Positions 1 through 64,000 of a DNA stretch of 64,000 nt are shown here, piece by piece. The translations under genes and the position numbers were made by a program. Within the stretch, counting starts at the first letter, position 1, and every line of letters starts with the position of its first letter. Below the pieces are notes generated by a model, which was not told where the DNA came from, ran no database searches, and worked only from the letters and a program-made list of their open reading frames with translations. This stretch comes from Sphyrna mokarran (lineage: Eukaryota), in the NCBI GenBank assembly GCA_024679065.1, contig JAGIQG010000019.1:30380001-30444000 (forward strand). Direction: 5' to 3'.

Positions 1-3000
1 AACCTTGTGCTGACCAGCACTATAATGCTTAGTCCTTCACTTAGAGCTGTATAACTTATAAACGGGTCATTGTATTCATCAAGCCTGCGTCACTGTTTTT
101 CTGCCATGAGGCAATTTTTACACTTCTATACTTACGCACGGTCACTCTGCTCACAGAGTAACAAATTAAATAAAATCTTACTTCACAGAAAAAGCCCAAT
201 AGGTCCGGTTTGCCTGTGCTGCATCATTGAAAGAGCTATCTGTTAGTCTCACTCTCCTGTTTTTTCCACGCAGACAAACAACCTCTTGCATTTATATCAC
301 ACTTGTACAGTAGCAAAATATCCCAAAGGCCATATCCAATTCTGTTTTGATAGTTACCATCAAATCTATTTTCAACGCTTGTTCAGACAGCGCATTACAT
401 GCCACAATTCTTTAATATTTCTCTTCTCAAGCAGCAATGCAAGTGTAGGAAGCCAGCTTTAGAGTGACTAAGATTGTCCATGATCTCAAGGCCATCCCAC
501 ATTCTATTACACAGGTCCTTTAATTTTTAAATCTTCCACAGCTGTCCTAGGATCTGGAATGGTGTTTCAAGTGTCCTGCACTCCTCAAACTTAAACTACG
601 GAGAATATGTCGAGTTAAATATTCCTATCATTTGAATGCCATTGAAGTACAGCCATCCATATTTGGGCAGACTCCTATCCTGCTCCTACAACACTTCCAG
701 AAGGGTATCATACCATGAGGAGGTGGAGTAGTGGCTCCTGAGGATTATTCATTGCCTAACTCCAGTCTAAAATCCTGTTAAGAAATCCAATATTCAGACA
801 GACTGTTGTCCCACAGTCTTATTCCTTACAAAATTGCGAAGTTGTGAGGGAGGAATTAAACTGTATCTGGCCCCTGAAATTCCATACAATGTGTTGATTT
901 GGATTCACAAACTGTGAAGGAAACAGAAGGCTCGTGATTAGGGTGTGCCTCCTCCTCAGTGGAGACTGAAAAGAATGCCGCAATGGTTTCAAGTCAGAAC
1001 TCAAAGGTTATCACCTGCAAATAAGGCTGCATCACGTCTACTTACAAACTGTGAGATCAGTCTCTGAGGATATGCAGCAACTCACAACTCTTATCTGCAG
1101 CCACATCAGGCAAGTTTATTTCCATGCTGTAAATATTAATTCAAGAATATTGCAGTTCCACGGGAATCTGAAGAAAGCCCTGAACTAAAAGTAACTAGAG
1201 ACCAATTGATATCCCCTCCCCTTAGAAGCACAGGCTACTACACTGGTGGCAGTGGGTGACAGATTAGCCAATAGATTCGCTTTCTATCTCCTGGGACATC
1301 TTATTATCATTGGACTCACCCTCCCAGCATTAGATACAAGATCCAATGGAAAGGCAATGGCTGGAGTAGACCTGCCTGAGGCTGCCATATCCCAGCTTAG
1401 TAAAACAAGGCAGGGTCTCTGGCACTTTTCCCTCGCACAGACCAGAGGAGGCAATAGCCTAGTGGTATTATCGTTAGAATAAAAAAAATTGAGGTAAAAT
1501 CAATTTACCCGGGATATGTTTCAGAGATAACATATAATTATACAGAAGACAGTGAGAGTAAACTATAAAATCAGACAACAAGTCCATTTAAGGGAGTGTC
1601 TCATACCCACAAACCTAAAAAGATAACTTCAGTGGACCTGAATTTGTAACGATCATTCATTACTTGGTAAATATACTTCAAAAATATTCGAAGCACAGAA
1701 CTGTATGTAAAAAAAAACTTCAGACTTATTCAATAGAGATGGATAATATTGTATACAGTTGTAAAGCATCAGTCAGGTTGAGCAGTTCAAAAACATTATA
1801 AACCATACTAGCTAAAGCCCAAACAACTGAGCTAGATTGTTGCTGAAAATTATTGTCTGTATATTACCTCTACTAAGTTCAGCTTTCATACAATCCTTTG
1901 TGTGCATTTTCTATTCCCCAACACGAACTTACTTCTCATTTCCTCTCTGTATCATCAAAAGTGACTCTTACATTTGTGTTCATCAAGGTGAAAGACGCCA
2001 GCCATTGTCTCACACAGTGTAAGGTACAGAGTAAGATATATACAGAGTATAGCTTCTATTGCTCTACCCTGGCACCACATTCTCATTCCAACACCATATC
2101 CCACAGAATCATACACTTCAGAGCTTGAAAAGCATAAGTAATAGACAAAAGAGAATGGAGACATTCATTCCAATAGTCTACTGGATTCATATCCATGGAC
2201 TGGCCAAACTGGAAAATTTCATGCATATATTCCATTGTTGGATTTGGTTACCAATGTTCTGAATATATTTCTAACTTGGTTTCTGAGACTAAATCCAAAG
2301 AATTCCAACGAAAACTATTTCCCATTATATGGAATAATATAAATACACTGCAGGTTGTACATGAGAAATGTAAATATCACACAAACAGCAAAGGGGGTTA
2401 TTTCTTTTCCCACCGTTGTATTCCAACCACACAGTATGCCCCTAGGTTTGAAGAATGCAGTTTGTTAAACTTGTCATTGCCTCTAACAAAGATGAAGCGA
2501 GACTTGCTCCCAGAAAAGCATCAATTAAAAGTCTGTCTTTTATTCATTCTCAAAACCACTCAGTCATTCAATCTTCATAAAGTTTTCAGGAACTGAAAAC
2601 ATTAAGCTCCAGGGCAGCTGCTGCTCTGAGCTCCTCTGAGTTTTGCTGCCTTGTTGTTCATCTAAGGGAATAAGCTTGGTAAATGTAAAACTAATCTGAA
2701 TATCATTTTTAAAACAGATATAAAACTGTCATGATCCAGTGAGGCAATTAAACTGAGTAGACTTACTGAATGGAAAATTGTATGTGAAATATTAGTATTT
2801 AACCTTATAACTGCATGAACCTATACTTGTCCATCTTATAACCCTTGTCCATCAATAACCCTTATTGGGTTATTTTGTGCACAACATTTAGACAGCAATT
2901 CTCATATACAAATCTTCCTTGAAGAAGAGTACAAATAGGAGGCTAATCCATTATTAGCCAGTTAATACTACCGGCAAAAGTTAAATTTTCCCCAATTTTA

Positions 3001-3269
3001 CTAATAAGCAAAAGGTTAAAAGGTTAAAACACCTTGAGCAAAAATTGGTAATGTAACCATACATCAATTTCTTGTAAAAATTGCAACCATAATTTGATTT
3101 TTAATTACTGAGTATGGGTAGAAATATATCATTTTGTGACTAACTGACAATCTTTTCCCGCCTTCCTTACACCTTAACACCCTGACTTCCGTTAGGCCAG
3201 CCCCCCCACTTCGCATTCAACCACCACCACCACACTACTACCACCATCCCCCCTCAAGTTAAACTTTGA

Positions 3270-4885
3270 ACCTTTGTTGCAGTGACTACATGAATTCTGC
3301 AGCACTGCATTGTCCAGATAAACATTAGCATGTGGCACTTGGGGAGCAGAGGGGGAGAGAAAGGCCCCTGCAATCCCCAACCCAGGTGCAGTACTGATTC
3401 AACTCAGTAACACAGGAGGATCTATGGGTCCAATGCAGTTCATGAAGCCAGTTCGGCATGCAGATGGAGGCAGCAACTGGTCTGCCTGCCAGAGTACTGA
3501 ACAACGAACATAAGAAATAGGAACAGGAGTAGGCCATCTAGCCCCTCTAGCCTGCTCCGTCCTTCAATAAGATCATGGCTGATCTGATAGCGGGTTCAGT
3601 TCCACTTAATTCCCTTACTGGTTCAAAATCTATCTATCTGTGACTTAAACACATTTAAATGAGGTAGCCTCTACTGCTTCATTGGGCAGAGAATTCCAAA
3701 GATTCACTACCCTCTGGGAGAAGAAGTTCCTCCACAACTCTGCTCTAAATTGACTCCCCGTATTTTGAGGTTATACTCCCTAGTTCTTGTTTCCATTGAA
3801 AATGGGAATAATCTCGCTGCTTCTATCCTGTCTAGCCTCTTCATTATCTTATATGTCTCTATAAGATCTTCCCTCAAGCTTCTAAACTCCGATGAGTACA
3901 GCCCAGTCTACTCAATCTCTCCTCATAAGCTAAGGAATCAACCCCTTCCAAAGCTAATATATCCTTTCATAAATAAAGGGACCAAAATTGTATACAATAC
4001 TCTAAGTGCGACCTCACCAGTACCTTGTACAGTTGCAGCAAGATCTTTCTGCTTTTATACTCCATCCCTCTCGCGATAAAGGCTAACATTCTATTTGCCT
4101 TCTTGATCGCTTGCTGCACCTGCAAACTGAGTTTTTGAGATTCATGCACAAGGACCCCAGGACCCTCTGCACAGTAGCATTTGTAATTTTTCATCATTTA
4201 AATAATAGTCCATTTTCCTATTCTTCCTTCTAAAGTGGATAACCTCACACTTACCAACGTTATACTCCATCTGCCAGATCTTTGCCCACTCAATTACCTT
4301 ATCCAAATCTCTGCAAACTTTCTATATCCTCCATGCAATTTGCTTTCCCACTCATCTTTGTGTCATCTGCAAACTTTGTTATCCTACACTCGGTCCCCTA
4401 CTCCAGATCGTCTATGTATATGGTAAAAAGTTGAGGTCCCAGCATTGATCTCTGCGGCACACCACTAGTAACTGATTGCCAACTCGAAAAGCATCGATTT
4501 ATATGCATTAGGAGAGTGCAGTATAATGGCAAAATGGCTTTGTTGCACTCACCTTGAAGTCACTTGCAAATCGAAGACTTCCTTGTGCATGACCCTCTTT
4601 ATCAATTAGGTTTCAGACTGACATAATTCCAGGCTGGTAAGAGATGAGACTGAAAGGCCTGACAGGATGCATGTGGGCTGCTATTTTAATGAGCATTCAT
4701 GAAATGCAAATGAAGGCAAATGGAGTTCGCATCACCAGCCAGTGGGAAGAATGACCCACCCTAACTCCACACTGGCAGAACTGTGATTTTACACTGACGG
4801 GTTTCTGACTTTTTGGTACCTGCTAGATTCTCCACTTCTACTTGCCACCAAACTCACCGCAGGATGACTGGGAGAATTCCATTCT
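3270..4885. mobile_element. Partial second copy of that TIR element, split by the CR1 at 3500-4500
   Basis: Shared blocks ggatc(t/c)atgg.tccaatgc, gaggcag.aactggtctgcc, gagcattcatga, aggcaaatgg, tgacccacc, gggagaattcca. Confidence 0.65.
3500..4500 (-). mobile_element. Degenerate CR1 3' fragment
   Basis: ORF 3967-4197 (KKANRMLAFIARGMEYKS...LVRSHLEYCIQFWS); tail GGCCTACTCCTGTTCCTATTTCTTATGTTC. Confidence 0.9.
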
Positions 4886-5989
4886 CTGTCTCTCTCATGA
4901 AGAATTCCAGTCTTCACCTTCGAAGATCTCACCTTGGAATTCTCTCCAAAAATTGCTGCACTTCGGACTGCTCAATGACTGCTCATTGCGCAGGCTTTTA
5001 ATCTTGACATCTGAGCCTCCATTCCTCTGGATTCCCGAATTTGCACTGAAGCACCAATTCACAAGCACAAATTCAGCTCTTTGCCAAGCTGAGCAGAATA
5101 CCACTACTCCAAAGGGTTACTTTTGCCCTAGTAGCCCACAGCTTGGAGTTACCAAACTTCTACTGCCTTCTTCAACTGCCAGGACTTCTCCTGAGCCCTC
5201 TGTGATCACCAATGATTCTGCTAAGCCCTCATCACTTAAAGTCTCCTTCTGCACTGTAGGAATTCTGTGTTTGCAATCCTCAGTTCTGCTTGGAGCCACT
5301 TACTCTATTTTTTTGCCTAAACCTGGAGCTCTCCCTGTCCCCTCCCTTTTCGGATTATGTGCAATGCTCCTGGGCTATATGGCCCCATTTCCACCCAGTT
5401 TTCTCTTTGCACAGCTGAACTGGGCTTGTCCTCAGCCCAGAGAACCACAATCACTGGATTGTGCATGCACTGCCTGTGCCAGATTCAGCAAAACTTCCGA
5501 GGTACGCTGGGAGTTTTAGTTCTCAGCTCCCAATGGCAATGAAATAAGTTTCAATCATGTAATAAAAACATTTCTCAATTTTTTCAGACCCCTGATATAA
5601 AACTAGGTTGGATTCTAACAGGCTGCAGACAGCAGCTGAAAAACGTGATCAGTTTACAATATTATAGAGTCACAATTATAATTGGTTTACAATATTGTAG
5701 AGTCAGTGTTTTCATACTCACACACAGTGACCCATGTCACAAATGCCATGGCCAGAACACATCCAGGGGCATGCTGAAGCAAGGATCACATTATCAATGG
5801 CCCAGTTACCAGTCCCATAAGAGTATTCTGCTTGAATCCATCTGAAACGGGTCCTTGGGGAACTGATTATAAAATACAAGAGTAAATAAATATCAAATGG
5901 ATAGGTACAGAGTTAAAATAACATTATCAGCATGCGGTAGTTTTAAAATTGACAATTTAAAATTAGCAACAAAACCCAAATCCAGTCTT

Positions 5990-6365
5990 GATGGTATAAT
6001 AGCATTGTCACTGGGCAAGTAATTCAAAGACCCAGGAAAATACTCTGGGGACCTGGGTTTGAATTCCACCATGACAAATGGTGGAAGCTGAATTCAATAT
6101 AAATCCGGAATCAAATGTCAACTGATGACTATGAAACCATTGTTGATTGTCCTAAAAATTCATTCTGTTCACTGATGATCTTTAGGGAAGGAAATCTACT
6201 GTCCTTATCTGGTTTGGCTTATACATAACTCCAGACCTACAAATGTAGTAGGCCCTTGTATGTTCATGACCCTAGCAAGCCTTTCAGAACAAAAGAATTA
6301 GGGATGGACAGTAAATGCCAGCCTAGTTAGCGACACCCACATCCTGTAAGTGAATAAAAAAAAAA
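5990..6365 (+). mobile_element. tRNA-derived SINE of a second family, A-tailed
   Basis: B box gggtttgaattccacc; body tttagggaaggaaatct; tail gggatggacagtaaatgccagcc...cccacatcc...gaataaaaaaaa; partial 5' copy at ~7060-7140. Confidence 0.75.
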
Positions 6366-6504
6366 ACAAGTACTGTTCTGGCAGAATCATTTTCTTGCAC
6401 AAAATTGATTAAGGCAACCATAATCAATGATTATGATTGAGAGGAGAGGAGTGAAGGCCAACACCAGTTGTAAACAAAATGCATTGCTTAACGTTATATC
6501 GTAA

Positions 6505-6660
6505 AAAATCTCACAACACCAGGTTAAAGTCCAACAGGTTTATTTGGTAGCAAAAGCCACTAGCTTTTGCTACCAAATAAACCTGTTGAACTTTAACCTG
6601 ATATTGTGAGACTTCTTATTGTGTTTACCCCAGTCCAACGCCGGCATCTCCACATCATAG
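6505..6660. repeat. Near-perfect palindrome from Penelope pseudo-LTR ends
   Basis: tctcacaacaccaggttaaagtccaacaggtttatttggtagcaaaagc-cacta-gcttttgctaccaaataaacctgttgaactttaacctgatattgtgaga; same family as 26418. Confidence 0.85.
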
Positions 6661-7624
6661 TGTAACTGATACATCTACTGGGGAATTTGAGACAAGTTCA
6701 TCTGTACAGTTCTCACCTGTCATCAACCATACTTTTCAAATGCATAAATTCTTAGCTCCAAGAGATATAATTATGGAAGTTAGTACTCTTGCCTTGGGCA
6801 GTGATTTAAACAAGGATCTGACTGTTTGGATTCTATGATCCACACCATCAGAGGATCTAATCCTCAAGCACTCAAAAATTATATATACTTTGTTTAACAA
6901 TTTAAAGATGCATTTATCCTTCACTCCACAATCTTTTCATGTACAACATTATTCCCTTGTTTCCAGTGTACATTTGTTTGACTTCAGTGAATACAAGTTA
7001 ACTAGATTGAAGGCTCCATTAGAATCCAAATCCAATGCCCAAAATACTTCTGAATGGTCTCTGAATTCAGTGACCGAGAATAATTCTCCAGGAACCCAGG
7101 TTTGAATCTCACCATGACAAATGGTGGAATTTGAATTTGGGATAAGTTTCTCCAAAAAGCTCTCATCTATTATCTGCAATACTTGTTCAAATGCATAAAT
7201 TTGTCCAGTTACCATCCTTATTTTCCACCCTGCATTTCACAACTTCTTGCGTATATTCTACCTTTGTACAATTAGTGACATTTTCATAATAACATTGATG
7301 TATTTGTATGAAATTACCCTGGGGCAATAGCTTTTGCAGGTTACAACTCCTGGTCAGAATTGGGGATTAGCAGGTCATGCTGCTGATGTGGGAAATAGTT
7401 TCAGATTTTTCAAACATTCCTTTGCTATCAGATGCCACCCAGAAGAAGGCGGCAACTCAGAATTTCTGAAAAAACAAATTGCTCGTTCACAATTTTGAAC
7501 TGCCTTGATGTTTTTTTTTTTAACTATTTGGTCTTCCAATATTTCTCCCGATACCCCCGTGAAGCTGGTAACTCTTGCTGTGTCCAGTTTTATGGGTGTC
7601 CATTCTTTAGGAGTGAGGTGCTAA

Positions 7625-7835
7625 GAAATAGAATCATATAATCCCTTCAGTGCAAAAAGAGGCCATCAGCCCATTAAGTCTGCACCAATCCTTTGACAGA
7701 ACATTTTATCAGGCCCATCCCATCCCCATAACTCCATGCACTTACCCCACTAATTCCCATAACCTATGCATCTTGGGATATTAGGGACCAATTTTGCATG
7801 ATTAATCCAACTAACCTTCATACTTTTGGACTTTA
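7625..7835 (-). mobile_element. HE1-like SINE, 3' half
   Basis: agaatcat...aggccatcagccc...aatccaactaacc...tttggact. Confidence 0.7.
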
Positions 7836-7859
7836 GAAATAGTTTAATTGATCTATATT

Positions 7860-9030
7860 TGTAGGGGTGTTGAAATAAATGTGCAAGTTTAAATTTAAAT
7901 TTTGTGTTTCAGCATTTGAGCACTAAGAAAGGATTAACACTTCAATTTAATTTCATATTAAACAATGGTGCCAACAAGTTTAGTCTCATGTTTGCATTCT
8001 ATTGAAGATTTTATGATTAAAAAGCAATGATAGTGTTTTTTTAAAAAAACTAAGCTGTTGCTTCACAACCAGAGACCCATACTGGGAAAGCAGAAGCAGC
8101 TAGAATCAGTTTGAATAAAGTGGCCCAGAGGCAAGAAGCATTCTACAGAAACTGCCCGTACAGACAGGAAAATACATAGGCACAAAAACAAGTCCCAGAA
8201 ACTGAGGAAGAAAGTTCCAGAAACCAGACAGTTGGGTCAAAGGAATAAAAATAGGAAGCTGGACAAGATAATGTTTGGTGAAGTTTAAGCAAAGAGTAGA
8301 ACAAGGTTTTGAATTAAAGTGACAACTGCACGTGACATATTTGAAATTGGTTAACAAGAAGCCAAGCATCTGCGATGATCTTAAAATTGGTGACTTTATT
8401 TCAGCTTGTGAAGCAGCAGTTCTGTTAGCATGACTGGATACCTAGAGATTGTTTGGCAGCTTGAAAGCACAGCTGAACCAGGGAAGCGGAATACTGAAAG
8501 GAGTGGTTGAAATTCTGGATGTGGATCCTTGGTGAAGCATCCAAGAAAATGTATTGTTTGAGAGAAGCTCCTAAGTGTGTTCTACGAGAATGGAGTTTAG
8601 AAGTCCCTATGTCAAAGTCAAAGTTGCAGTGAGACCAGTTAGCTCACAGTGTGACAAGCAACTGGGGGGATTTGGTGAAAAATCCACAGAAGATGTATTG
8701 GGTGGTATCTCTCAGTTTCAGAGAGGGGCTGAGCGCATTTCATCTATTGGTTTACATGTACTTCCTGAGAACATTAAAATATAAGATAGATTTTGTAACT
8801 TGTGGTATTCTTATAAATCTTGTATACATTAAGTGTAGCTGAAGTGAAGGAATAGTGTATTAATCTTTTCTTGTTTAATAAGCATTTTATTCTTCTGTTA
8901 TAAGTTAAGTGGCAGTTATGTGTCTTTATTCATCCATGTCTCTAAACAAAAAGTAAAAGTTTGGATCTATCGAGCTGTGTTCCACTTTGGGACTTCATGT
9001 CCAGTAGTGACATCAGCTGGGAATGTAACA
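7860..9030 (+). mobile_element. Solo-LTR-like element
   Basis: TGTAG...TAACA ends; ~8500-9030 is homologous, inverted, to ~45925-46730. Confidence 0.65.
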
Positions 9031-9439
9031 GAGATTAGCCATTCTTCTGCTGTTCACTATTTCTAGTGAAATTGTAAATGCATTGGAAAATGGATTTACA
9101 ATTTTGCTGTAAAAACAGAAGGTATTTCTGTTGAGTTTCCACGACCAGTTTAATTGTAATGGTATCACATTTCAGCCTGATTCCTTTCTTAACAGATATC
9201 CAATTTCTCTTTTTCTCTACCCAAGGAATACTAATGTCAATTATAGAGCAGGTAATGGAAAATCAACTAACTCAATATACTCCAGGGATCAAACGTAAGA
9301 TCTTCCTGTGTTCCACAGTTTCTATATCCACTGAGCAACATTAAACATTGCTTCCTGAAATAAAAATGTCCTCTTAAACATCTTAAACACACTTTGGGTT
9401 ATACTGTAAGATTTGTCTTCCAATGGTAAAAGTAAATGT

Positions 9440-11100
9440 ATTCAGGAATTGTCCCACAGAATTGAAGATTGCCAACGCCATTTCATTAGTTAAGGCTAGG
9501 AGAGATAAACTAGGAAATTATAGACCATTAGTTTAACATCTCTTGAAGAAGTTACAAGAATCCATTATTAGGGATGGAGGGGTAGTTTCTCCGTCCCATT
9601 TTCGGCAGGCAGGAATGGCTGCACGTGCAGAGAATCAAGAGGGAGTCCCACACTTTTCACACAGGTGGGATTTCCCTAGTCAATTGACCCTGTCCCCTAC
9701 CAATGATGTAATGAAGTTCCAGCCATGAATGGTCAGGAACCCCACTACCATAATTTAAATATCATTAGTGGGCTGCCCCGCTGTATCATTCCCCAGTGTA
9801 AGGATTTCCCATCCCCCACTGACATTTGTCACATTGGTGGAGTTTACAATAGGTCTGGATCAATAAGGACTTGGGAAATGGTTCCCGCTGTGGATGCACA
9901 GCCTTCAGGGAGGAGACGGTCATGTCTGGGCATTACCTTCACACTGCTGGGGGTTAGCGCCAAGAGGGCTTCCAATATTCGGTTTGGGGGTTCTCTGGAG
10001 ATGGGGGACTCCATGTGGATGAGGAGTGTGTGACCATGGAGAGAAGGGAATGTGCATGGCAGGATCTTTTTTCTATTTTTATCTTTTTCAGAACAGGGTG
10101 TCTTTTAAAATTGCACCCCTATCTGTCAGGGACTAAGATTGGCTGCGAGGCAGCTTTATTCAAAGCTCATTCTGCCAGCATTACATCAGGGTCCCACCAC
10201 TTCCATTGTTTATTCCAAAGTGCTTGAAAATTTGGTGAGAAAAGCTGGCAGGGAAGCTGGTGGACTGTTCTCCTTGTTACCCATCTGAGACAACACTAAA
10301 AAAAATAAAATTCCTCTCAGAGGGACTGAACATTTGGACAAATATTATCTAACCCAAGAAAGATAGCATGGATTTATTTAGGATAAGTCATGCCAAATAC
10401 AACAATTAAGGATTTTTCAGCAAGTGAGTAATTTGGTAGATAAGGCAATGTTATCTCTTTGGATTTCCAGAAGACAGTGACAAGCGAGATGTGAAAATAT
10501 TAGAGATGGCTAACAAAAATGAGGACACACAGAATTAGAGACAACCTACTGACATGATTAGGAAACTAGTAAGGATATTGTGGACATTCAGGACAGTGGC
10601 TATGTACTCCAATTGGTAGAATGAGAGTTCTGGAGTTTTGTGTTCAGTTGTGGGTGCTGCACCTCAGAAAATAAATACTTGCCTTGGAGTGGATGCAGCG
10701 TTAGTTCACTGGAATGATACCCAGGCTAAAAGGGATAAATAAATGAAAGGGGAAAATTATAGACGATGTTGACATCGGCTTTAATATAGAATATTATTAG
10801 GTGAACTTAAGATGAATGAATGACAGGATGGACCGAAGCTTTTTCCTCAGATGAAGAGAGTCCAAAACAGGGAGGCTAGAGCAGGGATAATCAGGGGTCA
10901 TATCAGAAGACATTTCTTCACATGAAGGAAAATGGAAATTTGGAACTTTCTGCCACAAAATACCATTAAGGCTTGGGGCCAATTGAAAATTTCAAAACTG
11001 AGATAGATAGATGTTTGTTAGGCAATAATATTAAGATTTCTGAAATTAGGTCAGGTATTTAAAGTTAACATAAATATACCATGGTCCAAATGGCTTGCAG
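9440..11100 (+). mobile_element. Highly decayed CR1 RT/3' region, interrupted by a ~750-bp insert
   Basis: ggaaattatagacca (GNYRP) near 9510; gcatggattt near 10370; ggatttccagaag near 10460; gttcagttgtggg and ttcactggaatgataccc further on. Confidence 0.65.
9575..10320. mobile_element. Putative non-autonomous DNA-transposon-like insert
   Basis: GC-richer block that splits the CR1 relic; AGGGA at 9570-9574 and 10321-10325; weak terminal inverted similarity. Confidence 0.45.
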
Positions 11101-11135
11101 GTCTTAAGAAGCTGGACTTTTTCCGAAAAACTTAC

Positions 11136-11409
11136 ATGGTTCCTGGAGATAGGTAGACAGTGACACGCTTCCAACTCTGGAACCTCTGCGAGGTGTACAC
11201 TGAGCTTTCTGTGTAGTGCAGACAGCCAATGCTGGGAGGAACACATTCTTCTGTTACTAGGTGCCAGTCTTTGCCTGTGTTGAGGGAGTACTGCAGATGG
11301 ATGTCATAGGAGTCTGGAGACTGACTGCCACAACCTAGATTGAGCTCAAACTGCAAGAATGTAGAGGCAGTAACATGGAAATCCCAAGTTTCTGCAAACC
11401 GGGGCTTGC
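11136..11409 (-). CDS. RELN: Reelin coding exon (~34), 274 nt
   Basis: ttttcag|GC AAG CCC ... ACC AT|gtaag; [90 protein letters not shown]. Confidence 0.97.
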
Positions 11410-11666
11410 CTGAAAAAACACGAGAAACAGAAGCATTGGAGATGAAAGACAGTTTGCGAGGATCTATGATTTGAACATTATTATTTTAATGCATCAGGGG
11501 CAAACATTCAGCCTTCAGGCTAATATTATTGATTTTCATATAAATTTTACATTGATTCAGTGGTGCCTTTGTAAGTAATCCTTTGAAATGCAATTGGTTA
11601 CTCTGCTCTGTAAAGTTCTGAACTGTGCCAAGTAATTCATGTTTGAATTTTTGTTTGAAAACTTAC

Positions 11667-11855
11667 CTATATTAGCATTAAAAACCAATGCTGTATCCTT
11701 TGAGAGGCAATACATTTCTACCTTGCCCCCCTGAATACGATACCAGTTGGTTTGCAAGTCAGATGCATCATCAAACGTATCCTGAAAATCGGTATGGGAG
11801 CTATCATTCATTCCAATCAAGACATCATCTAAAGCCCACTGTGCACTGAGCTTTC
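11667..11855 (-). CDS. RELN: Reelin coding exon (~33), 189 nt
   Basis: tttttag|GA AAG CTC ... ATA G|gtaagt; [62 protein letters not shown](G). Confidence 0.97.
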
Positions 11856-13715
11856 CTAAAAAGAAACAAAATTCAAAGTTAGAGCACATTTTAGGACTCA
11901 AAATATATTAAATTACATCCTGGCAATCTGATAACAAATGAATCAAATTAAAACAAAACACATTTTGAAGGCCGTAAGATTTATGTTTCCTTCACCCTAG
12001 CAATGATATGCAAAAAGATTAAAGGCTAAAAATTATTCAGCAGAAGTTTAAACAGAAACAATCTCCTGTTGCCTATGCCAACTTTTTGTTCCAGTAAATT
12101 CAAAACTTATCCCACTGTTACACTCGGATCTTTCACTGCTTTTAATGTTAAATCAACTCTTCCCTCAAGAGTTTTTGCTTCAAATCTTCCTTTAGCAAAG
12201 CATTTCACGCCCAAAAGAAATTTCCTTTCTCTTTCCAGCTAACTAAAATTGTTAAAATAATGATTCACTCATCACTAATCTTACAGTATCAAATTTCTCC
12301 TGGCTATTGTAAAAGAAGCGTTGATCAATTTTAAGGAACAGAAAGAGAAACTCAATGAGATTCATTGTCCGTACATTAATCCGTGCAACACTAATTGCTG
12401 ATTTTTGTATTCATTCCATTGGTTTGTAATAACACAATTACTTTCCACATTGCCACACAAAATGGTTAACTGCAGAATAATAGGTACAAGGTAATAATTC
12501 AACTGAGTTCAAATAGGCTCTCATGGCAAACCTTGATTAGTTCAATTCCAAGTATAAAAAAGAATCTTACCACTTTCTGTTACTATATAAAGTAACAAGT
12601 ACCGTTTCATTTTAAGTGACGTGGAAGAGGGGGGAATCAGCACAGATACTGATTTTCAGCAAGTTGCATGATTTTGGGTATAATAGTGTTCACTGAAGGA
12701 TTAACAATTTCTATATTCTTACTTCAAACTCATTGAAAAAAATCACCAAGAAATTCCATGGCCAATATGCAGAAGAAAATGTCATATCTCAATAATTCTC
12801 TGCAAATTAAATTTCAATAAATTTGCAGTGTTTACATTATTAATCTAATATTTCAGTCAAGTCATTATCAAGCAGAAGAGGATGAAATGTCACAGATGCC
12901 GATGTCATTTGTGATACTCGACATTAAAATATGAACATTTAACATGGTGACAGATCAGACTTGACAGGGGTCAGTATTGAGATCTTTTAGGATTTCCTTT
13001 TTTAATGGTCTAATTACAATTATCAAAAGTGGACGGGCAATTTTCCACCACGTTCTAAAAACCGTACTCCTACTCTCTCATTATAGGACCAAGAGGAATC
13101 AATTCCTTCTTTGCAACAACTTTATTACCGAATTGAATGCAGTTTTGCACAACAAAACCAATTTCTCTTCAAATAGTGGATATTACACAGGGGTGTACAT
13201 ATTAAAACTATTAACAGCTTACATTAAAAATAACAAACAATATCCAAAATTGCAAACAGTGGAAGTAAAATTTAAGTACAAAATAAACACAATAAAATTG
13301 TTCTATAATTGATAAATTTCAATTGATAAGAATGACTTCTGATTTGGTTCAAATATTGTTGTCAAGAGTTCTTTTAATATCTGCTATCAACTTTAGTGAA
13401 TCAGAATAAGGATTCAAAGACTTTGGGAGAGAAATTTAACAATGCTTCATCAATGTTTTGGGCAAAAGCTTTGAACACTATTGTAATATAATGGCTTAAT
13501 AAACAGCAGTCATGTGCAAGAGACTCTGGAGCAGATGGAATAGTCCACTAACTTCTAGCTTTGCTTTCCACCTATCAGTGGCTGGTGTCACATCTGGGAG
13601 GATTTGTTCAGGTCTTAATTAATGAAATGCAGCAGAATGTCCTTTGGGTGCCTGGAGATCACCTCTTAAATGCATATGGGATCTGACCCTTCTGCAACCA
13701 GAGACACTCCACTTT

Positions 13716-13980
13716 TGTTGTGTGATGTTATCTGTGCCCACATGACACGTAATGTAAAGATGCCTGGCAGAGCAAGGGTTAACTTGGAATGATGTATAGA
13801 GTCACATGTAATAACTGAGAGAACTCTCTATATGCAGCCAGCATGGAGACAGCAGCTCCTTTTATCCCACAGTAAAGGGGATCTATAAATAGTTAAAGAT
13901 TAAGAATAAATGGTTCATGTTTAAACATTTAAGTCTCAAGATCACATCACTGAGACATCAAACGAACCCATAACGCAACA
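13716..13980 (+). mobile_element. Short solo-LTR-like element
   Basis: TGTTGTG ... CGCAACA inverted termini; internal TATA-like stretch and AATAAA at ~13905. Confidence 0.5.
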
Positions 13981-15049
13981 GCATTTATTCACCTTCTATC
14001 ATTAATTCACACATAAAACATGGAACGGAAACACATCAGCGTGACATTAAATATACACTATACATTCACTGTGACTGAAATAAAGACAAGTCACATTCTT
14101 TGCTGTTAACATTTGCTTTCAAAAATTAGCATTTTTCACATAAATTTAATAATAAGAATTGTTTTTTGAAAAATTAGAGAAAATAGCCAATTAAATATGA
14201 AGGGAAACTTCAATTGATTAAGAGCTTATTAATCCTTTGTTTCTTCTTCTGATAGCCACTCTATCCCTGATTGTTGGTCAGTTCCCTTGTCTTCCGTCAG
14301 CACCATGGCTTGTTGCGATCTTCCTGCTTAAATCTAAATTTGACTCCTTCCACAGCTATCCTGTGTAACATGAAGCACACCACCACTGTTATGCATGTCT
14401 CTCTGTGAGATAGAGTAGGACAACTTTGGCACGGTTATAAACATTGCAATCTTTGCTTTGGCCCACTATGTCTGCCTTAAAAGGCTGTTGCCTCATGTAC
14501 TTTGGTTAGGTTGTTTGTATAATTGTAGGGGTCAGTTGAATATATCATAAGCCATCAAATAAGGTTAACACAAATATTTGAGTAGCCAAATATTATTAAC
14601 TTGGAGCAAGTGAGGAATTTATGTTTTCCTTAAGGTGTAAGTACTATAATCTAAAAAACATTTAATAACATGGAGAATTGTTCATTTATTGTCACTGATC
14701 ATTTGGAGTTTTATGCTAATGTGGAATATTTCAAACATATATTCCACATCCCATGGAAATTAGGATGAATGATTATCCCCTGGTCCTTAGGAACATTAAA
14801 GAAACCATGTGTGCCTCTTGGGCCCTGATGCAACTGATTCAGAATTCAACAGTTGTGAAACAGGGCAACTATGACCTCAGTTTGGATTGGTGAATGGCAA
14901 ACTGCATAATTCTTGCAAAGTCTCCAGATCATGAAAGTGACTTGTGGCAAAAAAAAATCAAGTCTTGCTCTTTGACAGCTACTGGCATTGTAGTTTGGCC
15001 ATCATTCCTTTCAATGCCAATCTGGTCCCAAGATGGTGCATGGTCACAG

Positions 15050-15380
15050 AATCATTGAATCCCTACAGTGCAAGAAGAGGCTATGCAGCCCATTGAGTCT
15101 ACACCAACTCTCTGACAGAGTCTCTTACCCAAGCCCTGTTACTCGCCCTATCCTCTTAACCTCACTCACTTCCCATTATTAATCCATCCAGCCTACATGT
15201 CTTGGGACACGAAGGGGCAATTTACCATGGCCAATCCATCTAACCAGCATATCTTTGGACTGTGGGAAGAAACCAGAGTAGCCGGAGGAAACCCATGCAG
15301 ACACAGGGAGAATGTTCAAGCTCCATAGTCACCCAGAATTGAACCCAAGTCTCTGGAGCTGTGAGGCATCAGTGCTGGTC
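15050..15380 (-). mobile_element. HE1-like V-SINE
   Basis: Reverse complement of the V-domain (ggaggaaacccatgcagacacagggagaatg), B box and tail. Confidence 0.85.
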
Positions 15381-15777
15381 TGTGGATGCCTTGATGGGAT
15401 GCAGTTCCCTTACTCCTTGGCAAGGTTAAGGTAGGCTTTGCTGAATGTGACAGATATCCTACTGGCAGTAGCATGTGGAACATGATGATACCCCCTTCTG
15501 TAACAGTTCTCAGTAAAGTTAACGTGTTGATGAACTCATGTTCCTGTGTGAACTGAAACAGTTGAGTTACTCTTTCAAATGCTTCTGCCCTGCTACTTGC
15601 TGAACTTATACAGACTAACACTTCTTGTTACCTCTGCTGGATCTCCCATTATACTCTGTTATTGTTGCACCACCTTTATGATAAATATTATTAATGGGAA
15701 GTTGGCTGAATAGAAAACATGAATAAATGTGCACCTTAGTTGACGATTAGAAATTTTAAATATGTTCAATTGTAAGA

Positions 15778-16108
15778 ATAAAAAACAAAACAGCACAGGA
15801 AACAGGCCTTTTGGCCCAACGAGCCTGCGCCGCCACCCCAATGTTCTCACCTCTACCCATGATCCCTGTTTATGTTTATAGATCGATGGATTGAAACCAA
15901 ATTTGAGACAATTTAGAGAGAATTTGTTCTGCCAATTAGCCTAAGAGCACATTTTTGAGATGTGAGAGGAAACTGGAGCACCTGGAAAAAACCCATGCAA
16001 GCACAGGGAGAATGCGCAAACTCCCACAGACACAGGCCCAAATCCATGTATCTGCACAGCACAGCGATAGTCACTGAGCTGTTGTGTTGCCCATCAAATA
16101 GTCCAGGT
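15778..16108 (-). mobile_element. Older 3'-UTR-only copy of the V-domain CR1 family
   Basis: Aligns by eye to 19660-19990 (cagcacaggaaacaggcc..., cctaagagc, ctcccacagacacaggccca, gatagtcactgagctgt) with more mismatches. Confidence 0.8.
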
Positions 16109-17520
16109 ATCAGAGGATTGGACAGTAGCTAATATTGTTCCTCTGCTTAAGAAGGGCAGAAGAGACAACCTGGTAAATTATAGGCCTGTGAGCCTTATTT
16201 CAGTGGTAGGGAAATTATTGGACAAAATTCTTAGAGATAGGATGTACTCACATCTGGAACAGAATGGACTTATTAGCGAAGGGCAGCTTGGTTTTGTAAA
16301 GGGGAGATTGTGTCTCACAAACTTGATTGAGTTCTTTGAGAGGAAGTGACAAAAAAAATTGACCAGAACAAGGAAGTGGATATTGTATACATGGACTACA
16401 ATAAAGCCTTCAATAAGGTTCTTCATGGCAAGCTGAAACAGAAGGTGAAGTCATATGGCATCCAAGGTCAGTTGGTAAAATGAATACAAAACTGACTTGG
16501 ACATAGAAAGCAGAGACAAACAGTGGAAGGGTATTTTTTTAACTGGAGGTCTGTGACAAGCAGTGTTCAACAAGGATCAATGCTGGGGCCTCTATTGTTT
16601 GTAATACAAGTAAATGATTTGGAAGAAAATGTGGATGGTCTGATTAGTAAATTTGCAGATGATACAAAAATTGGGGGAGTGAAAAGGGTTGTCAGAGGAA
16701 ATAGAAGTATATAAATTGGCTGGAAATCTGGGCCAAAAAATAGGAGATGGATTTTAACCTGGGCAAATGTGAGGTGGTGCGATTTGGAAGGTTTACTGCA
16801 GAAGGAAAATATACTTCCTTCTGTATATTTTGTATATTAGATGGTAGAAATGGTAGAGCCCTTAGAAATATTAGCATACAGTGGGATCTAGGTCTGCATA
16901 CCTAGCAATGAAGGACCAATGAGCCTTAATGGGTCAGGGCATTGGAATTGGAGAATCATATTGCAGCTGTATAAGACTTTGGTTGGGCCATATTTGGAGT
17001 ATTGTGTACAATTCTGGTTGTCAACTACCAGAAGCATTTGATGCATTGGAAAGGATACAGAAGAGATTTATCAGGATGTTGCCTAGTTTGGAGGTTATGG
17101 ACAATGAAAAAAGGTTAAACAAACTTGGATTATTTTCATTGGAGTGTCGGAGGATGAGGGGAGACCTAATAGAGCTTTATAAGATTATGACAGGCTTAGA
17201 TAGAGTAAATAGAGTCTTCTTTTCAGAGTAAAAGGGTCAATTACTTGGGGGCATTGGTTGAAAGTAGGAGGGGAAAGCTTAAAAGAGAAATAAGGGACAA
17301 GTTTTTCCACAGAGGGAGGTGAATGCCAGGAAGGCACTGCCATAAGAGGTGGTGGAATGAGATTAGATAACAACAATCAAGAGGCATCTGGGTAGATATA
17401 TAAATAGGCAGGGATTTGGATCATGTAGAGACAAGAAAATATTAGATTAGAGAGGCATCTGTGTCAGCACAGAGTTGGTAGGCTGAAGGGTCTGTTCATT
17501 GCTGTACTGTTTTTTGTTCG
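16109..17520 (+). mobile_element. Degenerate CR1 RT-to-3'-end fragment
   Basis: Broken frames SVQQGSMLGPLLF, ISKFADDTKIGG, LERIQKRFIRML, RGDLIELYK; tail ggctgaagggtctgtt. Confidence 0.92.
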
Positions 17521-18133
17521 CTGATTTCATGAAAGAGACAATTTCATTTTCATTTACTTAAATGTGTAAAGAAAGTGTAAAGAAAGTGACATTGCAATGC
17601 TACTTACACGTACAAAAAGGATGTTATCGCTCTCCTCTGCCACCATAGCAAAAGATGTGACAACAATGAATTTCACAAAAAGATAATAGCACTTTAATAT
17701 TATGGTTAAAACAGTACTTCCATTTATATTGTTAAATGGTGAGTGCATGATAGCAATTATAATAAAACTAAACACTTGAAGTTCATGATTGTTGCTGATG
17801 ATATTATTTAGATTGAGTATTTTTGAACTGTTCCTTTCAAACATGGATGACTTCTGGATGAATGAAGACAACATGAGAGTAATAATGTTGTTGCACAGTG
17901 GTTGGCACTGTGCCAGGGAACTGGATTTGATTCCCGACTTAAATTTACTCAATTTTTTCAAATGGGTTTTGATTTCAACTAGCATTCAATGGTATCTAGT
18001 TAGTGCACAGCCTTTGATTTCATTCCAGTATATCCTAAAATAAGACCTTGAAATTAGGTAATGTCTAGTTGGCTAGAACTATCAGTGAAAAGTCTGTTGC
18101 TTCAGTAAAACAAACTGTAGTTCTACGACTTAC

Positions 18134-18292
18134 CGTGTTGTGGCTGCCACCAGCGAAATGCAGTCGATATGGTTTTAGCTTCTGGGAGTAGTTCAATCGT
18201 TATTATTTGAGGCTGCAGAAACGACATGTAGTCCAGCTCACGCAGAACATGCCAGGTCACTCCGTTATCATTGGTATACTGCACAACAATTC
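18134..18292 (-). CDS. RELN: Reelin coding exon (~32), 159 nt
   Basis: aatctag|GA ATT GTT ... CAC G|gtaagt; [52 protein letters not shown](G). Confidence 0.97.
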
Positions 18293-19029
18293 CTAGATTT
18301 TGGAGAAAAGAGGGAATAGGGTTATAGGTGATGCTGGAAATTTGTTTTACTTTGGCAGATCTCCCGTGGCATTGCTCACCATAAGTCAAAGGTTGTTCTG
18401 TTGTTAGGGGTTGGGGAAGAGTTTGGAAGAATGAAAGAATTTGGGAATGAAGATTGTAAGAGATTGTCCCAGGATCATTAATATTAGCAGTTTTAAATTG
18501 TTTACTTATGAGGAACCAAATAGATAAAGAATTCGTTTATCTGTTCTCTGCATGCATACTCTGTGTGCAATATGGAGAAGTTACTTTTAGGTTTCCTGTT
18601 GGTTTTACTAAAACAGAAAATAAATATATTCATAACTGAACAAATTAATCTACTTTCTGTCTTGCCTTCTTTATTAGCTAATTCTGACACAGTATTCAAT
18701 GCTACCAAACTTCTATGTTTAAAGAAATATGTATTACTTAAGAGCTTCATTTACTGCCTACAAACTTCACTATTCTTCCTGAACTCCCCATTGATTGCAA
18801 GGTTTCATAACGGCCTTAACTGGAACAGGGGTGAGCTTCCTGCCTTAGGCCCTATATACCCAACTGTAAAATTACTTCTGGATCAGGGCGGACAGGATTC
18901 TTTTCCATGCTACTTTAAGGTTCCCCACCACCTTCAACTCTGCTGATGGGGTGGGAGAATACAATTCTGGCCACAGATGGAGGTTTAAACCTGGAGCTTC
19001 ATGGTTTTATGTCATGCATGCAAACAGGA

Positions 19030-19345
19030 TGAGTGGCACAGTGGTTAGCACTGCTGCCTCACAGCACCAAGGACCCAGGTTCAATTCTTACCTCAGATCA
19101 CTGTCTGTGTGGAGTTTGCACATTCTCCCCATGTCTATGTGGGTTGCCTCCAGGCACTCTGATTTTCTCCCAAGTCCAAAGATGTGCAGGTTAGGGTTGA
19201 TTGGTCATGCTAAATTGGCCCTACTGTTAGGGATTAAAGGAAAATATGTGGAATTATGGGAATAGAGCCTGGGTGGGATTGTAGTCGGTGCATATTCGAT
19301 GGGTCAAATGGCCTCTTTCTGCAGTATGGAGTTCTCTGATTCTAT
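19030..19345 (+). mobile_element. HE1-like tRNA-derived V-SINE, full length
   Basis: A box gtggcacagtggttagc, B box ggttcaattc, V-domain tctgtgtggagtttgcacattctcccc, CR1-type tail gggtcaaatggcctc. Confidence 0.9.
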
Positions 19346-19449
19346 GAAGAGTGATTATAATATTGCAGATATCTTCTTTAACAGCACTAAAAAAATATAA
19401 TTCAGTTTTCTGTACAAATAAATAAAAAACTAAATGACAGAATCATTAC

Positions 19450-19526
19450 CTTCATTTCTAGCTCTTGGTTTGCTGCAAGAGGAACCAAGCGTTTTGCTTC
19501 CAATTCGGATATAAAATTGAACCAAC
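19450..19526 (-). CDS. RELN: Reelin coding exon (~31), 77 nt
   Basis: tgcatag|G TTG GTT ... GAA G|gtaatg; [25 protein letters not shown](G); not in the ORF track. Confidence 0.95.
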
Positions 19527-19654
19527 CTATGCATGAAACATAAAGATTACAAGGTTCATAGGAAGAAAGCACTACCCGTGCCTTTTATTAAAAACAACCG
19601 ATATCATCAGGCAGACCCACAGTACAGTATTATGGACAATATCAGAAACTCATT

Positions 19655-22600
19655 TTATTATTAAGCAACACAGCACGGGAAACAGGCCCTTCGGCCCAAC
19701 GAGCCCGCGCCACCGTAATACCAAATACATTATCCTATTTTAATATTCCTATATAATAATATATATATTAATCCTAATTTGGAAAATTTTCACCATAGGG
19801 ACAATTTGTTACCCAATCAGCCTAAGAGCGAATTTTTGGGTTGTGGGAGGAAACCGGAGTGCCCGGAGAAAACCCACGCAACCACGGGGAGAACGCGCAA
19901 ACTCCCGCAGACACCGGCCCAATTCCAAGTGTCTGCACAGCCACATCGATAGTCTCTGAGCTGTCATGGTGCCCTTCAGGTGGTCCACATAAAGCACTCA
20001 TATACGACATGAGGTACCAGGCAACCCATGAATCAACATCCAAGAGCTGTACCCGCACCACCTGCCGAATGCGTGCTCAAATTATGGACTGAATTACCTG
20101 TGGAAAAAAGCCGTAGTTAAACAGTCCTAATATATCCCTCTATCTGCATACCGCTCATGTGGCTGTCCAAGAGACCCTTAAACAGCCCCAGCGTGCCTGC
20201 TCCCACCACCTTACTCGGCAGTGCATTCCACACCCCCACTACCCTTTGTGTGAAAAACTGCCCTCTAATATTCGTCCTATACATAGCCCCCCTCACCCTA
20301 TGGCCATGACCTCTCGTCCTATCCATTTCTAAAGGTGGAAAAAGTTTACCTCCATTTACTCTATCTATACCCCTTATAATCTTATACACCTCTATGAGAT
20401 CCCCTCTAAGCCGACGTCTTTCAAGGGAAAACAACCCCAGTCTATCTAATCGTTCCTCATAGGACAGTCCTTCCATACCAGGCAGCATCCTGGTAAACCT
20501 CCTCTGCACTCTCTCCAAGGACTCCACATCCTTCCGATAGTACGGAGACCAGAACTGGGCGCAGTATTCCAAGTGAGGCCTAACCAAAGTTGTATACAAC
20601 TGCAACATCAAACTCCTACTCTTATATTCTATACCCTTTTCTATGAAAGCTAACATACTATACGCCTTCTTTGTCACCTTCTCCACCTGTGAGGACACCT
20701 TCAGAGACTTGTGAACCTGCACCCCCAAGTCTCTCTGCGTCTCTATGCTCCTTATAGTTTTACCTTTTATCCTATAATTCTCTTCTACATTTTTCCGGCC
20801 AAAATGCATCACCTCGCATTTTTCCGGATTAAATTCCATTTGCCATCTATCTGCCCAATCTACCAACCTGTCTATGTCCTGTTGTATTGCCTGACACTGC
20901 TCTTCTGTACCCGCCAATCCAAGCATCTTGGTGTCATCAGCAAATTTGCTGATCTCACCACCTACCCCTACTTCCAAGTCGTTTATGTAGACCACAAATA
21001 GAAGAGGACCTAGTACTGAGCCTTGTGGCACTCCACTAGTGACAGGCTTCCAGCTGGAAAAAGAGCCTTCCACTACTACCCTCTGTCTCCTCCTTCCGAG
21101 CCAGTTTTCGACCCATCTACATACCCGACCCTGTATCCCATGCGCCTTCACCTTCTCTATCAGTCTACCATGAGGAACCTTGTCAAACGCCTTACTGAAA
21201 TCCATGTAGACGACATCAACAGCCTGTCCTTCATCAACTGTTTTTGTCACTTCTTCAAAAAATTCCACCAGATTCGTAAGACAAGACTTCCCCTTGACGA
21301 AGCCATGCTGCGTATCCCTGATCAGATCGCAGCGCTCCAGATGCTCATACATCCTGTCCCTAAGGATCTTCTCCATTAGCTTACCTATAACTGAAGTCAA
21401 GCTCACCGGCCTATAGTTCCCTGGGTGATCCCTCTGACCTTTTTTAAACAACGGTACTACGTTTGCTATCCTCCAGTCCTCTGGGACCTCACCTGTGTCC
21501 AAGGAAGAGACAAAGATTTGCGTCAGAGGCCCAGCCAAGTCTTCCCTCAACTCCCTTAGCAGCCTGGGGTAAATGCCATCAGGCCCCGGAGCTTTATATG
21601 TCTTTAAGCTGCCTAACAGCCCCAACACCTCTTTCCTTGTAATCCTTATTTCCCTCAACCAATCCTCAACTTTGTCAACATCAGGCACAGACATCTGTCC
21701 AGTCTCCTGTGTGAATACCGACGCAAAGTATTCATTCAGGATCTCCCCCATTCCCTCAGGCTCTAAGCATAGATCCCCTCCACTGTCCCTAAGAGGTCCA
21801 ATCTTGCCTCTAACCATCCTTTTGCTCCTTACATAGGTGTAAAATGCCTTTGGATTTTCTTTAATCCTACCTGCCAGAGCCACCTCATGGCCCCTTTTTG
21901 CCTTTCTAATACCCCTTTTAAGATCCCGTCTACACTCTCTATAAGCTTCCAGCGCTATCTCAGTCCCTAGTTGCCTAGATCTAATGTAAGCCTCTCTCTT
22001 TTTCTTGATCAAGTCCTCAATCTCCCTGGTAAGCCAAGGTTCTCTAATCCTACCTTTCCCATCCTTCCTCCTTGCCGGCACATATCTTTCCTGCAGAGAG
22101 TTTAGTTTTCCCTTGAAAGACTCCCACATGTACCTCGTCGACCTGCCCTCAAAAAGCTTATCCCAATCCGTATCTTTAAGATCTTGCCTAATCTGGCCGT
22201 ATCTAGCCCTCCCCCAGTTAAATACCCTCCCTTTTGGGCCAGTCTCATCCTTTTCCATTAATATCCTAAAGCAGACAGAGTTGTGATCACTATTTGACAC
22301 CTGCTCTCCTACCTCGACGTCAACCACCTGGCCTGGCTCATTCCCCAGAACCAAATCCAGTATAGCCCCCTCTCTAGTCGGGCCATCCACATACTGCTCC
22401 AAGGACCCTTCCAAAACACACTGTACAAATTCCTCCCCATCCACTCCTACAGCCCTGGGCACACTCCAATCTACTCCAGGAAAATTGAAATCTCCCACCA
22501 CTACCACCCTATTTTTCCTACACTTATCTAAAATGTCCCTGCATATCCCTTCTTCCACAGCCTGCGGGCTGTTGGGCGGTCTGTAGTAAACACCCAACAG

Positions 22601-23115
22601 AGTAACCACTCCCTTCCTATTCCTCAACTCCACCCATAGAGACTCAATTCCTAAATCATCCATACCTCTCTCCCTCTGCACTGCTATGACGTTGTCCTTA
22701 ACTAATAAAGCCACTCCCCCGCCTCTCTTCACACCAACTCTGTCACACCTAAAACACTTATACCCTGGAATATTCAATTGCCAGTCTTGCCCCTCCTTCA
22801 ACCACGTCTCGGTCACCGCCACCACGTCTAAACTCCTCGTGAACATTATTGCCTTCAGTTCATCTGTTTTGCCAGTCACACTCCTCGCATTAAAACACAT
22901 GCACTGAAGACCCTCAGCTCTCAGAAATACCTTTCTACCTACTGGTGTTGCCCTATCATCCCTCTCTATCCCACTCCCAGTTCCTGCTGTCTCCCCACCC
23001 TCCCTCCCTATTAGTTTAAACATTTCTGAAACACTCCAGCTAACCTCCCAGCTAAAATATGTGTTCCCCTCCCAGTCAACTGCTCCCTATCCCTCGTGAA
23101 TAGGTGACCCTCCTT
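19655..23115 (-). mobile_element. Young CR1-clade LINE, 5'-truncated within ORF1; intact ORF2; ~460-nt 3' UTR containing a SINE V-domain
   Basis: ORF1 C-terminus (~23011-23115), ORF2 20117-23023, 3' terminal motif TTGGGCCGAAGGGCCTGTTTCCCGTGCTGT followed by a TAA-rich tail. Confidence 0.95.
20117..23023 (-). CDS. CR1 ORF2: APE endonuclease + reverse transcriptase, 968 aa, uninterrupted
   Basis: APE motifs NARS, VTETW, YRPP, GDFN, LDLVL, SDHN; RT motifs KAPGPDG, YRPVSL, DFSKAFD, GVPQGSVLGP, FADD; CR1 C-terminus VRPHLEYC...[12 protein letters not shown]...FFTQRVV..WN. Confidence 0.97.
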   Translation of the reverse strand: MFKLIGREGGETAGTGSGIERDDRATPVGRKVFLRAEGLQCMCFNARSVTGKTDELKAIMFTRSLDVVAVTETWLKEGQDWQLNIPGYKCFRCDRVGVKRGGGVALLVKDNVIAVQRERGMDDLGIESLWVELRNRKGVVTLLGVYYRPPNSPQAVEEGICRDILDKCRKNRVVVVGDFNFPGVDWSVPRAVGVDGEEFVQCVLEGSLEQYVDGPTREGAILDLVLGNEPGQVVDVEVGEQVSNSDHNSVCFRILMEKDETGPKGRVFNWGRARYGQIRQDLKDTDWDKLFEGRSTRYMWESFKGKLNSLQERYVPARRKDGKGRIREPWLTREIEDLIKKKREAYIRSRQLGTEIALEAYRECRRDLKRGIRKAKRGHEVALAGRIKENPKAFYTYVRSKRMVRGKIGPLRDSGGDLCLEPEGMGEILNEYFASVFTQETGQMSVPDVDKVEDWLREIRITRKEVLGLLGSLKTYKAPGPDGIYPRLLRELREDLAGPLTQIFVSSLDTGEVPEDWRIANVVPLFKKGQRDHPGNYRPVSLTSVIGKLMEKILRDRMYEHLERCDLIRDTQHGFVKGKSCLTNLVEFFEEVTKTVDEGQAVDVVYMDFSKAFDKVPHGRLIEKVKAHGIQGRVCRWVENWLGRRRQRVVVEGSFSSWKPVTSGVPQGSVLGPLLFVVYINDLEVGVGGEISKFADDTKMLGLAGTEEQCQAIQQDIDRLVDWADRWQMEFNPEKCEVMHFGRKNVEENYRIKGKTIRSIETQRDLGVQVHKSLKVSSQVEKVTKKAYSMLAFIEKGIEYKSRSLMLQLYTTLVRPHLEYCAQFWSPYYRKDVESLERVQRRFTRMLPGMEGLSYEERLDRLGLFSLERRRLRGDLIEVYKIIRGIDRVNGGKLFPPLEMDRTRGHGHRVRGAMYRTNIRGQFFTQRVVGVWNALPSKVVGAGTLGLFKGLLDSHMSGMQIEGYIRTV

Positions 23116-24178
23116 TGATTTATGATCAAAATTGAAAACAATCTGATAATGTCATAGTTATGAAACTAGATTGCCAAAGCCAAGCATGACAAGCTACAAA
23201 ATTGACTTCTGGAATTAATGATTATGAAACAAATAGATTGAGGGCAGTTGGGGGACAGTGATGGGGGTATATGTGGATTTCAGCTGCACTAGCCCAGCTG
23301 GGACAGGCAGCAGTTAAAATCCTCAGTGACATCCCTGCTGGTTTCCCACCTGGACCTGTGGTAAGAAAGTAAGTGCCCGAGGCTGACATTCTTTTCTTTA
23401 TATTAGCAATTCGTAACTCAGAGAAGCTGCTGCAGTTTGGAAATAAACTTAAATGCTGTCAGCTCTCAGCACAAGATATTCAGAACACAGGACAATGTGA
23501 TAACCTCTCTGAGAGGCAATAACAATGACTAGTGTGGGAACAAGATAAATTCACACTCGATACTAAGGGGTAGCTTCAGAAATAGGTATTAGGGCACAGT
23601 GGGAAAACAGATTTTCAGGAGTTCTACTCTGTGTAAAGTTCACTCTTCTGACTGACCTGTTCTTAACATGAAATTGAGTAACAATACTAATTATATAATG
23701 GTTCTGAAAATCCTATGTTAATGTATACAAATCATTCATCCTTAAATGTAAACTTATTACTAGCATCATTATAAGGGTTCAGCATAATGGATTTGAATTA
23801 AGTCTGAATATCATTAGGGAAAGCTCTTCCAAATAGGCTCAGATTTAGAACCCCAAATCAGATTAGATTATTTCCTCACAGTGCAACTAATTTGGAGGCA
23901 ATTTCAGCTACTAGCTAACTCAATGGTTACGTTCATTTCAAATGCACAAAGTATCCATGATTGTCTGAATTGACCATACCTGAACAAATTCAGAGATTCA
24001 AACTGACATAATTTGAATTTGCGGACAATCTATACTCTGCTTTATGAGATACAAATCTGACTGAAATATTGTTTCTTAATAAAATAATTTTATTGAGATA
24101 CAGTGCACTCAAACAATGCTAACAGAGATCTCTTAATGTAAAATAATTCTGCAACAAATATCAAAATTTGCTTTTAAC

Positions 24179-24386
24179 CTGATGTTTGTTGTGTCAAGAC
24201 TGACAGTCCTGGCCTCTCTTCCTCCAGGGCCATTGAAGTAGAGGGATTTCCCATCATTCAGTATCCCGCAGCCTATACCAGTCTGTCCTCCAGTAACCTT
24301 GAACCAGAAAGGACTGAGCTTATCCTCAAAACGATCAGTCATTTCACTGGGGTTTGATGTATTCGGAACACAGGTTCCCTCTTCAA
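24179..24386 (-). CDS. RELN: Reelin coding exon (~30), 208 nt
   Basis: cttgtag|TT GAA GAG ... ATC AG|gttaaa; [68 protein letters not shown](R). Confidence 0.95.
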
Positions 24387-25481
24387 CTACAAGAGAATGG
24401 AGCCATGCATTATCAGTAGAAGCAGCTTTTTGCATTAAACATTCGCCATTAAAATAGGGAATTGTTTCTATTAGTTAAACTGGAAACAGGAACACAAAGA
24501 GAAGCAAACAATGGTGAACAAGTCTGGAAAATGCACACCAATAAAGCAATTGTTAAACATAAATTACTTTTAAAATCTAAATTAGAGGTTACAATTTATA
24601 ACTCTTGGATATTGTTTCTCCTTTATTATTCCTGAGCACAATGAGAGAATGAGAAACACAATACAGAAATTAGTTTTAGTATATGATTTGCTGAACCAAG
24701 TAAGCATGCTCAATGCGTTGAAGCTAGTGTCCTGACTGTGGACGTAAGCTGTTTTAAGTAATTTAAGCCATGCACATTCTAGTAAAGATGGAACTAGCAG
24801 CCAAATATAAGTTGCAAAGCCACTTTTTATTTTAGAATAAAAGAGCTCCAGTGTTCATTTTAAAATAAAAATGTGCACAATTTAATAATGCAGCACCCAA
24901 CTTAACTAACAGTAATTCACGGTTTATTAATAGCCTTGATCTGTTAGCACCCTGGATGTAACCTTCCTGACATGGTTCACAACATGGGTGTCACACTCCA
25001 TGACACCCATCACAGTCAATCACTGTCACCATTTTCATTAGACTCGGTGTAGATTCACACAATAGCATGAGGAGAAACAAAATCTCCATTTTTCACGCTA
25101 ACCCAATCTTCGATCAACCAATTGCTTTGGACCTTGGATACTCAATTGTTTGCTGGACAGTTCACATCATGGGCCACTTGTTATACTGTACACTTTATTA
25201 AAACACGTGAAAAGTGGAACTCATCATGGGAGAAAGCCCAAAATGAATGATAATGTAGGGGGCACAGCATTTTACATTATACTAGATATTGACTGGAAAA
25301 GGAAAATAATTCAAGTGTAAATCTCTCTCCTAATGTGTTTTGCCCTTTCATCGAGTGCACTGAATTCCTACATCTCAGGCACCTTTTAAGTAAGTCTGAT
25401 TTATAGCTTCCAGCCATATTTCTATCTGAATCATATTCTGAAATTTAACATCAGGAACACTTTAGAAGTTTGTAATTTTTA

Positions 25482-25797
25482 GAATCATAGAATAGAATCA
25501 CAGAATCCTTACAGTGCAGAAGGAAGCCATTCAGCCCATTAAGCCTGCACTGACAACAATCCTATCCAGGCCCTATCCTCATAACCTAAGTATTTATCCT
25601 GCTAATTCCACCGACATTAAGGGACAATTTAGTATGGCCAATCAATCTAACTTGCACACCTTTGGAGTGTTGGAGGAAACCCACGCAGACATTAGCAGAA
25701 TGTGCAAACTCCACACACTAACCTGAAGTCAGCATTGAACACAGGTGCCTGGTGCTGTAGAGCAACAATGTTAACCACTGTACCACCATGCCACCCT
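25482..25797 (-). mobile_element. HE1-like V-SINE
   Basis: taaccactgtaccaccatgccaccc head, gcaaactccacac V-domain, agaatcatagaat tail. Confidence 0.88.
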
Positions 25798-26417
25798 TAT
25801 GATGTATGCACAATAATGCTGCTTGGTGTTTCATTTGCATTCATGAAATGAAGGTGGGTTGATTTCCAACATAGAATCCCTACAGTGCAGAAGGAGACCA
25901 TTTGGTCCATCGATTGATTTGTTGATTAGAAGGCCAGAAATCAAAGCAATCCTACTTTTCCTTTGTTGGATATTTCAAATATCCCTTTCCACTAGATATC
26001 ACAGGAATTTTCATTACTTTCATTTGGAATTTGCAAATGTTTATTTAAAATCTTAGGAAGTGCAATGGAGGCACAAACATTCTTGACAAAATAATAGATG
26101 GCAAACTGCATTGATTCCACAGGATTCTGACCCCGTATGCTCTGTGCTCGGGATTGACGGAGTGGGGTTAATATCCCATGAGTTCACTCGACATGACGCA
26201 CTTTCCGATTCTTTTTGGCCCTTGTTGATGATATAATCAGATTCACGTCCAGGATGGGTGAGAACGTGATTTCAAATAAATCCGAATACACTTCAATAAA
26301 TGAATTAGTTCCCTTGCCAAATTAACCTCCATCATGGTATATTCATACCAATGGCATTGCATGGTTATGATACTTCTGTCTTGCTCAAGCAGAAGTACTA
26401 ACTCTATATATCATACT

Positions 26418-26645
26418 AAGAAGTCTCACAACACCAGATTAAAATCCAACAGGTTTATTTGGTATCATGAGCTTTTGGAGCATTGCTCCATCACCAGGTG
26501 AATAATGAAGCAGCACTCACCTGACGAAGGAGCAGGGCTCCAAAACCTCGTGATACCAAATAAACCTGTTGGACCTTAACCTGGTGTTGTGAGGTTTTTT
26601 ACTGTGCTCACCCCAGTCCAAAGCTGGCATCTCCACATCATGGCT
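26418..26645. repeat. Inverted pair of Penelope pseudo-LTR ends, each with a decayed hammerhead
   Basis: Arms ~26418-26501 and ~26517-26600; + arm CTGACGA-AGGAGCagggctcc-AAAA, - arm CTGGTGA...gctcc-AAAAGCTC. Confidence 0.8.
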
Positions 26646-26726
26646 ACATATCATAGCAAACATTTAGCAAAAGTTAAAATCTTTTGCACTTCGATCCAAT
26701 CAAACAGCTTTTTGACATAATCTTAC

Positions 26727-26884
26727 CAGTGTAGCCAAGATCACAGAAGCAGACACCAGAGATACAGTCACCATGTCCACTGCAGTAGTTAGGGCAGGGT
26801 TCAGAAATGTAAACTTCATCTAAACCAAATGCAGGTGCATTCTTGTGGGCGCTGGTCTCCTGAAACCAGCGGAATCGAGTCTTA
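26727..26884 (-). CDS. RELN: Reelin coding exon (~29), 158 nt, EGF-like module
   Basis: attacag|T AAG ACT ... ACT G|gtaag; [52 protein letters not shown]. Confidence 0.97.
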
Positions 26885-28489
26885 CTGTAATTTAGCAAAA
26901 GAATGAAAGAAATTGAAATACTGCAGTGCAGTTACAAATATTTATTAATTATTACTGCTGCAGTAATAATGTTGAAGTGATTTATTGGTAGTTTTTAGTT
27001 TAGCAATATCAATTGTACTACAGAGGAAGGTTACACTGCTGGAATTGGTTTATTGGACAAACAATAAATGCTTTGTATTATTACCTGACACAACACATGG
27101 CATAACAGGTTCCCAGGTGCAAATTCTTGGTAATGGGCCTTCCAAACAGAAGGCTGCACACAAGACCTTGCCCCAGGCTCTCCTACAACATGTACACCAC
27201 TGACTTCAGAGACAGAGAGAGAGAGGCAGCAAAGCTCGTCTTTCCTCCCAGCAGGTTATAATCAAAGTGGAAGTTGCTTTTCCTCCAGCAGTCTCAAATC
27301 AGGCATAGCCAGCATAGTTACCTCACTTCCCAGCTGTCACTTGCAAGTTGCGATCAACCACCTAGTGTTCACTGCTTTGCTTTTATGACAATCTTTCAAG
27401 CATGATGTTGAGACATTTGCACTGATGTTAAACTCAAAGCTCTGTCTACTTGTTCAGATGAACATGCAACATCTATGGCACTATTCAAAGAAGATCTAAA
27501 TATATCATTAAAATCAGTGCAGATCACCTTGTCATTAATCTCATTGCTGCTTGTGGGACCCTGTAGTGTGCAAAATGGTACTCACACAAATATAGATCTA
27601 CCTTCCACTCCTCCGTTCTGCTTTTGGAATGGACACAAAGGTATTATCCAAACCCCTGTTCTCCAACCAGGGAAATGAAAATTGCAAATGAATGTGCGCT
27701 TAAACAGAGGAGAGAACTGTTCATTCACTAACAGATGATTTAAAAATAGAAAATAATGGAATATTCCTTCATTTTTTTTTTAACCAAACATTAATCTTTA
27801 AATGAAGTTCAGCAGACCACTTGGGAAGTTTGAAAGTTCAGCCAGATGCTAACGGCAGTTGTGCAAGAAACAGTTACACAGCCAAAGTGTTGTCAGAAGA
27901 AAGTCTGCAGATCATTTCAGATCACCAGAGTGTTTGATTCATTCCTAGTTTGGTATTGGATATTTCAATAAAACTACCCTATTCTGTGCTGAAAATCAGC
28001 TCTTCACAACTTAATTGCTTTTTAACTAGACTACACCATTTCATGGAAAAGTTAGAGGACAATTTCCAAGTAGTGCACACAAGAAGAAAAAGAATAGCAA
28101 AACTATGTTTTCTTTTGTTTTGTTAGAAGCCATCTCGTTTCCTCCATCTCTCTCAGAACACACTGGCTGAATCCATTTCTATCCAAACTGAAGACGTTTA
28201 CTCAAGGTGAACATTGATTCTCTCATAACTTTGGATTCAATAACTAGCTGAGGTTTTATTTAAAACTTAGTCAACAGAGATCATCTATTCACTTTTAATG
28301 CTATAACTAGCCCATTTCTTCAATGATGAACAGCAAATAATTTCTATTTGTGTTTGGCTATTGATCTTACGTAGAGTTACGTTGAACGCACAGTTCAAGA
28401 CTCAACCCAAGTTCCACCCATCCATTTAGCCATATTAGAAGAATCTTAAATTCCTGTCTCCCTTTTTTTGTTCACCTGGCTTCTCCTTC

Positions 28490-29065
28490 AGAACATAAGA
28501 AATAGGAGCAGGAGTAGGTCATCTAGTCCTTTAAGCCTGCCCCGCCATTCAATAAGATCATGGCTGATCTGCAGTGGATCAGTTCCACTTTCCCGCTTTC
28601 TTCCCATAACCCTTAATTCTTTTGTCTATCAGAAATTTATCTATCCGTGACTTAAATATATTCAATGAGGTAGCCTCCACCACTTCAATGGGCAGAGAAT
28701 TCCAGAGATTCACCACCCTTTGAGTGAAGAAGTTCTTCCTCAACTCTGTTCTAAACTGCCACTCTCCCCCCCTTATTTTGAGGCTGTGCCCTCTAGTTCT
28801 GCTATCCTTTCTAAGCAGAAAGAATCTGTCTACCTCTACCCTATCTATCCCTTTCATTATCTTATATGTCTCTATCAGAGCTCCCCTCAGCCTTCTAAAC
28901 TCCAATAAGTACAGATCCAGTCAATTCAATCTCTCCTCTTAGGCTAACCCCTCATCTCCAGTATCAGCCTAGTGAACCTTCTCTGTACTCCCTCCAAGAT
29001 CAATATATCCTTACGCAAATAAGGGGACCATAGTACTCCAGTTGCGGCCTCACCAGTGCCTTGTA
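28490..29065 (-). mobile_element. CR1 3' fragment
   Basis: ORF 28579-28905 EFRRLRGALIETYK...FFTQRVVNLWNSLP; tail CCTACTCCTGCTCCTATTTCTTATGTTC. Confidence 0.92.
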
Positions 29066-29127
29066 AATACATCTATTGCTTCATTTATTCCTAGTGTTAA
29101 TTTAAAAATAACGTTTCTCCCACATAC

Positions 29128-29363
29128 CTGGATGCAACAGATCTTGGGATAACTATTGTAACTCTTGTCCATGTTTCAAAGTCTCCTGTGTAGAAAATTG
29201 TCGACTTCCTCAGTTCTCTCGAGCTTCCCTCACAGCCTTTGACACCAGGAGATGCTGGGTAGCAACCTTCTTTTACCAATGACCAAGATCTACCAGCATT
29301 ATGAGAGTACTGAAGGAGAACAGGAGCGGCATTGCTGAATTGGCACTCGCATCCAATATTCAG
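29128..29363 (-). CDS. RELN: Reelin coding exon (~28), 236 nt
   Basis: ttttccag|CTG AAT ATT ... TCC AG|gtatgt; [78 protein letters not shown](S). Confidence 0.96.
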
Positions 29364-30649
29364 CTGGAAAAATCCAGATATGATAAATTAAAACAATTCT
29401 GAGCAACAAATCTTCGGATGCTTTAGGACATGCATGTGTTTAAGTGTGTTTATGTGTATGCATGTATGTGTGCACTTACTGTAAAAAATGTCAATAGTTA
29501 TACAAAATTGTGATGACATTAGTCCTCAGTACACACTTCCTATGCCCAACTTTGAAGACAGGGAAATATAGTTCCATCAGATTTTGGCCTGTTCAATTTT
29601 GTGATTGTGGCAAGAAGTAGTGTAGTGTGAGGGACAAAGATCTCACATTTTCCACACAACCTACTGTGTGTATCGTGGTGGTGGATCTTCTGGCCCTGCC
29701 GCTGTCAACCGAGTTGTGTGTTGAATGCACCCCTTGCTGTCAGAAATCCACAGCAGGGATGTGTTGTAAACGAGACTGGAAGTTCCTGCCAGCCTGAACG
29801 GCCAAAAAATTCTGGTCTCTATATTTCACTAAAACATAAATTGATACATCCATTACTACTTCTAAAATGTTAAATCTGAATGGAGGCTTTTAAAGTGGCT
29901 GAACCTAAGTCTGTCTGCTACGCCCAAACAAAAGCTACTTGGTAGTTTGGAACTATCTCTCAGGAGATATTTGTGCCAAGCCACTGTGGACTACATAGTC
30001 CAACTTCAAAAAAAGCTATACAAAGACTATCTGCACTTAATAACCCATGCTGGTCAGAAGGTGATAGATCATCTACTAAGACAGAAGTCCCATAGCCTCC
30101 CTTTCAATTCAAAATGGCTGAGACATTTAACAATCATTGGAATCCAGAAGATGGAAACACAAGGCTTGATGGGGAGGTGACAGTCATGTGACATGAACCT
30201 TTGGTTTGTGAAACAAGTGACATTGCTTTACTGAGCTGCATAGCTCAGACTGCTGTTTACCATCCAACTAATAGATTCACAGAGAAGGAACTCAGCCCAG
30301 GTGGAATATTTGGCCCCCATCTATACTGCTTCTGCTGGAAATTCAATACTGTCACCCACAACACTGATTCAACGCTGTGTCACCTGTCTCACCAAGTGAA
30401 GTCAACACCACCAGCAAGTTGAATTATGCAGCAATGGTTTTTAGCCCACCAAATACGTGAAGGAAATACCTCATTAGACTTTGATACTGGACTCTGGAAC
30501 CCACATGAAACAATATTTCCTCTCTCTGTGATCTTTGTCCTGGAAATCTTTCTTTCTCTGTTCCTCTTTTTGCTATCTGAATGCAAAGGGGATATAGTGA
30601 ACACCCTTTTTGCATCTAGAGTGTGTGCAGATAAACTTTGAATTCAATA

Positions 30650-32320
30650 TACATACAGGAGTGCAGGAGAAGGCCACTCAGCCCCTTGAGTCTGTTTGTC
30701 CACTTGATAAGATCATGGCCGATCTGTTTTTAAACTCAACTTCATATTCCTACCTGCCACCCCCCATAACCTTTCACCTCTTGCTTATCAAGAACCTATT
30801 ATCCTTGCCTTAGAAACATTCAAAGACTTTGTCTCAACCACATTTCAAGGAAGAAAATTCCAAAGTCTCACAACTTTCTGCGAGAAAATCTATTTCCTCA
30901 TCTCGGTCCTAAATGGTGATTTTTCATTTTGAAACAGTACCCTGAACTCTAGATTCTTCCACAAGAGGAAACATCCTTTTCACATCCACCCTGTCAGGTC
31001 CCCTCAGAATCTTATGTTTCAGTCGAGTCATCTCTTACTCTTCTAAACTCCAGTAGATATAAGACTAGGCAGTCCAATCTTTCCTCATAAGATGTCCCTT
31101 CCAGATAGTAACCTAGTAAATCTTCTCTGAATTGCCTCTGATGCATTTACATATTCCCTTAAACAAAGAGACAAATATTGTACAATATTGTAAAATTGCT
31201 GTGGTCACACCAATGCTCAGTATGACTGAAGCATAATCTCCCATCTTTTGTAATGAATGACAATATTCTATTAACTTTCCAATTACTTGCTGCAGTACAC
31301 ACTAATGTTTTGCCATTGTTGTACAAGGACATCCTGATCCATCTGTATCTCAGAAGTGTGCAAACTCTCACTGTCTTGTTATTTCTGCACATTTTGTCAC
31401 ATTATATACCATTGGTCAGATCTTTGCTCACTCACATATTCTATGTCCTTTTACAGCTCCCTTATGCCCATTTCCACAACTTACTTTCCAACCTATCTTA
31501 CTGCTATCATCAACGATATCATCAATCCCTTCATCCAATTTATTCATATAAATTGTAAAGAGTTGAAGCCCCAGCAGTGATCCATGTGGCACAATTACCC
31601 ATCATATTCTGCCAACCAGAAGATTACCCTTTTAATGCCTCCTTTTGCACTGTAGGGATTCTGTGATCCTATGTCTACTCTCTGCTTCCTGTTAGGTAGC
31701 CAATCTTCTGACCATGCTAAAATGTTACTCTCTACATTATGAGCTTTTATTTTCTGCAATAATCTCTGATATGACACCTTATCAAATGCCTTTTGAAAAT
31801 CTAAGTACAGTCCATTTATCAGTTCCTCTTTATCCACAGCACCTGTTATTTCTTCAAAGAAATTTAGTAAATGGTTAATCGTGATTTCCCTTTCACAAAA
31901 CCATGTTGACTCTTCTCTGATTACCCTGATTTTATCTAAATGTCCTGTTTTAATATCTTGAATGATGGTTTCTAACATTTTTGCTCTCACAGAAATTAAG
32001 CTAACAGTCCTGTTTTCTGTCTGCTTCCCCCTTCTGTTCTTCTGTTTGCATAAAGCAGTTACGTTAACTATTTTCCAATCTAATGAAATCTTACCAGAAT
32101 CAAATGAATTTTGGAAAATTCCAACCAATGCATTAACCCTTGGATTAACTACTGCTTTTAAGACTATAGGGTGAAATCCATTAGGTCCCAGGTCCTTGTC
32201 AACCCACAACTCCAATAATTTGCTAAGTATAACTTCAATGATGTTGTAATTTTCTTCAGTTCCTCCCCTTTTTTCCAATGTCAGATTTATTTCTGGGATG
32301 TTACTGATGTGGCCTGTAAT
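30650..32320 (-). mobile_element. Degenerate CR1 RT fragment
   Basis: ORF 31595-32278 LGPNGFHP, DWKIVNV, YLDFQKAFDKV, WLPNRKQRV; CR1-type tail near 30655-30720. Confidence 0.88.
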
Positions 32321-32321
32321 G

Positions 32322-32880
32322 AATCACAGAATCTTTACAGTTCAGAAGAAGGCCATTTGATCCATTGAGTCTGCACCAGTTCTCTGAGAGAGCATTCTTC
32401 CTAGTCCCACTCCCCTGCCTTAACCTTGCATGAGTTTGATCCAGGTTCCAATCACTCTCTGGGTGAAAATATTTTTCCTTAAATCACTTTTACTTCTTTT
32501 GCCAATTATTTTGAATCTGTGCCCTTTAGCTATTGATTCTTGAGTGGGGACAGTTTGTCACTTCTTATCCTGTCCATTCCTTTCAGGATCTTGAATACCT
32601 CTATCAAATTTCCTCTCAGCAAATGTTTCTCCAAGAAAAACAGTCCTAACCTCTCCAATTTAGCTTCATAACTACAGTTCTTTATCTCTGGAATCACTCA
32701 TGTGAATTCTCTCAAATGCTTTCACATGCTTCAAGTATGGTGCCCAGAATTGGATGAAATACTCCAGATAAGGCCTAGCTAGTTCTTATGCAAGTAAAAC
32801 ATGACATTCTCACTCTTATAGTTATGCCCCTATTAATAAAGCATAAGATACTATATGCTTCAACTGCCCTCGCAACTTGC
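32322..32880 (-). mobile_element. Second decayed CR1 3' fragment
   Basis: + strand shows ggtgcccagaattggatgaaatactccag (LEY..QFW), tacctctatcaaat, and a tail-like aatcacagaatc...gaaggccatt. Confidence 0.7.
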
Positions 32881-32908
32881 CAATAGTAATGGAATTGACA
32901 TAAATATT

Positions 32909-32933
32909 CATATATATATATATATATATATAT
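32909..32933. repeat. (TA)n microsatellite
   Basis: About 12 AT units. Confidence 0.9.
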
Positions 32934-33799
32934 GTTTAAGGGGAATGTTTACAATTCAGCTTTAAGCTACAGGCAGTCAGTACGTCTGGTAGGAATGCAG
33001 TTCACATTTTTGGAGAGCAGAATAACTACGTAGTTCATACTTGCAAGTGCTTATTTTATGTAGAGGTAATGGATTTTTGTTTACTTAAATTCCACTCAAA
33101 CTTCTGATTAGAGTAATTGATGGGGTCATGTGATGATGTGATTAATTATGCAGAACTGAGTCTGTAGAAGTCAGAAAAAAGCTTTTGCAGAAAGTGGCTG
33201 AAATTACAAGGATGTTGCAGGCTCCTGAAATTCTCCATCACTGAAAGCTCCAAGACTATTAACAAATGTTAAAGCAACTATGCCTGGGTTTGCTAACTGG
33301 GTTTAGCTCTCTGCTAAATATAATAAATTGTATTTATTTGAAAGTGGTTTTGATCTATACATGAACGGAGCTTATTTGGAACTGGAACAGTCATAAGCTA
33401 GAAAGTTGTTTCCTTTCATTTTTAAATGTTGTTTAATTATTGATTGTTAAGCTGATTCACTTGTTAGAGTTTAAAATGTATTCTTAAATAAAATTTGTTT
33501 TACTACAAAAGATCCCTAATTAGTCAATGGAATCAATCCGGGAGCAAATTCATATTTAAGCCAAAAAGGAAAATTGTTGAGATCTAGTCTGGTTTCATAA
33601 TGTAATTTAGGATTCTAATCCAATACTCATACACCGAGCTCCATCTGGTCTTGGATGGCCTTTAGAGTTTAGAAGACTGATGCAAAATACCTATTCAATT
33701 CATCTGCCATCTCCTTAATTTACATCTCAAGTTTGTGGGATTATTAATGAAAATTAATAATTTTATTAATTTGACCAATGGTATATAATGTGACAAAAT

Positions 33800-34270
33800 G
33801 TGCAGAGGAGATTTACAAGGATGCTGCCTGGATTGGGAGGCAGGCCTTATGAAAATAGGTTGAGGGAGCTGGGACTCTTCTTACTGGAGAGACGTAGGTT
33901 GAGAGGTGACCTGATAGAGGCTTATAAAATGTTGAGAGGAATAGATAGGGTGGACTCTCAGAGACTATTTCCCTGAGCTGAAATGGTCACTACGAGAGGA
34001 CACAGATTTAAGGTGCAGGGAAGCAAATACAGAGGGGATGTTAGGGGTAAGTTTTTCACTCAGAGGTGGTGAGTGAATGGAATTGGCTGCCGTCAGAGGT
34101 GGTTGAAGCAAACTTGCTGGAGTCTTTTAAAAGACTTCTGGATGAGCATATGGAAACGAATGGGATAGGGGGTTATAGATAGGTTTGTGGATTGGTAAAT
34201 ATAGACGTGATTGGTGCAACTCGTGGGCCGAAGGGCCTGTTTGTGCTGTATTGTTCTATGTTCTATGTTC
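33800..34270 (+). mobile_element. CR1 (HER1-like) 3' fragment
   Basis: gtgcagaggagatttacaaggatgctgcct ... gggccgaagggcctgtttgtgctgtat(tgttcta)3. Confidence 0.93.
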
Positions 34271-34324
34271 TAAAATTGGATTGCATCAAAACCGAGGGTT
34301 GGAATATCCTGCACCATTTAGGAA

Positions 34325-34612
34325 GGGTGGCAAGGTGCCACAGTGGTTAGCGCTTTACAGTACCTGTGGTGCAAGTTCAATTCTGACTTTGGGTCACCGT
34401 CTGTGTGAAGTTTGCATGTTCTCCACATTTCTGCATGGGTTTCCTCCCACACGCCAAAGATTTGCAGGTTAGGTTGGTTGGCCATGTTAAATCACCCCTT
34501 AGATGGATTAACAGGGTAAATACTTAGGGTTCAGTGATAGGATGGATGGAATTGTGGTTGGTGATAACTCCATTGGCCAAATGGTCTTCTTCTGTGCCAT
34601 AAGGATTCTATG
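34325..34612 (+). mobile_element. HE1-like V-SINE
   Basis: gggtggcaaggtgccacagtggttagc head, ctgtgtgaagtttgcatgttctcc V-domain. Confidence 0.85.
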
Positions 34613-35759
34613 AAAGCAGGAAATAAACCAGAACACCTTTCTGTTCATGGACGGATGGTGTGAGAACAAATCTCTGGTATTTAAATTAACCCACTCTTTT
34701 ATCCATAACAGTAACAAACTGGAACAGGTAGGATTTCTACTTCCTTATTCAGTGTGGGAAGCTTTTAAAGAGTCCTTTAAAGTCATCTCAACCAATCTCT
34801 TTGACAAGGACAAAAGGGCCAGAGATTTAAAGAAAAGCAGGCAAAAATGAAGAGAAATGAACTGCTAATGGAGGCACAAGATAAAGGATCAATCCTCCAT
34901 CTACTCATCTCATGAGTGTAAGGGGGAACTGAATGAGTTGCTTCTGAGGGGACTTTTTCTTTAGATAAATATTGGCAGAGCCAATGTACAATTAGTTCTT
35001 TCACCTGAAAGGGCAGGTGAGAACTTGGTTTAATGTCTCATCTAAATTACAGCACAATCTGCAATGCAGCACTCCCCAGTGTGCACTGCAGCATACTATG
35101 TGGATTGATAATTAAAGTCAAGATCTTCTGATTGAACAGGCAAGAAGCTGAACCAAGGCTGACCTCAAGCTGACAGGTATGGCCCTGGACTCACACTTGG
35201 TCCTCACCTCAGATTCACATCTTTGCATTTGTCTCTCTGCTGACCTAGATCCTAAACAAAATATAGGCCTCTCCTCCTTTGTCGCTAGGAGCCATGCTGG
35301 GCATTAGGTCAAAGCCACGCCCAGCTCTTCTGCCACATCTGTATCTGCAAAAAGAGAAAAATAATGTCCCTTTGGCAGACACAGCTGGTGGAGGCTCCTC
35401 TTCCCAAAGCCAGCTGTGCTGTAGCTCACTATTGCTTGATTTACATGTTACGCTGGAATCTTCTTCAGAATTGCTCCAATTACAAATTTGGCACTACATG
35501 AAAGAAGGACTGCCAGATGTTCAACCAGTCCATCCATGTTAACTGATTGAGCGCAGCTCCGAGATATCCACCATCCATTTCTGCAAAGTCTGCCACAACT
35601 ATCTGTCATTGTCCATGGTGTGGGGAGGGTGCTATCGTTCCAGGATCTGGGTCGCAGAGAGGCACAAAGGTGTGAAACCTCAGGTGAGGATCAGTATTAT
35701 TATTTAAGGGCAGCAACTGTCAGGCTTGGTTCAGCCTCTTGGCTTTAAAATATCAACCC

Positions 35760-36065
35760 ACACCCAATGCTCTAGTGCAGCACTGGGGCATTGCTGTAAT
35801 TGTTAGTGCTGTAGTTCAGGTAAAACATTAAACCACGGTCTCATTTGCCCTCTCAGATTAGAGTCAATAATACTTTTCAATGTCCTACAAGTATTTATTC
35901 TTCAACTATTTTTGCTTAAAAAAAACACATTGATCATTCATCTGATTATTGTCTGTGGGATCTGGCTGTAAACAAACTAGCTCTGAAGTTTTTCATTTCA
36001 TTGGCGATGAATTCCTTATAGCTGTCCTAAGTTTGTGGAAGGCCTATATAAAGGCAAGTTATTTT
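35760..36065 (+). mobile_element. Decayed Deu-SINE; related relics at ~27410-27575 (+), ~34900-35170 (-) and ~39445-39760 (+)
   Basis: ttcaggtaaaacattaaaccacggtctcatttgccctctcag and tail gtggaaggcctatataaaggcaagtt. Confidence 0.6.
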
Positions 36066-37929
36066 GCTATGTCTTGCAATTTATCTGCCTCTCTTAGTAG
36101 GCAGGATAATCTACTGTCGACCTACTGATATCCTAACGTGGAATGACATAAAAGAAAAATCCCCTCATGCAGCTCCCTCTTGATTTCAGTGAGCATTGAA
36201 GAGATGGAGGGCTGATCCTCTAGGTCTGTAGATTTGTAACTTGCCCTTTTTTAATCCTTGGCAAATGCTACGAGGCGATTAGTTGAGCTGCTTTTTGAGG
36301 TTCTTCAAAAGCTGCCCAAATCTCCTCAATTTGTCAGTGTTCAGCAGGAATCTGGGGAGACAGAGCAAGACCAAAGACACCAGAAAACGTGAAGGCAATA
36401 TGAAACAAAAAAAACCAACATACTAGCCTGTACAGGCACAAAAATCAAAACCATTTTATATCTTCAAAGTTAATATTTTCAGGCTTACATGAAAACATCC
36501 AGCTATCTGGTAAATTGAGAGGTAGGACATGCCAAACAAAGAAAGCAGAATTTGAATGTTGGAAAATGTATTATCAGATATTTCCTAAGCATCAGCCAGC
36601 AGGAATCCACAATGGTTCTGGAGGCTCACCCCTCTAGCCAGATGCCTTGGCTACAAGATTCAAAAAGCAGAAAAAAAGGAAAAGTAATAGATTATTTCAA
36701 TGTGCAATGCTTTGTGCCACAGCTCTCGATGTATTAAAACCAGAAGTTAAAAGACGAACATTTAATGCATTTTTGTGACAGTCCATGATCACTACATAAA
36801 GGGACATCTTGACCTATTTAAAAAGAAAAGGGTTTAGAGAACATTTGTCAAAATACTGGAAGAGAAATCAATAGAAGCATTTATCATTTGTCTGCCAATT
36901 TTTTTAGTCATTTATAATTAAAGTTCATCCTTTTAATTAATTTTTGTGTGCACAATGTATTTTGGAATATGGGGAATGTTCTTCCTGTGAAGAATAAGTA
37001 ACAAATTGTATGTGAAAGCCTCCTGTTATCTTGTGGCCTCACACTGAAAACAATAGGATGGGGTTACAGACATGCAGAATGTTCCGAGTGTGAAATGTGC
37101 TTATTCATCATCTTTACTGTTTTCTTGTTTATTGATTTAAGTCTGCTCTGGAGCGCATTGAAGAAATACTGCCAGCATCTATGAAGTGAAAATGTTTTTT
37201 TCTCTCTCTTTCTCTTGTTCCATGGCTGTTAAACTGAGGCTGACTAGAAAACCCAGTGTTTAACTTTATTGCTCGCCATCCCAAGCTGTAATTCTGAACC
37301 TTGGGGAAAACAAATCTGTGGTAATGAATCAGCTGTTAACCTCTGAAACCTTTTATTATTTTACAAGCTTTAAATTATTCAGCTCTCACCTCTTGTACAA
37401 AATTGATCAGAAGTTCTTGTACGGTTCATTAGTTTTAAATTACAAACACATGACCAATACAACCAACACCAGGGATTTCATTATAGTATCAGTTTAAAAA
37501 GATAAGGCTGCAGTACACAACTCCTTCTGACAGTCTATCAAAGTGATAATCCTGGAAGTTATAGTATAAACTTACTATTATTTCTACAGACAAAAATATT
37601 TATGCTGCAGGAGTAAAAAATGCCTGCGGGCAGTGCCTCAAAATGTTCCCCCTTCCACCCCCACCCTCCAGGGTGGGGTTGGGTTGTGAGGGGGGCAGTG
37701 TTTCCCATGTGGTCACCCTTCCCGGTTAATGTTGCTTCATACTGTTGTAAATGTTGGGGGAAATCCCAACATGGGGACGGGGAAATCAACACAGCGAGGA
37801 AGCCTGCTAATCCGTCACTAATGTATTTAAATGCGATTCTTCACCTTCCTTGCTGATGGGAATCTCACTTTTGGCTACTCACAGTAAACGTGCATGCAAA
37901 ATCCTGACCTACTTACTCTCCTTGGATTT

Positions 37930-38235
37930 ACATATACATAGAAACAAACCAGCTCCTGTTGGTAGTTATATTCCGCTTCAGCCTCCTCCCATTTTAATTA
38001 TATCTTCTCATCCTGATCCAATAAACTTTCCTAATCCTGCATGTGAGCATCAAACCTCTTCTTAAATGCATCAATTCTATCTGTTTCAACAACTCCTTGT
38101 GGCAGTGAATTTTGCATTCTCACCCCTTTTTGTATAGTGAAATTTCTCCTGAATTCTTTCTTTGTTCTATTGGTGGTGATCTTATTGTCAATTGTTCTGG
38201 GTTGCTGCATCCATTCAATTTTGGGCAGCATCCTT
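37930..38235 (-). mobile_element. Decayed CR1 3' fragment
   Basis: ORF 38031-38231 EFRRNFTIQKGVRMQNSLPQGVVETDRIDAFK. Confidence 0.75.
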
Positions 38236-38424
38236 AGAAATCTGTGTTGTAATTTCTCCAGAACTTCAATAACTTTGCTATAGTGTAGAAAGGAAAACTA
38301 CACACAACACTCCAACTATATTCTTAAGTGTTATGATATTAGCACAAAATTCCCTTTTCTGCTATTTCAACCCTTTTAAATAAACAAATTAAAGCCGCTG
38401 TTAAAGAATTGGAGAAACTCATTT

Positions 38425-39245
38425 GGGGCAATCTTACTGGCTTATCTCGCCATTCGATTGTGTAGAGTGAGCGGTAAGATCGCGAGAGAGGTGAAAATCC
38501 AGCATAGTGCCTGGTTTCTTGCATCTTGCAATTATACTGGCACCGTGAAGCCGACGTGAAAGGACATAAGATTGATTTTAATATTTCTAAGACTTTCTTA
38601 GTAATTGTCCAGGCTCACTTGCCTGAACAGCCTTGCTGATGAAGGTACTCGCAAATATCACATATGGTGTCCGCCAATGAAAACAAGAAGTGGGGGGACA
38701 GGAAGCCATTGAGGTCCCCTTGAGTGGCCCTGGATACTGCCTACGCGGCACTGGGCAGTACCAAGGGGCAGGGCCTAACGGGAGGCAGAGGGAGTCTGTG
38801 CACTTTGCAATTAGGGATTGGCCATAGTGGCAATTGGCAGGGACTGAGGGGATACTGTGGCAGCAATTGGTCAGGGTGGATGTATCAGACCAGCAATCAG
38901 CCAGGGAAGGCCAATGATGGGTAGCAACGGGTGGACTGGCCAGCAATTGGCTTGGGCGGCCAGCTGTTGGCTGGAGAAGCCAGCAATCCTGGTGGGGAGG
39001 GAGTATACACAGAACACTGAGAAATCAAGACAGATGCACAATGGCGTCCTCTAGTTGTCATCAGCTGGCTTTCTGGTGAAAACGGACTCTGTCCACATCC
39101 CCTACTAGCATGAATCACACTTTGCCTCTTTTTTTGCACCAAGTGTCATAAGATACTGTCTGAGACCTCATTAGAAAAATGAGCATGATATTGTCTTGTT
39201 TTCTGGCTTGTTTTTTACTTAGTATTTTTTGGTAAGATCACCTCC
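38425..39245. mobile_element. Putative non-autonomous TIR element
   Basis: GGGGCAATCTTAC ... GGTAAGATCACCTCC around a GC-rich non-coding core. Confidence 0.5.
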
Positions 39246-40353
39246 ATCGTGTTTGCTATGACCATCTCAATATGATTCAACCCCTTATTCAGTTACCTCA
39301 AACTTAACACATTGATTAGACCACAGTTTTTCTTAACTTCAGCCATATTATCACTGTAGAAAACAATTCAGTCAGAAAATATGTTAAATTTACTGCAACT
39401 GATTAGAGAGAGAGACTGAATTGAATCTGTGTTCTTAGCTTAATGGTGGTTGTAAAAGATCCTGCAGCATTATTTTGAAAAAGAACAATGAGTCTTTGTA
39501 CTCCGTCTAATGTTATTCATTCAACTAATATTATCAAATTATAACATATTCTTCATTTAGCTTTGACAAACGGTCATGTGGACTCAAAACATCAATTCTT
39601 GCCAGATTTGCTGAGATTTTCCAGTATTTTCTCTTTTGGTTTTATTTTTCATTCATTTCATTTGTTGTCACTGTGCACAAGCTGACTTCTGCTCTCATCT
39701 CATAACACCGCAGCTCAAAATTGATTCATTGGAAATGAACTGCCTTTAAGGCATCCTTAGAATTATAACCATAGAATCACAGAAGGAAGCCTTGCAACCC
39801 ATCATTGAACTAATACTCTTACCTTGCTCAAGACCCTACCCATTGTCCTGCAAATGTTTTCCCTTTTAATGCTTATCCACGATCATGTAATTTCTTTCTT
39901 TAATAAGCCAACAACAAGCTAATTCTCTCCCTCCTCACTGGAGCAATCTAACCAGTGGGAGTAAATGAAAAAGTCATTAGAGTTAAATCAAACCTACATT
40001 TGTACTTCTTTTATTTTACTCCTTAACCTCCTCCTCTTTATGGCCCCTCACACTCTCTTCATCATCAGTTGTGGCTTTCTATCAGTTATTCTCTTCGACT
40101 CTTTCCTGTTTCCCCCCTTTCTCACAGTGTCTGGATAAGACTTTCAGATTTACTTATAGAGAGTGCAACGTAATTTATAATTGAGTGTACAGAGATAAGG
40201 AGTCTCAATGAACTGGTGGGAGAGGCCATCAAGCAGGTGTCTCTTTTATATCTGTCTTATATATAAGTCATAAATGAAATCTGGAATGATAGTGAGGGGG
40301 GAACAGAGGCCAATGCCTTGAAAAATGTGGAGCATTCAACACAAAATAGATAC

Positions 40354-40548
40354 CTTGAACTGAAGCAAATATCCAGGTTTGAGAGTCAGGTCCCGTGTTA
40401 CAGCAACCCGATCGCCATCCGATTTCCCAAACACCATGGCTGAGTGGGTCATGGAGCAGAAAGTTTCATTGCTGCCCATCCCCTCATTAGCCAGCATCAA
40501 CCAAATGCTCAGCTGGCTCATTGGGATATCATAGGAGGGTGTGTAGTC
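40354..40548 (-). CDS. RELN: Reelin coding exon (~27), 195 nt
   Basis: catttcag|GAC TAC ACA ... TTC AAG|gtatct; [65 protein letters not shown]. Confidence 0.95.
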
Positions 40549-42359
40549 CTGAAATGCAAGCAAGTAACAAAAATATATTAAATCCAACATATCAGCCCAT
40601 CTTACTCTACAAAGAGTATTACAGGAGTTAGAAGTACATGAATACATCATTGCTACCACACAAGGTTTTTTAAAAAAGGAGATATTTGTTTAAAAGTTAA
40701 AGGAGTGTTGTCATATGTTGCACAGTTTATGGTGTAATGATATACTTGTTTGGAAATGAGAATTTTTGATCTTATAAAGTTTGTAAGTCTGAAGCAATGT
40801 TGCAATTAAGCAAACTGGTCGGGTTCAGTATGTCAGGCTGCAAGATGGAGCCTATAAGCCAACAGTGAGCTGCTTAATGTAAAGTTGCTTTCAAACGCAA
40901 TAAATCCGGTTGAGTTGCCATTTGATGCTGGATTATTAGGAACCCGAAACAAGATAACATCAGAATAACACATGTGGAATGGATAGATAAGCTGCTTAGA
41001 ACCACACTGTTTATAACAGCTTCATATTTAGTGTGCCTATGGAACAGATGCACAAGTGTTCCAAGGACATCCAAGCAAGGCATTCCTGGAACACTCATCT
41101 CCATAAACTATCCTCGGATATCACCACTGGCCTACTGTGAAAAGCAGGATGCAGTGTTATCTTTAAGCATGTGGATTTTGCAGAAGAATCTGAAAAAAAA
41201 ACAATCCCCTAATGAAATCACGTTACTGAAAGCAGCAGTGTGCCTCAGCTCCAGCACACAAATGTTTCTGTTTTTCACTCACTTTCCCTATATGGTAACA
41301 ATCCTTTAAATTTGTTCTTCAAAATGTGGCTGACCCTTCAAATTATATGTAGTTTCAGAAATCTAATCTCAATGATTCTTCTTCAGACTAATCAATGCTA
41401 AGTTGGGCTTTCTTGAACAGTTGATCATAAGCACCATCAGGCTCTGATGTTTAAAACAGAGCTAGTTAAAGTTTAGGAAGACTGCAAAATATAGCACCAG
41501 GCTACAAAAAGGCTGTGGAATCATAAACAGGCAAAGGCCAATACAGGAAATCCTTCTTTATCGAGATCTTTTCATCAGGATACAAAGAGCAATCATTCTG
41601 GAATGAATATGTTTTGTTATTGAATGATGTGGAGAAACATGAAGGACAAATCACATGTTGGGGTGGTAGATATAATTCCATTCTGTTTTTGTGCAAATCT
41701 TTATATAAACTGTTGTTTGTTCAAATCAAAGTAATGGGTGTCATTATTACGGAATGAGAGTTTTGCACTTCTGACAAGCCAAGGTCAGCACTGAGCACTC
41801 TTGTATTAGGCTCAGCAGGGACAGGATGGAACATAAACCTTCCTCACCTTTACTTCATCTACTGAAACTCATCTAATGATGCCTCACAATGCATCCTCTC
41901 TAGCGGGACCAAACTGAAATGAAAAATTTTCAATTGCAAACTATGTGCCTCATGCTCAAACCAGATTTAAAAGCTTCACTTGGCCTATGGCAGGCAGAAG
42001 GCTTCTCATTGTTTTCAGCGACTGGGAAGCATTATGTAGCTCCTGCAGTGATTGAATAAACTAATGAGGAATCTCTAATTCAGGAAACCACGTCACTGGC
42101 TGGTTATGCTGCATACCAGGTTTCCATGATATTAAAGGTCAGAGGACTGACTTTCTGTTGTTATTTCTACCTGGGTTGGGCAGGCTGGAGAATCAGCATC
42201 CAGTCATTCACTGCCATGTCTGGGATTTTCCACCACAAGTGATGACAAACATTACATGCACTCATCCAATTGTTGGAGTGGATTCAAAGCAGTTGGCAAA
42301 AATATCTTGATGCCAGACATCATATTTATTGGCCTCCATAGCAATGCTGAAACGAGTGA

Positions 42360-42515
42360 TAAGATATATTTTTGAACAGTAAAGGAATCAAGGATTATGG
42401 TGAGCAGGTGGATAAGTGGAGTTGAATCTATAAAAAAAATCAGCCATACTCTTGTTGAATGGCAGAGTAGGCTTGAGGGGGCCAGATGGCCTACTCCTGC
42501 TCCTAGTTCTTATGG
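42360..42515 (+). mobile_element. CR1 3' terminus only
   Basis: ggaatcaaggattatgg...atcagccat...gaatggcagagtaggcttgaggggccagatggcctactcctgctcct. Confidence 0.8.
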
Positions 42516-42627
42516 AGCGTGTTACTAGTGCCTATGATGTTATGGTAGGCAAGAGAAGAAATATATTTGAGACCCACCCATAAAAGCAGCTGGCGATGTT
42601 TGGTTGTCACAAGCATCCAATAGTTTT

Positions 42628-43005
42628 TGCTTTATTTGTTCACAGATCTGAGCATCACCAACAAGACCAGGCATTTGTTGCCCAACTCTTAATTCTGTTT
42701 TGGATGGTGGCAGTGAACTGTCTTCTTGGATTGCTGCAGTCCATTGGGGTTAACACCCACAGTACTGTAAGAAAGTAAATTCCAGGGTTTTGATCCAGCA
42801 GCAGGGAAGGATGGAATGTACTTGAGTTGCTGCAGTGTATTCTATGGGTGGTCCATATAACTGCCATTGTGCGTCAGTGTAGAGTGAGTAAATGTTGAAA
42901 ATAATGGATGGGGAGGCCAATCAAGCCAACTGCATTGTTCTGAATGGTGTTGAGCTTCTTGAATGCTGCTGGAACTGAAATCATCCAGGCAAGTGGAGAC
43001 TCCAG
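42628..43005 (-). mobile_element. Decayed L2/CR1-group LINE 3' end of a different family
   Basis: Minus-strand translation PLAWM...FKKLNTIQNNAVGLIG...HRIHCSNS; 3' end resembles the tail of the SINE at 5990-6365. Confidence 0.65.
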
Positions 43006-43894
43006 ACTTCATCCCTCACTCTCCTATTCTCTCACTATGCCCCATCCATGCAAGTGTATGCCGCACAGACACTTCGATGGTCCCTCATTCCTCCATGTCC
43101 CCATAACCCCACAGCACTTTGTAGTCCCTATGATGGGATTTTCAGCATGATCAAGAGCCTCTATTGTGGTGAAAGCCTGGGCCAGAGATTGGTCAATGCA
43201 ACTCTGCAATATGAAAGATTGGGATCTGCAGGAGACTCGCACTGCAGAAGCCTTAAATTGTGAATTGGCTGGCCTAGGAGCCTTTATTTCAACCTCATTA
43301 GATTGCCAATTTAATGCCATTAGTGTACCCACTTACTAAAATGATAAACTTGGACACTCAGCCTTATTTAACAATTAATTTCATGCTTCAGATCCCAGTC
43401 AGAATAGACTGATACCTTGCCACAAATAACCACAATTATCTTTCATTTAAACCCCATTTGGAACTGCTTCCAATCTAACATGCCCCACAGTGTTTAAAAC
43501 AAGTTCTATTAAAACAAGTTCAACCTACTCAGGATGGAAAGAAATACTCGTTTAATCTTGCACTTGTGCAGTTGCTGCAAGGTTATTCCAGCAGCATTGT
43601 TGTTCTGAATGTGGAACTTTTCTATCGTGTAAGGAATGTCCACACAATATGAAATTCATATCACGTCATTGGCTATTTTTACTAAGTTGAGACCATCTCC
43701 TGTTCTGATCAGGAATAGAAGCAATGTTTGAGAGAGCAATTCTCTTTTCTCCGGTAATGTTTTGCCTCACTTAGCAGCACTGCAATATAACTGAGCTGTT
43801 GAGATATTTCTTTGCTGTAATTTTGGATTGAACAGGCACTAAATACAGTTCTATTTCTGATTCTCTCTTCTGTGTGCCATCAGTGGCATAACTG

Positions 43895-44245
43895 TCCAGT
43901 AGGCTGACACGCCAGTGTGCTACTGAGGGAATGCTGCACTGTCAGAGGAGGCAACTTTCAGGTGAAATGTTAAACCAAAGACACATCTGCTCTCTCAGAC
44001 AAATGTGAAGAATCCCGTGTCATTATCTCGAAGAGGTGCTGGGGAGTGCCCAGAGTTGTGGTCAACATTTGTCATACCATCAACATCACAAAGCAGATTA
44101 TCTAATCATTATCACATTGCTGACTGTTTGCTGTGCTTCAAACTGGCTGCCACATTTTCTACATTACACATCAAACCTGATTTTACAGCCTTTTGGAATG
44201 TCTGGAGATTGTGAAAGGTGCTACAAAAATACAAGACTTTATTTC
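43895..44245 (+). mobile_element. Deu-SINE (SacSINE1/AmnSINE1-like)
   Basis: gagggaatgctgcactgtcagagg...tttcaggtgaaatgttaaacc...tctgctctctcag...aagaatcccgtg resembles the Deu domain as I recall it. Confidence 0.75.
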
Positions 44246-45469
44246 AATCTTTATAAATGAATCCAGAAATACTGGGTTATGGATTTAAAGACCAATCAAT
44301 CTCATTTATGATGAATAGTTGCTGATTACTGATACTCCAAATTATTCTTCTAGAGCCTAGAAGTAAAAGCTTTCCTGCCCCAATCTTGCCTAAAACCTTG
44401 TCCAAGTTAAAATGGTCTGACAGCTTTAATAATCCTTGTTCAGAGTGCTATATCTTAGGCAGTGGCAAAAAAACATAACACTTGACGGACAAGATGGATG
44501 AAAGAATTGTCTTAGCGTTGGAAATAGAACAAATTTCATCTTTATTATAAAGTTAGTCCCATTTTAGCATGAGACTCAGTCACTGGTTTGGATTCTTCAT
44601 TCAGCTTTTTTACTGCCAGGATAGTTATGACCTTATCTGGAGATTCCACACAGTATCTGTCACACTATTGAATTGTCTGCCTTTGGGCATCCTGGTTGTT
44701 TAGCAATGGAACAGCTTCACTTGTGTTTAAACTCCTTTCTTCTGTGACAACTTTGAGAACTTTTAATGGCTCTGATGTAGAGGGAGGCCCTAGCTTTTAC
44801 TTCTGAGTACAGAAACCTATCTTAAGAAATCCATGTAACAGCATCCTTGCTGTACTCTGGTGTTCTGCTCAATTCATTGACATGTACTCTGTTACTCACT
44901 GGGAAATACTAGCTTAGAAAATTACCCCAATATAATGTTCTGTCAGAGGAGTGCCTGTCTTGTCCATTTGTCACAGATGGACTATACTTAAACTATACAG
45001 TGTGTATGGGAGCAATTTCTCTACGGATATCAGTTTGCAATGAATTATACTTTGCAAACAACATGGTCCTCAGAGAGAGATGCATTCATGTTCACATCGG
45101 AGCAATGTGAAAAACTCATCATGGAGTGAGATTGTTTTAATCTACAACACAAGTTCCTAGGCAACCAGAGTTGTTTGCTGATCCCATCTCCAGAGGTTCT
45201 TATCTGGTTAAGCAAGCCATTTCTAAATCAACGTAAGTTCAAAAAAAACACACCTTCCCCGTCAGATTCAACAGAGAAAAACACTTTATATTGTTAATAA
45301 TTAAACAGCAGGAACTTGAATGGGATTCTCCAAGATGCCTTTGTACCTGCTTATTTTACATTACAGGATGCCAGCATCTTTGGTATGGCTCCCTGGACCA
45401 TTGTTGCTAGTGCTTTGAAACAAAACCATAGACACACAATGAAACAAACAACTGTGGTAATGAGTTTCA

Positions 45470-45580
45470 CAGGCTCTTTGGGTGAAGAAGTATTTTCTCA
45501 TCTCAGTCCTAAATGGTCTACCCCAAATCCTCAGACTGTGTCTCCTGGTTCTGGAATCCCCACCCTCGGGAACATCCTCT
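45470..45580 (-). mobile_element. Short CR1 C-terminal fragment
   Basis: SRTRRHSLRIWGRPFRTEMRKYFFTQR. Confidence 0.75.
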
Positions 45581-45924
45581 CTACGCACTGTCGTGCATTA
45601 TTTAGTTTCTCCAGACAAGTTAGTTATTGTATTGGCTAGGAATAGCTTCTCTGATCAGCTAGTTGAAATACTACTATGCGTTGCTCAAAACTGGAACACA
45701 AAGAACTTGAAAGCATGTCATGCATAAGCAGGTTAATGCTTGAACCTAATTAACTTTCTATATCCCAGTGATTACAGAATCTCAGTTTTCTGATTTGTCC
45801 AGATATCCCAATTCTATATGGTCGGATGACCTTCATGAATTGCAGTCAATATTTGTTATTAATGATGAAAAAATGCTCCATTCTAGCGCATAGATTTTAA
45901 GGCAAGAGACATATTTGTATTAAG

Positions 45925-47410
45925 TGTTACAATCCCAGCTGTTGATACTACTGGACAATCAGGTCCCAGAAAGGAACCCAGCTAATGGCTGGGACTTTTT
46001 CTTCTTTAGAGTCATGGATGAATAGAGTCACAGGACTGCTAAATGACTTTAAGAAAATAATTAAACATTTATTAAACATGACAAGATACAGTATCCCTTC
46101 ACTCTACTCCATCTGTGCACACTTTTTTAAGGATAACACAGAGTAGCACAGTAACGCAGTGGTTAGCCTGCTGCTTCACGGTGCTGGGAATCCGGGTTCG
46201 ATTCCTGGCTTGGGTCTCTGTCGGTGTGGCATTTGCAATGTTCTCCCCATGTCTGCGTTGGTTTCCTGTGGGTGCTCCAGTTTTCTCCCACATTCTGAAA
46301 AACGTGCTGGTTAGGTGCATTGATCCGAGCAGCTGCTTGACTGTCACAACTAGAGAATTTCACAGTAACTCCATTGCAGTGTGAATGTAAGCCTTACTGA
46401 TAAATAAATCTTACTCTAATAAGTTACAAAATACATGTTTCATTCTAATGCTTTTGCTAAGTACATAGTCCATGTAAACTGATAGGTGAAATGCTGTCAG
46501 CCACACTGCACTCTGAAACTAAGTGAGAGGTGGCACCCAAAAGGACTCCTGCAGATTTCTTATCAAATCCCTCCCCATTTACTGATCACCAGCCAAATGG
46601 TCATATTGGAACTCTGATTTCCACACAAGAGTTTCCTAACTCCACTCTCAAAGAACACACTTTGAAATCACCTTCCATACAATGCTTTCTTTCAGATGCC
46701 TTCACCAAGGATTTTAATCTCACTTTTCTGAAGCTACATGTACTATTTCTCTTCTCTGGATTACCATATACATTCAAGCCTCCAGATATCCTCTTAGGTA
46801 CCCAACCATGCCAATAGAACACCGCTACTTCAAAGATTGTATTAAGGTGTTTCCAACCTTGTAATTACTTCAGATCTTTGGCTTCTCATTAGCTGATTTC
46901 ACCAGGCCTTTCAGTTCTATCTTTAACCAAGAACCTCTTTTTACTCTTTCCTTTAACTTCAGTGAACAGTACCTACTCAGATTCTAGTTCTTTGTTTTTT
47001 TGACTTCAGTCTTACAGGGGTTCTGCTTTTCAATCTTACTGGGATTCCTCTTTTCATTTCCTGGTTTCTAGAACAATATGTTCTTTCCGTTCATTACTTC
47101 ACTGTCCAGTTTCTTTGTTGGTCATTTCTGTAAAAGCTGCCCCCTTCCCAAGTACCTGGTTGCAACAAAATCAAGTGCTAATGCTTCTCACTGTAGGCCC
47201 CTGGTTACTAAGCAACAGTCTAGAGTATATTTAAACCCTGCTTATTTTCTTGCTGCAAATCCTTCAATTTCAATGCAGGCACAATTTGAAATGAAACCAA
47301 AACCCAATGACATAGAAGAAGCTCACAAAATTAAACTTACGTAAAGCTATAGCTTATTTCTAATACCCACAAATGCAAATCTAGATTACTTAAAACTCTG
47401 TTTCCTTACA
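45925..47410 (-). mobile_element. Solo-LTR-like element of the same family, carrying a SINE insertion
   Basis: TGTTACAATCCCAGCTG ... CCTTACA ends; flanks TAAG / AAAG (3 of 4 match). Confidence 0.7.
46138..46420 (+). mobile_element. V-SINE with a non-HE1 tail, inserted in a solo LTR
   Basis: gcagtggttagc, ccgggttcgattcc, V-domain, then cacagtaactccattgcagtgtgaatgtaagcc...aataaa. Confidence 0.85.
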
Positions 47411-47502
47411 AAAGTTCAAATCTGCTTCTTAAAGTTAATACTACAAGTAATTCCAGTCAGAACGTTATCTCGTGCAACAAGGACATGTTTATACTTTATA
47501 TC

Positions 47503-47738
47503 AAAGTACCAACTGACTCAAGACCAGCTTTTTCCCTGCTGCCATCAGACTTTTGAATGGACCTACCCTGCATTAAGTTGAATTTTCTCTACACCTTAGT
47601 TATGACGTAACACTACATATTGCAATCTCTCCTTTCATTCACTATGAACGGTATGCTTTGTCTATATAATGAAAGAAACAATACTTTTCGCTGTATACTA
47701 ATACATATGACAATAATAAATCAAATCAAAACAAATCA
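47503..47738 (+). mobile_element. Rex1/Babar-like LINE 3' end
   Basis: accaactgactcaagaccagctttttccctgctgccatcagact (..LKTSFFPAAIRLL), then a 3' UTR ending in (AAATC)n repeats. Confidence 0.7.
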
Positions 47739-47769
47739 GATTAAGGTAGCTGGATTTATCACATACAGT

Positions 47770-49330
47770 GTCTAAAGTATAGAAGGAAGGCATTCAGACC
47801 ATTGAGTCTCTACCAACTGTATCCCACCCAGGCCCTATTCCTGTAACCCTACACATTTATCCTGCTAATCCTCCTGACCCTAGGGTCAATTTAGCATTGC
47901 CAATCAACCTAACTTCAAATCTTTGGATTGTGGGAGGAAACCAAAGCATTTGGAGGAAACTCACACAGACAGGAGCAGTGCCAGGCAATACAACAGGACA
48001 TAGATAGGTTGGTAGACTGGGCAGATAGATGGCAAATGGAATTTAATCTGGATAAATGCGAGGTGATGCATTTTGGCCGGAAAAATGTAGAAGAGAGTTA
48101 TAAGATAAAAGGTAAAACTATTCGGAGTATAGAGACGCAGAGAGACTTGGGGGTGCAGGTTCACAAGTCTCTGAAGGTGTCTTCACAGGTGGAGAAGGTG
48201 ATAAAGAAAGCGTATATTATGTTAGCTTTCATAGAAAAGGGTATAGAATACAAGAGTAGGAGTTTGATGTTGCAATTGTATAGAATGTTGGTTAGGCCTC
48301 ACTTGGAATACTGCGTCCAGTTCTGGTCGCCGTACTATCGGAAGGATGTGGAGTCCTTGGAGAGAGTGCAGAGGAGGTTTACCAGGATGCTGCCTGGTAT
48401 GGAAGGACTGTCTTATGAGGAACGATTAAATAGACTGGGGTTGTTTTCCCTTGAAAGACGTCGGCTTAGAGGGGATCTCATAGAGGTGTATAAGATTATA
48501 AGGGGTATGGATAGAGTAAATGGAGGTAAACTTTTTCCACCTTTAGAAATGGATAGGACGAGGGGTCATGGCCATAGGGTGAGGGGGGCTATGTATAGGA
48601 CGAATATTAGAGGGCAGTTTTTCACACAAAGGGTAGTGGGGGTGTGGAATGCACTGCCGAGTAAGGTGGTGGGAGCAGGCATGCTAGGGCTGTTTAAGGG
48701 TCTCTTGGACAGCCACATGAGCGTTATGCAGATAGAGGGATATAGTAGGACTGTTTAACTATGGCTTTTTTTTCCCACAGGTAATTCGGTCCAACTTGAC
48801 CAACAAGGAGCATGCATTCGGCAGGTGGTGCGAGGACAGCTCTTGGATGTTGATTCATGGGTTGCCTGGTGCTTCATGTCGTAAATGAGTGCTTTATCTG
48901 GACCATCTGAAGGGCACCATGACAGCTCAGTGACTATCGCTGTAGCTGTGCAGACACTTGGAATTGGGCCGGTGTCTGCGGGAGTTTGCGCGTTCTCCCC
49001 GTGGTTGCGTGGGTTTTCTCCGGGCGCTCCGGTTTCCTCCCACATCCCAAAAATTCGCTCTTAGGCTGATTGGGAAACAAATTGTCCCTACATTGAGATT
49101 CTTCCATATTAGGAATAACCTAAAATTAGAATAGGATAATGGAATTGTTACTATATAGTTATGACGGCGGCGCGGGCTCATTGGGCCGAAGGGCCTGTTT
49201 CCCGTGCTGTGTTGCTCTAAACTCTAAAGACACAGGGAGAAAGTGGAAACTCCAAACAGACAGTGTCTTGAGGTTAGACTTGCAACCTCATGAGGCAACA
49301 GCGCTAAGTACTGTATACTATGAGCACCAG
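47770..49330 (-). mobile_element. HE1-like V-SINE split into 47770-47971 and 49228-49330 by a CR1 insertion
   Basis: Joined halves read ggaggaaactcacacagacacagggagaaagtggaaactccaaacagacag, the reverse complement of the V-domain. Confidence 0.85.
47972..49227 (+). mobile_element. 5'-truncated copy of the same CR1 family (ORF2 C-terminus + V-domain 3' UTR), nested in a HE1-like SINE
   Basis: EQCQAIQQDIDRLVDWADRW...QIEGY nearly identical to the 20117-23023 protein; tail (CTCTAAA)2; AGACA repeated at 47967-47971 and 49228-49232. Confidence 0.95.
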
Positions 49331-49581
49331 AATGCGACTGGTATTCAGTTAGCAACTTCAATAATTAACTCCCTGGTAGCAACAGGCAGGGTTTCACTTG
49401 AGTCATCTGGCAGGGGATGAGATTTTAAAAGGGCTTTTTTCATCTTAGTGCCCAGAGCCTGGACTTTAAAACAGACACAACAGCTCAGCAGGCCAGTGCT
49501 GATAGAGATGTTCAAAATAAACATCTAACATTTACCAAAGCAAAAATGTTGGTTACAAATAGTTACCTGGCAGTACATCAC

Positions 49582-49860
49582 TTGAGTATTGCTAAAGAAG
49601 AAAGAGACATACTGTTGAAGCTTTTCATTTCATTTTGCACTCATTAGGACAGATGTAAGAATACCATATTTCAAAAGGAGGATCAATTTAACAACATTTA
49701 ACAGTTAAATTAAAGAAAAGCACAGTGGACAATAACACCAATCATAATATCTCGACCAGAGTCTACTTGCTGACCAACCTGCATCCTTTATTCATGCAGT
49801 ATAAATTGTTTCTCCCTTTGACATTTGGCATTCTTGAATCTATTCTGATTACTGCAAGGT
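49582..49860. repeat. Decayed inverted repeat, probably Penelope-derived
   Basis: ttgcactcattaggacagatgtaagaataccatatttcaaaagg versus cctttgacatttggcattcttgaatctattctgattactgcaa. Confidence 0.5.
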
Positions 49861-50292
49861 GTAGGGTTACAGAAAAATACTATTATTGAAAGCTGCTGAA
49901 TCTACTAGAAGGATATTCATCCAATTTATTGATCTACTCTATCTGCCTGACGCCAGTATGTTACAGTTCCCATTACACTCACTCCCAAATAGAAAATGGG
50001 GTGAATTTTTAAAAGATTTCCAACTTTTTACTATTTTATTCTCTTTCGCTACGTAAAGAGAAATCTGTTTCCATTACTTTTATTGAGTCCTTTCTTTAAA
50101 TTGGACAGCTGGAACACTGAGGAAAACTCAGGTCTCCCTTGCCCAGCCAGATTTTTTGTTCAGCTCATTTTCTGGAATGTGGAAATTATGTTACAATGAT
50201 AAAGCTATTCAAATGGCAGGAATAACAATTAAGGGCACACCACTAAAAAATTGCACAAAAACAAAAATCACTTAAATTCCTGAAGGTATAAA

Positions 50293-50519
50293 GACTGGGA
50301 TTTTCTGCCGCCCTGATTTCTAAACTATAACCAGTGTATTTTCTGACGGAGGAAAAGACTCGCCATTGACTGCCAGAGAGATACCCTGCTCCCGCCAAAG
50401 TCTATGGCTCATTTTATGGCTTGCCTGTCATCCCGCCACTGGGGAATCAGCTGCAAAAAGGGAGTCCTTCACTTGGACCGGAGGATCGCATCAGCAGGAG
50501 GGGTCAGAAAATCCTGTCC
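50293..50519. mobile_element. Short MITE
   Basis: GACTGGGATTTTCTG ... CAGAAAATCCTGTCC; similar ends at ~56693-56790 and ~29680-29818. Confidence 0.55.
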
Positions 50520-50803
50520 AAAGTGTAAGTTGCATAATTCACATTGCTACATTGCAGCCAACCACAGGCTGACAGTTACCATGCTAATTTATGTCAAAAC
50601 CCCTTTGTGCTATCTGGAACTCAGCTGTGTCTGGCAGAGCAAATGACTGAAGTGCTGGAAGGATTAATTTGCCAACCTGCTGAATAAGTTTATCTTCCAT
50701 TGTACTGTACTTCATGTTGTATCTATGCATTGGTTGTGAATTTCATTGATGGGAGTTCAAGAGGGGCGCTTGATTTAACCCAGCAATATCATCACTAATG
50801 AAA

Positions 50804-52710
50804 TCACTATAGATTAGCCAGGAAGGAGCTAAAAAGTGAATTGAGGAGAGCTAAGAGGGGACACGAGAAGATGTTGGCTGATAGGATTAAGGAGAATCCT
50901 AAAGCTTTCTTTCGATATGTTAAGAATAGAAGATTGGTTAGGGCAAGATTAGGGCCAGTCATAGACAGCAGTGGGAAGTTGTGCGTGGAGCCTGAAGAGA
51001 TTGGTGAGGCACTGAATAAATATTTCTCTTCGGTATTCACGCAGAGTGCTGGAAATGTAGCTATGGAGAACACTGAGGTACAGGGTTGCAAATTGGGAAG
51101 TATTGTAGTAGATAGGGAGGATGTGCTAGAAATTCTCGAGGGTTTGAAGTTGGATAAGTCCCCTGGGCCGGACGGGATTTACCCTAGGATTCTCTGGGAG
51201 GCAAGAGTGGAGATTGCAGAGCCTCTGGCTCTGATCTTCAGGTCCTCGTTGGTTACGGGTGTGGTTCCGGAGGACTGGAGGATAGCGAATGTGGTCCCAT
51301 TGTTTAAGAAGGGGAAGAGAGACCTTCCAGGGAATTATAGGCCAGTGAGTCTTACTTCTGTTGTGGGCAAGGTATTGGAGAGAATTATTAGGGATAGGAT
51401 TTATAGTTATTTAGAGAGAAATGAATTGATTGGGGATAGTCAGCATGGTTTCGTGAAGGGTAGGTCATGCCTTACTAACCTCATTGAGTTTTTTGAGAAA
51501 GTGACCAAAGAGGTGGATGGGGGTAAGGCGGTTGATGTAGTATATATGGACTTTAGTAAGGCGTTTGATAAGGTGGCCCATGGAAGACTTCTACAGAAAA
51601 TGCAGATGTGTGGAATAGAGGGTGATTTAGCTAATTGGATTAGGAATTGGCTGGCAGATAGAAGACAGAGGGTGGTGGTTGATGGGAGATATTCATCGTG
51701 GAGTTCGGTGACAAGTGGTGTGCCTCAGGGGTCTGTTTTGGGGCCCCTGCTGTTTGTAATTTTTATAAATGATCTGGATGAGGGTATTGAGGGATGGATC
51801 AGTAAATTTGCAGATAACACTAAAGTCGGTGGAGTGGTAGATAGTGAAGAGGGGTGTTATAGTTTACAGAGTGACTTGGACAAGTTGCAGAGCTGGGCCG
51901 AGAGGTGGCAAATGGAGTTTAATGTGGAAAAGTGTGAGGTAATGCACTTTGGCAGGAACAATAAATGTGTAGAGTATAGGGCTAATGGTAGGGCTCTTAA
52001 TAGTGTTGAGGAACAGAAGGATCTTGGTGTATGTGTCAATAGATCCCTGAAAGTAGGCAGTCAAGTGGATAAAGTTGTTAAGAAGGCATATGGAGTCTTA
52101 GCTTTTATTGGTAGGGGGATTGAATTTAGGAGCCGCAGCATCATGTTGCAACTGTACAAAACTCTAGTGCGGCCGCACTTGGAGTATTGTGTGCAGTTCT
52201 GGTCCCCACATTATAAGAAAGATGTGGAGGCATTGGAGAGGGTACAGAGGAGGTTTACCAGGATGTTGCCTGGTATGGAGGGCAGGTCTTATGAAGAGAG
52301 GTTGAGGGATTTGAGGTTGTTTTCGTTAGAAAGGAGGCGGCTAAGAGGGGATCTTATTGAAGCATATAAGATGATTAGAGGTTTAGATAGGGTGGACAGT
52401 GATAGCCTTTTTCCTAGGATGGAGAAAGCTAGCACGAGGGGACACAGCTTTAAATTAAGGGGTATGAGTTATAGGACGGATATCAGAGGTAGGTTCTTTA
52501 CTCAAAGAGTGATTAGGGAGTGGAATGCCCTGCCTGCAGCTGTTGTAGATGCGCCAAGTTTGGTGGCGTTTAAGAGGTTAGTTGATAAGTATATGGAAGA
52601 GAAGGGAATGGTTTAGTTTGGAGGGGCATTGCTTTTTATTTTGGTCGGCACAACATCGAAGGCCGAAGGGCCTGTTCTGTGCTGTAATGTTCTATGTTCT
52701 ATGTTCTATG
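50804..52710 (+). mobile_element. 5'-truncated young CR1 (HER1-like) LINE; 591-aa open RT frame lacking the endonuclease
   Basis: ORF 50841-52616 with RT motifs but FADN instead of FADD; ~95-nt 3' UTR ending GGCCGAAGGGCCTG...(GTTCTAT)3; candidate TSD ATGAAA at 50798-50803 and 52708-52713. Confidence 0.95.
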
Positions 52711-52883
52711 AAACTGTAATTTAACTGTCTGCAGAGTGCCATATTTGGGGATGGAAAGGAAGTATTTTCTTTTTAACAGCAGGATTTTATTTCATATTCC
52801 TGCTGGCAGGAGACTGCAGATCGCCTGTAGTAAATTATTTGTTGTTTATTCATTAACTGGGTTAAAGTGGTCACGTTTGTTAC

Positions 52884-53055
52884 CTGCTGTACTGTTGGTG
52901 TGATAACAGGAATGATCTGTTTCTGTCGCTCCGATAAGATGATGATATCATCAATAGCCCACTGGTCATATCCTTCACCAGAATGAACAGGCTGCCACCA
53001 GCGAAACCGGGTACAGGTAGTCTTGGCAGAAGCCGGAAGCTCAAAATATACAAAT
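52884..53055 (-). CDS. RELN: Reelin coding exon (~26), 172 nt
   Basis: ttgacag|A TTT GTA ... CAG CAG|gtaac; [57 protein letters not shown]. Confidence 0.96.
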
Positions 53056-53109
53056 CTGTCAAATGAAACGGAAATGGTAAAAAAATTTCTGTTCAGTTTA
53101 ATTAATTAC

Positions 53110-53645
53110 CGGTAAATTTCTTTTCCCATGGCTCTGCAGGCTTGGTCAGTAAGAATCTGGCAACACCAATTTTAAATCCAACTGATTTATTTGATAGTAA
53201 ATCTGCGAGCTTTCGACTTCTGTCTTCGTCAGGCAAATGCAGTGTTCTGGTCTGCAATAGCACATACATCAGCACAGACAGTCACAGATTGCTGATTAGA
53301 ATGCGAATCCTTACACCTAACCTGCTATTCAAGTCTTAAAGTGGCTAACAATGTGAGTGAAGCATTGGTTAGAGAGATGTGTATTATCCCCAGACAGCAC
53401 AGTAAGTGAGGTTTTTTGCTAACCCAGGCAAGTCATGGGGGTTACAGATAGTGTGACATGAAGCCAAGATCCCTGTTAAGACCGTCCTCATGTGTGCGGA
53501 ACTTGGCTATCAGTCTCTGCTCAGCGACTCTGCGCTGTTGTGTCATGAAGGCCCCCTTGAAGAACATTTACTTGAAGGTCGGAGGCCGAATGCCCGTGAC
53601 TGCTGAAGTGTTCGCCCACAGGAAGGGAACTGTTTTGCCTGGTGA
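53110..53645 (-). mobile_element. Penelope-like element 3' fragment (GIY-YIG endonuclease C-terminus + pseudo-LTR)
   Basis: Minus translation SLPVGEHFSSHGHSASDLQVNVLQGGLHDT[frameshift]QRRVAEQRLIAKFRTHEDGLNRDLGFMSHYL*; downstream caaataaatcagttggatt..aattggtgttg similar to the arms at 6505 and 26418. Confidence 0.85.
53201..53238 (-). ncRNA. Minimal type I hammerhead ribozyme (Penelope-associated)
   Basis: Minus-strand RNA AUUUGC-CUGACGA-A-GAC-AGAA-GUC-GAA-AGCU-C/GCAGAU: complete core, 6-bp stem I, 3-bp stem II, palindromic AGCU stem III. Confidence 0.8.
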
Positions 53646-54239
53646 ATTGCCTACAAGCTTGGACCATTCTCAGACAAAAGGGCAAAGAGACATCCAGTTG
53701 CCAGGCTGGCCCTGTTGAACCAGATGTAGTTGAACTTTATTTTTGTTCCCTCCTGCTGGGAGTGAGTGTATATCCTTCACTTGATGCCTTCCTCCAGTGT
53801 AAGAGTCAAATTCTTTAACTCACTATGCGAGGGAGCATTGGCCCAAAACCCACAAGTTGCAGCAACATAGCACCACCGTTCAGCCCTCTGCCTGAAAAAT
53901 AGTGGCCTGTGGGACAGAAAGATTTTATCCCAGATAAGTGGCATCTCTAAAGGAATCAGGGAAAACCAGTTCAGGAAGTGGCCACACAATCCTCTGGCTG
54001 AAGCAACAGTGTTTAATTTGCTCTGCAAAGCTGAAACGAGAGCTGGTACTGATGGCAGGATTTTGGGTGATGATATTTCTATGACAAATCTCGCAAAAGT
54101 ACTTCTGAAGAGCATCTTTGTTCTGGCTGATGTAATGGCACCCAAGGTTGTCTTTAATGAGTGTTTAAATCTAATTTAGTGAGTGACTCAAATCTAATAA
54201 ACAAACATGGTACGTATGTGCTCCCTCCTCAAGTCTTAC

Positions 54240-54445
54240 CTGGGTTGACTGTAGTCAGAAAAGTACATTTCCGAGAGCAGGTGCCAGCTTATGCCACCAT
54301 TGTTGCTGTACTGTAATAAAACACCCTCCTCTCTACTGTCAGGTGTGTTACAGGAGCCGATGTTCCCTCCAATCCGAACATAGAATTGGATAAAGTCTAC
54401 CCATTGAGTGTCCAGGTCCCAGCTGACGAGTTGCCTCTTTCCATT
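54240..54445 (-). CDS. RELN: Reelin coding exon (~25), 206 nt
   Basis: tattcag|AAT GGA AAG ... CCC AG|gtaag; [27 protein letters not shown]...[26 protein letters not shown](R). Confidence 0.97.
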
Positions 54446-54656
54446 CTGAATAAGTAAATGGAACACACCTTGAAAGTTACAATATCTGATATGCCTTGTT
54501 ACAGGCATAATACATGACAGAATTGTTGGGAAAATGACTTTACAAAATGTGAAGGATGAAAAAGTTTAAAGGTCTTTGCTCACATGAGAAAGAGACCGAA
54601 GTGTTATTTTAGACTGAGCCCATAGGTACATTTTTCCCCTTAGTTTCAAAGGCAAA

Positions 54657-55985
54657 GGGTGAGATTCACCCATTCTGACATTAAGGTCGGGACATTACAG
54701 CCTCACTTGTCCCAAAACCATAAAATCCAGGCCGAGGTCAATGGATCTTCCCACTGTCCACCCCATGTTCACTCCGATTCCCGTGGTGGATGGGACAGGG
54801 CAGGTTCTGTGGCACTTGTCCCATTGATCAGGTTCAATGCCTGGAACTTCAATAATTATGCACAAGCACTTTCCCATCCAAGACACTTGGCTGGCTGGCA
54901 GCTGATTTGCCCATCCAGCTGGCAGCTGGCAGGTTCAAAGGACCCAGCACCATATTGAAACACCAGTTCAGTATCCTTTTCTTTTACTCTCTCCAACCTA
55001 CCTGTCTGCACCAGACCATGCAGAATGTCAGCAATCCAAAGAGACAAGGCTAGCAACCTCAGCCAGAAATCTGTTCCTTGATTCAACCACTCTCTCCCGT
55101 AGCACATCATCAGCAAGGCGCCCACTCCCCATTTGGATATCTATCCACTGCATGTGTGCATCCTCTTCCAGTTTCCTTTGGAACCCTCCTCACTTATTTG
55201 TGAGCTTTTTATCTAGCTTTGTTGGGGTCCAGTTCTTTTCCATTTGATATTCCATTGATCCTCATTCACCATCTTGTTTACCTGTGTGCCACCGTGGGTC
55301 TTTGCCCTTCAGTATCCCCACGTTGTCAGTCTTTCTTCCACATTACCCTGCCCCCTTGTTTTTGTTAGACTACACCCCAACCTCATCTCTCACCACTTCT
55401 CACCCCCCAATCAAACTTAGTTGAAGTGATTGCATGAATCCTGCAACACAGTTCTGTCTGAATAGTTACTAGTGTGTGGCACCAGGGGGAAGGAAATCCC
55501 TGTGCTCCCCAAAGCCAAGCCTGTACTGATCTGACTCAATGACACAGAAGGATCCATGGATCCAATGCTGTCCATGAAGATCAGAGGCAGTAACTGGTCT
55601 GCCCAACAGAGTGGTGAGCGGCACATCATGAGTAGTGAAACACTATGGCAGCAGGTTATTGCCCTCAGCCTGAAATCTCTGGTGAACCAAGGACTTCCAC
55701 GTGAACATTACTCATCAGTAATCAGGTTTGATGGTTGGTAATTTCACATTGGTGAATGGAAGGCCTGAACGGATGCCAGCGAACAGCTGTTTTCCTGAGC
55801 ATTCATGAGAGGCAAATGGTGTTTGCACCACCTGCCAGGGGGAAATGTGACCCACCATTAACCCGCCACTGGGAGAACTTGCAATGTGATTTTATGCTGG
55901 TGTGCTTCCGATTTTTGTCTCCTGCCAGATTTACACACCTGCCCACCACCAAACCAGCTGCAGGCTGGATGGGAGAATTCCACCC
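54657..55985. mobile_element. Non-autonomous TIR element (~1.3 kb)
   Basis: Imperfect TIRs GGGTGAGATTCACCC / GGGAGAATTCCACCC; right half homologous to ~3270-3500 plus ~4550-4885. Confidence 0.65.
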
Positions 55986-56354
55986 ATGGAGTGCGGTTCC
56001 ATGAGTACATATTCATCTCCAGCTTCTCTGCCAAGTGATTATCTTTCAATTGAGATCCTCGACAGTGGCTGAAAGGTGCAAGCAACAGTTGGCAATCAAG
56101 CTATTGTCACTTGGATTTTTCACATCCAACCTTTACAGAAGTAATTTTCCTCTTGCTTATGCTGCAACATTCTCATTGCTGCCTGACTGAAGTCACTGAT
56201 CTAAACAAACAATTATTGGGAAACTCGTAGTTGTTTGTTTTCATTTCTAAGTTTCAAAATCACGCAATAAGCATACATCCTTACATCATACTAAAGTCAT
56301 ATACAGATCTGCTAGACACTGATTCAGGTTGTCTTGGATAAGAAAAAACTGTAC

Positions 56355-56541
56355 CTCAGAGAAGTAGAGCGATGAACCTGAGGAAATGACTCCGCAGCCC
56401 TCCTCCGGTTTAACAATTTGTCCACCAATAACTTCCTGCCAATCATTCTTCATCACAGCCTCATTCTCAAAGTCACATGTCACTGTTGAAGGCAACATAG
56501 CCTCTGGCTTACAGGTAGATCCGTGATAACCTGAATCACAT
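56355..56541 (-). CDS. RELN: Reelin coding exon (~24), 187 nt
   Basis: catcaag|A TGT GAT ... TCT GAG|gtacag; [62 protein letters not shown]. Confidence 0.96.
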
Positions 56542-57101
56542 CTTGATGGAAACAAATGGCCATTTAGGGACTGATAGTACAATTCTGCATTTTTGTTGAT
56601 GAGCTGAATTTGAAATTAATTTAGTTTAAAGGGATATTCAAACACATGCATTTAAGGTCATGAATGTAAATATGGGCCATAATTCTTGTCTGTGGCTGGG
56701 ATTCTCTGATCCCGCTGCTAAGATTGGAAATTTGGCTAAGCGCCAACTTCTCCGTTGTGATGGGGTGTACGACATTGGAGAATTCTGGCCACGGTGTTCT
56801 GGGCTACAAAGGCAATCACCTAATAAACTGGAATGAGTTAATACATTCAATCCACCTCTTACATCAATGTACAATGCACCCCATCATGGACTTTATTTTG
56901 ACATCACGGACTAAAAAAAGTCTTGATCATTTCCAGGATCCTGTGCTCAACACTTGGAGTGTGTACCAAATGGAGTTGCTGCACAGATCATCCATGATCA
57001 AGCTGAATGATGAAACAGGTTCAAAGGGCTGAATGGTTTACTCCTGTGCCTTTGTATACATGCATTTCCTGATCAGTCAATATTTCTATATTATTACATA
57101 C

Positions 57102-57239
57102 TTGCACAGTCCATTGTAACACCAGCCATGTCCATTGCACATTTCAGGACACTGTTGACCAATATAAATATCATCTAACGCCCATTCGTCCTGAATCATA
57201 TAGTAACTCTGGCTCCATCGAAAACGTGTAGCACTTGAC
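57102..57239 (-). CDS. RELN: Reelin coding exon (~23), 138 nt, start of an EGF-like module
   Basis: gattcag|G TCA AGT ... TGC AA|gtatgt; [45 protein letters not shown](K). Confidence 0.96.
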
Positions 57240-57349
57240 CTGAATCAGTTTAAAAAAAAAGTTAGGAATTTAACTTAATTAAAATGATCAGTGACTGTAT
57301 AACTAATCATTGTGACAAAAGTATGTGGAGATTTATTGAAAGAAACGCT

Positions 57350-57660
57350 TATAACTCCTGAATTAGTTCAGTTGGCAAAAATATCTGAGTCGCACAGGCC
57401 AGAGGTCTCAAGTTTATTAGCTAATCTCCTCCTGGGTGGTAGTTAAGGTGTCATAATATAGCCTTGGATCTCCTAAACTAGAGAGGAAAGAATCAGCAAT
57501 AGTCATTGATGGAAAGAGTAATATTTGGCTGTAACAACAACATGTTTGATAAACCTGACAATATTCATTGGTTCAGACACAAAGAATGGCCACCTGAGTA
57601 AAGTATCAAAGCACAACCAATCAGCAATTGTATCTCAATATGAGTCTGCTCCCCACAGAG
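57350..57660 (+). mobile_element. Possible ancient tRNA-SINE relic (AmnSINE2-like)
   Basis: tagttcagttgg head, ttagctaatctc, acacaaagaatggccacctgagt; recognised from memory only. Confidence 0.35.
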
Positions 57661-58985
57661 AGGAGGGTACAAGGAAATAGTTAGGCCCAAACCCTCATTT
57701 TTTTAAAAAAAGGCATATAAGTAACATTGTAAATGTACGTAAAGAATATTCATGTTACTCAGTGACCTGCTTTACAGTTATTGAAGTGGTGGTACCAATG
57801 GAGCAGAGAAAATAATCTGTATCCTATTAGGGAACTGCGTGCAAATATCTGGGCACAATTCACTACATTAAGACTCCATTTTTAATAGTCAAGCCCAATA
57901 TTATGATTGAAGAGGTAAAGCTTCAATGAATGAATCTTAAGCTATGATGCACTGGTTGAACACAGAAGATGTTAATTTATTTTATCAATGAGCCCATATT
58001 TGTCAAGTACTGCATTTAACATCTGAGAATTTATACCACATTGGGAGAAAACACCACTCTAATTTCATTATTTAGCCCATAAATCAGATTTTTGGAAGGC
58101 TGAATCTTGTCTTCCTACATGGTGCATATTGCTCCCAAGACTCAATCCCTTTCTGGAGCTCCTGTGTCACTTTCGGCACAAAGGTATTGTGGGCTGAAAA
58201 GCAGAATATTTGGATCATTGACTTTAATGCAGCCAGGAAGTGTCACACTTATGGTATGATCTCAGACTGGTTTTGAAGGTCAACTGCTTAGGAAGTTCAG
58301 ATGATAATTGGTGAATGTAAGAACATACTCTTCCCAGTCAAGAACCAGCTAATGCAATGACATTTTAATATTTATATTTCAAAATGCAAATGTGATAATT
58401 ACACTGCGTTTGTTAAAAAAAACTGTCCCCAACAGCTGCCTGCATCTCATCAGCAGTGTTGTTATGCAAATATCTACACATAAAAACAAATTCATTTTCA
58501 TAAAGCAAAAGCCAATGTAATTTGTCTAAGCTGTGCTTAGTACATAATGTGATTGGAAGAAAAATGGCAAGCTCAGGGCAGCAGTTTTCATCAAATGTCC
58601 TGCAAATGCTTTATGAAATTGGTGTTAAGATGATCAAATCCCTTCTGACACACTCCAACATGTTTAAACACCAGTGTTCTTTGTGGTTTGAATGCATTTG
58701 CCTAAATACTGAAGAACTGTGCATATTCAATCAGTGTTAAACAGAAACTTGTTAATTTTTTTATGGCTATTACAGAGATTAAAAATTCATTTGAGCCGAT
58801 AACAGCTGTTAAGATAATTAAAACCATAGTCACAAGTTGGGGAGGAGCCAATTAAAGCCCAGTTACCTGGAGTTTTTGAATTCACATTCTACAGATTTAT
58901 GTGATGAGACAGTTGGTGGGAAGACAATGATTCATCTTACATTTGGCGCATTCCCAAGGATTAATGCCTGCAATGATTTACTTAC

Positions 58986-59098
58986 CACGTTTTCTGTTGC
59001 AGGGACACAGTTACTCTTTTCCACTGTGAGAACTCTGAGAAATGATAAACACTGGCAGAGGTAAACTCCTGGCAACTAGGCATACTAGGAAAACATTC
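58986..59098 (-). CDS. RELN: Reelin coding exon (~22), 113 nt
   Basis: cctgcag|GAA TGT TTT ... ACG TG|gtaag; [37 protein letters not shown](W); not in the ORF track; phases fit neighbours. Confidence 0.96.
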
Positions 59099-59214
59099 CT
59101 GCAGGAAAACACATCAAACCAAAATTTTTAAAATTCCACATCTGCCTGTCAAAAGGTTCCAAATGTACAATTTGGGAATCAATGGATTAATGAAGATTGA
59201 GGGCTGCAAAGAGC

Positions 59215-59790
59215 ATTGGTGAGGCCACACCTGGACTATTGTATGCAGTTTTGGTGTTCTTATTTGAGGAAGGATGCTCTTGGCATAGAGGGAGTGCAGC
59301 GAAGGTTTACTAGGCTGATTCCTGGGATGGCAGATCTGTCATATGAGGAGAAGCTAAGTTGGTTAGAATTATATTCACTGGAGTTTAGAAGAATGAAAGA
59401 GGATCTCATAGAAACTTATAAAATTCTAACAGGGCTGGACAGGGTAGATTCAGAAAGAGTGTTCCCAATGGTGGTGAAGTCCAGAACTAGGAGGTCATAG
59501 TTTGAGGATAAGAAGTAAACCTTTTAAGAACAGAGGTGAGGAGAAATTTCTTCACACAGAAGGTGATGAAGATGTGGAATTCACTACCACAGAAAATAGT
59601 TGAGACCAAACATTGTCTGATTTCAAGATGAAATTAGATATAGCTCTTGGGGATAAAAGGATATGGGAGGGAGGGAGAATCAGGATATTGAATTCAATGA
59701 TCAGCCATGATCAAAATGAATGGCAAAACAGGCTCAAAGAGCCAAATGGCCTACTCCTATTTCTAGTTTCTGTGTTTCTATGCTTCTATT
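59215..59790 (+). mobile_element. CR1 3' fragment
   Basis: VRPHLDYCMQFW...GVQRRFTRLIPG...SLEFRRMKEDLIETYK; tail ggcctactcctatttctag. Confidence 0.92.
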
Positions 59791-61378
59791 GAGAGAATAT
59801 CTTCTTTGAGTTAGACATATTTGAAATACCTGCAGTAGTCACCCTAACTGGATTGTCAATGTTATCGATTCATATTCTGATAAAGCCATGGAAATGTATG
59901 AGGCAAAAACATGCTCAAAAGAATTTTCAGATTCAAAAATCAAACAAATAGGTAGTTTTCTTCTTTCCAGATCACAATGAAGTCCTGTGACAAATGGAAC
60001 TTTCAGTAAGTTATAACCAGAAAGAACAAGTGGGAGCCACTAGTTTTGGGCTGTGTTAATGTGGCATAGGAGGAGCTATTAGAGCAGAAATATTAAAACA
60101 ACAGAGGCGAGCAAAAGCAACCATCTACACAAATGCTTTGTTGAAGAATATGGTGTCTGAACAAACCTTCAGAAAATCTCCACGGTGACAGTCCTTGGTT
60201 GAGAAGATATGTACTGAAGAAGTTTGTGAACCCAAGTTATCTTCTCCAGGGAAAGCACTTCATTCACACCAGTTTTAGGTGAAACTTAGTCACAACATAA
60301 AGTCTTAAAATTAAAAAGATGGTACTGATATCTGGGAAAATCAAAATCTGGTTCAAACCTAAATAAAACTTCATTGATGGCTGCGAACCTGTTCAATAAA
60401 GGCCTAAGTAGGAAATTGATTAAATTTAAACACGTTAATTCAAATATAATCACAGGCGGAGGCCTTATTTATTGAAAATCCATATTTGGTGTCAAGGTGA
60501 AGATGATCTGAATTCAACTTTAAATAATGACCGCACATATTCATAATACCAAGACAACAAAAGTAAAGATTCGGCATTGACAGAAACAACGTATATAAAT
60601 TGTAAACTGCTTTCTGACATCACTAAATGTAATTTATGCCAAGATGTGGCACAAGTCTCAAGATTGAACTAGCACTGAACTATAAACTAGAGCCTGAACA
60701 TTCACGTCACAACATGGGATCACTTTTTATTAGTAATGAATAAAAAAATGACCAGCTGTCTGCACATATTCCCTTTCCATTTGTACAAAATTTATCCAAC
60801 AGTGCACAATTCAAAAAAAGATTGTATCATTGGTGCAATCCAAACTGGACTGATTAATGTTTGTAATGTTTAACATTGAGCTCTTTAGGTTATTTTAAAA
60901 ATAAAGGAAAACTGTAGTTAGCTTGAACAGTAAGATGAATGGTCCTAATTACGAATAGGGTAAATTCAGTACTCAATAATGAACCTCATTGAAAGGGAAC
61001 ATTTGCAGCAGAGAAAGTTCTCTTCAAACACAGGAGTGCTGAATCTATCATTTAATAATTCCACTTTCCTCTGGAAAATTTAATCTGTAGAATTTATGCA
61101 ATGCTACATGCAGAAGAAGGCCTTTCAGCCCATTGAGTCTGCACCTACTCTCTGAAAATGCAATTACCCAGGCCCACCAGAAGAGTGGTAGGTGGAAGAA
61201 TTGGCGTCAAGATGTTTAATTGTTCAAGACTATAAGAGACAGACTTGTTGGATTAGTGGATCTTTACACTTTTTGTATTTTTATCTGTTCTTATAAGTTA
61301 CAAGTTTCTGGCTACATCAGTGTTTAAATTTAGCACTAAACAAGTCCAAAAACTAGTAAATCTTGCTCTTATATTTAC

Positions 61379-61571
61379 CTCCTGTACAAGGTGCCACGTT
61401 AAGCCGTGATTTGTGGAATATTCTAGTCTTATTTGGTTGTCCACGTGTAGTGTAAAAGGCTTTCCACAGCCCATCACCAGGCTGAATTGCAGCATATATG
61501 AGGCTCCGATCTGCATGGACTGGGTTTCGACATAGCGCATGCTCGAACTTGTTTTAGAATCTCCAGTGAAA
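61379..61571 (-). CDS. RELN: Reelin coding exon (human exon ~21 equivalent), 193 nt
   Basis: ttgctacag|T TTC ACT GGA ... CAG GAG|gtaaat; encodes [64 protein letters not shown] with a BNR/Asp-box-like motif (YSTNHGLTW). Confidence 0.97.
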
Positions 61572-61654
61572 CTGTAGCAACAAATAAAGAAATATTAAAT
61601 GGATTTAATTGTTAAGATCAAACCAAAGGCAGAATTCTTTAGTAAAGTAATGTG

Positions 61655-61925
61655 AGTGATTGACTGTGCAGTAGGTTAGTCACTAGCCTTTCATCTCGAG
61701 GCCATTAGTACAATCCAAACTAGACTGATTGATAAAAGTTTGATTATTTGCTGGTTACTCAAACCTAATTCCTGAATGGCATAAGCCTAAATGCATAAAG
61801 TTGTATTATTTTGAGGGTACTTGCAATCTTATTGAGAGCGACTACAAGTTAGGTGTTGCAGGAAATGTAAAATCACTGTGCTGATTCAACAGAATATGCT
61901 CTTTGAAGGTTGAGGCTGAAGCAGT
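61655..61925 (+). mobile_element. Possible LF-SINE-like relic
   Basis: cactagcctttcatctc...aatccaaactagactga and a distal ggttgaggc resemble the LF-SINE consensus as I recall it. Confidence 0.45.
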
Positions 61926-64000
61926 TATTGGGCTGAACTTTTCCTGTAATGTCTTTGATGCTCTAAATTTGAATTACAGTGTTTGTCATGTAATTGATGT
62001 AGCTTTTTGTCCCTCTTTTCCTGAAGTCATATCATCCATATGATCGATATATTTTACATGATAATCATTACTGAGTGCAAATGGGAAGAGATATACTTTG
62101 TTGATACGTTGAGGGTTGAGTACGAATAATGTGCAACTTTTTATAATTCAGGACTTTGAAGTAACAATAACCTACTTGGGCTATCATATGTTATTGGGGT
62201 AGACTATACTTCAGTGTGGAGAGGGTAACCTTCACAGGTCATGCAAAACTACGCTTGACTTCACTGGACTGGACATGGAGCTGCAGCCAAATGGAGTGTT
62301 TATATCATACTTGAAATTTTAGCAATGAAACCAAGTATCTCAAAACTGTCTCTGTATTCTTTGCAGCAAGAACAATGGTGTTTCCATTAGTCTACTGGAT
62401 AGATGATTTATTCATATTTCCATTTTGGAAATAATCCAAAATGGTCTTTTTGGTTGCAACAGAAAGATGATCATTGAATGATTCTTTGGTAGGCAGGTTA
62501 GTTTAGTTGGCCACATGGCTAATGTTGATTCTGAATAATACCAACAGCGGGGGTCAACTCCTGTTCTGGCTGGGGTAAATTTGGAAACTGCCTCCTTCAC
62601 CCTGTGTGAAAATGGAAGGTATTGGTAAACCACCGATCACTAACAGAAGAAATAGCTCAAACTGAAGCATCAATAGACAATGAGACAAAGACATGTTTTT
62701 GGACAGAATCCAATAGGAGGGTATCATGCTCGACAACAATCTCTTTTCTAATGCTATCACTTTGAAAATATATACTAACAGAAACAACAAATATGACATA
62801 TATGATAATAGCAAGAGACAACTGCCCTTTCAATCGTAAAGATTACGGTCTCTACTATAACTCTGACGCCTAGCTACTAATCAAGGACATTTTCATAACC
62901 CTTATTTGTAAAGGTGATTTCTGAGAGAACTTTGAGAACATTAACCATTTTCCTTCTTTTACATAAGAAAAAGCAATGAAATATAAATACAACCCAGCGC
63001 ATCTTTCAGGTTCCAAAGATAAATCCTTTCAATTTTTCTTTATTCCAGAAGTAGTCACATATATACAGAATATACATGATAATTTGTAATATTGCTACTG
63101 TATATCCCTCTGTTATATAAATAGGATCGACATAGTCTAATCCATTTGAATTAAACTCTCCCAATATCCCAATGTGACAATATTACCTGTCACATGAGAC
63201 ATTATCCTTTGAATTGCAACACCAGGCTATGCCACCTATGCCTTTATTATTCACGTCTTTTGTGTTCACCAGTCTCACCACTGAAGAACTAAGAAGAATG
63301 ACAGTAGACAACTCTAAACATAACCTTGCATGTTTCATAAAGAATGAAAAAAAATCCATTTAAAACAAAATATCTTGGTTGTGGATTGTTCTAATATTTG
63401 ACTGGACCAGTTAATGACATCATTAAAACCCCTTAACTCACTTATTACCTCTATATCATTTTCTTTCATTATCCCATATTCAACATCATAAAGCTATCTT
63501 CTTTTATGGATTATTGAATTTGTCTTTTGCAGGAAGAAATGATGTGATTGATGTAGCATGCAGCCACAAAGTCAAACCTTCAACCAGAAGTTGTCCCTAA
63601 ATTACTCATAATGGAATGTCCTTCCTGCAAGGAGAGCATCAGCAGAACATCCTAATAAAGAATAATTTATTTTTAAGAAATCACTTTTGATTTCTAAATT
63701 CACAGCCATCTAATATTATAGATTTACAATTAAACAGGAAACAGAATCAGACTGACCTCCTCCAGGTGACTGTTGAGGTAAATCTTTTGGCCATTGCCTT
63801 GACACATGTTACTGTGCTGGAAGTGTTTCTCTATGCAGGAGAGGCTGGGTCAACATGTAAGCAAAGGCCTAAGTACAGAAGTACTCACTGTTGCTTCGTT
63901 CCTTCAAAGGAATTTGGCAGGCCTTTAACTGTTGTTCCAGAGTCAATTGCAGCCCTCTTCTGGCAGGTGTATGGTCAGAGTGCAACACTCAAGGTGTACC

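Follow-up and report, generated by a model that had tools for sequence, protein, structure and literature searches.

SINE central domains such as the V-domain are conserved from cnidarians to vertebrates, and the reason for this conservation is debated. In SINEs, the V-domain is entangled with Pol III transcription and with mobilisation in trans. The shark and ray elements HE1 and HER1 were reportedly described by Ogiwara in 1999 and 2002. In the accessible parts of two publications (PMC3747384, PMC4824008), HE1 and HER1 appear as a V-SINE/CR1 pair that, like the chimera described below, combines a tRNA-type head, a V-domain and a CR1-type 3' stem-loop. The free V-SINEs of the window (the whole stretch of 64,000 nucleotides of DNA analysed here) and a CR1 ending near 32325 look, by their sequences, like such a SINE/LINE pair, for which HE1 and HER1 would be the appropriate names. 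In contrast to HE1/HER1, the chimera holds head and V-domain inside the LINE, behind an intact ORF2 and without a B box, and its terminus belongs to a CR1 type different from the one seen in the free SINEs of the window. HE1 is absent from the searched portion of the V-SINE supplement of PMC4824008. Three models for central-domain conservation are set out in the available section of PMC5499810: assistance of the SINE-LINE interaction, a recombination hot spot, and a benefit to the host.

The uptake of a V-SINE body by another transposable element, with loss of the promoter and spread by the carrier, is known from MER6/MER6A (PMC6887750, in part). MER6 is a non-autonomous DNA transposon that has lost the head, whereas the carrier of the chimera is a protein-coding LINE in which the head is kept. 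The V-domain in this carrier is therefore copied by way of RNA in each cycle and is open to selection at that stage. LINEs that likewise contain SINE-like or tRNA-like pieces are Ingi-3_AC and RTE-1_DAn; according to the portion of PMC5786205 at hand, recombination with Ceph-SINE has been suggested for the SINE-like piece of Ingi-3_AC. Unlike the chimera, both belong to other LINE clades and lack a V-domain, and the Ingi-3_AC piece is short and located in the 5' UTR. LINE-RNA fusions produced by template switch, ligation or nested insertion include U6/L1 and Alu/L1 (PMC13174262) and L1-BovB (PMC6036668), which, in the accessible text, carry the foreign RNA 5' of the LINE or represent a single nested insertion copy. 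In the chimera, by contrast, the SINE occupies the 3' end, and a replicating lineage arose from the fusion. SINEs are known to exchange modules via recombination or template switch (parts of PMC4824008 and PMC7245038), and the chimera exemplifies a module exchange from SINE to LINE that founded a lineage. In the available text of the Repbase-wide LINE-SINE comparison by Kojima (PMC5786205), the V-domain is mentioned once, as a listed domain, and the word 'shark' is absent. A CR1 with a V-domain UTR was not found in the literature covered, most of which was judged by title or the start of the abstract, with thin coverage of subscription journals and Repbase Reports; the chimeric family may already be catalogued without comment in Dfam or Repbase.

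The best-preserved chimeric element, copy A, spans 19655-23115 on the minus strand. Its ORF2 (20117-23086, minus) is uninterrupted over 989 codons from stop to stop, with ATGs at 23023 and 22900, and Pfam recognises Exo_endo_phos at residues 65-268 and RVT_1 at 549-769, i.e., an APE endonuclease followed by a reverse transcriptase, with the motifs present. Vertebrate CR1s contain an esterase-type ORF1 upstream of ORF2. Three-frame translation of copy A reveals at this place the C-terminal ~30 codons and the stop of a probable esterase-type ORF1 (23011-23115, minus), with 15 of 27 residues identical to the end of the GDSL-esterase region of the ray protein P0086 (E=1e-5). Because just these last codons precede ORF2, copy A is considered to be 5'-truncated near 23115, an approximate position. 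Within the remnant (23060-23095, minus), three consecutive esterase-motif residues differ from P0086, including a histidine that is presumably the catalytic one, and the esterase of the source element may have been inactive. The assignment of copies A and B to CR1 is an assumption based on their architecture.

The best protein matches of the copy A ORF2 are unnamed or generic reverse transcriptase proteins, with stork, catshark and ray among the named hosts; the catshark and ray matches, together with the SINE type, point to a cartilaginous fish as host. The top match, P0002 (68%), bears the annotation Carnobacterium, and a search with the ORF2 alignment returned 27 loci (L001-L027) on GTDB contigs that encode CR1/L2-like ORF2s; both probably represent animal DNA in prokaryotic assemblies. 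The profiles of SINE, UTR and unique part match none of these 27 loci, of which the two closest (61-62%) end ahead of the ORF2 stop. In collections that contain no shark genomes, a 26-nt head motif had no match among the genome contigs, and the UTR had none among plasmids and phages, so that these negatives are uninformative. A reelin exon is located at about 24181-24387 (minus; E=1.9e-29 to reelin), and copy A sits in sense orientation within a reelin intron; the entire 64,000-nt window appears to lie within the reelin gene. A search for target site duplications around copy A yielded no convincing candidate.

An earlier note, made from the letters of the window, had described an ORF2 followed by a ~460-nt UTR with ~130-150 nt of unique sequence, a decayed SINE head without a clear B box and a V-domain, and this description is borne out. 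The 462 nt downstream of the ORF2 stop of copy A consist, all on the minus strand, of a unique part of 142 nt (19975-20116), a V-SINE tRNA-type head of 63 nt (19912-19974), a V-domain core of 70 nt (19842-19911), a post-V SINE body of 46 nt (19796-19841), a hypervariable AT-rich spacer of 81 nt with 19% GC (19715-19795), and a terminus of 52 nt. The region 19652-19714 holds the CR1-type terminal stem-loop and a short repeat tail, i.e., a LINE-type 3' tail. Among the window sequence and the 27 ORF2 loci, the unique part matches copy B alone. The V core is identical to the published scallop BivaV-SINE2_MiYe at 36 of 37 nt, compared by eye, and a published V primer matches copy A with 1 mismatch (6 matches in the window, 0 expected by chance). 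A profile built from 6 free SINEs of the window aligns colinearly through head, V and post-V of copies A, B and C (E 1e-24 to 1e-28), and in the post-V body 30-33 of 47 positions agree between copy B and each of four free SINEs.

The head is about 18 nt shorter than in the free SINEs, and these nucleotides are missing at the same place in A, B and C. Scored against the textbook box consensus, the best B box has 5 mismatches in each of the three copies versus 0-4 in the 6 free SINEs, and the degenerate A box has 2 mismatches in copies B and C. The 5' boundary of the SINE part coincides with the 5' end of the SINE itself, and the head is not free-standing, being fused to ORF2 in A and B. The head is a dead Pol III promoter lying in a LINE transcript, which fixes the direction of transfer as SINE to LINE, in line with the flow proposed in the earlier note. 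ARAGORN detected no tRNA gene, Rfam returned 4 matches with E 6-9, all far under the gathering score and none in the unique part, and no repeats above chance occur within the UTR apart from a hairpin.

Copy B (47973-49228, plus) is truncated within ORF2 and retains its last 261 codons in an open frame, followed by the UTR (48759-49214), with the V core at 48975-49044, and a short repeat tail. A minus-strand free V-SINE (47773-49326) is split by it into 47773-47971 and 49228-49326; the junctions show a duplication of ~5 nt, which was read by eye and was not picked by the automatic word search. A and B are 92.6% identical over 1251 columns, continuously across the ORF2 stop/UTR junction, and 86.5% identical over the 465 columns of the UTR, so that the same UTR is indeed present on copy B. 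The 1-kb flanks of A, B and C have only free-SINE copies in common, at unrelated positions. A segmental duplication, which by the earlier note would have spoken against the chimeric family, is in practice refuted by the unrelated flanks of A and B and by the SINE that copy B interrupts.

The 261 codons common to both copies contain 14.5 synonymous differences (172 sites) and 14.5 non-synonymous ones (608 sites), giving a dN/dS of 0.27 (p=8.6e-4); 2 of the 29 differences are of the CpG type. In simulations (n=2000, substitutions only), a 989-codon open frame survived in 28% of cases at 1% neutral divergence, in 9.6% at 2% and in 0.4% at 4.4%. This rare survival indicates that copy A is young and that the divergence between A and B accumulated largely in active sources. 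As this divergence was under purifying selection, the active source elements already had this tail. A and B are two independent insertions of one replicated LINE-SINE chimera. The strongest result of the analysis, absent from the earlier note, is that the A-B divergence accrued in working sources already bearing the SINE part. Of the proposal that the element is still able to copy itself, the part that it was replicated as a unit is supported by independent flanks and dN/dS 0.27; both A and B are 5'-truncated, and the element may still be active at present. Within the window, the ORF2-UTR junction is carried by two copies, A and B, and a full-length copy with a 5' UTR promoter and intact ORF1 was not found.

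A third copy, C (15783-16109, minus), is CpG-decayed, lacks ORF2 and consists of 12-17 nt of the unique part, head, V, a different spacer and the terminus. It covers just UTR positions 126/130-454, and the claim that an older copy at about 15778-16108 has the same UTR does not stand in this form. Upstream of the head, 13 of 17 nt match copy B (P=3e-5), and 9 of 12 still match (P=7e-4) when the 5 nt common to the neighbouring element are subtracted. A, B and C cluster together to the exclusion of 5 free SINEs (support 100/100), and 9 of the 10 V differences between C and B are transitions. The most plausible reading of copy C is an older, heavily truncated representative of the chimera; it supports a greater age of the chimera and is weak evidence for a UTR travelling with ORF2. 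Its identity as a free SINE is disfavoured by the missing B box and by the extension upstream of the head. At 15783-17520, copy C lies head to head with an unrelated short-UTR CR1 on the plus strand, which starts from ORF2 residue ~533. Both are 5'-truncated at one point with ~5 nt in common, possibly reflecting two RNAs primed from both sides of one break, and no convincing target site duplication was found around this pair of copy C and CR1 17k.

The portion that can be shown by sequence comparison to be SINE-derived amounts to ~180 nt, comprising head, V and post-V. The view that the LINE UTR as a whole, with the 142-nt unique part, the spacer and the terminus, is a captured SINE is supported in part. 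When the spacers of A, B and C were compared with 5 free-SINE spacers, 96, 22 and 54 of 500 shuffles, respectively, scored as well, while each free-SINE spacer used as control beat 500 of 500 shuffles. In a tree of 16 termini based on 58 columns, A, B and C group with the short-UTR CR1s D, 34k and 17k (97/94) and stand apart from the 5 free SINEs as well as from the CR1 that ends near 32325 and has the same tail as these SINEs. The termini of A, B and C are 0.66-0.69 identical to those of D and 34k versus 0.46-0.61 to those of the free SINEs, and none of the 5 free-SINE tails in the window groups with A, B and C as a donor tail of this type would. ORF2 shows the same affinity, with identities to A of 94/135 and 76/117 for the short-UTR CR1s versus 53/114 for the free-SINE-tailed CR1. 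An ORF2 protein tree, from which one long-branch row (CR1_10k) was left out, gives 71/79 for the relatives of A, with the alternative not rejected (p-AU 0.087), and an ORF2 DNA tree does not resolve the relatives of A among the CR1s.

With a model built from 12 termini, a single terminus was detected in each UTR, and a search for a relic of a native terminus in the unique part or near the stop found none (best score 4.4 bits). The short UTRs of ~100 nt that had been reported for other CR1s of the window were seen again in those ending at ~52700 and ~34270, both without V. At 50802-52710 (plus), a second young-looking CR1 carries an open 604-codon ORF2 fragment, 65% identical to that of A, and a short UTR, making it a natural control lineage for copy A. 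No convincing target site duplication was found for CR1 D.

Between A and B, 12 of 141 positions differ in the unique part, 3 of 63 in the head, 1 of 70 in V, 2 of 46 in post-V, 24 of 75 in the spacer and 3 of 52 in the terminus, compared to a synonymous difference of 0.084 in ORF2; a second alignment gives 15/142 for the unique part and 16/64 for the spacer. The spacer differs from synonymous sites in both alignments (0.25-0.32 versus 0.084; p=5e-6 or 0.002). The statement that V is better kept than the spacer is correct as a count (1/70 versus 24/75), but it is misleading and overstates V, because the contrast mostly arises from the spacer as the outlier. This spacer (19715-19795, minus, in A; 49091-49165, plus, in B) changes 3-4x faster than synonymous sites, and 37 of 62 positions differ between B and C. 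Slippage or escape from small-RNA silencing are guesses at the cause of this turnover. A one-off swap of the spacer is disfavoured, since it changed ~4-5x faster than head and post-V in A-B and B-C alike.

The comparison of V with synonymous sites gives p=0.07 or 0.045, depending on rounding. At non-CpG sites, V has 0 changes in 54 and the unique part 12 in 130 between A and B (p=0.02), and head, V and post-V pooled have 6/179 versus 15/172 at synonymous sites (p=0.04). V does not differ significantly from head, post-V or terminus, and against head plus post-V in the B-C comparison p is 0.27. The terminus, which is expected to be constrained, has 0/37 (A-B) and 3/37 (B-C) non-CpG changes, versus 0/54 and 3/54 in V. 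V is marginally better kept than neutral yardsticks, at p values of 0.02-0.07 that come from one pair of copies, A and B, and are uncorrected for multiple testing. The function that had been proposed for the V-domain is thus retained as a hint, not as a finding.

A special fold of V was considered and set aside, since shuffled versions of the V core fold about equally well (z -1.3 and -0.8); the consensus fold of V over 6 copies has 13 pairs, 2 of them with two-sided changes. In the head hairpin, 80.7% of 83 cells are paired and 3 of 500 shuffles are equally high, but little weight is given to it because the structure was drawn from the same sequences. The unique part is predicted to fold into one long imperfect hairpin; the z-score is -3.6 for A, where a single shuffle out of 200 folded equally well, and -2.8 for B, where none out of 200 did. 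When 47 windows along A were folded, 3 attained a z of -3.6, including two within ORF2. With columns around indels omitted, B breaks 1 of A's 45 hairpin pairs versus 3.5 expected for 10 randomly placed substitutions (P=0.014; energy P=0.028), and the reverse test gives 3 broken versus 4.6 expected (P=0.22; energy P=0.042). None of the 42 pairs in the consensus fold of the unique part shows two-sided changes. The hairpin, a feature not contained in the earlier note, seems to be preserved according to these folding models.

These data are probably best explained by a CR1 subfamily in whose source element a V-SINE once became joined to the 3' end and was replicated along with the LINE from then on. 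The SINE part would now be transcribed within the LINE mRNA, and ORF2p would still grip the terminal stem-loop and prime reverse transcription there, by analogy with the zebrafish L2-clade LINEs, for which the accessible part of PMC4176376 describes stringent ORF2 proteins that bind their own 3' stem-loop. With priming at this site, everything upstream is copied along, and a single fusion event that set the SINE part upstream of the recognised stem-loop would have sufficed for its copying in every cycle thereafter. Within this explanation, the somewhat favoured route is that a full-length V-SINE mobilised by the same CR1 clade replaced the LINE's own end. The reverse transcriptase could have reached the 5' end of the SINE RNA during copying and then jumped onto LINE mRNA, or a SINE could have inserted in sense into the UTR of the source element, with priming shifted to the SINE tail. 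A whole-SINE donor is favoured because the SINE part begins at its own 5' end and retains the order and spacing of a whole SINE. A recombination of head and body ahead of the native terminus is a less likely route, and read-through into a SINE that happened to lie downstream, with DNA flanking it, would be an unlikely one.

Three other accounts of the history are less probable. The strongest of them, although itself doubtful, is a mosaic UTR in which the LINE's native terminus was retained and SINE head and body alone were inserted or recombined in. It would explain why the termini of A, B and C group with those of D, 34k and 17k, the closest relatives of A by ORF2 identity, and why the chimera spacer cannot be aligned to free-SINE spacers. 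However, the terminus tree is based on 58 columns, a SINE partnered with the same CR1 clade would have the same terminus type, the spacer length of 79-85 nt lies inside the free-SINE range of 60-107 nt, and the order is colinear with a whole SINE. That A and B do not form a family, having arisen by segmental duplication or by separate chance SINE insertions behind a CR1, is very improbable given their identical junctions, common B-box deletion, unrelated flanks and dN/dS of 0.27, and the location of B inside another SINE, even though a chance tandem exists in the window, where a free V-SINE lies ~50 nt downstream of a same-strand short-UTR CR1 whose end is near 34275. It is equally hard to credit the reverse direction, in which the V-SINE body would descend from the LINE UTR, in the way that some SINE bodies derive from RTE UTRs. 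LINE-derived SINE bodies are known (PMC5786205, in part), and the V of copy A is very close to a mollusc V-domain, but the UTR contains a tRNA-type head with a degenerate A box and a deleted B box, V-SINEs range from cnidarians to vertebrates with different LINE partners, and related CR1s have no V.

The gain of a V-SINE by a CR1 source element, as the preferred history, is also compatible with a neutral passenger, for which the chimeric family is the same and the competing claim concerns function: the SINE body was never purged, and just the terminal stem-loop matters. This neutral reading is slightly favoured. It agrees with the borderline difference between V and synonymous sites (p=0.045-0.07), the lack of a significant difference from head, post-V and terminus, the unremarkable V fold (z -1.3), and the close relatives that replicate with ~100-nt V-less UTRs. 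MER6, moreover, had a V-SINE as DNA-transposon cargo without the need for an RNA stage (PMC6887750, in part). It is less easily reconciled with the absence of non-CpG changes in V versus 12/130 in the unique part (p=0.02), with the pooled 6/179 versus 15/172 (p=0.04), and with a SINE segment that remained without deletion while the neighbouring spacer turned over (37/62 different between B and C). A benefit of V and the hairpins to the RNA in cis, as opposed to riding along, is the less probable alternative, and selection keeping V and the adjacent hairpins inside a Pol II-transcribed, protein-coding LINE is likewise rather unlikely. If V were selected in the LINE, it would be a cis-acting RNA element that helps any retrotransposing RNA independently of Pol III; the LINE would have gained fitness by adopting its parasite's conserved domain and would be the first autonomous element for direct testing of V. 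If V is a passenger, the chimera stays a curiosity for curated libraries. In the chimera, V lies in cis in a LINE, together with a synonymous-site clock and close V-less relatives, which makes sequence and deletion tests direct. A self-copying element would here have taken up the body of a short parasite that normally depends on its kind, and kept copying.

Directly past the ORF2 stop, at 20094-20109 (minus) in A and 48769-48784 (plus) in B, a splice acceptor with pyrimidine tract is followed by a donor-like sequence; the pattern, which was chosen after being seen, has 2 matches in the window versus 0.08 expected. An acceptor immediately ahead of a donor is the arrangement of recursive splice sites. 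Elsewhere in the window, at 33794-34613 (plus), a short-UTR CR1 and a free V-SINE follow each other ~50 nt apart on the same strand, so that an arrangement suitable for read-through capture has come about by chance in this DNA. Two free V-SINEs (25498-25797, minus, and 34324-34613, plus) have a common 19-nt deletion within the V-domain, which suggests a subfamily that spread with half of V missing and thereby argues that V is not strictly needed.
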